Origin: Candidatus Poribacteria bacterium
GTDB lineage: Bacteria > Poribacteria > WGA-4E > WGA-3G
Direction of reading: 5' to 3'
DNA length: 64,000 nt
Assembly: GCA_965198235.1 (NCBI GenBank)
Contig: OZ240248.1
Coordinates: 96,001 to 160,000, forward strand
In this document: positions 1 to 64,000 of the stretch, piece after piece
Numbering within the stretch: the stretch's first letter is position 1
How the letters are laid out: the number at the start of each line of letters is the position of its first letter
The notes under the pieces: generated by a model
What the model was told of the DNA's origin: nothing
Databases searched by the model: none
What the model saw: only the letters and a program-made list of their open reading frames with translations
Translations under genes and position numbers: made by a program

Positions 1-624
1 GTTCGGACCAGCGGTGTGGCTCATCTGATGATGCCAGAAGCAGACATCGCCTGCTCCACCAGTGAATTCGTAACTCGGTCCTAAATCAAACGGTGCGATA
101 CCCCCTGGGAGACTATCCAGGTCATGGTGCCTGAAGTACTCTGCCCAAATCCGATGGCTTTCTGGCCAGACAGTAAATCCGCCACCCTGTTTTTCAACCG
201 TGCTAAGATAAACGGTAGCACCAAGCGTGAACGAACTAACGACACCTTTAGGCACACCGTTCGTAGGCGTGTGATAACCGTCAAGGTGTCCCATCGGTTC
301 GTTCCATTTTCTGTCTGGATCTGGAAAATTGATATGCGGTCCCGCGCCACCGCCCGCGTGCAATTTGTCTTCACCGACGAGTTCCTCTGCCATAGCGAAG
401 ACTCGGCTATTGTACGTCGTACCGCTGATAACATCTTCGCTACCAATGGGCACTGTGCGATAACCTTTGCGTATCCATGATTCCGGATCGTTTCTGTCTT
501 CGTCCATTGCTTCCCAGAGTCTGTCAAGTGCAGCATCAATCGCTTCCGGCTCCAGCGCATCACGCACAACCAGATAACCGTTTTCTTTAAAGAATTCTTT
601 GTCTTCCGCAGTTAAATGTCCCAT
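1..624 (-). CDS. Phytanoyl-CoA dioxygenase (PhyH) family protein, 3' end outside the window
   Basis: Not in ORF track. Manual translation from ATG 624: MGHLTAEDKEFFKENGYLVVRDAL...GHLDGYH...GGGFTVWPESH, with HxD motif and typical PhyH N-terminus. Confidence 0.85.
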   Translation of the reverse strand, partial: MGHLTAEDKEFFKENGYLVVRDALEPEAIDAALDRLWEAMDEDRNDPESWIRKGYRTVPIGSEDVISGTTYNSRVFAMAEELVGEDKLHAGGGAGPHINFPDPDRKWNEPMGHLDGYHTPTNGVPKGVVSSFTLGATVYLSTVEKQGGGFTVWPESHRIWAEYFRHHDLDSLPGGIAPFDLGPSYEFTGGAGDVCFWHHQMSHTAGPN

Positions 625-743
625 AGTTCTATTTTTCCTGTAATTTTCGTAATTTCCCGTTACGTTTGGAGACCGTTTATCCAGAATTGCGTTGACTTTA
701 GCAAGTATTGCGCTTAGATATCTTAGGGGATTGCATGTCTCTC

Positions 744-890
744 CTATCCTCCGGCAATCCAACGTATTAGAATGAACACTGCCGCTACACCAATGGCGAA
801 TATGATGGTTTCGAACGGAAACTCTAAAAACTTTGACAATCTCGACCTTCGCCAATCAAATATTGATTGAAAAAACGCCTTCCAACGCAT
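744..890 (-). CDS. Putative 48-aa single-pass membrane protein
   Basis: Manual translation MRWKAFFQSIFDWRRSRLSKFLEFPFETIIFAIGVAAVFILIRWIAGG*; GGGAG upstream of ATG; hydrophobic C-terminal helix; same strand as neighbours. Confidence 0.5.
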   Translation of the reverse strand: MRWKAFFQSIFDWRRSRLSKFLEFPFETIIFAIGVAAVFILIRWIAGG

Positions 891-972
891 GGATTTATCT
901 CCCGCGAAATTCAAACGACCAGGCGTTATAAAGTCGAGATGCTTGTACTACCTCGGATGGTATCAATTACCG

Positions 973-2097
973 CTACACGCGAACCTCAAACCCGTTTTCT
1001 TCCCTCGCTTTTTGGTAGGGTGCCTCATCCAAATTCAACCCAAAACCGGGACTTTGTGGGACGTTCACATAGCCATTTGATATGGAATACCCGGAGTCAT
1101 CTAAGCCAGGGGTGGTCGCATGATCCCATTCGACGAATTCAAACCGCTCCACCTTTGCAGCAAGGTGACACGATACATAATTCCCGTAATGCCCACCATA
1201 ATGATGGGGTGCTGTGCCGATGTTTGACGCATCTAACTCAGGACCGAGTTCAAGCCAGCGTGAGAAGCCAGGGTAGAAGATATCGTATTGGACAATATCA
1301 ATGAGTCCATCTTTTGCCCAGTCTACCAAATTCGGTGAAGCACCGCCTTCGCCATCAGCGATGCGGGTTTCTAAACCTTCGGCGTTTAGCCATTCTTTCA
1401 GCAGGCTATAAACCCGGGCATCCTCATGGAACGCCTCTTCCATCCAATAGACGTTTGCGTCTGCTGTTCCGCCCAGTACCTGTTTAGTGAGATTGAGATT
1501 GTAGCCGTTGTTTGCATCTATCAAAATCGATGCGTCAGGTCCCACTGCCTCACGTACAGCGTGGATAACATCAATGTCCCGTTGCGTTCCTTTGTCGAGT
1601 GGCATGTGCATCGCGCCGCGCCCTACTTTAATTTTGTAAGAATTATGTCCGCGTGCCTTTCCCTCTAATGCCTCAGACGCAATGAGCACCGCTGCTTCAG
1701 CATTGTCTTCAAGGTGCAAGTCGTCAATGTAAAGCGAAGTATCGTAACACGGGGCGCGAAACTCTCCGTTTTCTCCCGAAAGCATCGCGTAAACCGGTTT
1801 TTCCGCCAATTTTCCTACCAGATCCCAGAGTGGGTACTCTAACATTCTGAATTTTTCGGTGACACCGCGCTCTGCATCGAATGCATCACTGAGTTGAAAC
1901 CCAACAATCGCTTGCGCTTTTTCACGAGAAATCGGTGAAAATCCGAAGCCGCTCGCGCCATCTGTTGTTGTTATACGGGCAATAGCGGGACGGACGTGCA
2001 ACCCGTGTTCGCCGAGCCGCGAGTTGCAACCGGCTTTGCGGGGACGTTCACCTATCAAGCGTGCCCATTCAATCCGTTCGATTCTCACATTTTCCAC
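973..2097 (-). CDS. Mandelate racemase/muconate lactonizing enzyme family (enolase superfamily)
   Basis: KIKVG, IDANNG, WMEE, DGE and PHH motifs; GGAGG RBS before GTG. Confidence 0.85.
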   Translation of the reverse strand: MENVRIERIEWARLIGERPRKAGCNSRLGEHGLHVRPAIARITTTDGASGFGFSPISREKAQAIVGFQLSDAFDAERGVTEKFRMLEYPLWDLVGKLAEKPVYAMLSGENGEFRAPCYDTSLYIDDLHLEDNAEAAVLIASEALEGKARGHNSYKIKVGRGAMHMPLDKGTQRDIDVIHAVREAVGPDASILIDANNGYNLNLTKQVLGGTADANVYWMEEAFHEDARVYSLLKEWLNAEGLETRIADGEGGASPNLVDWAKDGLIDIVQYDIFYPGFSRWLELGPELDASNIGTAPHHYGGHYGNYVSCHLAAKVERFEFVEWDHATTPGLDDSGYSISNGYVNVPQSPGFGLNLDEAPYQKAREENGFEVRV

Positions 2098-2221
2098 TCT
2101 TACCGACCTCCGTAGGTATAGATTCAGTAGTGCTATTTCATTTAAAAGGAGAAGTGCGATCCTATTGCCTTGTATAGGAAGCTGCGCCTTAAAAAATGGA
2201 TAATTCTGGTAGAATCAGCCG

Positions 2222-2731
2222 CTATAATTGCGTTTCAAGTAGTGTTAAACTTGTCGGATCCAAATGATGATAGTTCTCAATCTCGTAACGATTGCCATCG
2301 GCATCTTTAATAAGCACCCTCCCGTTTTCAAGACTGACGACATCGTATCGAGTGCGCATGTTGAAAGCGACGGGACCGCGGTTCGTTTCCACCACCCACC
2401 GTGTAACACCGAATTCTCCATCAAGTTCATGGATTTTGGTGATCTTCGGCATAAAATACCGCTTCTGCAGCTCCGACACGAGGGTTTCCACTGATTCTCG
2501 TGGTAACTCTTTGATGTCCTGAATAATGCCGATTTCCTCCCCTTCGCTATCCAGCAGCGTGATATATTTGTTAATATCAGTGAGCGGGAAGGATCGGACG
2601 GCTTCGACTTTTGTGTGGCGTGTACCATCAGGCAGTTTAACCGTGAGCTCTTCAAATGAATTTCGCGCAATTTTGACGTTGGGAGCATCAAGGAATTGCA
2701 CCTCATCGGTAATCCGGGTAGCTTCCTGCAT
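2222..2731 (-). CDS. DUF1854 family protein
   Basis: VRSFPLT, YFMPKI, WVVETNRG and IKDADGNRYEI motifs; directly downstream of a fused ABC transporter. Confidence 0.8.
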   Translation of the reverse strand: MQEATRITDEVQFLDAPNVKIARNSFEELTVKLPDGTRHTKVEAVRSFPLTDINKYITLLDSEGEEIGIIQDIKELPRESVETLVSELQKRYFMPKITKIHELDGEFGVTRWVVETNRGPVAFNMRTRYDVVSLENGRVLIKDADGNRYEIENYHHLDPTSLTLLETQL

Positions 2732-2813
2732 AACGTGATTTCTCCTTCTTCTATAACAGGGAGGATGTAGTGCACACTTGGAAAGCGCGCACTATGAGAG
2801 TCTATTGTGTTGC

Positions 2814-5270
2814 CTACAAGGCACGAATCTTCGACAATTCCATCTGCTTTTCACACAAAACCGCATAAGTCCCGTCTTTGGCAAGAAGTTCCTCATGCGT
2901 ACCGATTTCGTCAACCTTTCCGTCTTTCAGCACAACCAGCCGGTCGGCATACTTGAGAGTGGAGAGTCGGTGTGCGATAGCAAATACAGTGCGACCGCGG
3001 ACAAGCCGTTCCAACGCTTCCTGAATGTTCGATTCGGTCTCTGTATCTACAGACGATGTCGCTTCGTCTAAGATGAGAATTCTCGGATTTTTCAGGATCG
3101 CGCGGGCGACAGAAATTCGCTGCCGTTCACCACCGGATACGCGAGCCCCACGTTCACCCACCATTGTATCGTAACCATCGGCGAATTTGATGATGAACTC
3201 ATGCGCATTTGCGGCTTTCGCTGCGGCGATAATCTCATGCCGGGAAGCACCCGGTTTCGAGTACCCAATATTCTCAGCTACTGTCCCTTGAAACAGGAAT
3301 GGATCTTGAAGTACGACACCTACCTGTTGTCGCAGGGCTTTCAGTTTAACATCGCGGGTGTCATATCCATCAATCTTTATTGAGCCTTCACTCGGATCGT
3401 AGAAGCGGGTAATCAGGTTAATAACAGTGCTTTTTCCTGCCCCACTATGTCCGACAAGTCCAATCATCTCACCCGCTTTCGCATGGAAACTGATACCGTT
3501 GATAGCATTCTTTTCTGTGTCGTAAGAGAAATAAACATCCTTGAATTCGACATCGCCTTTGATGTTTTCAAGGCTGATCGCATCTTCTCTATCCGCGACA
3601 CTTGGGGGTGTATCTATGATTTCAAACACCCGGTCCGCAGAAGTTGCGGCTCGGATGAACCTTTCATTCATCTGACAGAGCGTGTAGACGGGCCTGAAGA
3701 AACGTCCCATCAATGCCTGGAACATAAAGAGCTCGCCGAGCGTTAATAGCCCCTCAAAGATTTGTGAACCACCAATCAACCATATTAGGATAGAACCGGA
3801 AAAAATAATAAATTCCATGATCGGGCGGTACAACGTCCACAATTTCGCTGCATTCATTTCCCCATCGAACACCTGATATGTCTTTTCGTTAAATCGGTTT
3901 ACCTCATAGCGTTCGCGTGCGAAGGCTTTGACAACCCGCACGCCAGGGATGGTGCTTGCCAATATAGTACTAACATCGGCATACCGCTTCCATAGCACCG
4001 AAAACACCTTGCCCATCTTCTTCCCAAAAAAGATGGTGAAGAAAATGAGGCAGGGCACCGGAATCAGCGTCCATGCAGCCAGTTTCCAATTGGTGAGGAA
4101 CATAATGGCGCAGATGTTGACGAGCGTCAGCGAATCACCGATCAAGTCCTGTAATCCGTTCGCGATGAAATCTCTGAGCCTCCCTACGTCGTTTGTGATT
4201 CTTGACATCAGGTTCCCGGTATCACGCTGATTGTAAAAATCTAACGAGAGTGCGTTGAGGTGTTCGTATGTTTCGTTTCGAAGCCGGCGCGTAATATTTT
4301 GCCCCACCCACGCCATCATATAGCCACGCACAGCGGAAGCCCCCATGGCGAAAACGTTGAAGCTGACCATCAAAAGGACAATGGTGACGAGATGTCCCCA
4401 AGTTCCGGCGACTGGAAGTGTTAGCCAACCTGATATGCCCTCAACTATTCCGCCGAGAAGCCCCCACGTCGGCGGCGGAATTGGCTCGCCCGTCGCTGTT
4501 AACGTAGCTCCGCTCATGGTCCTTTCTGCTGGCACAAGGATATTATCAACCATCTCCTTGCTCAGAACAGCTGGGAGAAGCGAAACGAGTCGGATTACCA
4601 TCATCAATGCAAGCGCCGGAACGGCAACGTGGCAGAAGGGGTACGAATATCGAATGAGCCGGAAGATGAGTTTCCGTTTTTCAACACAATGAATACAAAC
4701 ACCCGACCAGCGTGGCAGCGGCTTTCCACATGTTTCGCACTTGTTTTTATTTTTTCCCCAACCTTGTGGACGATGTTGTTTCTCATGTTCTACATCCGGG
4801 TTCGCTTCCTGAACTAATGTTTCTAATTCAGGGGTTGCCAACTCAAACTTTGGCGAGACGCGGCGCGAGTAGCGGGCAAGCTCCATCGCGTCCTCGGATG
4901 TTCTGACCTTGAGAATATTGTTACCGTACATCTCAACGATCTCAACAGCCTCAACCGATGTAAGCGGGATTTCACGAAGTGCATGTTCCGGCGCACCGTT
5001 CTGGTTAAAAGCGATGAGCCGTTTATCAGTAGCGATTACCCAATCTTTGCCGTAGTTACCGTCAAACCGTAGGTCGGTTGAAACAGCAACTTTAATTTCC
5101 TCCCCATTTGCGAGTAGTGCCTGTGCCCGTTCTTCCAATTCTTCGGGCACTTCTTCCATTGTTGTTAACTCTTCGTCAGCTTGTGGCTCAGATGCGGAGT
5201 GTCCATTTGAAGGACGTTTCCGTAGAAAATCCCGTCTTACGTTGGATGATCTCGGCATTATTCCGCGCAT
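2814..5270 (-). CDS. ABC exporter, fused permease/ATPase, with N-terminal extension and Zn ribbon
   Basis: GHSGAGKS Walker A, VSGGERQR signature, ILILDEAT Walker B, multi-TM domain, CETC...CIHC. Confidence 0.92.
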   Translation of the reverse strand: MRGIMPRSSNVRRDFLRKRPSNGHSASEPQADEELTTMEEVPEELEERAQALLANGEEIKVAVSTDLRFDGNYGKDWVIATDKRLIAFNQNGAPEHALREIPLTSVEAVEIVEMYGNNILKVRTSEDAMELARYSRRVSPKFELATPELETLVQEANPDVEHEKQHRPQGWGKNKNKCETCGKPLPRWSGVCIHCVEKRKLIFRLIRYSYPFCHVAVPALALMMVIRLVSLLPAVLSKEMVDNILVPAERTMSGATLTATGEPIPPPTWGLLGGIVEGISGWLTLPVAGTWGHLVTIVLLMVSFNVFAMGASAVRGYMMAWVGQNITRRLRNETYEHLNALSLDFYNQRDTGNLMSRITNDVGRLRDFIANGLQDLIGDSLTLVNICAIMFLTNWKLAAWTLIPVPCLIFFTIFFGKKMGKVFSVLWKRYADVSTILASTIPGVRVVKAFARERYEVNRFNEKTYQVFDGEMNAAKLWTLYRPIMEFIIFSGSILIWLIGGSQIFEGLLTLGELFMFQALMGRFFRPVYTLCQMNERFIRAATSADRVFEIIDTPPSVADREDAISLENIKGDVEFKDVYFSYDTEKNAINGISFHAKAGEMIGLVGHSGAGKSTVINLITRFYDPSEGSIKIDGYDTRDVKLKALRQQVGVVLQDPFLFQGTVAENIGYSKPGASRHEIIAAAKAANAHEFIIKFADGYDTMVGERGARVSGGERQRISVARAILKNPRILILDEATSSVDTETESNIQEALERLVRGRTVFAIAHRLSTLKYADRLVVLKDGKVDEIGTHEELLAKDGTYAVLCEKQMELSKIRAL

Positions 5271-5454
5271 AGATTAAAACCCCCAGAGATTTTATAAGGC
5301 ATGGCTTACCAGCCTGTGTTAAACAGTTAAGATACTTTATTTAACGTAGAAAATACAAAAAGGGTTAAATTAAAATGCAAAAAATTGACGAAAAGTATAG
5401 ATATACGTGAAATTAGCGGATTTTATCACCAATAATCTCAATTTATCGGTCAAT

Positions 5455-5871
5455 TTATGGGTTCGGTGGGGATGTACATATCAACACTTCCATAGACTCA
5501 TCACCTGTATTTTCGATGCCATGCTCACACCACGGTGGAAGATGAATGAATGTTCCTACTTCAACAGGCACCTTTTCACCGGCGAGGGTCATCACTCCTT
5601 TTCCTTTTAAAATCACGTAGCATTCCTCGGTATGATGGCTCCCCGGTTCAAGAACAACGTGTGGTGGCACAAAAAACACCACTAAGCCCAAATTTTGTGC
5701 GGGCGCGTTCGGATTGGCAGGATGCACAACACGTACACCGATACCATCGCAGCCCGAGTATTTGACAGGCACGCCGTCTTGAACCGTGACAACATTCGCT
5801 TGCACCTGATGTGCGGGTTTCGGAATAGGAGGTTCCCCTTGATACCCTTTGAACATAGTAATTTTTGCCAT
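5455..5871 (-). CDS. Cupin domain protein
   Basis: HHTEECYVILKGKG and GTFIHLPPWCEHGIEN cupin motifs. Confidence 0.85.
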   Translation of the reverse strand: MAKITMFKGYQGEPPIPKPAHQVQANVVTVQDGVPVKYSGCDGIGVRVVHPANPNAPAQNLGLVVFFVPPHVVLEPGSHHTEECYVILKGKGVMTLAGEKVPVEVGTFIHLPPWCEHGIENTGDESMEVLICTSPPNP

Positions 5872-5915
5872 TTTTTTCTCCTTTGTCGTAAGTACTAAAG
5901 TTTGGACAATTTCCA

Positions 5916-6017
5916 GTAGGTTGGGTTGAGCGGAACATCAAAAAATAATGCCTTGTGACAAAGAGAACTTCGCTGTTTACAAGACCTGAACATTCCCAGA
6001 TGCCAGCGAAACCCAAC
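5916..6017 (+). repeat. REP-like element, GTAGGTTGGGTTGA...GAAACCCAAC family
   Basis: GTAG tail plus inverted GTTGGGTT/AACCCAAC; related copies at 15005-15251 and, degenerate, 56329-56360. Confidence 0.7.
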
Positions 6018-6078
6018 TAAAGTTAACTCCCCTTTAATTCCATCGGGGGTAATATATCTATAGAAAAACGTATCGTCT

Positions 6079-6104
6079 GTAGGGGTAGGTCTTGTGCCTA
6101 CCCG
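6079..6104 (+). repeat. GTAG-type REP-like palindrome
   Basis: GTAGGGGTAGGTCTTGTGCCTACCCG hairpin next to the SDR stop. Confidence 0.6.
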
Positions 6105-6114
6105 CAGCACTGAT

Positions 6115-6933
6115 TTACCAGTCTCGCGTATAACCCGCCGTCCAGCCGCCGTCTACCGTGAGGATAGTCCCGTTGATGTAACTTGCATCTGGTGAGACGA
6201 GGAAGAGCACCGCTGCTGCGATTTCAGTCGTTTGCCCCGGTCTTCCAAGCGGAATATGCGATAGCAGACTCATGGCGTTTTCTGTGTACGCGCCGTCATC
6301 TCCGTAAAAAAGTGCCTTCGTGCCACGCGTCAAGGTGGAACCGGGGGCAACAGCATTTACCAGAATCCCTTCCGGTCCCAGTTCCAACGCCATTGAACGC
6401 GTCAGATTCGCAACACCCGCTTTCGCCGCAACGTAAGCACTCTGTAAGCGCAGCGGCACCAATCCAGCAATAGAACTGATGTTGACAATACGTCCAGTCG
6501 CGTTTTCGGAGCCAGACTTGCTGTGCGTATCCAAGATATGAGGGATAACAGCACGGCTCGTCGCAAAAACACCCGTGAGGTCTATTTCCAAGATCCGTTG
6601 CCAGTCCTCTAAGGTGTACTGATGAATCGGCACCCTATCACTGCGCGTGTTAATGCCGGCATTGTTTATCAAAATCTCAATTTTGCCAAAATGCGCCGTA
6701 ATCCGAGCCGCAACATCCTCCATTTGTGCTGCGTCTGAGACGTTGCCTTCCACAAACAGAGAGGTCCCCCCCATTTCTTTAACCTCTTCGACAGTTTTCA
6801 TGCCCGCCTGTGTGTCAATGTCAACAATTGCCACTTGTGCACCATTGCCAATCAGCGCGTCCACGGTAGAGCGACCGATGCCATTCGCACCCCCAGTAAC
6901 AACGGCTACCTTTCCCTCAAGTTCAACTTTCAT
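6115..6933 (-). CDS. Short-chain dehydrogenase/reductase
   Basis: TGGANGIG, NNAG, YVAAK and VDGG motifs. Confidence 0.92.
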   Translation of the reverse strand: MKVELEGKVAVVTGGANGIGRSTVDALIGNGAQVAIVDIDTQAGMKTVEEVKEMGGTSLFVEGNVSDAAQMEDVAARITAHFGKIEILINNAGINTRSDRVPIHQYTLEDWQRILEIDLTGVFATSRAVIPHILDTHSKSGSENATGRIVNISSIAGLVPLRLQSAYVAAKAGVANLTRSMALELGPEGILVNAVAPGSTLTRGTKALFYGDDGAYTENAMSLLSHIPLGRPGQTTEIAAAVLFLVSPDASYINGTILTVDGGWTAGYTRDW

Positions 6934-7046
6934 CTGATTTCTCCTTTTCTGCCTCGGTTTTCTGTAGGACCGGTCTTCTGATAACGGTGTAGATAGTTAT
7001 AAGCCTCGCGATTCCTGAAATTTTCGGAAGCCTGCAATGCCATACG

Positions 7047-8717
7047 TTATATAGCAAGTTTTGGCTTGCGAGCTACGCCAAAAAATAGCAAGACAATTAA
7101 ACCCGTTCCACCGGCAATTCCAATCGCTGAGGAGATGCCGAACGCGGCAGGAAGATAGCCGCAAACTAAAGCGATGACCGCAACAGTGAGGCTATACGGC
7201 AGTTGTGTCCTCACGTGATGAAGCGGATCGCAGTTACTGGCGATGGAACTGAGGATTGTTGTATCTGAAAGTGGCGAGCAGTGGTCCCCGAAGATGGCAC
7301 CGTCTAACACCGCACCGAGGCAAATGATTGTTGTGAGTCCGTAACTCCCATTATCCAGCGAGAACGCCACTGGGATCGCTGTGGGAATCAGGATCGCCAT
7401 CGTGCCCCAACTTGTCCCAGTTGCAAAAGAGGTAACGGAGGCGCAGATAAAAACGAAGACCGGAAACCAGAGTGGCGACACAATATCGCTGAGCATCGTT
7501 GCGAGGAATTGACCCGTCATCAGTCTATCGCAACTCGCTTTTAACCCCCACGCCAATAACAGAATACTCAACGGCGTGAGGCTTCCCTTCACACCGCTCC
7601 AAACAACCGGGACGATGTCCGAGAATTGCAGTTTTGAGAGCCAGCGTGCACAAACAATTGAGACAATAAAGGCACTCGCTGCCGCACAGGCAAGAATCTT
7701 GACATTATCTGCCTTTGAAAGAGCATCTCGCCATGCAGTTAGGGAGAAAATAAACCCTGTCCCCTCACCATCTATCCAGAAACCCCCCAACAGCAATCCG
7801 AAAAGCGTTAAGAGCGGTAAAACCGCTGAAAATGGTTGTGTGACAGCATTGGGTAGACTGGTGAAAGATGAAGTGTGTCCAAGTGCTTTAGCATCCGGGG
7901 CGGCGATGTCTCCTGTCTCCCGTGCACGCCTTTCTGCCTTGTGCATCGCGCCGTAATCTCTGCCGCTGAGAGCATTGACAATGACGAAAATAATCGTCAG
8001 GATACAGTAGAACCGAAAGCTGAGAGCATCAAAGAACATGGAATACCCGTCACGTTCGAGACCGATTGTTTTGGCGATATCTTCAAAGAGACCCACTTCA
8101 TAACCGATCCAAGTGCTGACGAACGCAAGACCCGCAATCGGCGCACTCGTGGAATCCACAAGAAATGCCAATTTCTCACGACTGACGCGATGATGATCGG
8201 TGAGTGGACGCATCGTGGGACCCACAAGCATAGCGTTGGAGTAATCCCCGATGAAGATGACGATCCCCATCAAACCCGTGATAAATTGGGCTGAACGGGG
8301 TCCCTTGGCAAACTGAGAAAGCCATACAACAACGCCACCAATACCACCAGACGCTACCACAACGGAGATCGTCGCCATGATGAGGCACACAAACAGGACA
8401 ACCCAAAAATTGAAAAGGTCCACACCGTCATTTCCAATGCTCACGGCACGTACAAACCAAACGGTTTCCGTCAAAAAACCGATTGGGGTGGTACTTTGCT
8501 GATACCACGAGAGGACAATCCCCACACCTACCGCTATGCTGAGACTTGGAAGCAGGCGCGTTGTTAGAATAGCTAACGTAACGGCAAGCAACGGCGGAAT
8601 TACGCTGTACCACACAAGGGTTTCCGCATCGCTCACCTGTTCTGCTCGCCACCTAAGAGCAAGACTGATGACCAAAAATATTAAAAAACCGATAACATAT
8701 TTCAATTTAGAATTCAT
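7047..8717 (-). CDS. Na+/H+ antiporter NhaC family transporter
   Basis: SREKLAFLVDSTSAP, FATGTSWGT, GDHCSPLSDTTILSS; start moved to ATG 8717 after GAGGA (track start 8804). Confidence 0.88.
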   Translation of the reverse strand: MNSKLKYVIGFLIFLVISLALRWRAEQVSDAETLVWYSVIPPLLAVTLAILTTRLLPSLSIAVGVGIVLSWYQQSTTPIGFLTETVWFVRAVSIGNDGVDLFNFWVVLFVCLIMATISVVVASGGIGGVVVWLSQFAKGPRSAQFITGLMGIVIFIGDYSNAMLVGPTMRPLTDHHRVSREKLAFLVDSTSAPIAGLAFVSTWIGYEVGLFEDIAKTIGLERDGYSMFFDALSFRFYCILTIIFVIVNALSGRDYGAMHKAERRARETGDIAAPDAKALGHTSSFTSLPNAVTQPFSAVLPLLTLFGLLLGGFWIDGEGTGFIFSLTAWRDALSKADNVKILACAAASAFIVSIVCARWLSKLQFSDIVPVVWSGVKGSLTPLSILLLAWGLKASCDRLMTGQFLATMLSDIVSPLWFPVFVFICASVTSFATGTSWGTMAILIPTAIPVAFSLDNGSYGLTTIICLGAVLDGAIFGDHCSPLSDTTILSSIASNCDPLHHVRTQLPYSLTVAVIALVCGYLPAAFGISSAIGIAGGTGLIVLLFFGVARKPKLAI

Positions 8718-9127
8718 CAGCGTCCTCAGCATATCCGCTTTGGATTCGTAAGACTTACTTATTCCCCTTATGTGCATGATAGCAACTTTTGGTGCAGCTT
8801 GCAACCTAAAACTTATCGGATTTTACTATAAAAAACCTAATGTGCCTTCTTTCAAAAAGTTGCGCTGTCTTTCACAATTTCAAGCAATTTTGCCAACTTT
8901 TAGATGAGATCGCAGATTTTTCATTTTTTTTCGGAACTATGCACGATTTCCATCTAAAAACTGGCCTAGCGCGTAGGTTGAGTTGTAAAAGAGCAAATTT
9001 TGTATGAATACGGACATTTTTTGAAAAAAAAAGACTTATTGTGTCGGAATTCACCCCAAATTTGCGTGATTTATATATGAAGGCAATCAAAAGATTACTT
9101 GCGAAAGGATGAGTCAGCAATTGAAAG

Positions 9128-9835
9128 GTGAACAATGTTAGTTTAAATCGGCGATTCTTAGAAACTGACGATGAAGAAGAGGCGTGTAGACTACTCTTCA
9201 ACGAGTATTACAAAACCGTCTTCAACGCAGTTGATAGAATGCTGGGTAATCATTCAGATCTCCCTGTAGATGCCGATGACATCACTAGCGAAACCTTTAC
9301 TAAAGCCTTCAATAAGAGGAAGGAAATCCGAGAACCGGAGAAGTTATTGGAGTGGTTGATAACGGCAGCGAAAAACCTCATGATTGACAAGATGAGAAGA
9401 TTTCGCTCCCAGACGCGACGTTTGCCAATCGAATCGCTTGACGGTCTTTACGACAGCGAAGGAGAGGTACCTCTCGCGGAAACCGATACCGAACAAGCCG
9501 AAGCAAATCGGTATCTGGTAGCACAACTCCTCCGTCTCCTCCAAGACAGGGATCGAGAAATCGTAGCGTTTATGCTTGATGAGTTATCCCCCAAAGAGAT
9601 AGCAAAAGAGATCGGCTCTACACCGGAAGCAGTTCAGAAGAGATGGGAACGAATCCGCAAGTGGTTGGAACCCGTCGCCCGCAACTTAGAGTCGTTGGTA
9701 GACTGCCTCCCGGAGGAGAACGACAGAAAGATCATGGAACGGTACTTGGATGGACAACCTCTATCGGCAATTGCGAAAGCAATCGGTATCTCTCCTTTTG
9801 CCGTTGAGCGGACGGTGAAACGTGTGATCGCATAG
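9128..9835 (+). CDS. ECF-type sigma-70 factor with duplicated region-4 HTH
   Basis: Region 2 DADDITSETFTKAF...WLITAAKNLMID; two region-4-like units, LSPKEIAKEIGSTPEAV and PLSAIAKAIGISPFAV. Confidence 0.8.
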   Translation: MNNVSLNRRFLETDDEEEACRLLFNEYYKTVFNAVDRMLGNHSDLPVDADDITSETFTKAFNKRKEIREPEKLLEWLITAAKNLMIDKMRRFRSQTRRLPIESLDGLYDSEGEVPLAETDTEQAEANRYLVAQLLRLLQDRDREIVAFMLDELSPKEIAKEIGSTPEAVQKRWERIRKWLEPVARNLESLVDCLPEENDRKIMERYLDGQPLSAIAKAIGISPFAVERTVKRVIA

Positions 9836-10059
9836 TGGAAGAAAGTTTCCGCAAGACAGAATCCCACGGATCCCGTTTCTGCAATAGTTAAGAAGGAGGA
9901 ATAATTTTTCACCAAAATGCCGGCGCGGACTGATTTATGTCAGTGCCAGCACTTGATTAGGGAACTTTGCAACTATTGCGAGTTTATATAATAGGATAGA
10001 ATTAATAGCGTAAAGGGTTGAAACGCGAGATTTTCACACAGTTACGCGAGGAATTCAAG

Positions 10060-10281
10060 ATGCGCCGCTCAAAAACAAAAATGATATTGACTGCATGTGA
10101 GATGTGCTTCGCCGGGAAAACCGACAACGAGATAGCAGCCGATTTAGGAGCGTCTGTCTCGGCGGTATCGCGCTGGCGGAAGAATGAGATTTGGCAAGAG
10201 TTTGAACAGGAACTCATCTCAGCGCATAAGCAGTCGTTATTAGAAGCGCATCGATTAGCAACCCTTGAAGATAGCACGTAA
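10060..10281 (+). CDS. Small helix-turn-helix protein
   Basis: GKTDNEIAADLGASVSAVSRWRKNE HTH; ATG 10060 preceded by GAGG (track start TTG 10018). Confidence 0.7.
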   Translation: MRRSKTKMILTACEMCFAGKTDNEIAADLGASVSAVSRWRKNEIWQEFEQELISAHKQSLLEAHRLATLEDST

Positions 10282-10321
10282 ATGGCAGTCAGCAATCAGC
10301 GGTCAGGAAGAAAGGAAGATG

Positions 10322-10344
10322 CACAGGCTAACAGCCTATGCTAC
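10322..10344 (-). repeat. GTAG-type REP-like palindrome
   Basis: Reverse complement GTAGCATAGGCTGTTAGCCTGTG. Confidence 0.55.
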
Positions 10345-10486
10345 AAGTTGATAGTTTCCGACAGCCAGTGTGCATAAAGGTTAGGTTCAAATGAGGAATG
10401 GATTTATCAATCCCTGGATCCGTTCTTGATTTTGTACATAAGGTTTTAGGTTTAAGTTTAAAATTTTATTCCATAAGAATAAGGAG

Positions 10487-13606
<3,120 letters not shown>

Positions 13607-13670
13607 GTAGTAGGAACAACAAGGTTATTTCAGGGATAAAATTTGTTTGAACTAACCTTAACCACGAAAG

Positions 13671-13708
13671 AGGGTAGTGTACTTCGGTACGCTACCCTGT
13701 TTTGTTTT
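13671..13708 (+). terminator. Rho-independent terminator
   Basis: AGGGTAGTGTAC-TTCG-GTACGCTACCCT stem followed by GTTTTGTTTT. Confidence 0.85.
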
Positions 13709-13922
13709 ATAGTAAAGCCCGAAGATACGTGAACACTTTAGAAAACACAAAACACCCCTCCTTCGCTGGCGGGGTTTGATGAAGTTTCAATAAATATTTC
13801 GGTAATTCTATGAAGGGCAATTCTCAAACAAGAAGCGTCTGTAATCCTGTAAAGATCGAAGAGGTTTCCCATAAATCCCGGTTCAGACAGGGGTCCCCAT
13901 AGCGAATACCGCTGATAAAACC

Positions 13923-13952
13923 TTGACAATAGCGATGTATGTCAACTATAAT
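13923..13952 (+). promoter_or_regulatory. Sigma-70-like promoter of rbsK
   Basis: TTGACA-18nt-TATAAT; overlapping inverted TTGACA/TGTCAA may be an operator. Confidence 0.6.
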
Positions 13953-13985
13953 TGTCAAAAATCGTTAGAAAGATAGGAATGCGTC

Positions 13986-14927
13986 GTGATAAACCAAGCA
14001 ACCCCGAAAGTTACCGTTGTTGGCAGCCTGAACGTCGATCTGGTATGCCGCGCAATACGGCGACCCGGCAAAGGCGAAACGCTCATCGGCGATGCTTTTG
14101 ATATTTTCACAGGTGGGAAAGGATTTAATCAGGCAACTGCCGCTGCACGGTTAGGTGCCGATGTCACACTTATCGGAAGTGTCGGTGCCGATCTTTTCGG
14201 AGATATGCTCCTCGCCGCAACGGAAAACGAACACATTAATAGCAGGTTTGTCACAAAACGTACGGATGTCGGGACGGGTGTGGCAACTATCGTCATTGAA
14301 CCCGATGGCGACAATAGCATCATCGTCGTGCCGCGCGCAAATATGGCACTCACAACAACAGATATAGACGCTGCTGCCGACGACATCGCAAACGCTGATG
14401 TTCTACTTCTACAATTAGAGACACCGGTTGCAGCATCCGAGCACGCCGCAGCGATTGCTAAGGCACACGGGACGACTGTGATATTAAATCCCGCACCTGC
14501 GCAACCACTGCCGGATAGTCTGTTAGCGTCTGTTGATATTCTCACCCCGAATCAATCCGAAACCGAACTGTTGTCGGAGGTGCAGGTTAACAACGACGAA
14601 GATGCGCGCCGCGCAGCAGAGGTGCTACGCACTCGCATGGTGGATGCCGCAAGCACTGCTGTTGTCTTGACGCTTGGAGAGCAAGGGGCACTGATGTTGA
14701 CAGCAACCGAATCTGAACATGTTTCGGCATTGACTGTTGATGCTGTGGATACGACAGGTGCAGGGGATGCGTTTTGTGGCGCACTCGCGACCGCCTTGGC
14801 AAGCGGTGAGGCTTTACGGACAGCAGTCGGGTTTGCAAATGCAGCAGGGGCAGCAGCAGTCACTGTCGTTGGCGCGACACCTTCAATGCCTACACGGGCA
14901 AAGATTGAACGTCTATTGGAATCTTGA
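13986..14927 (+). CDS. rbsK: Ribokinase
   Basis: VVGSLNVDLV, GGKGFNQA, LNPAP, DTTGAGDAF (PfkB family). Confidence 0.9.
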   Translation: MINQATPKVTVVGSLNVDLVCRAIRRPGKGETLIGDAFDIFTGGKGFNQATAAARLGADVTLIGSVGADLFGDMLLAATENEHINSRFVTKRTDVGTGVATIVIEPDGDNSIIVVPRANMALTTTDIDAAADDIANADVLLLQLETPVAASEHAAAIAKAHGTTVILNPAPAQPLPDSLLASVDILTPNQSETELLSEVQVNNDEDARRAAEVLRTRMVDAASTAVVLTLGEQGALMLTATESEHVSALTVDAVDTTGAGDAFCGALATALASGEALRTAVGFANAAGAAAVTVVGATPSMPTRAKIERLLES

Positions 14928-14950
14928 AGCAGGACTTACGCACTTCCCTC

Positions 14951-15290
14951 GTAGGGGCGGTTTCTAACTGCACCATAGATGTCAATTTAAGAAAGGACTT
15001 CATCGTAGGTTGGGTTGAATGGAGAACACCAGAGAGCTACGGATTCAGAGAAAAATCGCAGTGTTTCCATACGACTTGCATTTCAGAGATATGGAGTGAA
15101 ACCCAACGCTTTTCTGGTGAGGGTTTGGGGTCTCTCGGTGTATGGAGTTGGGTTTCACTATGTCCGTGGACGTATATGGCAGCAGATTAGATTTGAAATG
15201 TCTTTGGAACACCGATATTAACTTTCTCAGTTCCGTTCAACCCAACCTACGGGACTAAATTGACACTTATGGGGCGGTCTCTAACTGCAT
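14951..15290. repeat. Composite nested REP/MITE-like element
   Basis: Three nested inverted repeat pairs flanked by direct repeats GGGGCGGTYTCTAACTGCA. Confidence 0.75.
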
Positions 15291-15383
15291 CGATCCGATA
15301 GAGGGAAATATCTGTACCAGATTGAAGATAAAAATTTCAAGGTAGAAAAACCGTATTCCATAGCCCATCAAAAGGAAAATACA

Positions 15384-18311
15384 ATGAAAAGAACACTGTT
15401 AAATCCCATATTCATAATGCTAATCATAGCCATCGGATTCAACACAGCTTTCTTACAGGGTTCTTCCGCAGCAGAAAAATGGGAATCGAACATGAGAAAA
15501 GACTTCACAAAGGTGTTGCAAGAAAAGAAGAAACCCGCGGAGAAACATCGTGAACTCATCCTCAAGTGGCAGAAACAGGGACGACTTTCCGCGCTCCTCA
15601 CGCTTTATACCGCAAGGGAGAATAACCGCCAAGCCCAACAACCTTCTACCCCCACAACCAAGGCAGCGTTCTATTACGGCTTGGGGTACGTACATGCCCT
15701 TCAAGCAACAGAAACCGGCGAAGAGTTGGATACTGCTATTGCTTATTTTCAGCATGTTGTTGAGATCGATCCAGATCTATTTTGGGCGCGCTTTAACCTC
15801 GGCGGTATCTATCAAGAACAGGGCAAAGACGAGTTGGCACTTGCTGAATTTGAGGCTTGTGTCCGTTTAAACTCCAACTACTATCCAGTTCACTATCGTG
15901 TGGGTGAGATTCACTTAAAGCAGCAGAATTACATAGAAGCACTCCACGCCTTCGACGCAGCACGAAAGGTAAACAGAAAGTGGGAATATCCACAGTACGG
16001 TATCGGTTTGGTTTATTTCGCGCAGGGTGAGATAGACCGCGCCCGCGAGACCTTTGAGAATATTACGCATCGAAAAAAGAAGTTCGCGCCTGCCTACTTC
16101 AAACTTGGACAGGTCCTTGCTACAGAGGGGTTCTTTGATGAAGCGTTAAAAGAATACGCGAAAGGATCGCAACATCAGGATTACTCAGCACAAGTCCTTT
16201 ACGAACTGGCGGTTATCTTCGATGAAAAAGGCAATACGGACGGCGCAATTCGGCTATATCAACGCACAATTGACGTTGAGCCAACTCATGCGAAAACACA
16301 TTTCGCGCTTGGAGAACGCCTCTATACGAATGGCGATACCACGACAGCGGTACAACATTACCAACAGGCATTGTCTCTTACACCGAATATTAAGGACGCT
16401 TTCTATGAACCGCTTGAACCTTACTTCGCAGGGTTGATGACCCCGGACGAGGCGATGTCATTCCTTGAGAAAGCAACGTTAGTCCTTCCTGACGATCCGC
16501 GCTCCTATTTTTATGCGGGTGTGCTTGAAGCCGATGCGGGCAACATCCAAAAAGCCATCGAATCTTATGAAAAGACCATTGAAATCATAGAAGTCGATCC
16601 AAGTCATGTGCAAACGGAACTCCTTTTAGGCGATTTCAATGATGTTTACTTGAAACTTGGTGAACTTTATCACCAACAGGGAGATGTAGATGCTGCTGTT
16701 GCTTACTTTAAACGCGCATTGGCATTAAATCCAGAATTAGCAAATAGATTTATCGCGCAAGGGCAAAATGCTTTCGAGGCGGGAAACTATCAAGAGGCTA
16801 TTGAATCATTAAATACGCACCTCCTGTTGTTTCCGGAGGATGTTGGTGCTGCTTATCTACTGGGACAGAGTTATGAGGCGAATAGCGATATAGACAACGC
16901 ACTCACCTTTTATAAACGCACTTTGGCGTTAGATTCACAGCAACCAGGTGTGCTCTTCAAGATGGTTCACATTTATCGAAACCGAGAGGCACATCAGCAG
17001 GCAATTGATACTTTGCAGAAGATTATTAAGATTGCACCTGACACGACCGAGGCACACTATCTAATGGCACTGTCCTACCTCACACTGGAGGAGCCCGATC
17101 CTGCCTTGCTCGCGTTTCTCGCAACTGTTCAGTTAAACCCGGATGATGTCTCAGCGCATTACCACGCAGCAATCTTGTTTGAACAAAAGGGTGAGATAGA
17201 CAACGCTATCGTCCATTACGAGAAAACAATTGGACTTGATACCGCGTCGATTGAAAGCCCTTTTTTTGACGTAACAGAAGTAACACCATTTTTCCGGCTC
17301 GGTGCAATCTATCGCGAGCGTAACGATGAAGATAATATTGTTCGGGTCTATCAACCGGCATTGGAAATTGATCCCGCGCACCCGGAACTCCATCATCTTC
17401 TTGCTGTCATCTTTGAGAAACACGACGAACGTGAGAACGCCATTCGGTACTACGGATTGGCGAATCAATACAATCCTGAGAAGTTTGACTGGCACTACAG
17501 TTACGCACGTCTGCTCGACCGACATGCCGAGACGCTTGGAGATGACTATCATAAACATGCTGAGATGGCTGTCAAAGAGTATACCGCGACCCTCGCTCTG
17601 AATTCAGACTCTGTAGATGCCTACTTCTACCGTGGAATGCTCACGCTCCGCTACAGGCAGATTGGCAAAACGCTTTATCGCTATAGCCAAAGTTTAGAGG
17701 ATTTCAAGCAGGTGGTTGAAATCCAACCCAAAAACCGTGAGGCGAACTATCAGCTCGGAGTCCTTTATCTTGAAATTGATCGGCATCGTCTCGCCAAAGA
17801 GGCTTTTGAAAATATGCTCTCTTACGCGCCAAAATATAGAGGAATCCACTTACATCTCGGACAGATTGCGGAATGGGAACAGGCGTGGAAGCAGGCAATT
17901 CAACAGTACGAAGCGGAAGCCGCGCTTATTCAACAACCCCTCGAAGAAGGCGACGATATTGCCACCAAAACGTATCAACGCCTCGGCAATCTATACTATG
18001 CACATGCTTTGGATTACAACGCCGCGAAAGAGACACTGGAAAAGGCACTCGCTTTAGACGACACTCATGTGCCGACACTGCTCAACTACGCCAACAACCT
18101 CTTCAGTATGGATTTACTCGGCGCAGCGACGGAACAGTTTGAACGGGTGATACAATTGGAACCCCGCAACTTGACGGCAAACTACAACCTCGCATTAATG
18201 TATGAATACAGAGAGAAGCGTGAACAGGCGAGAGCGCAATGGCAACGTTTCCTCGAACTCAATCCACCCGAACAGTGGCGGATTGAGGCAGAAAGACACC
18301 TGAGTCAATAG
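15384..18311 (+). CDS. Secreted tetratricopeptide-repeat protein
   Basis: N-terminal signal peptide and TPR consensus repeats (Y..LG..Y...G....A...Y..AL.L.P) along nearly the whole length. Confidence 0.92.
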   Translation: MKRTLLNPIFIMLIIAIGFNTAFLQGSSAAEKWESNMRKDFTKVLQEKKKPAEKHRELILKWQKQGRLSALLTLYTARENNRQAQQPSTPTTKAAFYYGLGYVHALQATETGEELDTAIAYFQHVVEIDPDLFWARFNLGGIYQEQGKDELALAEFEACVRLNSNYYPVHYRVGEIHLKQQNYIEALHAFDAARKVNRKWEYPQYGIGLVYFAQGEIDRARETFENITHRKKKFAPAYFKLGQVLATEGFFDEALKEYAKGSQHQDYSAQVLYELAVIFDEKGNTDGAIRLYQRTIDVEPTHAKTHFALGERLYTNGDTTTAVQHYQQALSLTPNIKDAFYEPLEPYFAGLMTPDEAMSFLEKATLVLPDDPRSYFYAGVLEADAGNIQKAIESYEKTIEIIEVDPSHVQTELLLGDFNDVYLKLGELYHQQGDVDAAVAYFKRALALNPELANRFIAQGQNAFEAGNYQEAIESLNTHLLLFPEDVGAAYLLGQSYEANSDIDNALTFYKRTLALDSQQPGVLFKMVHIYRNREAHQQAIDTLQKIIKIAPDTTEAHYLMALSYLTLEEPDPALLAFLATVQLNPDDVSAHYHAAILFEQKGEIDNAIVHYEKTIGLDTASIESPFFDVTEVTPFFRLGAIYRERNDEDNIVRVYQPALEIDPAHPELHHLLAVIFEKHDERENAIRYYGLANQYNPEKFDWHYSYARLLDRHAETLGDDYHKHAEMAVKEYTATLALNSDSVDAYFYRGMLTLRYRQIGKTLYRYSQSLEDFKQVVEIQPKNREANYQLGVLYLEIDRHRLAKEAFENMLSYAPKYRGIHLHLGQIAEWEQAWKQAIQQYEAEAALIQQPLEEGDDIATKTYQRLGNLYYAHALDYNAAKETLEKALALDDTHVPTLLNYANNLFSMDLLGAATEQFERVIQLEPRNLTANYNLALMYEYREKREQARAQWQRFLELNPPEQWRIEAERHLSQ

Positions 18312-18344
18312 CATTATTAGTTTTCAACTATCAGTTTGCCTCAC

Positions 18345-18376
18345 ATTGTCCCGCAAGCCTCTATAGGCTTGCGCAG
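18345..18376. repeat. Palindromic repeat (CGCAAGCCT-CTAT-AGGCTTGCG)
   Basis: Perfect 9-bp stem; related inverted copy at 62558-62592. Confidence 0.6.
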
Positions 18377-18462
18377 CGTTGTCAGTCAGAAGTCCCTCTC
18401 TTTCACGGGGAACTGAATACTGACAATTAGAATGAAACGATTACATAAAAAGGGAACCGATC

Positions 18463-19473
18463 GTGGAATATCATAAGAAAGATGGGGTCTTTTTATACAG
18501 AGGGGATGCCCTTAACTGGTATGATAAATGGGAATCTCCAATCGTTATTGTCTCGGATGGTCCCTATGGTATCGGGAGCTATCCCGGTGACCCACCCACC
18601 TCAGAGGAATTAGCTGAGTCTTACGAGCCTCATATAACTAAGTGGTCGGAACGCGCAACGCCCATGACAACGCTTTGGTTTTGGAATACAGAGCTCGGGT
18701 GGGCAAACGTGCATCCCGTGTTAGCCAAACATGGTTGGGAGTACCGAAGTTGCCACGTCTGGAATAAGGGAATAGCGCACATCGCGGGTAACTCAAATGG
18801 CAAAACCCTTAGAAAATTTCCTGTAACGACGGAAGTGTGTGTTCAGTATATAAAAAAAGCCTTGTTCTGCGTCAACGGCACAAAGATGGATATGCAAAGG
18901 TGGCTTCGGTATGAATGGGAACGCACAGGGCTTCCATTTTCCAAAACCAATGAGGTCTGCGGTGTGAAAAGTGCTGCCACGAGGAAGTATTTCACGAAAG
19001 ACCACCTCTGGTACTATCCCCCGCCTGAAGCGTTTGAAAAGATTGCTGAGTACGCAAACAGATATGGAAATGAGGGCGGAAAACCCTATTTCTCTGTAAA
19101 CGGTATAACACCCATTACAGGCAAGGAATGGGCAAATATGAGAGCCAAGTTTTACTTTGAGAACGGCATTACAAATGTCTGGCAGGAACCGGCTGTTCGC
19201 GGAACCGAGCGATTAAAAAAGCGGTACAAAAGTTTACATAACAACCAAAAACCCCTAAAACTCATGAACTTATGTATCCGAGCGAGTAGTGACGTAGGGG
19301 ATGTCGTATGGGAACCTTTCGGGGGTCTCTGTTCGGCAGCAATCGCTTCGCATCAACTGAAACGAAAATGTTACGCAGCCGAGATCCATCCCGACTATTT
19401 TAAAGTAGCCGTTGAGAGGCTCTCAAATTACGACACCCAACAGGAGTTAGCATTCTATGACAATTCCGGTTGA
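18463..19473 (+). CDS. Site-specific DNA methyltransferase (N4/N6, beta-like motif order)
   Basis: Motif IV variant SDGPY at N-terminus; HNNQKPLKL; motif I variant WEPFGGLCS; AEIHPDY. Confidence 0.85.
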   Translation: MEYHKKDGVFLYRGDALNWYDKWESPIVIVSDGPYGIGSYPGDPPTSEELAESYEPHITKWSERATPMTTLWFWNTELGWANVHPVLAKHGWEYRSCHVWNKGIAHIAGNSNGKTLRKFPVTTEVCVQYIKKALFCVNGTKMDMQRWLRYEWERTGLPFSKTNEVCGVKSAATRKYFTKDHLWYYPPPEAFEKIAEYANRYGNEGGKPYFSVNGITPITGKEWANMRAKFYFENGITNVWQEPAVRGTERLKKRYKSLHNNQKPLKLMNLCIRASSDVGDVVWEPFGGLCSAAIASHQLKRKCYAAEIHPDYFKVAVERLSNYDTQQELAFYDNSG

Positions 19474-20386
19474 ACCTAAAAGGAATCCACCACAGAACAA
19501 CGAAATTGTATACGAAGTGTACAAAAATGTACGCGAGGCACTTTTTGCACTTCCCACCTACTTTCGGTCGGATACATCCATAGAGGGGATATTGGCGACA
19601 GACATCTTCACCTTAAATGCCGCATTCGGAGCAACGATCGAGGACCAAGTGGTTTCAACATTGAATCGGATGCGGGAAGTTTGGGATCCAGGTGAGAAAT
19701 TTATGTATCATAGGTTTGTCAGGCAACCACAGACATTCCCAGACGTTCTGTTGAGAAGAGACACAAGTGGAACAGATGAGCGTGGGAGTGAAACTTTGTT
19801 AGGAATTGAATTAAAAAGTTGGTATTTATTAGCAAAGGAGGGAGAGCCGAGTTTTCGGTTCCAAGTAACCCCCGCCGCTTGTGCCAAACAAGACTTGATC
19901 GTCGTGATTCCTTGGGCTCTCAATAACGTGATCTCAGGCTATCCCAAGATATTTTCACCCTATGTGGAATTAGCGAAGTATGCAGCAGAATACCGTAATT
20001 ACTGGTGGGAATATATTCGGAAAACAAAGTCGATCGCAGAAATCGTGAGTCCACAAAACGTTTCTCCGTATCCCCAAAAAAGCGATAAAATTTCTGATAA
20101 GCCAGTATCTGATAGCGGAAACAATTTCGGGAGATTTGCACGGACCGGAATAATGGATAATTATTTGGAGATAGCAAAAAGAGAATCGTTATGTGGAATC
20201 GGAGCAGAACATTGGTTGAACTTTTTTAAAATTTTTCAGGAAGAAAGAGACGAAGAATCTATAAATGCGGAACTTAGAAGACTGAGGGCCTTGGTGACAG
20301 GCACAGATCCGGAGGGTGAACCCTATCTTATTGATGCCTTGGAAAAGATATTGTCAGGGGTAGATGCGCTCTTGGACCAGAGGTGA
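19457..20386 (+). CDS. Putative type II restriction endonuclease
   Basis: FPDVLL...GIELKSW PD-(D/E)xK pattern; overlaps the MTase 3' end. Confidence 0.65.
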   Translation: MTIPVEPKRNPPQNNEIVYEVYKNVREALFALPTYFRSDTSIEGILATDIFTLNAAFGATIEDQVVSTLNRMREVWDPGEKFMYHRFVRQPQTFPDVLLRRDTSGTDERGSETLLGIELKSWYLLAKEGEPSFRFQVTPAACAKQDLIVVIPWALNNVISGYPKIFSPYVELAKYAAEYRNYWWEYIRKTKSIAEIVSPQNVSPYPQKSDKISDKPVSDSGNNFGRFARTGIMDNYLEIAKRESLCGIGAEHWLNFFKIFQEERDEESINAELRRLRALVTGTDPEGEPYLIDALEKILSGVDALLDQR

Positions 20387-20471
20387 ACAACGTGATTGTC
20401 CTACTGGTTAATATGCTCGTCGAGAAATAGCCAGAAAGTAAATTGCAAACGGACAAGAATTTATAATTCTT

Positions 20472-21131
20472 ATGACTTTTGGTATGCCGATTCAGACATC
20501 GCTTATTGGGTGCCAAATTGAGCACTATGCACAAGTCGCTTCTACTAACGACATCGCTATCGCGCGTGGTAAGGCAGGTGCAGCAGAGGGAACACTCATC
20601 ATTGCGGAGCACCAAACCGCCGGGCGTGGCAGATATGGTAGGAACTGGGAGGCACCGCCGGGGAAATGTCTTCTCGTGTCCGTCGTTCTTAAACATCGGC
20701 TCCTTCGCGATCAGGTCACACTCCCCAATCTCATCGGTGCCATTGCAATAGCACAGGCAATTCGCACGACGCATGGGCTTGACGCGCGGATTAAAATGCC
20801 TAACGATGTCCGGATCGAAAAAAAGAAGGTTGCGGGGGTCCTAACAGAACTCGCTTATGATAAGGAGCATCAACCTTTTTTCGTGTTGGGTTTCGGGGTG
20901 AATGTCAATAACGTCTTGGAGGATTTTCCGCCCGAATTGCGTGGGACCGCAACCTCCGTGCGTATGGCGTGTGCACTCTTGGAGGATCAAAGCACTGAGG
21001 TCTGTCGTACCCCGCTGTTATGTGATATACTCTGTCAATTGGAAAAGAGTTACCTGCGACTGAAGGCAGGTGAGACAGATTTAATTATGAACCAATTTGA
21101 GGTTTTGCGAGAAGATGAAGGTAGTCATTAG
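20472..21131 (+). CDS. birA: Biotin--protein ligase without N-terminal HTH
   Basis: STND, QTAGRGRYGRNW, KMPNDV, KVAGVL, GFGVNV. Confidence 0.88.
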   Translation: MTFGMPIQTSLIGCQIEHYAQVASTNDIAIARGKAGAAEGTLIIAEHQTAGRGRYGRNWEAPPGKCLLVSVVLKHRLLRDQVTLPNLIGAIAIAQAIRTTHGLDARIKMPNDVRIEKKKVAGVLTELAYDKEHQPFFVLGFGVNVNNVLEDFPPELRGTATSVRMACALLEDQSTEVCRTPLLCDILCQLEKSYLRLKAGETDLIMNQFEVLREDEGSH

Positions 21132-21552
21132 TGCTTGCCTCTTGGGAGCCCCTTGCCGATACGACGGCGGCGACAGCCGAAACGAGACAGCAATGGCGCA
21201 AGAGAAAAGGTATCAACTTGTCCCTGTCTGCCCGGAAGAATCGGGTGGGTTGCCAACACCACGTCCGCCTGCGGAGATTGTTGGCGGCGATGGTGATGAT
21301 GTTCTGGATGGCAAGGCAAAGGTTATGACTGCTGATGGTACGGACGTAACGGAAGCCTATTTGAAAGGTGCCCATCACGCTCTGCAGGTTGCTCAATCAA
21401 ACGGGGCGACACACGTGATTCTGAAAGCAAGGAGTCCGTCCTGTGGCTGTGGCGACATCTACGATGGCACATTTTCAGGGACCCTCACATCTGGGGACGG
21501 CGTAACCACTGCCCTCCTGAAACGGCACGGCATTACCGTTACCACCCTGTAA
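21115..21552 (+). CDS. DUF523 / 2-thiouracil desulfurase-like Fe-S protein
   Basis: SACLLG..CRYDG, VCPE..GGL, SPSCG; ATG 21115 overlaps birA end. Confidence 0.85.
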   Translation: MKVVISACLLGAPCRYDGGDSRNETAMAQEKRYQLVPVCPEESGGLPTPRPPAEIVGGDGDDVLDGKAKVMTADGTDVTEAYLKGAHHALQVAQSNGATHVILKARSPSCGCGDIYDGTFSGTLTSGDGVTTALLKRHGITVTTL

Positions 21553-21613
21553 TTCCCACCGTAACAGGAAACCTGCGTGGAACGTAGTGGAACGCAGCCC
21601 AGGAGCACATAAA

Positions 21614-22393
21614 TTAAAAATAGTTTAGAAGATGTCGAACCTGTTCGCCAATGTCAGGACTCCGCATCAATGACTCACCCACAAGCATCGCCTGCACACC
21701 CGCCTCCCGTAGCCGCATAACATCTTCACACGAGTATATACCACTTTCACTCACCACAACCTTATCTGCCGGAATAGCTTCACGCAACCGAAATGTGGTA
21801 GCAATGTCCGTGTGAAATGTACGCAAATCACGGTTGTTGATACCGATTATCTGAGCATCCACGTCCAATGCGATAGCCAATTCTTCTTGTGTGTGCACCT
21901 CTACCAAACACGCCAGTGACAACGACTCTGCAACATCCATGAATGTCCGTAGTTGTGCCGCTGTCAATGCTGCCACAATCAGTAAAATAGCATCCGCTCC
22001 CGCGACGCGAGCTTGGTAGATGTGATACGGATCAATTGTGAAATCTTTTCGGAGGAGTGGGATGTCAACAATATCCCGAATTGCACGCAGATAGGCGAGT
22101 TCACCTGCGAAAAAATGCTTGTCTGTCAGCACGGAGATCGCAGCAGCACCGTTCTGAACGTAGGTTTCGGCGATTGACACCGGATCGAAATCCTCGCGAA
22201 TAATCCCTTTACTGGGTGATTTTTTTTTCACCTCCGCGATAAGTTTAACGGTCCCGCTGCCTGTGATGGCATCGCGAAAATCCCGTGTCGGCGGGAGGTT
22301 CACAACCTCCGTTTCCAACCGCGTCAGCGGCACCTGCGCCTGTTCGGCTGCCAACTCCTTCCGTTTATGTGTGATGATAGTGTCAAGTATCAA
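21614..22393 (-). CDS. trpC: Indole-3-glycerol phosphate synthase
   Basis: IAEVKKKSPSKG, LRKDF, GINNRDL, SESGI. Confidence 0.96.
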   Translation of the reverse strand: MILDTIITHKRKELAAEQAQVPLTRLETEVVNLPPTRDFRDAITGSGTVKLIAEVKKKSPSKGIIREDFDPVSIAETYVQNGAAAISVLTDKHFFAGELAYLRAIRDIVDIPLLRKDFTIDPYHIYQARVAGADAILLIVAALTAAQLRTFMDVAESLSLACLVEVHTQEELAIALDVDAQIIGINNRDLRTFHTDIATTFRLREAIPADKVVVSESGIYSCEDVMRLREAGVQAMLVGESLMRSPDIGEQVRHLLNYF

Positions 22394-22586
22394 TTTTTTA
22401 ATTTTACCTTGCGGAGTAATAAAGGGCGTTTGAACTGTTGTGTGCGTTCCATCTATCCGTCCTCCACTTCGTTACGGACTACGGTTTTGACTGCACAAAT
22501 TAACAGTAACGAACAGCGAGACCTCGCCCCTACAAAAACGGTAGCTTGCAACAACGGCGCAAGCGGACCTTAAGCGGAAACATCTA

Positions 22587-22760
22587 GTGATACTACCCAC
22601 TACCTAAAGGTAGGGGCTTCGGTTTCATAGCGACTGCGGTTTTCCCAGAGGGTCCGCCGTCTTATTATCGCTCCACCAGCGGGTTCTTATTCCGAATCAG
22701 ATCGGCTTTATCTGGTTTAGGTCCAGGGTACCCCAACCCGCAGAATGTTTATAGCAGCGT
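22587..22760 (-). ncRNA. Putative TnpB omegaRNA (reRNA) scaffold
   Basis: Expected position at tnpB 3' end and right end; 5' boundary approximate. Confidence 0.55.
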
Positions 22761-23829
22761 TTATGTCTCTGTCGTGGTATGTACTGCAACTTGGACACGT
22801 CCAATATCGGTCTGAAAGCGTTAGGTCTTTGTTGTGATAGCCACAATCAGAGCAAGGTTTTGTTGTAGCTGTCCAACGACCTACTTTCAAGAATGTTTTA
22901 CCATATTTGGCACAAGTCCATTGAAGTATCAATGAGAACTCACCGAAGGCAATATCAGAGATTTTGCGTCCCCAAAGTTTCTTCATGCCTTCAAGGTTGA
23001 GCGTCTCTATCGCAATTTTATCGTATCTGCGAACAAGGCGGAGTGCTAACTTGAAAAACCAGTCCCTTCTACGATCTGCTATATCCTTATGGACGCTGGA
23101 AAGGTGGCGTTTGGCACGAAACCAGCCATTAGAAAGATACTGCTTACGAGAGAGTGCCTTGTTTGCTGAACGGGTTGCGTTGAGACTTTGCTTATAGAAC
23201 TCTGGTGACTCTATCTTGATACCGTCTGAAAGTGTAAGGAATGTTTTAGAACCGAAATCTGCCCCTGCCTCATTACGGGTCAATGGGAGTTTTTCGGAAG
23301 GTTCGCAATCCTCGCAGACAATATAGAGAGAGTAGTCGCCTACATTATCACGTTTGATTGTTATTTTCTTTATCGTGCCTGTCCACTCGCGGTGTTTCCA
23401 AAAGGTGAACGACTTTTTGAGACAGTTGATTGTCAGACGGTTGCCTTCTATTTTGTAACCTGTCTGTGTGAACGTCACGGATTTATATTTATGGTTCGGT
23501 TTGATTTTCGGTTTGCCAACTTTGCGTTTCGTTTTACCTAATTTCCTATCTTCTATGTTGTCAAAGAACCGCTGGTAACCTAAATCTATACGGATAGCAA
23601 CGTCTTGTATCATTTGACTCGGCAAAGCGTTCCAATGTGGTTTTGTTGTCCACTTCAATTGGGTAATATGTTTCAAAATACGAGAAAGTGAAGCATACTT
23701 ACCATAAATCCGATAGTAACGGCGTTGAAGACGCAACAAATGAACATGCACACCGTGCAAATCATCTATAAGATTACCAAGTATGATTATATTGGATTGG
23801 TGATAGAACTCATATTTTTCTGTTTTCAT
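22717..23829 (-). CDS. tnpB: RNA-guided endonuclease TnpB
   Basis: RuvC motifs GADFG, IETLNL, DRDINAA; Zn finger CSDC...CPSC. Confidence 0.93.
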   Translation of the reverse strand: MKTEKYEFYHQSNIIILGNLIDDLHGVHVHLLRLQRRYYRIYGKYASLSRILKHITQLKWTTKPHWNALPSQMIQDVAIRIDLGYQRFFDNIEDRKLGKTKRKVGKPKIKPNHKYKSVTFTQTGYKIEGNRLTINCLKKSFTFWKHREWTGTIKKITIKRDNVGDYSLYIVCEDCEPSEKLPLTRNEAGADFGSKTFLTLSDGIKIESPEFYKQSLNATRSANKALSRKQYLSNGWFRAKRHLSSVHKDIADRRRDWFFKLALRLVRRYDKIAIETLNLEGMKKLWGRKISDIAFGEFSLILQWTCAKYGKTFLKVGRWTATTKPCSDCGYHNKDLTLSDRYWTCPSCSTYHDRDINAAINILRVGVPWT

Positions 23830-24245
23830 TGTCCGCTTTGACCTTCAATATAGTCTTTTATCACTTGTAGTGTTACACCACCACAGGAACTTACAAATTT
23901 TGAACGCGTCCAAAGTGAAGGTAGACGACTTTTTAGAGACGGGTGTTCTTCACGTAACACTTTTGAGGTGTAACTTTTGATCTTACCAATGATTTTATCT
24001 ACAGAGTCTATCGGAGGTATCTCTATGAGCAAGTGAACATGCTCTGCCTGTGTTTCAACTTCACGAATTTGATAACCATACTCGCCTTGTTTTTCTCGTA
24101 TCAGTTGCTTTAGGCGACCTTGTATTTGAGTATCCAAAACCTTACGACGATACTTGGTACACCAAATTACGTGATATTGACAACTATAGATTGTTTTGTT
24201 TGTTGTTCGGTAATCACGCTTTTTATTAGAGATTTTTAGTGGCAT
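23826..24245 (-). CDS. tnpA: Y1 (HUH) transposase TnpA
   Basis: YHVIWCTKYRR, EHVHLL (HUH), IKDYIEGQ catalytic Tyr; ATGA overlap with tnpB. Confidence 0.93.
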   Translation of the reverse strand: MPLKISNKKRDYRTTNKTIYSCQYHVIWCTKYRRKVLDTQIQGRLKQLIREKQGEYGYQIREVETQAEHVHLLIEIPPIDSVDKIIGKIKSYTSKVLREEHPSLKSRLPSLWTRSKFVSSCGGVTLQVIKDYIEGQSGQ

Positions 24246-24278
24246 AATATCTTACCTTTCTATTATAGTGTATAGTAT

Positions 24279-24307
24279 ATTATACCACATTTTGATTAGA
24301 TTGTCAA
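24279..24307 (-). promoter_or_regulatory. Consensus sigma-70 promoter inside the IS left end
   Basis: TTGACA-17nt-TATAAT with extended -10 TG on the minus strand. Confidence 0.8.
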
Positions 24308-24414
24308 ATATATTTTCAATCAACGTATTAGCCGTCTACATCCCGCAAGCTAAAGCATGGGGATTTGACGGAAGATTGTTAAACAAATCGCTCTATTTAA
24401 CGCCTTGCGAATAA

Positions 24415-25458
24415 TTAAAAATTGTTTGAGACTGCCTTCAGTCCTTCTAACTTCGCGAGTGCCGCGCCTGAGTCAATGGATTCCGAGGCAAGTTCGATAC
24501 CCGCATCAAGGCTATCCGCTTTCCCGCTCGCAGTAATCGCCGCGCCAGCGTTTAGCACAACGATATCGCGTTTGGGTCCCTTCTCACCCTCCAGGAGATT
24601 GACTATGATTTCAGCGTTCTCCTCCGGCGCGCCACCTAAGAGTGCTTCAGGTTCCGTTCTCGGAATGCCGAGTGTTGTGGGATCCAGGACATAGGTTTTA
24701 ACGGTGCCGTTTCGGAGTTCGGAGACGCGTGAGGTTGTTGTCGTTGTGATGTCATCCAAACCGTCATCCCCACGCACGATAAATGCATGTTGGCACCCGA
24801 GGTTGTTCAGCGCATTCGCATGAGCCTCAGTCAGTTCTGGTGCATAGACACCGATCACCTGTGCCTGCGGTCCTGCCGGATTGGTCAGTGGTGCTATGGT
24901 ATTGAAAATCGTCCGAATCCCGATTTCTCGCCGCGGTCCGATGGCGTATTTCATCGCGCCGTGCAGTGTTGGTGCAAATAGAAAACCGATGCCGACTTCA
25001 TCAATGCATCGTCCGACGTGATCGGGACCAATTTCAATGTTCACGCCCAATGCCATGAGGACGTTCGCGCTACCGCTCTGCCGTGTTACGCCTCGATTGC
25101 CGTGCTTTGCGACCGGCACGTCTGCGCCGGCGGTAACAATGGCAGAAGTTGTTGAGATATTGAAATGGTTTAAACCTGTGCCACCTGTGCTACATGTATC
25201 GACAAGTCGTGGGACCTTCGGCGTGGCTTGCAAGTCAGGCGTATGAAGTGTGGGAACAAGCGTGGCTTTGGCGCGCATCGCACGCGTTGCCCCTGTCAGT
25301 TCTTCTATTGTCTCGCCTTTAAGCCGCAATGCGGTAAGAAAACATGCGATCTGAGCATCTGTCGTCTCACCCTCCATGATCTCGTTCATGGTATCAATCA
25401 TTTCTGCTTCGGTTAAAGCATTTCCTGCCATAACCTGCTGAATCGCTTCACGAATCAT
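24415..25458 (-). CDS. trpD: Anthranilate phosphoribosyltransferase
   Basis: DTCSTGG, FNIST, KHGNR, FLFAP, LTNPA. Confidence 0.95.
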   Translation of the reverse strand: MIREAIQQVMAGNALTEAEMIDTMNEIMEGETTDAQIACFLTALRLKGETIEELTGATRAMRAKATLVPTLHTPDLQATPKVPRLVDTCSTGGTGLNHFNISTTSAIVTAGADVPVAKHGNRGVTRQSGSANVLMALGVNIEIGPDHVGRCIDEVGIGFLFAPTLHGAMKYAIGPRREIGIRTIFNTIAPLTNPAGPQAQVIGVYAPELTEAHANALNNLGCQHAFIVRGDDGLDDITTTTTSRVSELRNGTVKTYVLDPTTLGIPRTEPEALLGGAPEENAEIIVNLLEGEKGPKRDIVVLNAGAAITASGKADSLDAGIELASESIDSGAALAKLEGLKAVSNNF

Positions 25459-25554
25459 CTTTTTAATTTTAACCTCCTGGACTAAAGAAATCCGAAGAAA
25501 TACCCAAGCAAAAACCCCTCCATTTCATTTCGGGCAGGTTTATCGCGACTTTTT

Positions 25555-26388
25555 TCAGTAATTTTTGATAAACAACTCGTTTCCTTTTGCCGCATTCCCT
25601 TTCCGGTAATTGTTCATCCCGTATTGTAACGTCCATTCCTGAATCTCGGCAAAATCGAAGAGTTCCCTGATGGCAGGTGAGTCGTCGTATGTAATCAACC
25701 ACTTGTGCGGACATTTTCGCATATTTTCGGCGAATTGCACGTGGTCAAAAGCGGTATGCAACACGCCTCTCACCCCGTATAGTTTCGACTCAGTTGCTCT
25801 CCAATAGGGCGGATCCAGAAAGATGAATACATCGCTGCCATCTTGGAAAAGTGCGTCGGTATAATCCGCATTCGTGATTTTGACATCGGAAAGATAGGGA
25901 CAGATATTTTTCACACGTTCGATGGATGAATCCGTAAAACGCTTCTCGTAAGCAGATTGTGAGTATCCGCCGGAATCCACCACACCAGAAAAAGTAATGC
26001 GGTTGAGCACGAAGAAGCGCACCGCGCGTTGAAACTCACAGAGTAACTCTCGATTTTGGCTCAGTTCATCTTTTGTCTTTGTTAATTCTTTAAACAGGGT
26101 CCGTCCGTTTGTGGTAGTTGTCCGTTTTTCTTTTAATGCTTCAACTAAACTGGGTCCCTGGTCTCTGACCTGTTTCCAGAAGCAGTAGAGATCGTAGTTG
26201 AGATCGTTAATCCAGTAGGAGGTGATCCGGTTTTGAAAGAGGCTTCGGATCGCAAAAAAGACAGAACCTCCACCGACGAAAGGCTCTCGGAATTCCGATA
26301 TATTCAGTGGAATCAGCGGCAGAATCTGTTTGAGTGCCCTTGATTTACCCCCTGGATACCGCAACGGACTTTTGGCTAATTTACGCAT
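25555..26388 (-). CDS. DNA adenine methyltransferase, Dam/D12 (alpha) class
   Basis: SPLRYPGGKS, EPFVGGGSV, FLDPPY. Confidence 0.9.
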   Translation of the reverse strand: MRKLAKSPLRYPGGKSRALKQILPLIPLNISEFREPFVGGGSVFFAIRSLFQNRITSYWINDLNYDLYCFWKQVRDQGPSLVEALKEKRTTTTNGRTLFKELTKTKDELSQNRELLCEFQRAVRFFVLNRITFSGVVDSGGYSQSAYEKRFTDSSIERVKNICPYLSDVKITNADYTDALFQDGSDVFIFLDPPYWRATESKLYGVRGVLHTAFDHVQFAENMRKCPHKWLITYDDSPAIRELFDFAEIQEWTLQYGMNNYRKGNAAKGNELFIKNY

Positions 26389-27523
26389 GACGACCTGTTA
26401 TCCATACTTGTAATTTGTTATTTTCACCCACTTCTTGGTTAAGCAAAATGAGTCTTTTTTGATATGTTCGCGTCAAGCGATTTTCTGCACAAAAATTGAA
26501 CACATCCTCAGTGTCACAAGGTAAAAGTAGGTTACCAACGAGATCACCTGTTAGTTTCAATCGGGTGATAAACTGGATATTTGTCCTTTCGTCTATTGCT
26601 ACTTCTTCCATATTCGCAAAAAGAATCAGTTTGAACAAACCATCCTTGATGTCATCTTCAGACGGAAGTTTCCCCTTGCTACTGTTTTTAGATTCTTGTA
26701 TGACTAACCGGTCATTCTCCCAGTAAACTTCATCAGCGGTTAAATAATACTGCCCGCCGAGATAGTTTGAAATGCCGAAAACGCCGTTAGTATTTTCTTC
26801 AAGGGATTCTAAGACGTGCGTTGTTACAGATTCTCTATGGGCAGCTTGGTACGAGCGTGGGAGACTTGCTTCTTTAAATGAGTTTAGACTAAAATGACCG
26901 TTTACTTTAAACCTTTCAAGAGTCTGTAGATGGTTTTTGGGACTGTGAACGGCGACGTTTCTCTCTTGGGATATTCTCTTGTATCCATCAACCGCGTTCA
27001 GATAAATTGACGCAAAATCTTTCTCGAAATGTGTCGTGTTCCAGTGCAACGCCGTCATCCGATACTGACTTACTTCAAACAATTTCTTACGTACGCTTTC
27101 AGCATTTAGGATCTGATCGGTAATTCGGTTTGTTGTGCCAGGTTTTCTCTCCGCATCTTCATACCACGCCAAGATGATATATATGTTTAGGAGATTCATC
27201 CATGAGAATGTGATAAAGTTAATCCGATCATTATTCTGGGTCCCCGCGCCCTCGTCTTTGATGATCGGAATAATTGTAACCTTTTTTGTATTGAAGTGGA
27301 ACGTGTTATAAATCCGTGCGAAAGGGTAAGAGCGCGTCCGTTTCGGTGAAACCCATTTTGAAAAAGCCAGATTGTTTCCTGATGTGCCCAAATCAATTAG
27401 ACCGGATGCCCGTGCTTGATTCACATCAAATTGATTTACATCGTACGCTTCAAATTTCTCTGGATTGAGATAGGGTGTATATGTCGCATCTCTTATGAAA
27501 CCTTTCAAAAAGAGGGTCTCCAT
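26381..27523 (-). CDS. Putative restriction endonuclease cognate to the downstream MTase
   Basis: TADEV...IQESKNS nuclease-like motif; overlaps MTase start; start set at ATG 27523 after GGAGG. Confidence 0.6.
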   Translation of the reverse strand: METLFLKGFIRDATYTPYLNPEKFEAYDVNQFDVNQARASGLIDLGTSGNNLAFSKWVSPKRTRSYPFARIYNTFHFNTKKVTIIPIIKDEGAGTQNNDRINFITFSWMNLLNIYIILAWYEDAERKPGTTNRITDQILNAESVRKKLFEVSQYRMTALHWNTTHFEKDFASIYLNAVDGYKRISQERNVAVHSPKNHLQTLERFKVNGHFSLNSFKEASLPRSYQAAHRESVTTHVLESLEENTNGVFGISNYLGGQYYLTADEVYWENDRLVIQESKNSSKGKLPSEDDIKDGLFKLILFANMEEVAIDERTNIQFITRLKLTGDLVGNLLLPCDTEDVFNFCAENRLTRTYQKRLILLNQEVGENNKLQVWITGRHA

Positions 27524-27752
27524 TGGATGCCTCCACGTTGAAAAAATTTGGTGGTGTTCCCCTAAAGGGGTGTTTTCCATTCTTAAAGTATAGCACGCTT
27601 TGTTTGAGTTTTCAACCTGCTCACCCAGAATCGCCAAATTACCCATTTATTTTCTTAAACTTCATGAGGGGTGATATCCCTATAAAAAGAGCGTATTTAA
27701 GCGACTGCCAGCCGCAGAAAGTGCTATGTCTATAATAGGTAGCAACCTACGG

Positions 27753-29678
27753 TTAAAATAAAAACCGGTACATCGGTTGATTTGCCGTAATTCCTATGAG
27801 GCTCCATACGCTACCGACGATGAATTCGCCTAAAATCAGACCAAGAAAGAACGGAATAAGTTTTCGGTGGGCACTCACACCACCGTGCCGAAGAATAATC
27901 CATTTGATGACTGAGCTCACTAAAATCGAAAACCAGAACACATTCATTGACCAGCTGCTGGAGATAGCGAACCCAGCGGGGTGAAAGGGCCACCAAAAGA
28001 GCCGCATCCGCATTACCATCAGGAAGCCGGTGATGAGGAAACCGATACACATTGCAACGATTGCTGGTACATCTGGTGTTCTCGGCGAGGTCAGCCAACT
28101 TTGGAGTCGATTGAAAGGTCTCCCGGCGAACCAGTCCCGCGCGCCTTCAATGTAAGAAATATGATAGAATGCCCAAAATGAGGCGAATGTCCCGACGACA
28201 ATTGCAAGGCACATTGCAATTAGCAACCGTCGATTGGAAATTCCGGTTCGTTCCGCTAATTTAAATCCTTCCAAGATGTGTGGCATCGGATGTCCACGAT
28301 AGGCGCGATTGAAGAAGAACAGGTACGCTATTATGGTTAAGTTGTGCGGACCGAGCAGGCGCGTTCCGAAAATGCGAGGCATCATCTCATCAGGTCCGAT
28401 GAAATGCAAATCGTGGACAGGCGATCCGAGCTCCGCACGCATTCGGGTCACCGCCGTAGAGATGGCATAATAGATACCAAAAAATACAAGGACCACCCAG
28501 ATAGACATCCCCGCCGTTTTGCAGAAGCCAACGATAAACGCAAGACTCGCGATCAGTCCTAACACTGTCACTCGATAGGACATCGGTTCGTCTGAGTCAT
28601 CAACACTCCGATCATTTCTAAATAACTTGCGTCCGACTTGTGCGAGGTGTTTTCGCGTCGCCACAATCGCGATGACAAACAAGCCGAGATATGCCCCAAA
28701 AGATTGTTCATCGGTGAAAGGGAAGTTTGGCATGCCGCGGACCCCTAAGGCATCTCCGAAGACTCGTTCTACCTTCCAAAAGAGATAGAAAAACCAGCAG
28801 GAAAACGACAAGTCCAGCGGAATAAAGAAAGCGATGCCTACCGCGAACGGAAACACAGCTATCGGGCTCCATCCCACAGCACTCCACGGTTTCTGTGTAA
28901 AGAGCGGACGTAAATCGTAGAGTCTGCCACCCAAACTCGGCACGGTGGGATAGAGGTAGTGAAGTCCATTGAGGATGTCAATTGCACCTGCGATGCCAAA
29001 GCCGAGCCACATCATCTTATTCGTCAGCAAGTTTGTTCTACCGCCACTTGTCAGTTCAAGTGGTAGTTGAATAATGGGGTAGCTCAGTTTCTCGTGCTCT
29101 GTCCACTGTTTCCGGACGAGGCTGTTAATACACACCATCAGGAAGACCATTGCACATAGGAAGCCTCCCCAGACAAAAGTTGTTGTCAGCCATCCTTGTA
29201 TAGTTTCCCATTGGTAAAGGGTTGTTTCGCCGCGATAATACTCCGTTAAGAAAGATCTTGCCTTGACAGCCATCCAATCGGGGATATACCGATGAAACAG
29301 ATCTGCCCAGTCATTTTCTGGTGTCGCGTACCAGAACGCATACGGAATCATCGGGATCAATACGCGAAGTACATCGTGTCCTGCGAGGGAGGAAGCAATC
29401 GCCAACATAACATAAATCGTCAGCAATTCGCCTTGCTGCATTGCAACCCTTGGTGCTATCCGGACTAAGAAGAGATTAACACCTATGATAGCAAAGATGC
29501 AGAAGATGACGTTAAAGTAGAGAGAGATAGTGGTCGGATACCCTTGGCCGGCAGAGTCCAGAATCCAGTACATGTTTGGGATGATAAGGACAGTACCGAG
29601 TAGAATCGCTCGCCAGGATGCTCCATATTTGGAGGGTTCTCTGAATCTGTGAGGTTCTGAGGTTAATTCACTTTTCAA
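27753..29678 (-). CDS. Multi-pass membrane protein (DUF6785/DUF6784-like putative transporter)
   Basis: Many TM helices; QWTEHEKLSYPIIQLP, RMRAELG, WWPFHPAG, PFFLGLILGE. Confidence 0.7.
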   Translation of the reverse strand: MKSELTSEPHRFREPSKYGASWRAILLGTVLIIPNMYWILDSAGQGYPTTISLYFNVIFCIFAIIGVNLFLVRIAPRVAMQQGELLTIYVMLAIASSLAGHDVLRVLIPMIPYAFWYATPENDWADLFHRYIPDWMAVKARSFLTEYYRGETTLYQWETIQGWLTTTFVWGGFLCAMVFLMVCINSLVRKQWTEHEKLSYPIIQLPLELTSGGRTNLLTNKMMWLGFGIAGAIDILNGLHYLYPTVPSLGGRLYDLRPLFTQKPWSAVGWSPIAVFPFAVGIAFFIPLDLSFSCWFFYLFWKVERVFGDALGVRGMPNFPFTDEQSFGAYLGLFVIAIVATRKHLAQVGRKLFRNDRSVDDSDEPMSYRVTVLGLIASLAFIVGFCKTAGMSIWVVLVFFGIYYAISTAVTRMRAELGSPVHDLHFIGPDEMMPRIFGTRLLGPHNLTIIAYLFFFNRAYRGHPMPHILEGFKLAERTGISNRRLLIAMCLAIVVGTFASFWAFYHISYIEGARDWFAGRPFNRLQSWLTSPRTPDVPAIVAMCIGFLITGFLMVMRMRLFWWPFHPAGFAISSSWSMNVFWFSILVSSVIKWIILRHGGVSAHRKLIPFFLGLILGEFIVGSVWSLIGITANQPMYRFLF

Positions 29679-29915
29679 ATTGCGTGACGCTACCTCTCTA
29701 TAACACGTCTGTTAGCACTTGGATGGAGATTAACCAGAGTCCTTCGTTGAGGGCTCTGTCGGACACTTTTCCTTCAAATTAAATGTATTTTTACCGATTG
29801 CGAAAATAAAATTGCTTTGAAATTTTTTCGGTGTGTCCTGTATAATAATAATAATATGATTTGAATCTCGATCAACAGATCGAGGCTATTTTTAGCACGC
29901 CAAAGGATAAACGCT

Positions 29916-30752
29916 ATGGATACTACAACAGATCTTAATCAAGCAGCAGTCTTTACGCCGGAGCATAAGGAATTTGTCGAAAACAATGGGTATCTGCTAA
30001 TAAGAAATGCCTTACCCCGTGATGTAGTCGCGGAAATTGATGCTGCCGTTGACGAGGTTTATGCTGAAGAGGAAGCCGCGGGCAGACTTGAGGATGGTGG
30101 TAAATTAAACCTCCGTAACTGCATCACGCACCACGAGGCGTTTCTCCAACTCCTTGATTGGCAGAAAACGGTGCCGCTCGCCTACGGGGTTCTCAATTGG
30201 AACGTACAGATGATTACGTCGCACCTCATTGTACTCCCCTCAAAAGAGGAACCGCCTCCTGAGGTGAAGAACCGCATCGGCTTGCACCGCGACGGTGGCA
30301 CGTCACATGGCGAGATGCAGGAACCCCACCCTCGCATCATGCTCAAGATTGCTTACGCCATCAACGACCAGTCCGACCCTGGCTCCGGTGCGACCGTGCT
30401 GGTCCCGGGGAGTAACCGATTGACAGGCAGACCCCCACTTGACCCAGATACAGGCTGGGCACGAGGTGCCATTTCTATGAACGTCAACGCGGGAGATGCC
30501 TTCCTCTTTGAACAACGAACATGGCACGGCATTGGACACAACTGGTCGGGTCTGCCACGCAAAACCATTTTTATGGGATATGCTTACCGCTGGGTCAAAC
30601 CGATGGATTATATCACGATGCCTGATGAACTCGTTGCCAAATGCAACCCAATTCAGAAGCAGTTGATTGGGGTCGTCAGTGATCCGCTCAGTTACTATCT
30701 GCCGAAAGATCAGGATGTACCGCTGCGCTCATTACTTGGTTCACAGGGTTAG
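29916..30752 (+). CDS. Phytanoyl-CoA dioxygenase (PhyH) family protein
   Basis: ENNGYLLIRNAL, LHRDG, LVPGSN, GDAFLF...WHG. Confidence 0.87.
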   Translation: MDTTTDLNQAAVFTPEHKEFVENNGYLLIRNALPRDVVAEIDAAVDEVYAEEEAAGRLEDGGKLNLRNCITHHEAFLQLLDWQKTVPLAYGVLNWNVQMITSHLIVLPSKEEPPPEVKNRIGLHRDGGTSHGEMQEPHPRIMLKIAYAINDQSDPGSGATVLVPGSNRLTGRPPLDPDTGWARGAISMNVNAGDAFLFEQRTWHGIGHNWSGLPRKTIFMGYAYRWVKPMDYITMPDELVAKCNPIQKQLIGVVSDPLSYYLPKDQDVPLRSLLGSQG

Positions 30753-30792
30753 CTGGTAAACCTATATTGCAAAATGAGGGAGCATCCACTCC

Positions 30793-31698
30793 CTATTCAA
30801 GTTCGCTTTTGAGCGAAAGGCTGTAGTCGAGCAGCGCGTTTGCATACGGTATGTTGTGAAGCCCGTACCCATTGTCGCCTTTAACCATGTCGTAGTTCAG
30901 TTTTGCGTCCAAATAGGCTTGCGAAGTTTTATTAGGGGCAGCATCAAGCATTGTTTTAACAGCCTGCATCTTTGCCTCTATTTCGGCACGGTATTGTGGT
31001 AACTTTGTCTCCATACTGTTGTCGGCACTATCGTGGCAACCCGCGGTGCTACATACCGAGAAATCCGCTTTGAATGTGTGGCCCCCGTATTGAGCGACTG
31101 TCTCTGGATCCTCTTTTGCCATGTGGCATTGCACGCATCGTTTTTTCATCGCGCGCACATGTGGCGATGGCATCCGTTTCACACCGGCACCCTCGCGACC
31201 CAGGAACATCTCCGACTGTGATTGGTGAATGATACCAGCACCTGCACAACCACAGTCCATTTTATGGCAGTCAACACATAACTTCCTCGCAGGTCTCACC
31301 AGTAAATGTTCCGATCTGCTGTTGTGTGAATGGCATGAGGAGCAGGCAACGGCATTCACCGCCGTCTCTATGTTATAGGTATGCCCTGGGTAAACCCGAT
31401 CGCTGAAAACTTCATAGCCAGAAGAGTGGCAGCTTAGGCACGAGGTCTGGAGCTCATAGGGACCCTCAATCAGGTTGACAAGGGCGTGTGAGTGCCCCGC
31501 TTGCTTCCATTCTTGATAGGCAGGTTCAGTGCCGTGACATTTGTTGCATCCTTCAGCAAAGGGTGTTGTTGGGTTAGACGTAGCCGCCTCTATAGGTGCT
31601 GCGTGCAGTGTCGCAATATTGTCATTGCCACAAAGTGTAAAAAGGGCAACCGTTCCCATCAGTAGGGACAACCCTAAAAATAAGAAAACCTGTTTCAT
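30793..31698 (-). CDS. Exported multiheme cytochrome c
   Basis: Signal peptide; five CxxCH (CNKCH, CLSCH, CSSCH, CVDCH, CVQCH) plus CSTAGCH; C-terminal GLHN. Confidence 0.88.
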   Translation of the reverse strand: MKQVFLFLGLSLLMGTVALFTLCGNDNIATLHAAPIEAATSNPTTPFAEGCNKCHGTEPAYQEWKQAGHSHALVNLIEGPYELQTSCLSCHSSGYEVFSDRVYPGHTYNIETAVNAVACSSCHSHNSRSEHLLVRPARKLCVDCHKMDCGCAGAGIIHQSQSEMFLGREGAGVKRMPSPHVRAMKKRCVQCHMAKEDPETVAQYGGHTFKADFSVCSTAGCHDSADNSMETKLPQYRAEIEAKMQAVKTMLDAAPNKTSQAYLDAKLNYDMVKGDNGYGLHNIPYANALLDYSLSLKSELE

Positions 31699-31852
31699 TT
31701 TTTAATTTATTGCTCCTGGGCACCGCTCCATTTCATTACGCGGTGGTTTTCGGTGATCCTATACCTATTTTGGATCTTAGAGATTTTTTTAATTTGGTTA
31801 CCCGTTAACAATGAGATGGAATGAACGTTTGGTATACGCTTCGCACAGGTTT

Positions 31853-31931
31853 CCCCGACCTTAGGTGGGGGTAGTTGACCAAAGCAGATGTTCTATACGA
31901 ACCCCATTGCTTTAGCCGCCGGAGCATATCA
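31853..31931. mobile_element. Orphan IS200/IS605-type end remnants
   Basis: CCCCGACCTTAGGTGGGGGTAGTTGAC and GAACCCCATTGCTTTAGCCGCCGGAGCATATCA resemble IS605-family terminal hairpins. Confidence 0.5.
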
Positions 31932-32178
31932 GTATACCTTATCTTGATTAAATATGATACCTGATTTTATGAAATATGTCAATTTTTAATTATTCCTTGC
32001 GGTTCGGTTAGGTGGGTTGGGATTTTCAAGTTCATCTCCGTAGAGCCGTCTTCCACTTCGTTTCAGACTACGCGCTCTCGCTAATTTTAAGTAGAACTTA
32101 ACACATAATTCCATCTAATATTGTGCTAAGCTCGCGAGGAAACTTCGATCTGGAGATCAAACTATAGGAGGGACTTTG

Positions 32179-32844
32179 ATGTCTCAATCTGGAAACGGAA
32201 TTAACCTTTTCAATGGTAAAAATATGGAGGGTTGGCTCGCCCGAGGTGGCGCACCACAACATGAATGGGATGCCGCTGGCAGCGTCGCTCTCAACTCCGA
32301 TGATGCTAAACTGCTGACAACAACGGCAGGCGAGGGAATTTTTTGTAACGGTGCCACAGGACGAACCATCGACATCTACACCGAGGCTGAGTACGGTGAT
32401 TGTGAACTCCATTTGGAATTTATGGTGCCACAAGGTTCTAACTCAGGTGTTTATCTCATGGGGAGATACGAACTTCAGATATTGGACAGCTGGGGTGAAA
32501 CGGAGCTCCACTATGGGACCTGTGGGGGTGTATATTGCCGTTGGATCGACAATCAACCGGTAGACGGTGTGCCGCCGCGCGTCAATGCCAGTAAACCTCC
32601 AGGCGAATGGCAGACGTACGACATCACCTTCCGCGCACCAAAATTCGATGCCGATGGTAATAAAATTGCCAATGCTACCTTTGTCAAAGTCGTGTGGAAT
32701 GGACAGGTAATCCATGAAGATGTTGAAGTGGTGGGTTGCACGCGCGGGACAATGATTGAAGATGAAGCCGCTATGGGTCCGTTAATGTTGCAAGGCGACC
32801 ATGGACCTGTTGCCTTTCGCAACGTTGTGTTGAAATCTGCTTAA
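32179..32844 (+). CDS. DUF1080 (3-keto-disaccharide hydrolase-like) protein
   Basis: LFNGKNMEGW, NSGVY, YELQILDS, GEWQTYDI, LQGDHGPVAFRN. Confidence 0.88.
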   Translation: MSQSGNGINLFNGKNMEGWLARGGAPQHEWDAAGSVALNSDDAKLLTTTAGEGIFCNGATGRTIDIYTEAEYGDCELHLEFMVPQGSNSGVYLMGRYELQILDSWGETELHYGTCGGVYCRWIDNQPVDGVPPRVNASKPPGEWQTYDITFRAPKFDADGNKIANATFVKVVWNGQVIHEDVEVVGCTRGTMIEDEAAMGPLMLQGDHGPVAFRNVVLKSA

Positions 32845-32883
32845 GTCTTTTTGTCTATGGATATACCTTCTTAAGGAAATGTT

Positions 32884-33972
32884 ATGCAAAAATTGAAACT
32901 GGGTGTTATTGGTGCAGGCGGTATTGTCTGCCGAATGCACCTGCCTGACCTCGCACAAGGCACTGATTTTGAAGTCAGTGTCATCGGTGGCAGACGTGAA
33001 CACCGTCTCAAGCATCAATGTCAAGAATTCGACATACCGCGTTGGACACAGGATTACGACACGATCATCGCTGATGGGACGCTTGATGCAATTCTTGTGG
33101 GTACCCCGCATCCATTACATGTTTCATGGGGTATTAAAGCGTTGGAAGCCGGCAAACATGTGCTCATGCAAAAACCGCTCTGTGGCGATATGGATGAAGC
33201 GAATCAATTTGTCAAGGCAACTGAAGCGAGTGGCAAAACGGTCATGTGTTTTCCACATTTCAACGCCGCTATCTATAAAATTCGCCAATTGATTGCAGAG
33301 AATGCGATTGGACGTGTGTCCGGTGCGAGAATGCGAAGCAGTCATGGAGGTCCCGAAATTTACTACGCGGAGATTCGTGACATCTTCGGTGAATCTGGCG
33401 ATGATTTGTGGTTTTTCGATGCAAAACAGGCGAGTGTCGGCGCGCTTTTTGACATGGGAGTTTACGCTGTTTCTGGTCTCGTCGCGATGCTCGGCACCTT
33501 CAGGCGGGTGACCGGCTTCATTTCTACGTTCGACAAACCGACAGAATTAGAAGATGTCGCCACGCTTGTGCTTGAGATGCAATCGGGAGGAATTGTCACT
33601 GCGGAGACGAGTTGGTGTGATCCCGCGCGCACGGGTGAAGCGAGTGTGCACGGCACGGCTGGCAAATTCACGATGCCCGGCAAAGATGGCGCGACACTCA
33701 GTCAATGGACACCAACCTCTTATACACGCGAACACGCTCCCGTCGATGTCAAAGCGATCGACTGTTCCGACACAACACCAAGCGGAATGCACACACATTT
33801 TGCGGAGTGTATCCGTGAGGGAACGCAACCGCCGCTCTCAAACGTGTATACGGCGCGGCATGTCACTGAGATTCTGCTTGCGGGTCTCGAATCCTCTGAG
33901 GCGGGTAGGGCGATTGAATTGACAACAGAAGCGGACAATTGTGGAAATTGTTCATCGTCGGCCTGTTGTTAA
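32884..33972 (+). CDS. Gfo/Idh/MocA oxidoreductase
   Basis: GVIGAGGI, KHVLMQKP, GALFDMGVY. Confidence 0.88.
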   Translation: MQKLKLGVIGAGGIVCRMHLPDLAQGTDFEVSVIGGRREHRLKHQCQEFDIPRWTQDYDTIIADGTLDAILVGTPHPLHVSWGIKALEAGKHVLMQKPLCGDMDEANQFVKATEASGKTVMCFPHFNAAIYKIRQLIAENAIGRVSGARMRSSHGGPEIYYAEIRDIFGESGDDLWFFDAKQASVGALFDMGVYAVSGLVAMLGTFRRVTGFISTFDKPTELEDVATLVLEMQSGGIVTAETSWCDPARTGEASVHGTAGKFTMPGKDGATLSQWTPTSYTREHAPVDVKAIDCSDTTPSGMHTHFAECIREGTQPPLSNVYTARHVTEILLAGLESSEAGRAIELTTEADNCGNCSSSACC

Positions 33973-34030
33973 GAGAGTTATCAAACTAATGACAGAAGGA
34001 ACAGGTAATTAGGAAGGAAAAAGAGGTGTG

Positions 34031-34063
34031 TTCATGTAGGCGCGCTTTCCGCGCCTACATGAA
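34031..34063. terminator. REP-like hairpin or bidirectional terminator between convergent genes
   Basis: TTCATGTAGGCGCG-CTTTC-CGCGCCTACATGAA, perfect 14-bp stem. Confidence 0.7.
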
Positions 34064-34076
34064 ACGCTCTAAACGT

Positions 34077-34535
34077 CTAACCTAAACTGGCGTGAAGTTC
34101 ATACCAGTCATCAAGGTTGTTGAGATTAACAGCGTCTAAGATAGAGCCGTCGTCATCAATACCGCTTGCACCGAGGATGCTCCCGCGGGTATCGTCATCG
34201 TGATTATAGCCACCAATTGCAGCGTTCAGTTCATCAACCGCCGATTGATCGAGGCTTCCACCGCTCTGTTCCAAAACCCACGCTTCAAATTGTGGATAGG
34301 TGGGGGAATTGTCACTGATATATGCCAGCGTAGCATCCTTGTCCAGACCGAGTCCATCTAACACCATTTGATCGAAGCCGGCTCCGCATGCCGGATAATC
34401 TTCATGCAGCTGACCCTTGGCATCCATTAGCACTTTCGACCAGAATCGGGGAAGATGCGACACGCCGAGCGGTCCTTTAACCCCGGAACTAATTGTCGGA
34501 ATCATTTTTGCCATTTTGCTTTTCCTTCCGAACAT
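34077..34535 (-). CDS. DUF5069-like hypothetical protein
   Basis: GVSHLPRFWSK...GFDQMVLDGLGLD pattern; ATG 34535 after AGGAGG (alternative 34514). Confidence 0.6.
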   Translation of the reverse strand: MFGRKSKMAKMIPTISSGVKGPLGVSHLPRFWSKVLMDAKGQLHEDYPACGAGFDQMVLDGLGLDKDATLAYISDNSPTYPQFEAWVLEQSGGSLDQSAVDELNAAIGGYNHDDDTRGSILGASGIDDDGSILDAVNLNNLDDWYELHASLG

Positions 34536-34742
34536 TGAATATCTCCTCCTTTTGAACATTGTGAACAATAGGCGGGCATCATCAGCACAATTGGTGCCGT
34601 TACCTGCCATGCGAAATTCCACGCCATTATAGCACAACGCGCAAAAAAAGCAAAGAAAAAAATTTTAAGCGAATTTCGTGAACCTCTCTTTAACTGAAGG
34701 TGTTAAAAAGTTACAAACCCAGTACAGATATGACCAAAAAAC

Positions 34743-34790
34743 CTGCCCGAAATGTAATGGAGGGCAGAGCAGAAACTCAATCATTAAAAA
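34743..34790. repeat. Direct repeat copy 1 (second copy 36504-36593)
   Basis: CTGCCCGAAATG...TGGAGGGCAGAGCAGAAACTCAATCATTAAAAA. Confidence 0.75.
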
Positions 34791-35071
34791 TCCGCATCGG
34801 GTTTAACAACTTTAAATCTGAGTTCACCCGGCTTGATATAGCCGAGTCGTTTTCTGGCGAGGCGTTCCTTTGTTAACTTGTCGTTTCGTAGCATTTCGAC
34901 GCGTTGCTTAAGTCGATCGCGTTCCGCCTCTAATTCCCGTATCTCAGCACGGTAGGCTTCTTCCGCAAGCTGTGCTTGTTGCCAGTCGTTATAACCGTTC
35001 ATAAATTGCTTGACACTCACGAGAAGTAAGGCAAGTGCGATCAAGAATAAAATTGGACGAAAAATACGCAT
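34784..35071 (-). CDS. ftsB: Septum formation initiator FtsB/DivIC family
   Basis: N-terminal TM, coiled coil, ERLARKRLGYIKPGE; follows eno as in many bacteria. Confidence 0.82.
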   Translation of the reverse strand: MRIFRPILFLIALALLLVSVKQFMNGYNDWQQAQLAEEAYRAEIRELEAERDRLKQRVEMLRNDKLTKERLARKRLGYIKPGELRFKVVKPDADF

Positions 35072-35101
35072 TTTTTAATTAATTGCTCCGAAACTCAATA
35101 A

Positions 35102-36593
<1,492 letters not shown>

Positions 36594-36604
36594 ATTAGTC
36601 AATA

Positions 36605-37297
36605 CTATTCTTCAATAACGGCATCTGCAAGTAGATACGCAGATGCTAAAAAGATTAAACTATACCCGGCGAGCAACTTCAGCCAGAACCCGCCCTCTAA
36701 TCCACCGGTTACCAAAAGTGAGACGGTGCATTTCGCACCGCCCATAATGATTGGAATCACGAGCGGAAGTAGAATAACGGACAGCAGGCTTTCACCGCCG
36801 TTTGCACTTGTGGACATACCTGCTAACAGGACACCAACAGCGCAAAAACCGAGCGTGCCGATACCCAGCACGCCGAACAGTTTCAATAATATGCCCACGG
36901 TCACTACGTCAAGCAGATCCAAGAATTGGAGTGCGATGGGCGTGATGACAATTTCCAATAAAAATAAGAAGACAACGTTGCTAACGACTTTGGAGAGGTA
37001 GAGGTTACTTGCATCAACGCCGGTGAGCCGAATACCGTCCAGCGCACCGTGCGCGCGTTCTAATGCGAATGAACGGTTCAAGCTAATAATTCCTGCAAAG
37101 ACAAATGCTGCCCAGAGGACACTGGCGGTTAATTTACCACGTTCTACCTTTTCTGGGAAAATCGGACCGAACGCAAAAGCGAAGATGAGGACAACCAGTA
37201 CGCTGAAAACGAAGATGAGTACCAACGTCTCTTTTGAACGGAATTGAAGTCCAAGGTCCTTACGAATCAACGCGCCAATTTGACGGAGTGCCTTCAT
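36605..37297 (-). CDS. ccmB: Heme exporter protein CcmB
   Basis: RKDL..QFRSKE, LNRSFALE...GALD, LLSVILLPLVIP; multi-TM; follows ccmA. Confidence 0.85.
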   Translation of the reverse strand: MKALRQIGALIRKDLGLQFRSKETLVLIFVFSVLVVLIFAFAFGPIFPEKVERGKLTASVLWAAFVFAGIISLNRSFALERAHGALDGIRLTGVDASNLYLSKVVSNVVFLFLLEIVITPIALQFLDLLDVVTVGILLKLFGVLGIGTLGFCAVGVLLAGMSTSANGGESLLSVILLPLVIPIIMGGAKCTVSLLVTGGLEGGFWLKLLAGYSLIFLASAYLLADAVIEE

Positions 37298-37322
37298 ATT
37301 TTTCTCAATTTGAAAGGTCTAT

Positions 37323-38042
37323 CTATAGATCCTTCGGAGCGTTGTCTATCAACCTCTCCTTATACGTTTGCAGTAATGTCTCTGCTTCGATTTCATCTTT
37401 CTGTGCAACCTCTTCCAATTCTCCATCTATCATGAAGAGAAACCTTGTCCCTACGAGATAGCCCAACTCTGTGTTGTGTGTTGTAATGACGATGCCTGTG
37501 CCTTTTTGTTGTTCCCGTGCAATACGATCAAGGACGAACTGTCGGGCAGAAGCATCCAGTCCAGAGAAGGGTTCATCGAGTAACAGCACTGAGGGGACGT
37601 GGAGAAGGGCTCTAGCGATCATGAAGCGTTGCGTCATGCCGCGTGAGAAGATGCGAAGGGGTTCATGTAAAAAACGCTGCAGCCCGACTTCAGCAAGAAG
37701 TGTTGTTGCACGGTGTTCCAACTGCTTAACGCCATACATCTGCCCGAAAAACTTGAGGTTCTCATAAGGACTGAATGAAGGGTAGGCGAGATTTTCATGA
37801 ATAACGACCCCGAGCGCGCTACGCACGTCCGAGTAATCCGCGATTGCATCCGTACCTTCAATCTCAAGTTTTCCAGATGTCGGTTTCAGGAGGGTTGCGA
37901 GAATTCTGATGAGCGTTGTTTTACCGGCACCGTTGGGACCGAAAATTGTGACCACTTCTCCGGGATGAACCGAAAATGTGGCGTTTTTGACAATCGTGCG
38001 ATGTCCGAAGTCCTTTGTGAGTTGGGAAGCACGAAGGCGCAT
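37323..38042 (-). CDS. ccmA: Heme ABC exporter ATP-binding protein CcmA
   Basis: GPNGAGKT, FSRGMTQR, LLLDEPFSGLD; adjacent to ccmB. Confidence 0.82.
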   Translation of the reverse strand: MRLRASQLTKDFGHRTIVKNATFSVHPGEVVTIFGPNGAGKTTLIRILATLLKPTSGKLEIEGTDAIADYSDVRSALGVVIHENLAYPSFSPYENLKFFGQMYGVKQLEHRATTLLAEVGLQRFLHEPLRIFSRGMTQRFMIARALLHVPSVLLLDEPFSGLDASARQFVLDRIAREQQKGTGIVITTHNTELGYLVGTRFLFMIDGELEEVAQKDEIEAETLLQTYKERLIDNAPKDL

Positions 38043-38065
38043 GGTGCGAGAGATTCCGTGTCAGG

Positions 38066-38101
38066 TAAAAAAGGCAATGGGCGGGACATGAGCCCGCCCT
38101 A
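38066..38101 (-). terminator. Putative terminator downstream of korB
   Basis: Minus strand GGGCGGGCTCATGTCCCGCCC hairpin followed by ATTGCCTTTTTT. Confidence 0.5.
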
Positions 38102-38107
38102 TACGCC

Positions 38108-38147
38108 GGGGTCCCCACCCAGGGTTCCCACCCGTTACTGGGAAGGG
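38108..38147. repeat. Intergenic repeat, inverted copy at 46670-46701
   Basis: GGGTYCCCACCCGTTACTGGGAAGGG shared; this copy has a 13-nt tandem duplication. Confidence 0.7.
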
Positions 38148-38216
38148 ATGCTGGAAAGGGGCATATCGTGGGTAAAAAGGATAGGTAAGCGCAAAACCTA
38201 CCAACACCTCTCTTCT

Positions 38217-39125
38217 TTACATCATACGCCGAATAATTGCATCACCTTGTTCTTGGGTAACGCCAAGCGGTTGATGCGCCATGGGACCGTTTTCCAAAAC
38301 AGGTTCCATTTCATCCAAGGCGGGACGGCTCGTATCTTGATAAAAGAGCCCGATCGGGATTTCGTCGCCCCACTTGACGGCTTGTTCAAGTGCCGCAGTT
38401 TTATCGCTCGGATCGTGATCTTCAAGTTCCTGGACACGCTGTTTGAAAAAGTCACTCGTGTTGTCCTTATTGAAGGTGATACAGGGGCTGAACACATCAA
38501 TAAGGGCGAAGCCTTTGTGCTGCATGCCATTGTACATCAAGTCGGCGAGTTGCCGTGGGTTACCGCTAAATCCTCTTGCAACGTAAGTCGCTCCAGCGAC
38601 AATCGCCATAGCGATCGGATTGAGTGGAGCCTCTATATTGCCAAACGGTGTGCTTTTAGTCGTCATATCCAGCATACTGGTTGGCGAAGCTTGGCCAATG
38701 GTCAACCCGTAAATCTGGTTGTCCATCACAATATAGAGGAGATCGATATTTTTTCGCATCGTATGAATGAAGTGGTTTCCGCCGATGCCGTATCCGTCCC
38801 CATCACCACCGGTAACAACCACGTTCATGTGGTGATTCGCGAGTTTGGCACCTGTTGCAACCGCGAGTGACCGCCCATGGAGCGTATGCATTCCGTACGT
38901 CCGAATATAGCCAGGAAGGTTGGAGGAGCATCCGATACCACTTACGGTGAGGTGTTCATGATTGCCTTTGCCAAGTTTCGCATAAGCACTTTGTAGCGAA
39001 CTGAGTACACCGTAATCACCGCAGCCTGCGCACCAATCTGGACGAACATCACCTTGAAAGTCTTTCGCCGTAGGCGCACCTTGAATGGGTCTTTCTCGTC
39101 GAGTAGATCGTTCTCGTTTCGCCAT
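38217..39125 (-). CDS. korB: 2-oxoacid:ferredoxin oxidoreductase beta subunit
   Basis: WCAGCGD, SGIGCSS, HGR, GGDGDG, DNQIYGLT, SPC; start ATG 39125 chosen by RBS spacing. Confidence 0.9.
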   Translation of the reverse strand: MAKRERSTRRERPIQGAPTAKDFQGDVRPDWCAGCGDYGVLSSLQSAYAKLGKGNHEHLTVSGIGCSSNLPGYIRTYGMHTLHGRSLAVATGAKLANHHMNVVVTGGDGDGYGIGGNHFIHTMRKNIDLLYIVMDNQIYGLTIGQASPTSMLDMTTKSTPFGNIEAPLNPIAMAIVAGATYVARGFSGNPRQLADLMYNGMQHKGFALIDVFSPCITFNKDNTSDFFKQRVQELEDHDPSDKTAALEQAVKWGDEIPIGLFYQDTSRPALDEMEPVLENGPMAHQPLGVTQEQGDAIIRRMM

Positions 39126-39143
39126 CTGATTCATCCTCCTTTT

Positions 39144-40928
39144 TTAGACAACAATTTCTTGGTAGGGAACATAGAGGTCTGTCTTACCGGTTAAGAGTTC
39201 GCGGATACCATCAACGATATGATGTGGCATGAACGGTTCGCCGTCGTATTTGCGGATTTGACCGTCCGCCTTAAAGCCGGTTTCACCGCGTAGGAATCGT
39301 GCGAATTGACCGGTATAGTTGCACTCAACGATGATGGAATGCGCCGATTTTGCCAGCACCTCGTTCACTGCATCTTCGTCCATCGGATAGAGCCACTTGA
39401 AATGGATGTGATTCGTAGAAATGCCGGCTTCTGTTAGCAGTTGCGCGGCTTCGCTAATCACACTATGGGTGGAACCCCACCCGACGAGAGTGACTTCGGC
39501 ATCCGCCGGTCCTTCAAGAGTCGGGGGCGGGATGAGTTCGACGATACCGTCCATCTTCCGTTGCCGTTTTTCCATGATGTCGCGCCGTTTGTGAGGATTC
39601 GTGAATTCGTCACTAATCAAAGTGCCGTCTTCAGCGTGGTCATCAGTCGCAACGACGTGGACATGGCCCGGAGTGCCGGGAATCGCTCGCGGTGAGATCC
39701 CACTATCGGTGATTTCATAGCGGAGGTATTCACCTTCAGGTTGGGCATCACTGCCAATAAGAGCCCCTCGATCTATTTCGGGTTCCCAATTGATGGAATC
39801 CGGTTCAAACGTCGTGAAGCCCATAGACAACGTTAGATCGGAGAGGACCATGGCGGGACACTGGAATTTGTCTGCGAGATTGAAGACCTCAGGAATGGTA
39901 TCAAAACCGTCCATAATGCTCGTAGGCGCGACAACAATCTTCGGGAAATCCCCTTGACTTGCACCGAGAATCTGCCACAAATCGCCCTGTTCCGTTTTAG
40001 TAGGCAAACCTGTGGAGGGACCGCCGCGTTGGACGTTAATAATGACGATGGGAATTTCCATCATGCCGGCGCTACCGATAGCTTCCGACATGAGAGCGAA
40101 TCCACCGCCTGATGTCGCACACATCGCGCGGCACCCAGCGTGTGATGCTCCGATAACCATATTGACAACGCTAATTTCGTCTTCGCATTGACGGACCATG
40201 ATGTTGAGATCGCGAGCGTTGTTTGCCATCCAGTGCAGAACACCCGTTGAAGGACTCATCGGATAGGCAGCATAAAATTTGACACCGGCGGCTGCACCGC
40301 CCATTGCCATTACCGAGTTGCCGTCAGCGACGGCGAGAACTGGTGTCTGTTTCTCAAATTGGGTGTCGAATGCAGTGAAGTTTTCAGATGCGTGATTGTA
40401 ACCTGCACGCGCGACATCAATGTTCGCATCTACGACCGCTTGTCCTTTGCGTTTGAGGAATTGAACAGTGAGCATATCCTCAAACACTTTTAGATCTCCG
40501 CCCACAAGCTTCATCGCTGCCCCGAGCATACAGACATTTAGCATCAGCTTTTTTCTATCGGTCTTGTTACACAATTCTTGATAGGACAGAGGTGCCAGTT
40601 GTATGTCGTCGCGCTCTGGTGCCTGTTTGACATCATCGCTATTATAGATGAGCGTGCCGCCGGGAGCAACATGTGGAAGGTGTGTCTCCAAGCTATTCCG
40701 GTCTAAGGCAATAACCAGATCAAGCTTGTCGCCTTGGTTAGCGACCGATTCAGAACTGATTCTGGCAGTAAGGAAGGTGTGACCGCCGCGGATGAGGGAT
40801 TGGTAAGCACTATAGGTAAAGATGTGCAAACCGTGCCGGGCACAGATCCGAGTCAAAACCTGACCAACGGAGTCTATTCCCTGTCCGGGTGCCCCTCCTA
40901 CAGCGATTACAAAATCGTATTTTGCCAT
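39144..40928 (-). CDS. korA: 2-oxoacid:acceptor oxidoreductase alpha subunit (gamma-alpha fusion)
   Basis: IRGGH, AAYPMSPST, EDEI, ATSGGG, QRGGPSTGLPTK. Confidence 0.9.
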   Translation of the reverse strand: MAKYDFVIAVGGAPGQGIDSVGQVLTRICARHGLHIFTYSAYQSLIRGGHTFLTARISSESVANQGDKLDLVIALDRNSLETHLPHVAPGGTLIYNSDDVKQAPERDDIQLAPLSYQELCNKTDRKKLMLNVCMLGAAMKLVGGDLKVFEDMLTVQFLKRKGQAVVDANIDVARAGYNHASENFTAFDTQFEKQTPVLAVADGNSVMAMGGAAAGVKFYAAYPMSPSTGVLHWMANNARDLNIMVRQCEDEISVVNMVIGASHAGCRAMCATSGGGFALMSEAIGSAGMMEIPIVIINVQRGGPSTGLPTKTEQGDLWQILGASQGDFPKIVVAPTSIMDGFDTIPEVFNLADKFQCPAMVLSDLTLSMGFTTFEPDSINWEPEIDRGALIGSDAQPEGEYLRYEITDSGISPRAIPGTPGHVHVVATDDHAEDGTLISDEFTNPHKRRDIMEKRQRKMDGIVELIPPPTLEGPADAEVTLVGWGSTHSVISEAAQLLTEAGISTNHIHFKWLYPMDEDAVNEVLAKSAHSIIVECNYTGQFARFLRGETGFKADGQIRKYDGEPFMPHHIVDGIRELLTGKTDLYVPYQEIVV

Positions 40929-41319
40929 CTTGGCTCCCTTCTAATGTTTTGTATTCCATTCTGGTATAGCGAATTCACCGAAGATACGCTACAGTTCGAT
41001 AAACCTGACGACACCAGAGTGGTGGACAAATAAGCAAGTTGATTCGTTTGTTAGTTACATGGCGATATTTGCGCCTTTTTCTTAATATTGATGAACACAT
41101 AAAACATTTTTCTTTCTTTAATTATACTACATTCGATGCACTTTTTCAAGTTTTTTTAAGATTTGGCAAATTTATCGCAACGTTTATTGGAGCATCAACT
41201 TTTATGAATTCAATCTATTGAAAGCAATTTCTCAGCGAATTCTGTAGCCATGAACAAACGTCAAAATATGTGTCTGTCCCATGCTTCGGAGGAATTTTGG
41301 AAGGATATGAACTTCCGCA

Positions 41320-41931
41320 CTATGCTTGGGTCAATGCTGTGAGTGCCTGTTTCGCTTCTGGGGTTCCAATTTTTTCCAAGGCATACGCTACATGCTGTTG
41401 AACCCGTTCGGAGTCATCTTCTAATGCTTTGATTAACGCAGGTACAGCTGCCGCGGCAACTTCCTCAAGATTTGAGAGGGCGTATGCGCTATAGGTCCGA
41501 ACCTCTTCTTCGGGATCGCTTAAAGCTTCAATAAGCACCGGTATTGCACCGATTGCCGCCAGTCCCATGCCATTGAAGGCGCGGACAGCATATTCGCGAA
41601 GTTGCTCATCTAAATCTTGTAAGGCTTCGCTGAGTGCGGGAATGGCAGGGGCACCAATTCTACCTAACGTATCACTTATGCAGAGGGCATGATATCGTTC
41701 GGCTATTGCCAACTCCTCCATTAGTGCTGGCACTGCAGAAACACCGATTTCTGCCAAAATGTCTGCCGCTTGATCCGGAACATCCCACAAATTTTCTGAA
41801 AGCGCCTCGATGAGTTGTGGAATAGCCGGTTCGCCAATAGCAACCAATTCTTTTCTTGCGGCCTCGCGGACATCGTCCTCCATATCCGACAGCTCATCAA
41901 TCAAGTCGGCTATGACGTGCTCGCTGTCCAT
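41320..41931 (-). CDS. HEAT-repeat (PBS lyase-like) protein
   Basis: Repeated AIPAL.EAL.D.DE.VR..AA.AL units. Confidence 0.85.
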   Translation of the reverse strand: MDSEHVIADLIDELSDMEDDVREAARKELVAIGEPAIPQLIEALSENLWDVPDQAADILAEIGVSAVPALMEELAIAERYHALCISDTLGRIGAPAIPALSEALQDLDEQLREYAVRAFNGMGLAAIGAIPVLIEALSDPEEEVRTYSAYALSNLEEVAAAAVPALIKALEDDSERVQQHVAYALEKIGTPEAKQALTALTQA

Positions 41932-42327
41932 CTATTCTCCTTTTTTAACGTACGCCAACATTGTGATAAGACGGTCAGTTTGCTCGGGTCGCAGGTACTT
42001 GTAAAACCATTCGGAAAACTCACGTTCGGCTCTGGTGAGTTCCGCCGTGAGTGCGGGGATGGTAGATTCCCCGATTTTTGCCAACACCTCCGCAGCATGA
42101 TTCGCCATCTGCTCCATGTAAACAGGAATAGCGGATTCTTCAACGTGCGTGTAAAACTCGGCTCCGTACCCAGAGATATGCCAACATTCCTGAGTAAGGA
42201 CATCGATGAGTTGCGGAATAGCCGGTTTGCCTATGGCAATCAATTCTGCTTTCGCGGTATCTCGAACGTTTTCGTCTATATGACCCAACATGACTATCAG
42301 ATCAGCGATGTGGTGTTTGCTATGCAT
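41932..42327 (-). CDS. Short HEAT-repeat protein, paralog of the downstream gene
   Basis: ATG 42327 after AGGAG; MHSKHHIADLIVML...IGKPAIPQLIDVL matches the neighbour's N-terminus. Confidence 0.7.
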   Translation of the reverse strand: MHSKHHIADLIVMLGHIDENVRDTAKAELIAIGKPAIPQLIDVLTQECWHISGYGAEFYTHVEESAIPVYMEQMANHAAEVLAKIGESTIPALTAELTRAEREFSEWFYKYLRPEQTDRLITMLAYVKKGE

Positions 42328-43639
42328 CGGTTCTCCTTTTTTGTTCTTCGAGGAGTGTCGTGAGGCGTTCCGTTTGTTCTCGGCGCAATCGTTTATAGAC
42401 GCGCTCCGAAATTTCTTGCTTCTCATACTTATCATCGAGATGCGTGATGAATTCAAGCCTTGCGACGCGGACATGCTCGTGATCATCTGGACTCAGCTTA
42501 CGGAGCCAGCCTGCGTCTGATGGCGTTGCGGTGTCATCGGTATCAGACTTGGTACTGCTGTTTGCTGTACGGAGTTTAAAAAGAGCGGCGACGAAGAATC
42601 CACCGGCTAATGCTGCTGCAACAGTAATAAGTATCAACTGCCTCAGATTAGATGTTTGCCCCGGTAGGGCACCACGGGCAGGACCCATGTTTACATTAAG
42701 TGCTAAATCAACCGTCGTGCCAGCATTAAACGCCTTTGGCGCAGTGCTTCGATATATAAGATAAATATCATTGTGAATCTGTTCGCGCTTTGGTGCACCG
42801 AAAAACTTCGCACGCGGCGCAAAGTCGATACCTTCGGGGACAAAGAATAAGAACTCTGCCGTGGCAAAATTCAAGCGACGCGATAAATCCAGCCCGTTTT
42901 TTTCGACGTGGAAAATATAAGTGTAGCCTAAATGTGTTTCCCCTGGTGGCAATGGCATCGTGCGGATGGCTTGATTGGTAGCAGCGTTTATCGTGAGTTC
43001 TGTTGACTTATGTGGCTGAAAACCCTCAGTCCCTTTAGGAAGGGTTAAATGCAGTCCGACTGTTTGTGTGCCGTGCGTTGTCCTAAAAGGTAGGTCGCTC
43101 AGGTTTTCAATCCCAATTGCTTCAATGACTGTGACGGCACCATCGGGCGCGTGGTCGGGAGGCGGAGGCGCAATGACAAAACTATGCGACTTCACACGGA
43201 TTCGCGTTTTGTCATCTGTAAATGCCCCAATTTCAAAGTCGATTTTGATGTTTGGAGCCCAAGTTGACAAAACGAGGTCCTTCTCGGTGTGGTTAGTTCC
43301 TTCATGAACGGTAGAAACCGTATAATGGACGCTTGGATCGAGCGGTAAATTCCCAAAACGATAGTTCCCATTTTCATCTGTTGTCGTTTCTTGGGTCTCA
43401 AGAGTGTCCGTCTTATGGATAGTGAGGGTTACGGGCTGTGAGACGAGAGGTTTGTCCTGCTTTCTATCGATAACCGTGCCTTGAATATCGCCTGATTCTG
43501 TCGTTTGCGCGTACGGAGTGGGAAGTGAAAAAAGAAGCGTCAAGGCAACCGCTAATAGGCTACTTATCCACCATATAGTGATATAGCGAATCTGCGAATT
43601 GCCCCTTGCATTGCTATATGAAGATATATTCGTGTACAT
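42320..43639 (-). CDS. Membrane-anchored carboxypeptidase-regulatory-like domain protein in the ccm cluster
   Basis: Signal/TM, IQGTVID...TTTDENGNYRF, C-terminal TM and LDDKYEKQEISERVY tail. Confidence 0.7.
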   Translation of the reverse strand: MYTNISSYSNARGNSQIRYITIWWISSLLAVALTLLFSLPTPYAQTTESGDIQGTVIDRKQDKPLVSQPVTLTIHKTDTLETQETTTDENGNYRFGNLPLDPSVHYTVSTVHEGTNHTEKDLVLSTWAPNIKIDFEIGAFTDDKTRIRVKSHSFVIAPPPPDHAPDGAVTVIEAIGIENLSDLPFRTTHGTQTVGLHLTLPKGTEGFQPHKSTELTINAATNQAIRTMPLPPGETHLGYTYIFHVEKNGLDLSRRLNFATAEFLFFVPEGIDFAPRAKFFGAPKREQIHNDIYLIYRSTAPKAFNAGTTVDLALNVNMGPARGALPGQTSNLRQLILITVAAALAGGFFVAALFKLRTANSSTKSDTDDTATPSDAGWLRKLSPDDHEHVRVARLEFITHLDDKYEKQEISERVYKRLRREQTERLTTLLEEQKRRTDA

Positions 43640-43640
43640 A

Positions 43641-43988
43641 TTATGTTTGGCGTTGTTGCTGTTTGAATCTCTCAATTTCTGCTTCTACATCTGACAGAGA
43701 CTCGTTTTCGAGTTGCATGATGACACGCGCAGTCTCTTGCAAGAGGTCTTCACGTAACGCTTGATAATCGGTATCTGAGAGTTTTCCGGTTTCGTAATCT
43801 TCATCGAGATCTGTCAGTGCGGCGTAACTGCGCTCACGTTCCTGAAAAAGGGTTCGTCGTCGTTCCTCGATTACATCGTCGGACGTTGCAGCAAGTTGTG
43901 AACCTGTTTTCGAGAAAATTGGAAGTCCCAGATACACAAGGAGTGCAATTCCGAGAATTATCATCCATAGAAGCACGAGAAAAGACAT
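43641..43988 (-). CDS. CcmI N-terminal-like small membrane protein
   Basis: N-terminal TM, LTDLDEDYETGKLSDTDYQAL; follows the ccmH-like gene. Confidence 0.6.
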   Translation of the reverse strand: MSFLVLLWMIILGIALLVYLGLPIFSKTGSQLAATSDDVIEERRRTLFQERERSYAALTDLDEDYETGKLSDTDYQALREDLLQETARVIMQLENESLSDVEAEIERFKQQQRQT

Positions 43989-44044
43989 GAAACACCCTTT
44001 CTGAAGTGCACGCGGGGCATCTATTCTGCCGAAAATCGCCGCGC

Positions 44045-44590
44045 TTAGTTTTGCCGTTTGTACCTTTCCAGTTCAGCTTCGACCTGTTTCACGGTTGTAT
44101 CGGAGACCTGTTGATTTGGTTCTTCAAGCCCATCACTTGTTGCTGCTTGCTGCTTTAACCTTCGAAGCACGGCGAAGGCAATGCCACCGATGAGGATAAG
44201 AATGACGGCGGGCATAATGTAGGCAAGTAAATTGATACCCTCTGCAGGCATGATAGCGTAAAACTGCGGTCCGAACGTGTCAAGGTAATTAGTGCGAATC
44301 TGCTCGACCGTTTGACCCGCCAGCAATCGGTTACGGAAATCTTTTTCAAGCATCACTGCCGTGTCGCACACACATACTTTAATCGTCTCTCGCTGACAAC
44401 CGCAGTAACAGTAAACTGTAGTCAGTAATTCCTCTAACTTAGACGCAACCGCTGTATCTTTTACGTCTTGCGTCTGCGCCTGCACGAGGACAATAAAACA
44501 ACATACCATGAAAAGTGCAACAATCGGCGCAAAGTTAAGAATTGCAGCGTTGTTGGAGATAGCAATGTGTTCAAATCTTCTTGTTTTCAT
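44045..44590 (-). CDS. ccmH: Cytochrome c biogenesis protein CcmH-like
   Basis: Signal, CYCGC...CVC, GQTVEQI...YLDTFGP, LLAYIMP TM; follows ccmF. Confidence 0.72.
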   Translation of the reverse strand: MKTRRFEHIAISNNAAILNFAPIVALFMVCCFIVLVQAQTQDVKDTAVASKLEELLTTVYCYCGCQRETIKVCVCDTAVMLEKDFRNRLLAGQTVEQIRTNYLDTFGPQFYAIMPAEGINLLAYIMPAVILILIGGIAFAVLRRLKQQAATSDGLEEPNQQVSDTTVKQVEAELERYKRQN

Positions 44591-44608
44591 AGTCTTGTCC
44601 TTCGCCTA

Positions 44609-46630
44609 TTAAGAGTCTTTACCGTGTTCAGCTTTTTCAACTATAGCGACAATTCCGCCCAGCACCATCACAGCAACGCCAATCCAGACAACACCAATGA
44701 GAGGATTATAATATGCTTGTACATTCACAACACCTCCTGTCTTAACGTCCGGTGGGATGCTGCCGAGAGCGATATAGAAGTCGTTCACACCGAAGTGGCG
44801 GATGGCAGATTCAATAGTATCCTGTTCTCCCTGTCCAGTCTTGTAATAGAAGTGGCGTGCTGGTTCCATCGTTCCTATCTGTTTCCCGTTCTTTGTGACA
44901 TCAAAAACAACGCCGGTTCGGCGATAGTTCGCAAATTCTTTCTCAAACGAGTCTTTCATTGTAAGTTGAAACTGGCCAACCTCCATTGATTCCCCGATTC
45001 TCAAACTCTTGGATTCAAGCAGAGAATAGCCTTTCGATCCCATAATGCCTATATAAAGGATAACGATGCCAATATGGATGATGTAACCGCCATATCGTCT
45101 CTTATTACGTTGGATGAGGAGATTCAAACCGTTGAGGAGGGAGGTCTTTTGCCGTTTCGCACGAAGTTTCGCACCACGATAAAATTCAGCAAAGATTGCG
45201 ACAACCACAAAGGTACCCACGGAAACACAGAGTACCGAATAGAGCGGGGAAGTCTCTTCTTTTATTAACGCGAGAAATCCCCATGTTAATGCGCCTCCGA
45301 CTAAACCGATAACAAGCGGTAACAAAAACATCCGCTGGAAGTTGTTAGCGGTAATCTTTTTCCATGAAATAATCGGACCGGCACCTGTGAGAAAAAGGAG
45401 CAGCAATCCCGGTATAATAACGACTTGATTGAAAAAGGCTTCAGGAACGGAGGATTTTTGACCGTTAATCGCCTCGGAAATAATCGGCCACAACGTGCCC
45501 CAGAGGATGATTAAGGTTAACCCGACGAGGAGCCAGTTATTCAGAATAAAAGCACTTTCGCGGGAAAGAAGGGATTCTAAACGATTCGCACTCTTAAGGC
45601 GTTTCCAGCGATAGATGATGAGTCCGATGACACCGGCTGTTGAGGCTAAAATGAAACCAAGGAAATATCCACCAATATCAGATTGTGCGAAGGCGTGCAC
45701 CGATGAAATGATTCCGCTACGCGTGATAAAGGTTCCCAAGAGTGTGAATTGGAACGCAAGCGTAATGAGAAGAATATTCCACAGCTTGAGCATATTCCGC
45801 TTCTCTTGAATCATCACGGAGTGTAGATAAGCGGTACCGAGGAGCCACGGCATAAAAGAAGCGTTTTCAACCGGATCCCATGCCCAGTAACCACCCCAGC
45901 CAAGCTCGCGATATGCCCAATTACCACCAAGCGTGATGCCAATGGTCAAAATGATCCATGAGAACAGCGTCCACCTGCGTGACCGAAGTATCCAGTCGCT
46001 TCCAACTCTACCGGAGGCAAGCGCACCCACTGCAAACGCGAACGGCACCGTTAGGCTAATCCAACCGATATATAACGTCGGCGGATGGAATGCCATGCTT
46101 GGGGTCTGCAGGAGTGGGTTCATACCGGCACCATCAGGTGCCATCTGTCCATTGGGGAATCGCGCAAGTGGGTTATAAACCCCTTCGATTAAGCCGGTGA
46201 CGAGCAGGATGAAGAAGAGTTGTATAATAGCGATAGGAATCAGAGCACAATCCGCGAGGGTATTATTCGTTTCTTTCTTCTGTCGGTGGTTTTGCCAGAC
46301 GACAATCACGCCTGCGACAGTGAGCAACCAGAGCCAGAATAAAAGAGATCCGGACATTCGTCCCCAGAGTGCTGTGATTTTATAGAGTAGCGGTTGCGCT
46401 GCGCTTGATACTTCAACAACGTAGCGCATTGAGAAATCGTCGGTGACAAAACCGTAGATGAGGGCACCAGTCGCGATACTGATAAGAATGAAGGTGGCAA
46501 TGACGGCGTTCCTACCACTTCGGATAGCACTCTGATTTCGCGTGCGTAGCCCGATGCAGAGGAAGCCAATCGCCCACAAGCCAGAGAGCACAGAGAGAAA
46601 TATAGCGGCTTGTCCAATTTCCGCAGTCAT
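44609..46630 (-). CDS. ccmF: Heme lyase CcmF
   Basis: NPLLQ, HPP, WAYRELGWGGYWAWDPVENAS (WWD domain), SVHAF. Confidence 0.95.
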   Translation of the reverse strand: MTAEIGQAAIFLSVLSGLWAIGFLCIGLRTRNQSAIRSGRNAVIATFILISIATGALIYGFVTDDFSMRYVVEVSSAAQPLLYKITALWGRMSGSLLFWLWLLTVAGVIVVWQNHRQKKETNNTLADCALIPIAIIQLFFILLVTGLIEGVYNPLARFPNGQMAPDGAGMNPLLQTPSMAFHPPTLYIGWISLTVPFAFAVGALASGRVGSDWILRSRRWTLFSWIILTIGITLGGNWAYRELGWGGYWAWDPVENASFMPWLLGTAYLHSVMIQEKRNMLKLWNILLITLAFQFTLLGTFITRSGIISSVHAFAQSDIGGYFLGFILASTAGVIGLIIYRWKRLKSANRLESLLSRESAFILNNWLLVGLTLIILWGTLWPIISEAINGQKSSVPEAFFNQVVIIPGLLLLFLTGAGPIISWKKITANNFQRMFLLPLVIGLVGGALTWGFLALIKEETSPLYSVLCVSVGTFVVVAIFAEFYRGAKLRAKRQKTSLLNGLNLLIQRNKRRYGGYIIHIGIVILYIGIMGSKGYSLLESKSLRIGESMEVGQFQLTMKDSFEKEFANYRRTGVVFDVTKNGKQIGTMEPARHFYYKTGQGEQDTIESAIRHFGVNDFYIALGSIPPDVKTGGVVNVQAYYNPLIGVVWIGVAVMVLGGIVAIVEKAEHGKDS

Positions 46631-46757
46631 TCGTTTTTGTACCTCCTTACTTTTGATAGCAAGTTCAGCCCCTTCCCAGTAACGGGTGGGGACCCTGACG
46701 TTGTAAACTGCGCCAAAAAGGTGTTGTTGAGCATATTGCTACAGTGTTGTGTATTTC

Positions 46758-47219
46758 TTATTCCGAGATGTACGAGGTCTCATTTGTGGGTGTGACACTC
46801 TCTGCTCCCTCGTATTTCGAGGCACACTTCGTCATGAGTTTAGATGCGACAATGAGGTTCTGCGTTGCATCGTATTTGCCTTCTACGAAAACGCTACCGC
46901 CATCTGTAAAATTATCCGGTTTAAGTCGATCCTTGTAAATCACGTTGACCGTTGCTCCAGTTTCGCGGTCGCCCACAGCAAAGGTGAGCTTAAAATTAGC
47001 GGCATCCCATTTGGAGCTGCCCTCTGCAATAAGCCCATCAACTTGGACCTGTTGATTGTTCATTCTATTTCCGTCTGTCACAAGCGAAGCTGGCGTGAAA
47101 TGCCGAACACTTGTCCTTTTAATCCCAGCTACCATTAAAAGTGCCATACCACATAATAAAATGACGCTCGCGGCAATCACTTTAAGCCTTCTCTGTTTTT
47201 TCACCTGGATATCCTCCAT
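46758..47219 (-). CDS. ccmE: Heme chaperone CcmE, CxxxY variant
   Basis: N-terminal TM, KPDNF, VFVEG, TKCASKY instead of HxxxY. Confidence 0.88.
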   Translation of the reverse strand: MEDIQVKKQRRLKVIAASVILLCGMALLMVAGIKRTSVRHFTPASLVTDGNRMNNQQVQVDGLIAEGSSKWDAANFKLTFAVGDRETGATVNVIYKDRLKPDNFTDGGSVFVEGKYDATQNLIVASKLMTKCASKYEGAESVTPTNETSYISE

Positions 47220-47925
47220 TAATCAGAGTCAGTAGACGTGATTTTTCAATCGTACCGACGAGATGAACCCTTACTCTTTAAAATAATACTTGATTTTACA
47301 TGCAAAATCAAGTTAAAATAGAATTTAATTTAGAGGACATGGAGAATTTTTAATAAAAAAGCAGTCAGGTTAGATGGTTCCTGCCGCTTGCAGGGATTTG
47401 TCTGTATCATCGCGATACATCTTGTTCGCATACACCATAGCCCTGAGGCTGATTGATATGAAAATTTCATAGTATTCACAGTAAACATTCCAGAGATGGT
47501 CTTTGTAACCCTCGCAGAACGTAGATGTGGCGTGGATTTATAGGCACTTAGAAGGCATTGCATTTTTCGGAGTTTACTGTGAAATTATAAAAATTGGGAC
47601 TCGATCCAACCATCGCAAAACGCAGGTATGGTGTGGGTTCATAGACTATCTGGAAGATTATCATTTTTTTAGCGTTACTGTGAAAGTATTGAAATGTATA
47701 TAAAATACTAACAAAACGAAACATTTTAAGGTTTTATATGACATTATTTAAGGGCAATCGTAAAGAATACACTCGTCAACCATGTTAATCACAAACTGAC
47801 ACGTATTAGTGGATTTGGGTAAACAGGTATTTCTCTGTATTCTTTGGAAGGGAAACGCATACCCCAAACTGCGAAAGAATCTGATTTTAGGGTGCTAACG
47901 CGTCTGAACTTTAATTATAGGAGGA

Positions 47926-47973
47926 GGCTTTTCTCCCTGCACTAAAGCACGGGGTTCCAGCCCAAAGATTTTG
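47926..47973 (-). mobile_element. Orphan IS605-type left-end hairpin
   Basis: Minus strand CAAAATCTTTGGGCTGGAACCCCGTGCTTTAGTGCAGGGAGAAAAGCC, same architecture as the left end at 24332-24378. Confidence 0.6.
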
Positions 47974-48915
47974 ATGAATTGGCAACATCACCCGTGGGCG
48001 GGTGTATTTCCGGCGACGCTCTGCCCCTTTCATGAAGATGAATCGATTGACGAAGCCGGATTGCGTCAGTATATGCAGGAACTCGCGAGTGTTCCGGGAA
48101 TAAAAGGAGTTGTCTGTAATGGACACACCGGCGAAATCATGTCCCTCCGCTTGCATGAACGACAACGCGTTACGCAGATTACCGCTGAAGCTGTTGGGGA
48201 TCGGGTTAAAGTCGTCTCAGGGATTAGCGCAGAAGGGAGTCTCCCAGCAATTGATAACGCACTCGCGGCGAAGGAAGCCGGGGCGGATGCCATCCTGTTG
48301 ATGCCCGCGCACCACTGGTTGCGTTTTGGAAGGACTCCTGAAACCGCAGTCGGTTACTTTCAAGATGTCGCCGAGGGCGCAGATATACCGATTATTGTTC
48401 ACCAGTACCCCGCATGGACAAAGGCAGGATATAGCCTTGAAGAGATGTTAGAAATGGTGAAGATCCCACAGGTTATTTGTATTAAAATGGGTACCCGTGA
48501 CATGGCGCGCTGGCGATGGGACTATGAGCAGTTGAAAGAAGCCGCACCGGATGTGCCTATTTTGACCTGTCATGATGAATATTTGCTTGCCTCCTTACTG
48601 GAAGGAAGCGATGGTGCGCTCATCGGGTTTGCAGGTTTTGTGCCCGAGTTGATGGTGGATGTCGTCCACGCCGCACTCAACAACGATCTCATCGGTGCAC
48701 GTAAGGCACGCAGTCAAGTAGACTCGTTGGCACGAATCGTCTATAACTTCGGTGAACCGAGCAGTGACGCACATCAGCGAATGAAATGCGCTCGCTGGTT
48801 GATGGGCAGATTCCCCTCAATGACGATGCGCCGACCCCTTCGTCAATTGTCCACAACCGAAGTGAATAAAATCCGAACGCGTCTTGAAGATACCGGTTAT
48901 CAGTGCGTTAATTAA
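47974..48915 (+). CDS. Dihydrodipicolinate synthase/N-acetylneuraminate lyase family aldolase
   Basis: GVFPATLCPF, NGHTGE, GADAILLMP, catalytic Lys in CIKMG. Confidence 0.85.
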   Translation: MNWQHHPWAGVFPATLCPFHEDESIDEAGLRQYMQELASVPGIKGVVCNGHTGEIMSLRLHERQRVTQITAEAVGDRVKVVSGISAEGSLPAIDNALAAKEAGADAILLMPAHHWLRFGRTPETAVGYFQDVAEGADIPIIVHQYPAWTKAGYSLEEMLEMVKIPQVICIKMGTRDMARWRWDYEQLKEAAPDVPILTCHDEYLLASLLEGSDGALIGFAGFVPELMVDVVHAALNNDLIGARKARSQVDSLARIVYNFGEPSSDAHQRMKCARWLMGRFPSMTMRRPLRQLSTTEVNKIRTRLEDTGYQCVN

Positions 48916-48987
48916 GTTTCTTGGAAACCCGTTTACTGATAGGTGTTGTGTCTTGATGCAAGTTGTCCACGGAATTAGAGGAGCAGA

Positions 48988-50202
48988 ATGTCACGTCTAA
49001 AATACGCTTTGATCGGTCATGGCAGACGCGGTGCCGCGCATCTGTCAACAGCCGCTACATTAAAGGATACCTTTGATATAGTTGCCGTGTGTGATGCGCA
49101 CGCGGAATCCGCAGAGGCGGGCGCGGCGAAACTCGGTGTTAATGCCTATACCGATGTCCGGAAAATGATTGATGAAATATCGCCTGATGTCTGCGATGTC
49201 GTTGTGCCTGCGCCGCTACACCATATCGTTTCCTGTTACCTTTCCCGATGTGGCATCCCGCATAACGTAGAGACAGGGCTTGCCCCAACACTCGGTTTGA
49301 TGGATATGATGATAGCCGACGCTGCCGAAAATCGGGTAAAACTCCAAACGTCAGAAAATTTTCCTTTTGTCCCTGTGGAACAATTCGTCTGCAAGCTCAT
49401 CCAGGAAGGCGTGATTGGCAAGGTCCACAAGTGTTACCGACTCTTCTCCACAACCGGCTATCATGGACTCGCTGCAATACGGTGCCGTATGGATGCCGCC
49501 CCCAAATCGGTTAGCAGCATCGGGCATACGATGCTTGTTTCTCCCTATGTTGACAGGGCGAAACGGGATTACAATCGGGAAGGTCTTGAGTTTTATGCCG
49601 TAGATTTTGAGAATGGCGGAATCGGCATCGCCATGGTAGGCAATAAGAATGGATGCCTCGGACGGAATAAACTTGTCGGTTTCGAGACGTGTGGTGAGCG
49701 CGGCACGATTATCACCAACGGAAATCAAAGCGCATCGGGTGGCGAAACAGTTAACGTTTGCACAGATGAGGACCTCTCCGAGAATGGGGGAAGGGCGCAA
49801 ACATACGAATTCCAGCGGGAGTCGGGTGACGATGGGACGCTACGTCGTATCTTTGTAGAACTGCCGCCGTCATTAGGTGGGACTATTGAATGGGTGAACC
49901 CTTATCAACGGACAACTATCGCAGAGTCTGGCATTTCATTGGCGACCATGCTTGACGGTATCGCTCGCGCTATCCGGGAAGACACGCAGCCGCTATGGAC
50001 AGGCGAAATGGGCAGAGCCGATCAGGAGATGGTGATTGCCGCACATCGGTCAATCCAGATGAATCGACAGCCTATCGAACTTCCCCTTCAGCCTGATCCT
50101 GCTGAAGAAGACGCGTTCGACCGCGACTTTGAAGCCCAATTTGGTGTTCACCCACGTGAAAATATTGAAAAAGCGTTACAGGTTAATTTCAAAGCGCGTT
50201 AG
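48988..50202 (+). CDS. Gfo/Idh/MocA oxidoreductase (divergent)
   Basis: ALIGHGRRG Rossmann motif, VAVCD, VET variant of EKP. Confidence 0.78.
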   Translation: MSRLKYALIGHGRRGAAHLSTAATLKDTFDIVAVCDAHAESAEAGAAKLGVNAYTDVRKMIDEISPDVCDVVVPAPLHHIVSCYLSRCGIPHNVETGLAPTLGLMDMMIADAAENRVKLQTSENFPFVPVEQFVCKLIQEGVIGKVHKCYRLFSTTGYHGLAAIRCRMDAAPKSVSSIGHTMLVSPYVDRAKRDYNREGLEFYAVDFENGGIGIAMVGNKNGCLGRNKLVGFETCGERGTIITNGNQSASGGETVNVCTDEDLSENGGRAQTYEFQRESGDDGTLRRIFVELPPSLGGTIEWVNPYQRTTIAESGISLATMLDGIARAIREDTQPLWTGEMGRADQEMVIAAHRSIQMNRQPIELPLQPDPAEEDAFDRDFEAQFGVHPRENIEKALQVNFKAR

Positions 50203-50253
50203 CAGAAGTGAAATTGGCAATAAATAATTCTTAGATGTTTATAGAGGTAAGAG

Positions 50254-51228
50254 ATGAAAGAAATTAGAATTGGGTTTATCGGATGTGGCGGCAATGCGAA
50301 TGGGCACATGAACCAATTAGCCGGAATCGAAGGCGCAAGTGTTGTGGCTGTGTGCGATATTCAAGCTGAACGGGCGCAAAGCGCAGCCGAGAGACATAGT
50401 GCGGATCCCTATACCGCACATCAAGCCCTACTCGAACGTGATGACTTGGATGCCGTCTATCTGAGCCTCCCAGTTTTCGCCCATGGGCAGCCAGAACTTG
50501 ACGTTATTGCGCGAGGCTTACCCTTTCTCGTTGAGAAGCCCGTTGCCATCAGTATGGATATCGCCCGTGAGGTTGAAGCAGCGGTGGCGAGTGCTGGACT
50601 CATAACTTGTGTCGGTTATCAACTCCGTTACCTCGGTTCGACAAAAATAACGCAACAGATTCTGCAGGGAAGAACGATTAACATGGTCGTTGGTAAGTAC
50701 TGGTGCAGCACTGGACACGGTGACCCGAGCGCATGGCTCCGGCAGATGGGCAAATCCGGGGGTCAACTCGTCGAACAAGCGACACATACGATCGACATGA
50801 TGCGCTACATGGGCGGAGAAGTGGAAACTGTCTATGCCATGCAGGCGAACCGATTTCTCAAAGAGACGGATTGTCCTGATGCCAATAGTGTCGCTCTCCA
50901 GTTTGCGAGTGGTGCCGTCGGTTCGTTGACTGCTACTTGGGCTTACGCAGGTGACTGGTCGAACGCGAATATCCTGGATTTACTGTATGAGGGAGAGTTG
51001 TTGAATTGGAATCCATCAAGGGTCTTGGTACAGGAAAATGGCGAATGGGTGGATAAGACAGAGCCGAGCCCAACAATTGATGAGGTTTTCGTGGACGCAG
51101 TGCGAAACGGTGATGCCTCTTCAATCTTGAGTCCTTATAGTGATGCAGTCAAAACGCTTGCAATATCGCTGGCAGCAAACCAATCTGCGCAAGAAGACAG
51201 ACCTATAGCCATTTCGGAGATTTTGTAA
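50254..51228 (+). CDS. Gfo/Idh/MocA oxidoreductase
   Basis: GFIGCGG, VEKP, SGGQLVEQATH. Confidence 0.9.
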   Translation: MKEIRIGFIGCGGNANGHMNQLAGIEGASVVAVCDIQAERAQSAAERHSADPYTAHQALLERDDLDAVYLSLPVFAHGQPELDVIARGLPFLVEKPVAISMDIAREVEAAVASAGLITCVGYQLRYLGSTKITQQILQGRTINMVVGKYWCSTGHGDPSAWLRQMGKSGGQLVEQATHTIDMMRYMGGEVETVYAMQANRFLKETDCPDANSVALQFASGAVGSLTATWAYAGDWSNANILDLLYEGELLNWNPSRVLVQENGEWVDKTEPSPTIDEVFVDAVRNGDASSILSPYSDAVKTLAISLAANQSAQEDRPIAISEIL

Positions 51229-51264
51229 GGATGCCTTCCGAATTTGCTTTAAAAGGAGTTAATT

Positions 51265-52260
51265 ATGTCGCAAACTTCGTCGAAATACCGTGTAGCAATC
51301 GTTGGGTGTGGTGGTATCTCTAACGCGCATGGCAAGGCGTGGCGGAATCTACCAGAAATTGAAATTGTAGGGGCATGCGATGAGCAGTTTGAACCGCTCA
51401 AGCGTTTTGCTACCGAATATAACGTTCAGAATACCTACAACGACCTCCAACAGATGCTGGAGAAACAGCAACCCGATGTCTTAGTGATCGCAACGTGGCC
51501 CTCGAGCCATCTGAAAAATGTTCTGGAAGCAGTGCGGTGCGAAGTCAAAGGTATTCTTGTTGAGAAACCCATTGCGGTTAACACCACGCAACTGGAGCAG
51601 ATGATTCAGGTTACAGAACGCGCTGACATCCGATTAATGGAAGCCTTCATGTATCGACATCACCCCTTGACGCTCGCGGTGAAACAGAAAATTGAGGAAG
51701 GTGTAATCGGAGAGGTCCGCTATGCCCGTTCTACTTTTTCAACAGGACTCACAGACCGACGGAATTGGCGATTAAGAGGCGATCTCGGCGGGGGTGCCGT
51801 CATGGATTTAGGCTGTTATTGCATCAATATCATCCGTTATCTCGTTGGGCGAGAACCACAGTCGGTCTGGGCAACGGGCAAGTTTGAACCGATTAACAAC
51901 GTTTGGGAAACTCTGATCGGAACCTTGGATTTTGGCGATGGTATTACTGCGCAACTCGATTGTAGTTTCGGTTGGACGTGGCGCGAATCTTATGAGGTCG
52001 CTGGGACGGATGGCACCCTCTTTGTTCAGAGCGCGTGGGGCAACTCGGAAGGCGAATCTCATTTTATTGTAAACGGCGAAACTATTAGCGTTGCTAATGG
52101 TGTGAATCCTTATGCCGCTGAGATTTTGGATCTCTGTCGAGCAGTGGAGACGGGTGCACCAACTCACTTACCAATATCGGACGCACTTGGAAATATGCGG
52201 GTCATCGACGCACTACACGAATCGGCACACACAGGTCAGGGCATCAAGATCCCTGTGTAA
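51265..52260 (+). CDS. Gfo/Idh/MocA oxidoreductase
   Basis: AIVGCGG, VEKP, EAFMYRHHP, GGGAVMDLGCY. Confidence 0.9.
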   Translation: MSQTSSKYRVAIVGCGGISNAHGKAWRNLPEIEIVGACDEQFEPLKRFATEYNVQNTYNDLQQMLEKQQPDVLVIATWPSSHLKNVLEAVRCEVKGILVEKPIAVNTTQLEQMIQVTERADIRLMEAFMYRHHPLTLAVKQKIEEGVIGEVRYARSTFSTGLTDRRNWRLRGDLGGGAVMDLGCYCINIIRYLVGREPQSVWATGKFEPINNVWETLIGTLDFGDGITAQLDCSFGWTWRESYEVAGTDGTLFVQSAWGNSEGESHFIVNGETISVANGVNPYAAEILDLCRAVETGAPTHLPISDALGNMRVIDALHESAHTGQGIKIPV

Positions 52261-52437
52261 AGGCTTTAAATTGTCCTTGCCGCAATCGCTGCTTGAACGA
52301 TTGTTATCGGTTAGGATGTAAGGAGAGCGGCTTTTAGGACCGGACGGAGGGCGTCATTATCCCGAGTAATCGTTCAGTTTCACCAAAAACCCGATTGGCC
52401 TGTAAGGTCAATCGGTCCAGAAGTCCAATAGTTAAAA

Positions 52438-54855
52438 ATGTTTGAAAAAATGATGAAGTACCCCATTGACGTTTTCCGAGAGGGGAATTTCTCGTTCGGG
52501 GTACCATTGCCAGGGCTTCTTATAGCCGTTCTACTCGTAGCACTTTTCGCCGCTACGACATGGGCATATCGGAGTACCCAAGGACGCATCCAACGCGTCT
52601 TCCGGGGCTTTCTCATCTTTCTCCGCACGATTGTACTTTGCCTGCTTGCCTTCTGCCTTCTTAAACCCTTTCTAACAATTTATCAAACAAACCCTGATGA
52701 TTCCTATCTGTTGGTGATGGTTGATCGGTCCAAAAGTATGCAGATTACCGATTCTGCTGATTCAGTGACACGGTTGCACCGCGTCAACGACCTACTCTTT
52801 TCGGAAGAAGAGGGACTCCTTGAAAAGCTGAACGCTAAATTCAAAGTCAGGCTCTTTGCATTCGACACTACGGCAAAACGGATTCCGAGCGAGACGTTGA
52901 CCAGGGCAGAGGGGGAAAGTACAGATATCCCACAAGCGTTAAACGAAGCACTTGATGACTTGCAGGGAATCCCACTCTCCGGAGCTGTACTCTTGACTGA
53001 TGGTGTGGACAGAAGTGGTGTTGATGTCGCAAAGTTCGCAATGCAAATCCGAGAGCGGAAATTACCTATCCATACGGTTGGCATTGGCACAGAAGAGGGC
53101 AATCCAGATCTCGAGCTTGTCAAGGTCGATGTGCCTCGGACTGCAGAAGAAGATTTTCCTGTCAAGGTATGGGTAACGCTGAAGCGGAAGCGGTTCAAAG
53201 GAAAAAAGGTGAATGTCCAATTAACAAGCAACGGACGAGTCCTGAAAACTGAGTCCGTCGATATGGATGAAGGAACCTCTTGGATGTCGCAGCTCAGCGG
53301 GACAGATTCAGCTTCTAATACCAAGACGGAACGCGTATTGCTTAAATTTACCCCTCGCGAAGCCGGCACCCAAAAATTTGAAGTACATGCGGAGTTAGGA
53401 GAAGTGGAAGCGGTCCCACAAAACAACACGAAAACGTTTTTACTCAAGGTGGCACCTACCAAACGTGTGAAAATCCTGTTTGTTGATGGTAAACCGCGTT
53501 ATGAATTTGGCTTTATAAAGCGTGCCTTGAAAAACGACCCGAACATCCAATTAACGGATCGGTTTTTGAAAAGCGTCACTGATGGTGAGCGGAAGTACGG
53601 CGGCACCCGCACCGAGGCATCACATGATTTTAAATTTTATCCGGACGATAAGGAGATGCTTTTTGACTTTGACGCTATCATTTTAGGCAACGTGGATGCA
53701 TCCGAATTTACACCTTCACAGTTGGAGAATACAGTTGAGTTTGTACGCACCCGAGGGGGCGGCCTGCTTATGTTGGGTGGTTCCAGTTCTTTAGGTAACC
53801 ATGAGCTTTCTGGGTCCTATATCAACACGCCGATTGCGCAATGTCTCCCCGTAGAATTGGAGCTTGGATCCCCACCACCTCCATTAGCACCGAGGCGACT
53901 CGGTAGGTCGATCACGAGTTCACAGCCTATTAGAGACAAGGGCTATAAATTGCAACTCACACCGGAAGGGAAAGTCGAAACTTTGATGGCTTTGGTGGAT
54001 ATGCCTGCCGAGAATTTGGAACGCTGGCAGATCTTGCCTACGTTGAAGGGATATAGTAAGGTGAAACGTGCCAAAGCAGGAGCAATCGTTTTGGCGGAGC
54101 ATCCAACCGATCGGAATGAATTCGGCAATCGAATTCTTATCGCAACGCATAATTACAATGCCGGACGCGTAATGGTATTTACACCGCATACCTCTTGGCG
54201 CTGGCAGATGCTACCTTCTCATGAAGATGGGGATCAACGATTCTGGCACCAAGAGGATAGTCCGGAACGGTTCTGGCGACAGGCAGCGAAGTGGCTGACG
54301 ACTGCCCCGAAGGAACATATTAAACTCGATATTGCAAAAACGGCTTACGCTTTGAAAGAGCCTATCGTAATTGAGGTCACTGCCACGGATCCACAGTTTC
54401 AGTTGACAAACAACGCGAAAATCCGAGCCGTGGTTCTTGATGAAGCTGGGAAACGCAGGGAGTTAAAACTTGAACAGGTCCTCGGCAAAGATGGACGCTA
54501 CACGGCGCGTTTTATTCCGAATCGTTACGGCGAATACACCATCACCGCAACCGGGACCCTTGGTAGCGAAAACTTAGGCGAACAACAGACCCTTTTTGAG
54601 GTAAAAACATCTTACGCCGAATTTAGTAATGCTGAGCTGAACGTCGCGCTTCTCAAAACGCTTGCTGAAGGAAGTGGCGGTACGTACTACACCATGGAAG
54701 AAGCAACCCAACTTGTAAACCAGATTCCGCTTGTCGAGAGTGCAACATCAAAGATTACGGATGTTGATATCTGGGATATGCCTCTCATTTTCGGTGCGGT
54801 TATCGCGCTACTTGGGTTTGAGTGGTTCTTAAGAAAACGCGGTGGTCTCGTGTAA
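52438..54855 (+). CDS. Membrane-anchored vWA + glutamine-amidotransferase-like domain protein
   Basis: Two N-terminal TMs, MIDAS DRSKSM...TDG, GGGLLMLGG, SWRW, C-terminal EWFLRKRGGL. Confidence 0.8.
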   Translation: MFEKMMKYPIDVFREGNFSFGVPLPGLLIAVLLVALFAATTWAYRSTQGRIQRVFRGFLIFLRTIVLCLLAFCLLKPFLTIYQTNPDDSYLLVMVDRSKSMQITDSADSVTRLHRVNDLLFSEEEGLLEKLNAKFKVRLFAFDTTAKRIPSETLTRAEGESTDIPQALNEALDDLQGIPLSGAVLLTDGVDRSGVDVAKFAMQIRERKLPIHTVGIGTEEGNPDLELVKVDVPRTAEEDFPVKVWVTLKRKRFKGKKVNVQLTSNGRVLKTESVDMDEGTSWMSQLSGTDSASNTKTERVLLKFTPREAGTQKFEVHAELGEVEAVPQNNTKTFLLKVAPTKRVKILFVDGKPRYEFGFIKRALKNDPNIQLTDRFLKSVTDGERKYGGTRTEASHDFKFYPDDKEMLFDFDAIILGNVDASEFTPSQLENTVEFVRTRGGGLLMLGGSSSLGNHELSGSYINTPIAQCLPVELELGSPPPPLAPRRLGRSITSSQPIRDKGYKLQLTPEGKVETLMALVDMPAENLERWQILPTLKGYSKVKRAKAGAIVLAEHPTDRNEFGNRILIATHNYNAGRVMVFTPHTSWRWQMLPSHEDGDQRFWHQEDSPERFWRQAAKWLTTAPKEHIKLDIAKTAYALKEPIVIEVTATDPQFQLTNNAKIRAVVLDEAGKRRELKLEQVLGKDGRYTARFIPNRYGEYTITATGTLGSENLGEQQTLFEVKTSYAEFSNAELNVALLKTLAEGSGGTYYTMEEATQLVNQIPLVESATSKITDVDIWDMPLIFGAVIALLGFEWFLRKRGGLV

Positions 54856-54901
54856 CCGATGTCTGAAAATTAAAATCGAAAGGAGAAATAATTTATAAAA
54901 A

Positions 54902-56254
54902 ATGAGTTATAAAAGCGTCATGTTTGTTATCGCGGACGATTGGAGCCGCATCGCAAAGTGCTATGGAAATGAGGTTATCCGAACCCCGCACATCGATGCG
55001 TTTGCCGAACGCGGTGTTGTGTTTGACTACGCATTCTGTACCAGCCCCTCGTGCGCCGTGAGTCGCGCCTGTATTCTCACGGGACAGCATAGCCATACAC
55101 ACGGGCAATATGGACACTGCCACGGCATTCACGGATTTCGCACGCACGAATATATGCAATCGGTGCCGAAAATTCTGAAAGCGCACGGATTTGCTACGGC
55201 GTGCATCGGAAAGAAACACGTTGAACCCGAAAGTGTTTACCCTTTCGATTTTGAACCGAAAGTCGATCCCCGAAGTCCTGTGGACACGGCGGCGAAGGTT
55301 ACACAATTTCTCAACGAGAATTCAGATACACCTTTTTATCTCCATATCGGCAGTACGTATCCACATCGTGCTGGCAAAGGATTTGGGAACGACCGGACGC
55401 ACGCTGGCATTCGACCGGGTTCTTATGCGCCAGGTGAAATCATTGTACCGAACTTCCTGCCGGACGTGCCCGCTGTACGTGAAGATCTCGCTGATTATTA
55501 CGAAAGTGTTTCACGGTGGGATACTGTAGTGGGTGCGGTTTTGGAGGCACTTGACGCTTCTGGGCGCACAGATGAAACCCTCGTTTTTGTCACAACCGAT
55601 CACGCAATGCCATTTCCGGGCGCGAAGGCATCCAGTTTTGATAGCGGACACCACTGTCCACTGCTTATCGCCAGCCCAACACAACAGAAACGCGATTTCC
55701 ACAATCAGGCACTCGTCAACTGGGTAGACTTTTGTCCAACAATGTTGGATTGGTGCGGTGTTACACATCCCGATGGCGCAGACGCACTTCCCGGTAGGTC
55801 GCTGCTCACTGTCCTGGAGGACGATAGTCCACACCCCGGTAATAGGGACTGGGAGGAAACGTACTTTTCCCACTGTTTCCATGAAGTGACGAACTATTAT
55901 CCCTATCGCGTGCTGCGCGGCAGACGATATAAGTACGTCCGCAATCTGGCATACCAATTAGAAACTCCACTCCCAAGCGACCTATTCCGTTCAATCTCAT
56001 GGACAGCAGTGCGGAACGACAACGTCCAGCACCTCGGTGAACGACAACGGACCGAATTTCTACAGCAAGGTCGTGAGGCTTTATTTGATATGCAGAACGA
56101 TCCAGCAGAATCGAAAAACCTTATTGACGTGCCAGAGTTACAAGACATTGCTAATGAGATGCGTCAAAAGGTTATCGAATTCAGGCAAAAAACCGAGGAT
56201 CCGTGGCTTGAGCAGTCCTTCCAGGAAGGCGAAACGCAACCTTTTTTCACTTAA
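54902..56254 (+). CDS. Sulfatase (S1 family, sulfamidase-like)
   Basis: IADD, CAVSRACILTG, GKKH, TDHA, FHEVTNYYPYR. Confidence 0.88.
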   Translation: MSYKSVMFVIADDWSRIAKCYGNEVIRTPHIDAFAERGVVFDYAFCTSPSCAVSRACILTGQHSHTHGQYGHCHGIHGFRTHEYMQSVPKILKAHGFATACIGKKHVEPESVYPFDFEPKVDPRSPVDTAAKVTQFLNENSDTPFYLHIGSTYPHRAGKGFGNDRTHAGIRPGSYAPGEIIVPNFLPDVPAVREDLADYYESVSRWDTVVGAVLEALDASGRTDETLVFVTTDHAMPFPGAKASSFDSGHHCPLLIASPTQQKRDFHNQALVNWVDFCPTMLDWCGVTHPDGADALPGRSLLTVLEDDSPHPGNRDWEETYFSHCFHEVTNYYPYRVLRGRRYKYVRNLAYQLETPLPSDLFRSISWTAVRNDNVQHLGERQRTEFLQQGREALFDMQNDPAESKNLIDVPELQDIANEMRQKVIEFRQKTEDPWLEQSFQEGETQPFFT

Positions 56255-56543
56255 TAGCCATCAACTGTCAGCAATCAGAAAGAGACTTTAGTTTAATCAG
56301 GTGAGTTCAGGGCAAGGTTTTAATGGTCTTGGATTTCACATGCGTTCAACTCGATCTACGTTCTCTAAAACCCTTTGTTTATTGTAGGAATGCTACCAAG
56401 CGGAGACGATTTAGTTCTTTGTATTGTAGGTAACACGTACTGCCCGCAACAGAAAACCGTAATTTCCAGCAACTCGGTACCGATCTCGTCAGAAACGACG
56501 ATCTGACAACGGAAGATCGTCACGAAGGCCCATATTTAAAAAT

Positions 56544-57536
56544 ATGCAAAATTACGATTTAGAAGCGATGAATGCCCGCATCCAAGCGGATAGTGGGCTT
56601 ATACAGCAGATTCTCACAGAGACAGGAAAAGTCATCGTTGGGCAGAGCGCGTTGTTAGAGGGATTAGTGATAGGGTTGCTCTGCAACGGGCATATTCTAC
56701 TTGAAGGGGTACCCGGACTCGCAAAGACGACTGCCGTGAGTGCACTTGCGCAGACGATTGACGCTTCTTTCAATCGCCTTCAGTTTACACCCGATCTGCT
56801 ACCCGCCGACCTCGTCGGCACACTCATCTACGACCAACAAAAGGGTGATTTTTACACAAAAAAAGGACCGATTTTCGCCAACGTTATCCTCGCAGATGAG
56901 ATAAATCGTGCCCCCGCCAAAGTGCAAAGTGCCTTACTTGAAGCGATGCAGGAACGTCAGGTAACAATCGGCGGGACTACCTATCCACTTGACAATCCAT
57001 TTCTCGTTCTGGCGACCCAAAACCCGATTGAGCATGAAGGCACCTATCCGCTCCCCGAAGCGCAGGTAGATAGATTTATGCTGAAGATTAAGGTTAACTA
57101 CCCTTCGCATGCAGAGGAATTGCAAATTCTTCGACGGATGACAACCGAAGAGATCTCCACGATTCAACCCGTGATTTCCCCGGAAGATATTATCCGATTC
57201 CGAGAGGTGGTCCGAAACATCTATATGGCAGAGCAGTTGGAGAATTACATTGTCGATTTGGTATGTGCGACGCGCGCACCCGAAGCGTATCAGTTGGATG
57301 AACTCAGCACGTTAATTGAATACGGTGGCTCACCGCGTGCGACCATTTTTCTCGCGTTTGCCGCAAGGGCGCGAGCGTTCCTCTCTCAACGCGGTTACGT
57401 TACCCCTGAAGACATCCACGCAGTCGGCATGGATGTCCTGAGACACAGGGTCATCATCAGCTACGAAGCAGAGGCGGACGGACGCGATGTTGAGAGCATT
57501 ATCTCACAGGTGTTCGCAAAAATTGAAGTGCCTTAA
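56544..57536 (+). CDS. moxR: MoxR family AAA+ ATPase
   Basis: EGVPGLAKT, QFTPDLLPAD, LADEINRAPAKVQSALLEAM, ATQNP. Confidence 0.93.
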   Translation: MQNYDLEAMNARIQADSGLIQQILTETGKVIVGQSALLEGLVIGLLCNGHILLEGVPGLAKTTAVSALAQTIDASFNRLQFTPDLLPADLVGTLIYDQQKGDFYTKKGPIFANVILADEINRAPAKVQSALLEAMQERQVTIGGTTYPLDNPFLVLATQNPIEHEGTYPLPEAQVDRFMLKIKVNYPSHAEELQILRRMTTEEISTIQPVISPEDIIRFREVVRNIYMAEQLENYIVDLVCATRAPEAYQLDELSTLIEYGGSPRATIFLAFAARARAFLSQRGYVTPEDIHAVGMDVLRHRVIISYEAEADGRDVESIISQVFAKIEVP

Positions 57537-57643
57537 AGTCTATCGAATTCATCTATAGTGAGTCCAGCATGCCTCAAAATAGATCGGAGTGTCCCAATCT
57601 TTACTTCAACTCTAAAACACACCGACAACAAACTCGTTGCACA

Positions 57644-58882
57644 TTACTCCTGCGTCTGTCCAGCGACAGCTGATGCCCGTGCACCTACACCAAGCACCGC
57701 CAAAAATCCTTCTGAATCGGCATGGTCAAAGTCGCCAATCGCCTCCATAGATGCGGTCTCTTCAGAGTAGAGCGAATGCGGAGCACCACCTGCGGCATAG
57801 AACGCGACGTTCCCCTTGTAGAGTGCAACTGTAATGGTTCCACTCGCTAAGTTAGTAAGCGGTTCAATAGAAGCCAGCAGGGCTTGCGTCGCAGCATCGA
57901 ACCAGTAACCCTGATAAATCTGTTCCGCAATCGTGGCGGCTACGCCATCAAAGTGTCGGCGCGCCCGTCTATCTAAAATCAGTTGCAGCAGATACTCGTA
58001 ACACTTCCCAAGCAATTCCATCCCCGGAGATTCATAAACGCCACGGCTCTTAATCCCGACGAACCGGTTTTCAACGGTGTGAATGCCGATCCCGACACCA
58101 TTTCGTCCACCGATGCGATTTGCCTCTAATAGACTCTGGAGGGATGTGACAGGGCTTCCGTTAACTTCAACAGGTGTTCCCCGCGCAAAGGTGACCGTAA
58201 AGTGCTCTACATCATCAGGCGCGTCTTTTGGATGGACTCCCATGCCGGGGGTAATAAAACCAGCAGGAGTTTTCAGTGATTCGAGCCGTCCAGCTTCATG
58301 TGTAAGTCCGAGTAGGTTCGCGTCGGTTGAGTAAGGTTTCTCGTGTGTAGCAGTAATAGGTAGGTTATGTGCTTGGCAGAAGTCTATCATCTCTTTCCTG
58401 CCACCGAACACTTTGAGAAAGTTCGGATCTCGCCACGGGGCATAAACAGCAAAGTGTGGATTGAGCATATTGGTAGCGAGTTGAAACCGCACCTGATCGT
58501 TGCCTCTGCCGGTTGCGCCGTGTGTTAATATAGCAATACCGCGCTTTTCCATCTCTGGCAGGAGTGCTTCCACCGTAACATGTCTCGCGATGCCAGTCGT
58601 ATTCCAATACCCACCTTCATACATGGCTTGGCACTGGACGAGGCGGATGCCCGCTTCTGCAAGCGCGTCTTTCGCATCTACAATAATGGCATCTTCGGCA
58701 CCGCATGCCAACATCCGTTCCCGAATTTCGGAAACGTCTCGTTCGTCAGGTTGTCCGAGGTCTGCCGTAAAACAGACGACCTTGACCCCATTATCGACTA
58801 ACCACTTGGTGATAGTACAACTATCCAAGCCACCAGAAACAGCGGCACCCACCGTTTTTCCTTTTAATGTATCAATATTCAA
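57644..58882 (-). CDS. argG: Argininosuccinate synthase
   Basis: SGGLDS, HGATGRGNDQVRF, ENRFVGIKSRGVYESPG. Confidence 0.95.
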   Translation of the reverse strand: MNIDTLKGKTVGAAVSGGLDSCTITKWLVDNGVKVVCFTADLGQPDERDVSEIRERMLACGAEDAIIVDAKDALAEAGIRLVQCQAMYEGGYWNTTGIARHVTVEALLPEMEKRGIAILTHGATGRGNDQVRFQLATNMLNPHFAVYAPWRDPNFLKVFGGRKEMIDFCQAHNLPITATHEKPYSTDANLLGLTHEAGRLESLKTPAGFITPGMGVHPKDAPDDVEHFTVTFARGTPVEVNGSPVTSLQSLLEANRIGGRNGVGIGIHTVENRFVGIKSRGVYESPGMELLGKCYEYLLQLILDRRARRHFDGVAATIAEQIYQGYWFDAATQALLASIEPLTNLASGTITVALYKGNVAFYAAGGAPHSLYSEETASMEAIGDFDHADSEGFLAVLGVGARASAVAGQTQE

Positions 58883-58982
58883 AAGCAGTCTCCAAGGTAT
58901 TGTGTATTAAGTTATGACGGAATTATACCACTTTTTGGTGCAGCTTGCAAATCAATATTGAGACATTGAATAAAAAATAGAT

Positions 58983-59011
58983 TTGACAATTTATCTCATT
59001 TATAGCATAAT
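58983..59011 (+). promoter_or_regulatory. Sigma-70-like promoter
   Basis: TTGACA-17nt-CATAAT, about 190 nt upstream of the 983-aa ORF. Confidence 0.65.
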
Positions 59012-59199
59012 AATCCAAAGGATGCGACGGCACCTGCTCCATCTGAAGCAACCAACCTGAGAGGGGAAGGTAGCGAGACTTTTCTCCCACGCCCTCTCAC
59101 AAACCGCATTAGGTTCGCAATTTTCACACGATTCTCTCAAGTCGTTTCTAAGGTTCGTAAAAACCCAAGAACGTCCATTTTCTACGGAGATTTCCGCAC

Positions 59200-62151
59200 A
59201 TGGAATCTGTGAAGGATATTATCCAACAGTGCCATGAACAGCGACAGAAGGTCATGCAACAGCGGAAGACTATCGTTTCACCTGCTTTGTATGGGAATTA
59301 TTTTTACCATTACACAGTGCATTGTGCGCATCGGTATCCGCTGCTTTTGCATGCGCTTGAACAGGCAGATATTTCGTTTATGCCCATTGGACAGGCACCA
59401 TTCGATCGGGGTCCAGCGTATTGTGGTGGCAATCGTTTCTTAAGACGACAAGGCACACTCGACTGGAGCCCGAGGCGATGGTTTTCGTCATGGGGTATTC
59501 AGATCTATACAGGAACGCCATCTGCGCGCGACGGGGCTAACTGGCATGACATCGAGTTCACCTACAGAGCGATCCGCGACGCGCCTGATGCCGTTGTTGC
59601 ATGTGTGGACGCACTCGTCAACGCTGTTATAAATCCGCTACTCACCTTACTCAAGGGTGGAGGCTTACGGTTTTCGTGTCGAGTGCCGGACTATCTTCAT
59701 CCGAACACAACGGACGCAAGGCAATATATTCATAAGCATCTACCTGACATAGATCATACCCGCGATAGAGATATCTATGTAGACATCGTTGGGGATAAAG
59801 GCTTTACTCGTTGGGATGCCCGCTATGAAATTCTTAAGGGGAGCCTATTAGATCCGCCCATCATTTCTAAAGATGTGCTTTTTGCGTTTCTCGATGTCTT
59901 GCGAGAGTTGCTACATGAACCCGCCCCGGCATCAGAATTAGACACGATAGATGAAGCGATCGTGGATACACAGGATTTCGACGATTTTGCTGTCATAGAA
60001 TCTTTAGAAACAGAGCAAGTTGTAAATGAAAATATCCTTGCGGTGCGACGCGGTGAGCTTTCTCCGACTGGAATCAGACGACCGAAACCTATCCTTGAAA
60101 AACTGGAACGCACTGAGGCGGAGGATGAGAGGAATCTCTTTGAAGGGGAAGAACGCATTCTTGGGCTTGTCACGGGTTTGATAAGTACTGAAAAGAAACG
60201 TGAGATTGAAGCCTCCTTTCTCAATACCGTCCCTATATGTGTCAACTCTAATACCGTTTATGACGCAGAGGACGCACAGCGGTATTACGAGCGACAGGGA
60301 ATTACCGTCGGGCGATGGAAACCGCGAAACTATCGCTGGGAACAGGCGAAGGAGGAACCGCTTGCTGAACGGATGCAGAACCCTTTTGCGCATGGGAACG
60401 TCTGCGAAGATGCTGAAAGATGTGATGCGTTGGAGCAGAAGGGCGGTGATCCGAATAAAAGTATTTGCCCGAGTTGTCCCGTTTATGACGCGTGTCAAGA
60501 GCGCGGGTATCTTTCTCAATTTACTGTGCTACGGGAGAAACAGGTCATCGTATCTGATATTTCTAACCTCTTTTTGGATCGGCAGTATGAGATGTGCATT
60601 GATGCTGTGATTGAATCGGAGCGGCTCTGCATTGTCAACGATTCCGAATCGCAGATTGCGAACCTCTTTTCGGAGTGTCATCTACCGAGAGAGGTTTTGG
60701 AGGGTTGGATTACCCATTGGAACGGCTCTGCTTTAGGACGCTTCGCGAAGACGCTACTCAATGCGATTCGGATCACAGATCGACTTCATGGCGATATTGT
60801 CAAGCGTGTCCGCACAGTCGTTCAGGCATTTGAAGGTTTGGAAGGGGCTCTTATCAGCGAGATGTGTCAGGTGAATTGCCCAATCGAGAGAGATGGTGAT
60901 GAGATTGCCATAAGCATGGATGAAGCGATCCAGTTAGGGATTTTGGATGTATCCACATCCGAAAGCATCAAGAGGTTCCCAACGGTTTCTTGGAACCCGG
61001 ATTGGACATTTTGGCATCAACTGAAATCCTTTTTTTCGCACTACCCTCGCGATACGGACGCGCCTCTGTTTGTTGATGAAGGTGTGTTGAGATTCTGGTT
61101 ACCACCGGTGCTACATCAACGGGTCAAGAAACTTATATTCATGTCACCTTCGGCTTCAGAAAACCATTTAAAGCAAGCGTTCCCGGATGCGTCAGTGGCG
61201 GTGAGAGCGGTTGAGATACTGGAGGCATCGATTCAGGAGAACAGAGTTTTCCAGTTGCGGAGTGCAACACACACCGCACGCGCAATCACGAATTACGATG
61301 TCGATTGGGATGTGTATGGTCTCTCGAAAATCGGGCATCGTTTCTTTCTCAGTATCCATCGTGATATAGAAAAGCACCCAGATCGCAATCATGTTGTTAT
61401 ATCGAGTTTGGGGGCAGTTTCGATGTTAAAAGATGTGTTTGGTGGGAGGGTCCTTACCTACACGGATCTCGTCAGAGACACCTCAGAAGATGTCGCAGAT
61501 GTTGTTTGGGTAGTCGGAACGCCTTACTTTCCTCCGAGTTTTATCTGGGAACAGGCGAAAATATTGTTTGGAAACCAAGTCGAGCCGTTAAGTTATAATC
61601 TGACGATGAACCCTTATCAATTCGAAGATGAACGCATACAAGAACTCTACGAACAGAATGCTATAGGTGTACTGACACAGATTGTCCGTATCGCTGGATT
61701 CAATGAGGCATCAGATAAAACGCTGATTCTCAACACGGCTTTGCGGATACCCTCTGTCACCGACGCGCCAGAGACGGAATTGTTTGATTGGGAAGACTTC
61801 GAGATCGCTGGTGGGTTGGATGAACTTTCAGAGACGATTCGGATACGTGAGGGGTACGAGGCAGAATACGCGAACATGGATGCGTCTTGGAGCCGAAAAC
61901 GCGTTGAATATTTGCTTGGTGTTTCTAAGGCGCAAGCGAACCGCATCTTGATGAGATTGAGGGGTAGTAAACTCGAGCGGATCCCATTTCATGTGCAGAT
62001 TTTCGAGCTGCTCTCGGATGGAGAGAAAACAACATCTGAAATCCTTGAATCAATTCAGGGGAATCCGGGCTCCATTAAAAACGAACTCACCCATCTTGTA
62101 GAAATGGGTGAGATTGTCAGGATCCGGCGCGGTGTTTATGCGTTAGCATAG
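59200..62151 (+). CDS. Large hypothetical protein: Prim-Pol-like N-terminus, Cys cluster, degenerate helicase-like core, C-terminal HTH/wHTH
   Basis: WGIQIYTG...HDIEF...GGGLRF...VDIVG; CEDAERC...CPSCPVYDAC; LIFMSPS; VWVVGTP; C-terminal SIKNELTHLVEMGEIVRIRRGVY. Confidence 0.6.
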   Translation: MESVKDIIQQCHEQRQKVMQQRKTIVSPALYGNYFYHYTVHCAHRYPLLLHALEQADISFMPIGQAPFDRGPAYCGGNRFLRRQGTLDWSPRRWFSSWGIQIYTGTPSARDGANWHDIEFTYRAIRDAPDAVVACVDALVNAVINPLLTLLKGGGLRFSCRVPDYLHPNTTDARQYIHKHLPDIDHTRDRDIYVDIVGDKGFTRWDARYEILKGSLLDPPIISKDVLFAFLDVLRELLHEPAPASELDTIDEAIVDTQDFDDFAVIESLETEQVVNENILAVRRGELSPTGIRRPKPILEKLERTEAEDERNLFEGEERILGLVTGLISTEKKREIEASFLNTVPICVNSNTVYDAEDAQRYYERQGITVGRWKPRNYRWEQAKEEPLAERMQNPFAHGNVCEDAERCDALEQKGGDPNKSICPSCPVYDACQERGYLSQFTVLREKQVIVSDISNLFLDRQYEMCIDAVIESERLCIVNDSESQIANLFSECHLPREVLEGWITHWNGSALGRFAKTLLNAIRITDRLHGDIVKRVRTVVQAFEGLEGALISEMCQVNCPIERDGDEIAISMDEAIQLGILDVSTSESIKRFPTVSWNPDWTFWHQLKSFFSHYPRDTDAPLFVDEGVLRFWLPPVLHQRVKKLIFMSPSASENHLKQAFPDASVAVRAVEILEASIQENRVFQLRSATHTARAITNYDVDWDVYGLSKIGHRFFLSIHRDIEKHPDRNHVVISSLGAVSMLKDVFGGRVLTYTDLVRDTSEDVADVVWVVGTPYFPPSFIWEQAKILFGNQVEPLSYNLTMNPYQFEDERIQELYEQNAIGVLTQIVRIAGFNEASDKTLILNTALRIPSVTDAPETELFDWEDFEIAGGLDELSETIRIREGYEAEYANMDASWSRKRVEYLLGVSKAQANRILMRLRGSKLERIPFHVQIFELLSDGEKTTSEILESIQGNPGSIKNELTHLVEMGEIVRIRRGVYALA

Positions 62152-62254
62152 TCAGGTATCTATCCTTTCAAACCGCATTTTTTGCACAAAATTCATCAAA
62201 AATAAGATTTTTTCATACAAAAATTGCTTTTTTTTACAATTTTTGTATTTTTTC

Positions 62255-62283
62255 TTGCAAAACCGGATTAATTGATGTATAAT
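62255..62283 (+). promoter_or_regulatory. Sigma-70-like promoter with no downstream ORF
   Basis: TTGCAA-17nt-TATAAT after an A/T-rich UP-like tract. Confidence 0.65.
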
Positions 62284-62288
62284 TTAAA

Positions 62289-62422
62289 TATGACTGAAAT
62301 CCATTCATACATCATACGTCATCATGATTTCAGTCATACTCCAAATTCAAAAGGAGATTGGTAGAGCGCAGAGAGGAAAATTCCAGAAGCGCATCCTCTC
62401 TGCCGCTCGCCAACTCCTTCTT
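62289..62422 (+). ncRNA. Candidate structured small RNA (two hairpins)
   Basis: Perfect 13-bp stem 62289-62301/62326-62338 starting at the expected +1; long bulged stem 62351-62419. Confidence 0.45.
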
Positions 62423-62645
62423 CAAGCCACCCCGGCGAATACACTCTCACATGCCCGACAGATAGGAATATTTGTTGCATCCATACTATACTAACCTAAC
62501 CCAAGTTGCTACGGACAAGATTTTAGGTATGCAGATGCCGTTTTTCATCAAAGAGGTCTGCGCAAGCCTCTATAGGAAACCTGCGGGACAATATCCGTAG
62601 AGGTTTGTCGCGTAAACTTTCAGTTTGCGCACGTGTATGCAGAAT

Positions 62646-63827
62646 CTAAAAGATTATGCTACAAAGGTGGGAACTTGGGTTATACAAATAAGCATCTGCA
62701 ATAGTTTCATTCACCGTCTCACGCCACGAATCTTCAAATAGCATCCGGAAAGACATCGTTTTATTATTGGGTGCGGTGATATTCATTGTGCCGTGTGATG
62801 TAGCGTTTCGATATGTTGTTTCTAATGTTTTAATAAGTTGCTGTTTATAGGTGGTATCGTTATTTCCTTCAAGATGTTGCCCTTTAGTTTCAAAGATGCA
62901 GAGCCTTTGCGGTCCCGTTTGACTCCGTTGGATACAGGCGATAAAGTCTGGATAGACGCGGTCACGTCGCCACCCTTGTAAAAAGTACCCCTGCCTCGCA
63001 GCAATGCGGTGCCACCATTCAATCGCGCTCTGTTTGTCTATGTAGAGTGCAAAATCTGTTTCTAAATTGTTGAATTCTGCTTCAAAGACTTGTTCAAATA
63101 GATTAAGTTGTAACGGATCCCCGTGCGGATGCATCATCGGTTTTGCCTCAGGTGTGAGGCTGACCACGAGTGTTCTTTCCAGTTGGTAGTTTAACTCGCT
63201 ATCTGTTTGCAAGTTAAACTGGATCTTTCCGGCTTCCAACTTTTCTTTGAAAACGGTCTCAGCGAGTTTATCAATGCGATCGCGCAAACGACGTTTCAGG
63301 TACTCGGAAAGATACAACCGGTGTGTATACAACGTTTCTTCGTCGACACCTTCTTCACGGTAGGCAGCGAGCGTTGCCTTCACGATGCGTGCGGCGTGCC
63401 AGGGATTTGGAAGTACATCACCCAACCGCCGGACGAAAAATGCTACCTCCAAGTTGTGTGCCGCACTTTCTTGCAACTTTTTATCAATCACCGCTTCGTC
63501 TTGGAGATGGATGGTCGCACGGATCTCTTGAAGTTGTGCCGCCTCGCCTAAGTTGATAGGTGCTACCGGACCGAGTTGATGCCAGTCGATTGCACTGAGG
63601 ATGTCGCGCTCATAATTGAGTTCCCGCCAACTTCGTCCTTGCTTATGCAGTACACGCGGCAGAAAGATGTCTATATTGCGATATTCTTGCTTGCGTTCAA
63701 TAGTCCTCTGAACACGTTCCACACCGGCACTTTCAACAAATCCACCAAGCCCGGTTAACCCCTCTGCCTCTAAACCCTTCTTGACATTGCTAACAGCTGC
63801 CCCGACTCCTTGATTGTAGCAGAAGAT
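62646..63827 (-). pseudogene. C-terminal part of a type III restriction Res-like helicase-nuclease, interrupted by IS605
   Basis: VYPDFI...IFETKG nuclease motif; frame extends 35 codons past the track start (IFCYNQGVGAAVSNVKKGLEAEGL) up to the IS end. Confidence 0.75.
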
Positions 63828-64000
63828 TTGACATCCTCTCCAGTCTAAAGACTGGAGATTCCTTTTGTCCCTTGTAGAGACATTCCTTGGGTTTAAGCCA
63901 AGGCAACAGGGACTTCCAAACGAAAGCCCAAGGGCGGTGCCATCCGGGTAAAACCCATTGCCGCCACTACAGGGTCGCCTAAACCACCCTGATACTTTCT
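63828..64000 (-). mobile_element. Right end and omegaRNA region of an IS200/IS605 element continuing beyond the window
   Basis: Minus strand ends GAATCTCCAGTCTTTAGACTGGAGAGGATGTCAA, preceded by several stems. Confidence 0.8.

Follow-up and report, generated by a model that had tools for sequence, protein, structure and literature searches.

A chromosomal cassette of Poribacteria that joins a predicted descendant of primase-helicases to a co-inherited hairpin element

Why does a chromosome of Poribacteria carry, beside argG, a single large gene with its own promoter, followed by a second promoter that leads into hairpins rather than into another gene? The initial annotation of the window (the whole 64,000-nucleotide stretch of DNA analysed) saw here a domesticated or inactivated primase-helicase, possibly with an RNA partner in defence or replication control. 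We re-examined the protein, its flanking elements and its neighbours.

The cassette and its surroundings

The predicted stand-alone gene is present, alone between argG (57644-58882, -) on one side and a Res-like ORF on the other. It belongs to a chromosomal cassette of about 3.45 kb (~58960-62450) known from one Poribacteria genus, in which promoter 1, a leader, a protein of ~1000 aa, an A+T-rich spacer, promoter 2, inverted repeats and a terminator-like hairpin follow one another. The hosts of the cassette are sponge-symbiont Poribacteria. The features are:

58983..59011, +, promoter 1 of the 983-aa gene, TTGACA-17-CATAAT (11/12 consensus matches)
59012..59199, +, 5' leader (conserved sequence; GGAG Shine-Dalgarno ~10 nt before the ATG)
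59200..62151, +, ORF P0001, 983 aa (ORF call and homolog comparison)
59200..59949, +, N-terminal domain, residues 1-250, AEP/Prim-Pol-like (motif pattern)
60145..61779, +, helicase-like core, residues 316-860, degenerate NTPase motifs (alignments, tally over 77 orthologs)
60403..60495, +, Cys cluster C402-x20-C423-x2-C426-x5-C432 (near-invariant in alignment A1)
61780..62148, +, C-terminal region, residues 861-983 (family motif and sub-threshold winged-helix matches)
62152..62254, +, A+T-rich spacer with short inverted repeat ATACAAAAATTG...CAATTTTTGTAT (sequence, ortholog alignment)
62255..62283, +, promoter 2, TTGCAA-17-TATAAT (10/12 matches; near-invariant in alignment A3)
62289..62338, +, inverted repeat or hairpin 1, ATGACTGAAATC...GATTTCAGTCAT (arms conserved, loop sequence variable)
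62351..62419, +, long hairpin 3 followed by a T-rich run, terminator-like (folding and 21 loci)
62497..62632, strand not assigned, REP/MITE-like repeats outside the cassette (38 matches in the genome)
62646..63998, -, C-terminal fragment of a type III restriction Res gene, outside the cassette (PADLOC REase_III, 2.3e-77)

Both of the sigma-70-like promoters proposed earlier were found. Scanning for promoters does not by itself exceed chance (9 sites, with 7.2 +/- 3.2 given by shuffles), but orthologous loci conserve both promoters, promoter 1 even where the argG-proximal sequence differs (alignment A6). Regular-expression matches to promoter 2 occur in ortholog loci, and among paralog loci there is one stray match far from the gene (L054). 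The leader had been described as folded, a claim that the data do not sustain: its fold is matched by 8/200 shuffles (z = -1.73), RNAalifold gives almost no consensus structure (-0.81 kcal/mol), and covarying pair counts are weak and within the range given by related sequences. Its sequence is nevertheless conserved (BLASTN identity of 72-87% to ortholog loci; also alignment A6). There is a hint of pairing between TCCAT (59039-59043) and ATGGA (59200-59204).

The cassette occupies a fixed syntenic site and evolves faster than the neighbouring genes. The order argG, window-protein ortholog, vgb is found at ~21 of 22 long ortholog loci, and flanking genes are 90-98% identical among loci, versus 67-78% for the ortholog. 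The vgb gene, downstream of the cassette, has its own promoter. One ortholog of 62% identity is located in a different genomic context (L028). Five genomes of the same genus lack the cassette; they are scattered in the argG tree, where well-supported branches force at least four changes. One of the five, G056, has lost the gene yet retains a remnant of the promoter 1 -35 box. The cassette is dispensable and was deleted repeatedly, at least four times, and the ortholog distribution fits vertical descent with losses better than gains.

The restriction gene reported as a neighbour is there, but only as a C-terminal fragment: the ORF (62646..>63998, -) covers positions 477-878 of 883 in the PADLOC profile and abuts a TnpB gene (OrfB_IS605 and Cas12f TNB; L088:1894-3135) directly upstream. 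As this gene lies just beyond the window, the earlier remark that no mobile genes are nearby is correct inside the window and fails just outside it. The Res fragment occurs at 5/22 long ortholog loci, and in a genome without the cassette (G134) it adjoins argG. On these grounds no link between the protein and the Res gene is supported, and the Res fragment is incidental. REP/MITE-like repeats, with a 36-nt hairpin (62557-62592) that recurs in the genome, mark the start of a variable insertion region. Res fragment, TnpB gene and repeats constitute an unrelated insertion hotspot from about 62450.

A predicted primase-helicase without motor motifs

Homolog searches place the window protein in a large unannotated family of at least 1088 proteins (389 clusters at 50% identity). 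Orthologs are mostly 1006-1008 aa long; in the window copy, 26 aa are deleted after residue 763. Among 40 diverse family members, Pfam matches include BT4734-like_N (10), PriCT_2 (6), DEAD (5, weak and over the Walker A region) and many HTH families. Distant members combine a BT4734-like AEP primase and PriCT-2 with Walker A/B, SAT and QxxGRxR motifs and HTH. Intact members have a primase module at the N-terminus and HTH domains at the C-terminus; between these ends are the cluster of four Cys and a helicase-like P-loop core that bears SF2-type motifs. Their primase module is either BT4734-like AEP plus PriCT-2 or of the window's own N-domain type.

All quoted motifs were located (HDIEF at 116-120, GGGLRF at 153-158, CEDAERC...CPSCPVYDAC at 402-432). 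The N-domain motifs, D117-x-E119, G154-G155-L-R157 and W205-D206-A-R208-Y-E, are retained as D-x-E / GGLR / WDARYE in the ortholog clade (n=77), with D117, R157 and D206 each in 77/77 and E119 in 75/77. In some paralogs His or Asn stands at position 119, and the family as a whole therefore does not share the acidic pair. The domain occupies the position held by BT4734-like_N and PriCT_2 in homologs that share the core. Pfam gave no match to it, alignment by hhalign to the BT4734-like N-termini found among its relatives was not significant (P = 0.23), and HMM cross-searches between the two N-domain types found nothing. In ESM Atlas, 26 of 30 matches to residues 1-270 of a 74% ortholog (P0020) are clusters with 13-64% Prim-Pol-bearing members; the scores (0.91-0.92, with 147-152 shared features) are reached by shuffled proteins in 4-10%, and these matches serve as leads. 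Judged by motif order, architectural position and language-model neighbours, the N-domain, which has no significant profile match, is likely an AEP.

The Arg at the motif-II His had been read as the sign of an inactivated primase. In the passages of PMC11724360 drawn on here, BT4734-like (VirE_N) PrimPols such as AgaPP and the CRISPR-associated CAPP_B follow the pattern D-h-D/E ... G-L-[basic] ... h-D, and active members have G-L-K at motif II, Lys replacing His. Arg at this position therefore does not imply inactivation, and the acidic residues are retained. In the window protein D-I-E, G-L-R and W-D are comparably spaced, likewise with a basic residue for the His, and relatives with the same core bear a true BT4734-like_N domain. 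It differs in having Arg where those enzymes have Lys, and the two N-domain types show no detectable sequence homology; according to the same passages, the helicase partner of AgaPP is a separate DUF3987 protein, unlike the fusion seen here.

As the initial annotation noted, neither an intact Walker A nor a DEAH is present. The corresponding stretches read VTGLISTEKKR (Walker A, 324-334), IVNDSES (Walker B, 478-484), FMSPS (motif III) and QIVRIAGF (motif VI), where intact relatives have ADTGxGK[NT], hhD[DE], MSATL and QAxGRARL. Walker A is found in 0/77 orthologs, and the remaining motifs are altered throughout the clade ('IINDSES', 'ISPA', 'RIAGF'). Every domain of the ortholog clade is nonetheless under purifying selection, with an overall dN/dS of 0.16-0.24 and values of 0.11-0.25 for the dead core; conservation is highest in the terminal winged helix and the N-domain.

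The Cys cluster sits between the Walker A and Walker B positions. It is real and family-wide, the four Cys being retained in 77/77 orthologs; C408 is an additional, clade-specific Cys. Spacing of the type C-x(n)-C-x2-C-x5-C is linked with Fe-S clusters in DNA enzymes and regulators, including WhiB-like proteins, AddB/Dna2/Cas4 and EndoIII/MutY, and XPD/DinG helicases hold an Fe-S cluster between Walker A and B. The window protein shares the x2 / x5 spacing with the former and, with the latter, the placement of the insertion in a helicase-type lobe. Unlike in those proteins the site is putative, with no sequence homology to them; the sole match in a PDB profile search of the stretch was WhiB (E about 1, not significant). 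It is probably a [4Fe-4S] or Zn site, with [4Fe-4S] favoured.

The C-terminal region carries a family-wide motif (ITDxPETxLFDWEDFEIAGGL) and the lowest dN/dS in the protein (0.06-0.13). Of the two HTH units proposed, the first is a pattern only; the last ~50 residues (about 930-983) match the winged-helix models AbiEi_4, HTH_5, TrmB and HTH_20, all below Pfam threshold (AbiEi_4 scores 24.2 bits against a cut-off of 25). A 164-aa stand-alone homolog of this region is encoded elsewhere in the genome.

A close architectural parallel is with AEP primase-helicase fusion replicases of mobile elements, such as pRN1 ORF904, whose families were surveyed by Kazlauskas et al. (2018; PMC5862659). As far as the parts of that survey used here describe them, these begin with a primase-type domain, followed by a module of the Zn/Cys or PriCT type and the NTPase/helicase core, and end in a winged helix to which origin recognition is attributed; in relatives of the window protein the same arrangement appears as BT4734-like_N, PriCT_2, P-loop core and HTH. 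Unlike the replicases, the family has an SF2-like core (not SF3, MCM or DnaB-like), the ortholog clade lacks any NTPase motif, the N-domain has no significant AEP model match, and the gene is inherited vertically at a syntenic chromosomal site. The proposed primase-helicase ancestry is borne out by these relatives, and from sequence comparison the window protein appears to descend from mobile-element primase-helicases with loss of all ATP-motor motifs.

The downstream element

Both hairpins claimed behind promoter 2 are present, and the stretch that contains them (62285-62430) folds better than 200 of 200 shuffles (0/200 as good, z = -7.83). It has no second copy in the genome and no Rfam family match. 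Cassettes hold 1-3 copies of the 48-nt inverted repeat: hairpin 1 is single in the window, double at most orthologous loci and triple in L025. Compensatory changes in hairpin 1 do not exceed shuffles, which equal the observed value, and no ATG-started ORF across it is conserved. In hairpin 3, 89% of cells are paired across 21 loci and 11 cells are changed on both sides, a number reached by 13/500 shuffles. Neither hairpin shows the excess of G-U over A-C that a plus-strand RNA would show. Neither around promoter 1 nor in the rest of the window does the hairpin-1 half-site recur more often than by chance.

The element is found only beside the window gene and is inherited together with it. It occurs in 17/20 ortholog-bearing genomes, always adjacent, and in 0/22 genomes without an ortholog-level match, counts that overstate the support because the genomes are kin and not independent. 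Promoter 2 and a diverged hairpin 1 are kept at L028 despite the different context. At L027 the element alone was lost, through a 247-bp deletion between short direct repeats that left the gene intact. Paralog loci have no comparable downstream element.

Possible roles of the cassette

We consider it somewhat probable (roughly 0.55) that an ATPase-dead primase-helicase descendant and a co-inherited promoter/hairpin element form one vertically kept cassette. The L027 lineage, with its intact gene and no element, counts against this reading.

Retron and DRT-type modules combine a polymerase with an ncRNA, and the cassette likewise sets a polymerase-like gene beside a short, structured, separately promoted candidate non-coding element. 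By analogy, it might act in defence, with a PrimPol-like enzyme, a dead helicase as nucleic-acid sensor, and a structured ncRNA as template, primer or guide against phages or plasmids. The gene is dispensable, repeatedly lost and fast-evolving; its family has expanded in sponge symbionts to many copies in a single genome; a variable insertion spot with a restriction remnant and IS elements lies at the edge of the cassette; and the element has a strong promoter of its own and differs between loci in how many hairpin modules it contains. In PADLOC, the DRT- and CRISPR-associated PrimPol models match BT4734-type N-termini of relatives, but neither the window protein nor relatives of its N-domain type. 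Unlike in retrons and DRT modules, the enzyme is AEP-like rather than a reverse transcriptase and the element lies downstream of the gene; an effector domain and a conserved partner gene are absent, the candidate transcript has no wobble-pair strand bias, and the Res neighbour is incidental. We regard this role as unlikely. Still less probable is a redox- or Fe-S-sensing transcription factor with WhiB-like logic that controls promoter 2 or distant genes, its primase- and helicase-like parts being scaffolds. The Cys4 spacing, the non-significant WhiB match, the well-conserved winged helix and N-domain, and an operator-like repeat with conserved arms and variable loop would suit it; a scaffold would not need strictly conserved putative catalytic D-x-E, R and D, the half-site recurs nowhere else in genome or window, and a regulator of about 1000 residues would be very large.

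In the Rep-plus-origin cassettes of plasmids, a Rep gene adjoins an A+T-rich tract that contains iterons or inverted repeats, and the RepB' primase of RSF1010 recognises ssi hairpins. The Rep-like window gene is likewise followed by an A+T-rich tract and 1-3 inverted-repeat copies, and the cassette could represent the Rep gene and origin of a still selfish mobile element, integrated or degenerate, which maintains or spreads itself, with the paralogs as active copies. Relatives with intact motifs from MAGs with the labels Poribacteria, Flavobacteriales and Acidimicrobiaceae share 64-72% identity, which suggests horizontal spread; the many dispersed paralogs are single genes whose nucleotide similarity stops at the gene borders, and G100 has three equal-scoring copies at contig ends. 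Such a remnant is improbable for the ortholog, which sits at a single syntenic site by vertical descent with losses and lost its motor motifs clade-wide while dN/dS stayed low. No integrase, terminal repeats or target duplications were seen, and IMG/VR gave matches to PriCT-2 alone and no core relatives. Unlike plasmid origins, the element has a near-invariant sigma-70 promoter into the repeats and a terminator-like hairpin. We give as little weight to an element that functions apart from the protein, as a small RNA gene or bidirectional terminator, and stays beside the gene through tight linkage alone. Its own promoter and terminator-like hairpin, the lineage that has only the gene, and equal G-U and A-C counts, as for a hairpin used on both strands, point that way. 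The element is, however, never seen without the gene, accompanies it to the L028 locus and matches no Rfam family, and a minus-strand terminator would have no client because both flanking genes are plus-strand in the basal arrangement.

In the preferred reading of a single vertically kept cassette, the downstream element would most simply be the former origin or iteron region of the ancestral mobile replicon, given its A+T-rich tract and repeated inverted repeats, although paralogs without a comparable element weaken this origin; promoter 2 may now transcribe it into a small RNA. The protein would no longer function as a motor. It would bind specific nucleic-acid sites or structures through its winged helix and its dead, putatively RecA-like helicase lobes, the co-inherited element being the presumed cognate target, and its N-domain, with acidic and basic motif residues retained, may still make short primers or DNA.

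Protein family and N-terminal domain

The gene for P0001 lies on a window that covers C1:96001-160000 of a 5.17-Mb assembly (G000), and is flanked by argG, encoding argininosuccinate synthase (57644-58882, minus strand; Pfam 8e-47), and by a minus-strand Res-like ORF. All of the motifs quoted in the initial annotation were found in the translation. The names that homologs carry assign the organism to Candidatus Poribacteria. The ORF and the two promoters of the cassette are as follows.

Features of the cassette (window positions)
58983-59011, promoter 1 from the promoter scan, TTGACA-17-CATAAT
59200-62151, plus strand, ORF of P0001, 983 residues
62255-62283, promoter 2 from the promoter scan, TTGCAA-17-TATAAT

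Nothing scored above threshold for P0001 in Pfam or PADLOC, no match was found in NCBIfam or in a sequence search of the PDB, and two PDB profile searches returned no significant match. The single PHROGs match (E 0.08) is to a family of unknown function.

Known fusions of AEP primases and helicases are replicases of mobile elements. P0001 descends from a primase-helicase-HTH family that includes, among the candidates scored, at least 1088 proteins at E <= 1e-3, and forms 389 clusters at 50% identity. In a Pfam scan of 40 diverse members we identified BT4734-like_N in 10, PriCT_2 in 6, weak DEAD matches in 5 (best 1.4e-5, over the Walker A region of the core only) and many HTH families. The order within single proteins is BT4734-like_N (residues ~58-180), PriCT_2 (~222-295), the core and C-terminal HTH domains. 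The BT4734-type N-termini of relatives match the PADLOC models for DRT-associated VirE-PriCT2 and CRISPR-associated PrimPol; these relatives align with P0001 from about residue 280 onward only. Residues 1-250 of P0001 (the N-domain) are a second, unannotated N-terminal module in the slot of BT4734-like_N/PriCT_2. P0001 also has a 26-aa deletion after residue 763. A literature search, confined to papers without their supplements, found no description of the family. AEPs fused to remote SF2-like domains occur in the All3500 family (PMC5862659), and the available text of that paper contains nothing on dead motors or Poribacteria.

Three intact BT4734-like-N/PriCT-2 relatives with the same core (P0299, P0301 and P0313; 64-72% identical) come from MAGs labelled Poribacteria, Flavobacteriales and Acidimicrobiaceae. 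Identity at this level across those labels points to horizontal spread of the active form, and suggests recent transfer between phyla. A scan of viral contigs with the BT4734-type subgroup yielded PriCT-2 matches only, and a scan of JGI metagenome contigs found no relative. A search of 81 family genomes with protein P0226 gave five partial matches, in genus g2, with uninformative context.

AEP enzymes are recognized by motif I (hhhDhD/E, metal binding), motif II (s-x-H, nucleotide binding) and motif III (hD/E). We tallied these positions in the ortholog clade (77 proteins of at least 900 aa each, 62-100% identical to P0001) and in 175 N-domains. The motif I pattern is present, as a pattern match only, at W-H-D117-I-E119-F; D117 is conserved in 77 and E119 in 75 of the 77 orthologs, and D117 occurs in 165 of the 175 N-domains, with an acidic residue at 119 in 141. 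The motif II position reads G154-G155-L-R157 and lacks His, with Arg in all 77 orthologs and in 173/175 N-domains. This Arg had been taken to indicate an inactivated primase. That argument fails because a basic replacement is known in active enzymes: according to the available text of PMC11724360, the BT4734-like family has Lys for the motif-II His, as G-L-K in active members. A motif III pattern is found at W205-D206 (Asp in 171/175 N-domains), within W-D206-A-R-Y in 77/77 orthologs. Asp195, in the "vDi" proposed earlier as a motif, is not conserved (acidic in only 41 of 77 orthologs).

The order and spacing of D-x-E, G-L-R and W-D resemble those of AEP motifs I-III, and the N-domain occupies the same slot as the true AEP domain in homologs. 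An ESM Atlas feature search with P0020, an ortholog 74% identical to P0001, retrieved large Prim-Pol, RepB_primase, BT4734-like_N+ResIII and AEP-TOTE clusters (0.86-0.91), and 26 of 30 matches to its residues 1-270 were Prim-Pol clusters (0.91-0.92); by the tool's own calibration such scores are leads only. Pfam gave no match at E <= 10 for ten N-domains, and the PDB profile search gave no AEP match. Alignment to the BT4734-like N-termini of its own relatives by hhalign was not significant (P = 0.23), and HMM cross-searches between the two found nothing. Judged from its motifs, its position and its Atlas neighbours, the N-domain probably has an AEP fold.

Helicase-like core, cysteine cluster and C-terminal region

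Distant relatives, and some paralogs, encode ADTGxGK[NT] (Walker A), hhD[DE] (Walker B), MSATL (motif III) and QAxGRARL (motif VI). None of the SF2 (DEAD/ResIII) patterns (Walker A GxGK[ST], Walker B DExx, motif III SAT, motif VI QxxGRxxR) occurs in P0001.

Motor-motif positions in the 77 orthologs
Walker A: absent from 77/77; the position reads VTG(L/S)ISTEKKR
Walker B position: IINDSES in most of the 77; IVNDSES in P0001
Motif III position: ISPA or MSPS in the 77; FMSPS in P0001
Motif VI position: RIAGF in the 77; QIVRIAGF in P0001

With phmmer, P0001 matches intact-motif relatives at E 1e-30 to 1e-100 over residues ~280-930. The derivation of the core from a helicase, as judged from sequence similarity, holds; its placement in the SF2 superfamily (DEAD/ResIII type) is tentative. 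Pairwise dN/dS is 0.16-0.24 for the whole protein, 0.11-0.25 for the dead core, 0.12-0.26 for the N-domain and, lowest, 0.06-0.13 for the C-terminal region. The motor motifs were lost in a protein that stayed under constraint. Given this loss and the low dN/dS, we conclude that the gene encodes a maintained pseudo-NTPase and is not decaying.

A C-x20-C-x2-C-x5-C cluster sits between the Walker A and Walker B positions. Its residues (C402, C423, C426 and C432) are each conserved at 90% or more in family alignment A1 and in 77/77 orthologs. Such spacing characterizes the [4Fe-4S] sites of WhiB-like regulators, AddB/Dna2/Cas4 and EndoIII/MutY; in XPD-type helicases an Fe-S cluster occupies this place in lobe 1. 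The family profile over the stretch gave a non-significant match to WhiB (E ~1), and the cluster could equally well bind Zn as [4Fe-4S].

At the C-terminus, the AbiEi_4 winged helix scores 20.3-24.2 bits against a cut-off of 25, over the last 21 residues only. An AbiEi antitoxin of a type IV toxin-antitoxin system was considered and rejected, given this sub-threshold match and no adjoining gene for an AbiEii nucleotidyltransferase toxin. The most widely conserved stretch of the family is ITDxPETxLFDWEDFEIAGGLDxL (residues 850-885, window ~61747-61854), which matches no known domain; F862 and D866 are conserved at 90% or more in A1, and D866 also in family alignment A2. Elsewhere in the window genome a 164-aa ORF stands alone (L002; G000:C1:4802414-4802764). 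Its homology to the family is confined to the C-terminal ~116 residues, at 50% to P0001 and 67% to paralog P0080, and it may be either a remnant or an independent winged-helix gene.

The cassette, its downstream element and its surroundings

In a 121-genome sample of the phylum, the family was found in family f1 only (63 of 81 genomes) and in 0 of 39 genomes from seven other families. Many f1 genomes have several matches; the window genome has one full copy besides the 164-aa C-terminus homolog. True orthologs (at least 62% identity over the full length) are present in about 20 genomes of the window's genus. The gene order is shared by ~21 of 22 long ortholog loci: GATase-like, sulfatase, MoxR, argG (minus strand), the P0001 ortholog, the downstream element, 0-8 kb of variable sequence, vgb-like, lplA, FGE, phyH and a TonB receptor. 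Across these loci the neighbours are 90-98% identical, versus 67-78% for the P0001 gene.

The cassette is absent from five genomes of the same genus that keep argG and vgb. In one (G056) the absence is attributed to deletion, because promoter 1 is still represented there by its -35 box and spacer. The five are scattered among carriers in an argG tree, which requires five changes, at least four of them forced by well-supported branches, for a single gene in which recombination is possible. One clade displays stepwise decay, from a full cassette (L022) through a gene without the element (L027, where a 247-bp deletion running between short direct repeats removed it) to loss of everything (G056). 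The cassette is ancestral to the genus at the argG-vgb site, and is dispensable. In cassette-less G056, the argG 5' end and promoter region are also duplicated ~1 kb apart around an inserted segment (L102; G056:C1:101600-109700).

Paralogs are solitary genes with their own promoters, and have no comparable downstream element. The idea that they lie inside a larger mobile element was not supported: nucleotide similarity among non-syntenic paralog loci stops at the gene borders, and no shared repeats were seen in the flanks of these loci. In f1, a single genome may have as many as 19 matches to paralogs of ~1130 aa, with NTPase motifs intact in some paralogs and degenerate in others. Three equal-scoring paralog copies lie at contig ends in G100 (C2:8440-9699, C3:4819-6078 and C3:4200003-4201262), which suggests a long recent repeat.

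The number of promoters returned by the scan was not above chance (9 vs 7.2 +/- 3.2), and support for the two promoters is therefore their conservation. Promoter 1 and the ~190-nt leader are conserved among ortholog loci at 72-87% identity. The leader had been described as folded; its sequence is indeed conserved, and its fold is no better than that of shuffled sequences, with no consensus structure and weak covariation. The one hint of structure within it is that TCCAT (59039-59043) is complementary to the start-codon ATGGA (59200-59204), forming a helix that is 85% paired across 21 loci, with one pair changed from G-C to A-U in 7 of the 21. From sequence complementarity, this could be a stem that sequesters the start codon. 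The 11-mer CAAACCGCATT occurs both in the leader (59100-59110) and just after the stop codon (62169-62179); sharing of CAAACCGCATT is borderline, with an estimated ~0.04 chance matches expected. A hairpin-1 half-site near promoter 1 is not above chance.

The downstream element (62152-62450) is conserved at 70-87% among ortholog loci. It consists of an A+T-rich spacer, a near-invariant promoter 2, hairpin 1, a long hairpin 3 and a T-run. Hairpin 1 is present once in the window, twice in most loci and three times in L025; its arms are conserved and its loop is variable, and compensatory changes lack support. In hairpin 3, 89% of cells are paired and 11 are double-change cells, a result reached by 13 of 500 shuffles. 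G-U pairs are not in excess of A-C mismatches (36 vs 28, and 13 vs 17), which is compatible with selection for a plus-strand RNA, for both strands or for DNA. Rfam 15 gave no match at the gathering score over 58000-64000, and only three sub-threshold chance hits. Two reading frames were rejected: a 24-aa frame from the hairpin 1 ATG, read by hand, is cut by stops in L019, L026 and L031, and a 56-aa frame from the right arm is anywhere between 2 and 114 aa long, depending on the locus. Also rejected was a role as the vgb 5' leader: a separate promoter serves vgb, and homology to genomes that lack the cassette picks up again only beyond the hairpins.

Gene and element are inherited as a unit. 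The element is unique in the window genome. In the genomes covered by both surveys, where kinship makes the counts non-independent, 17 of 20 carriers have it immediately behind the ortholog, and it occurs in 0 of 22 genomes without an ortholog-level match. The three carriers with no element match are G111 (L027), where it was deleted, and the divergent G054 and G078, for which the missing match may be no more than a failure of BLAST. One locus elsewhere in its genome (L028) keeps promoter 2 and a diverged hairpin 1.

Four sponge metatranscriptome runs from one study (X1-X4) include contigs over the ORF, for which DNA carry-over is possible. Contigs in X2-X4 begin at 59028/59029, with an almost empty bin at 58888-59031 and no cover over 62200-62487; in X1 promoter 2 is flanked by the end of one contig (62261) and the start of another (62306). 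This pattern is at most a weak hint, as contigs show neither transcription nor transcript ends. Noise in the whole-genome GC skew prevents the locus from being positioned with respect to origin or terminus.

The adjacent restriction gene, pointed out in the initial annotation, does not stand up as a partner. The Res-like ORF covers just positions 477-878 of 883 in the type III Res model and is a C-terminal fragment; no Mod gene was found among the ORFs downstream of it. The fragment occurs in 5 of 22 ortholog loci, and in G134 adjoins argG where the cassette, and with it the protein, is absent. A TnpB gene (OrfB_IS605 and Cas12f-like TNB; L088:1894-3135, equal to window 63893-65134, past the window end) abuts its truncated 5' side. 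Between cassette and fragment is a mosaic of genome-wide REP/MITE-like repeats (62497-62632). The Res/TnpB region is an insertion hotspot, not a partner system, and it cautions that a restriction gene in the immediate neighbourhood may be no more than a dead remnant within such a hotspot. Within the mosaic, a 36-nt hairpin (62557-62592) and a module (62497-62533) recur genome-wide (38 matches, some 100% identical), and many different RNA-library contigs end in these repeats. A DDE transposase is encoded at L088:15679-16692.

Possible roles of the cassette

At a probability of about 0.55, we read P0001 as binding nucleic acid in a site- or structure-specific way, without motor action and perhaps still able to prime, with the adjacent element as its target. 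On this reading the element would most simply be a former origin or iteron region, now perhaps transcribed.

A defence or sensor module that uses the element as RNA seems unlikely. The match of relatives to DRT- and CRISPR-associated models speaks for it; against it, P0001 itself gives no PADLOC match, and the hairpin pairing suits RNA and DNA alike. A more specific proposal, which we consider quite unlikely, is a new kind of polymerase and non-coding-RNA module in which an AEP primase-polymerase takes the place of the reverse transcriptase. Transcription from promoter 2 would yield a small RNA with one to three hairpin modules; the winged helix and the helicase lobes, dead as ATPases, would hold this RNA or its DNA template; and the putatively still-catalytic primase domain would use it as primer or template for a nucleic-acid product. 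If true, the product would provide immunity to related mobile replicons in sponge symbionts, or would keep such replicons under control.

A remnant of a still-selfish replicon would fit the horizontal spread of intact relatives and the dispersed paralogs, which share no sequence beyond their borders; we regard it as very unlikely for a gene with syntenic inheritance. An Fe-S-dependent transcription factor, which the cysteine spacing and C-terminal HTH would allow, is similarly improbable. The deletion in L027 leaves a gene without an element, as might be expected if the two were unrelated; that reading is also very doubtful beside the absence of the element from the 22 genomes without an ortholog-level match and the retention of promoter 2 in L028.

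P0001 represents a lineage kept in the chromosome with no motor motif left; purifying selection still acts on it, and a conserved cis-element accompanies it. Repeated clean losses provide ready-made knock-outs among close genomes of an uncultivated phylum. No Pfam model covers the N-domain or core of the protein family, which counts at least 1088 members and, in one family of sponge symbionts, has expanded so that a genome carries many copies. P0001 is a naturally occurring example of a replication protein converted to another use, for example as regulator, as sensor or as a primase that lacks a helicase.
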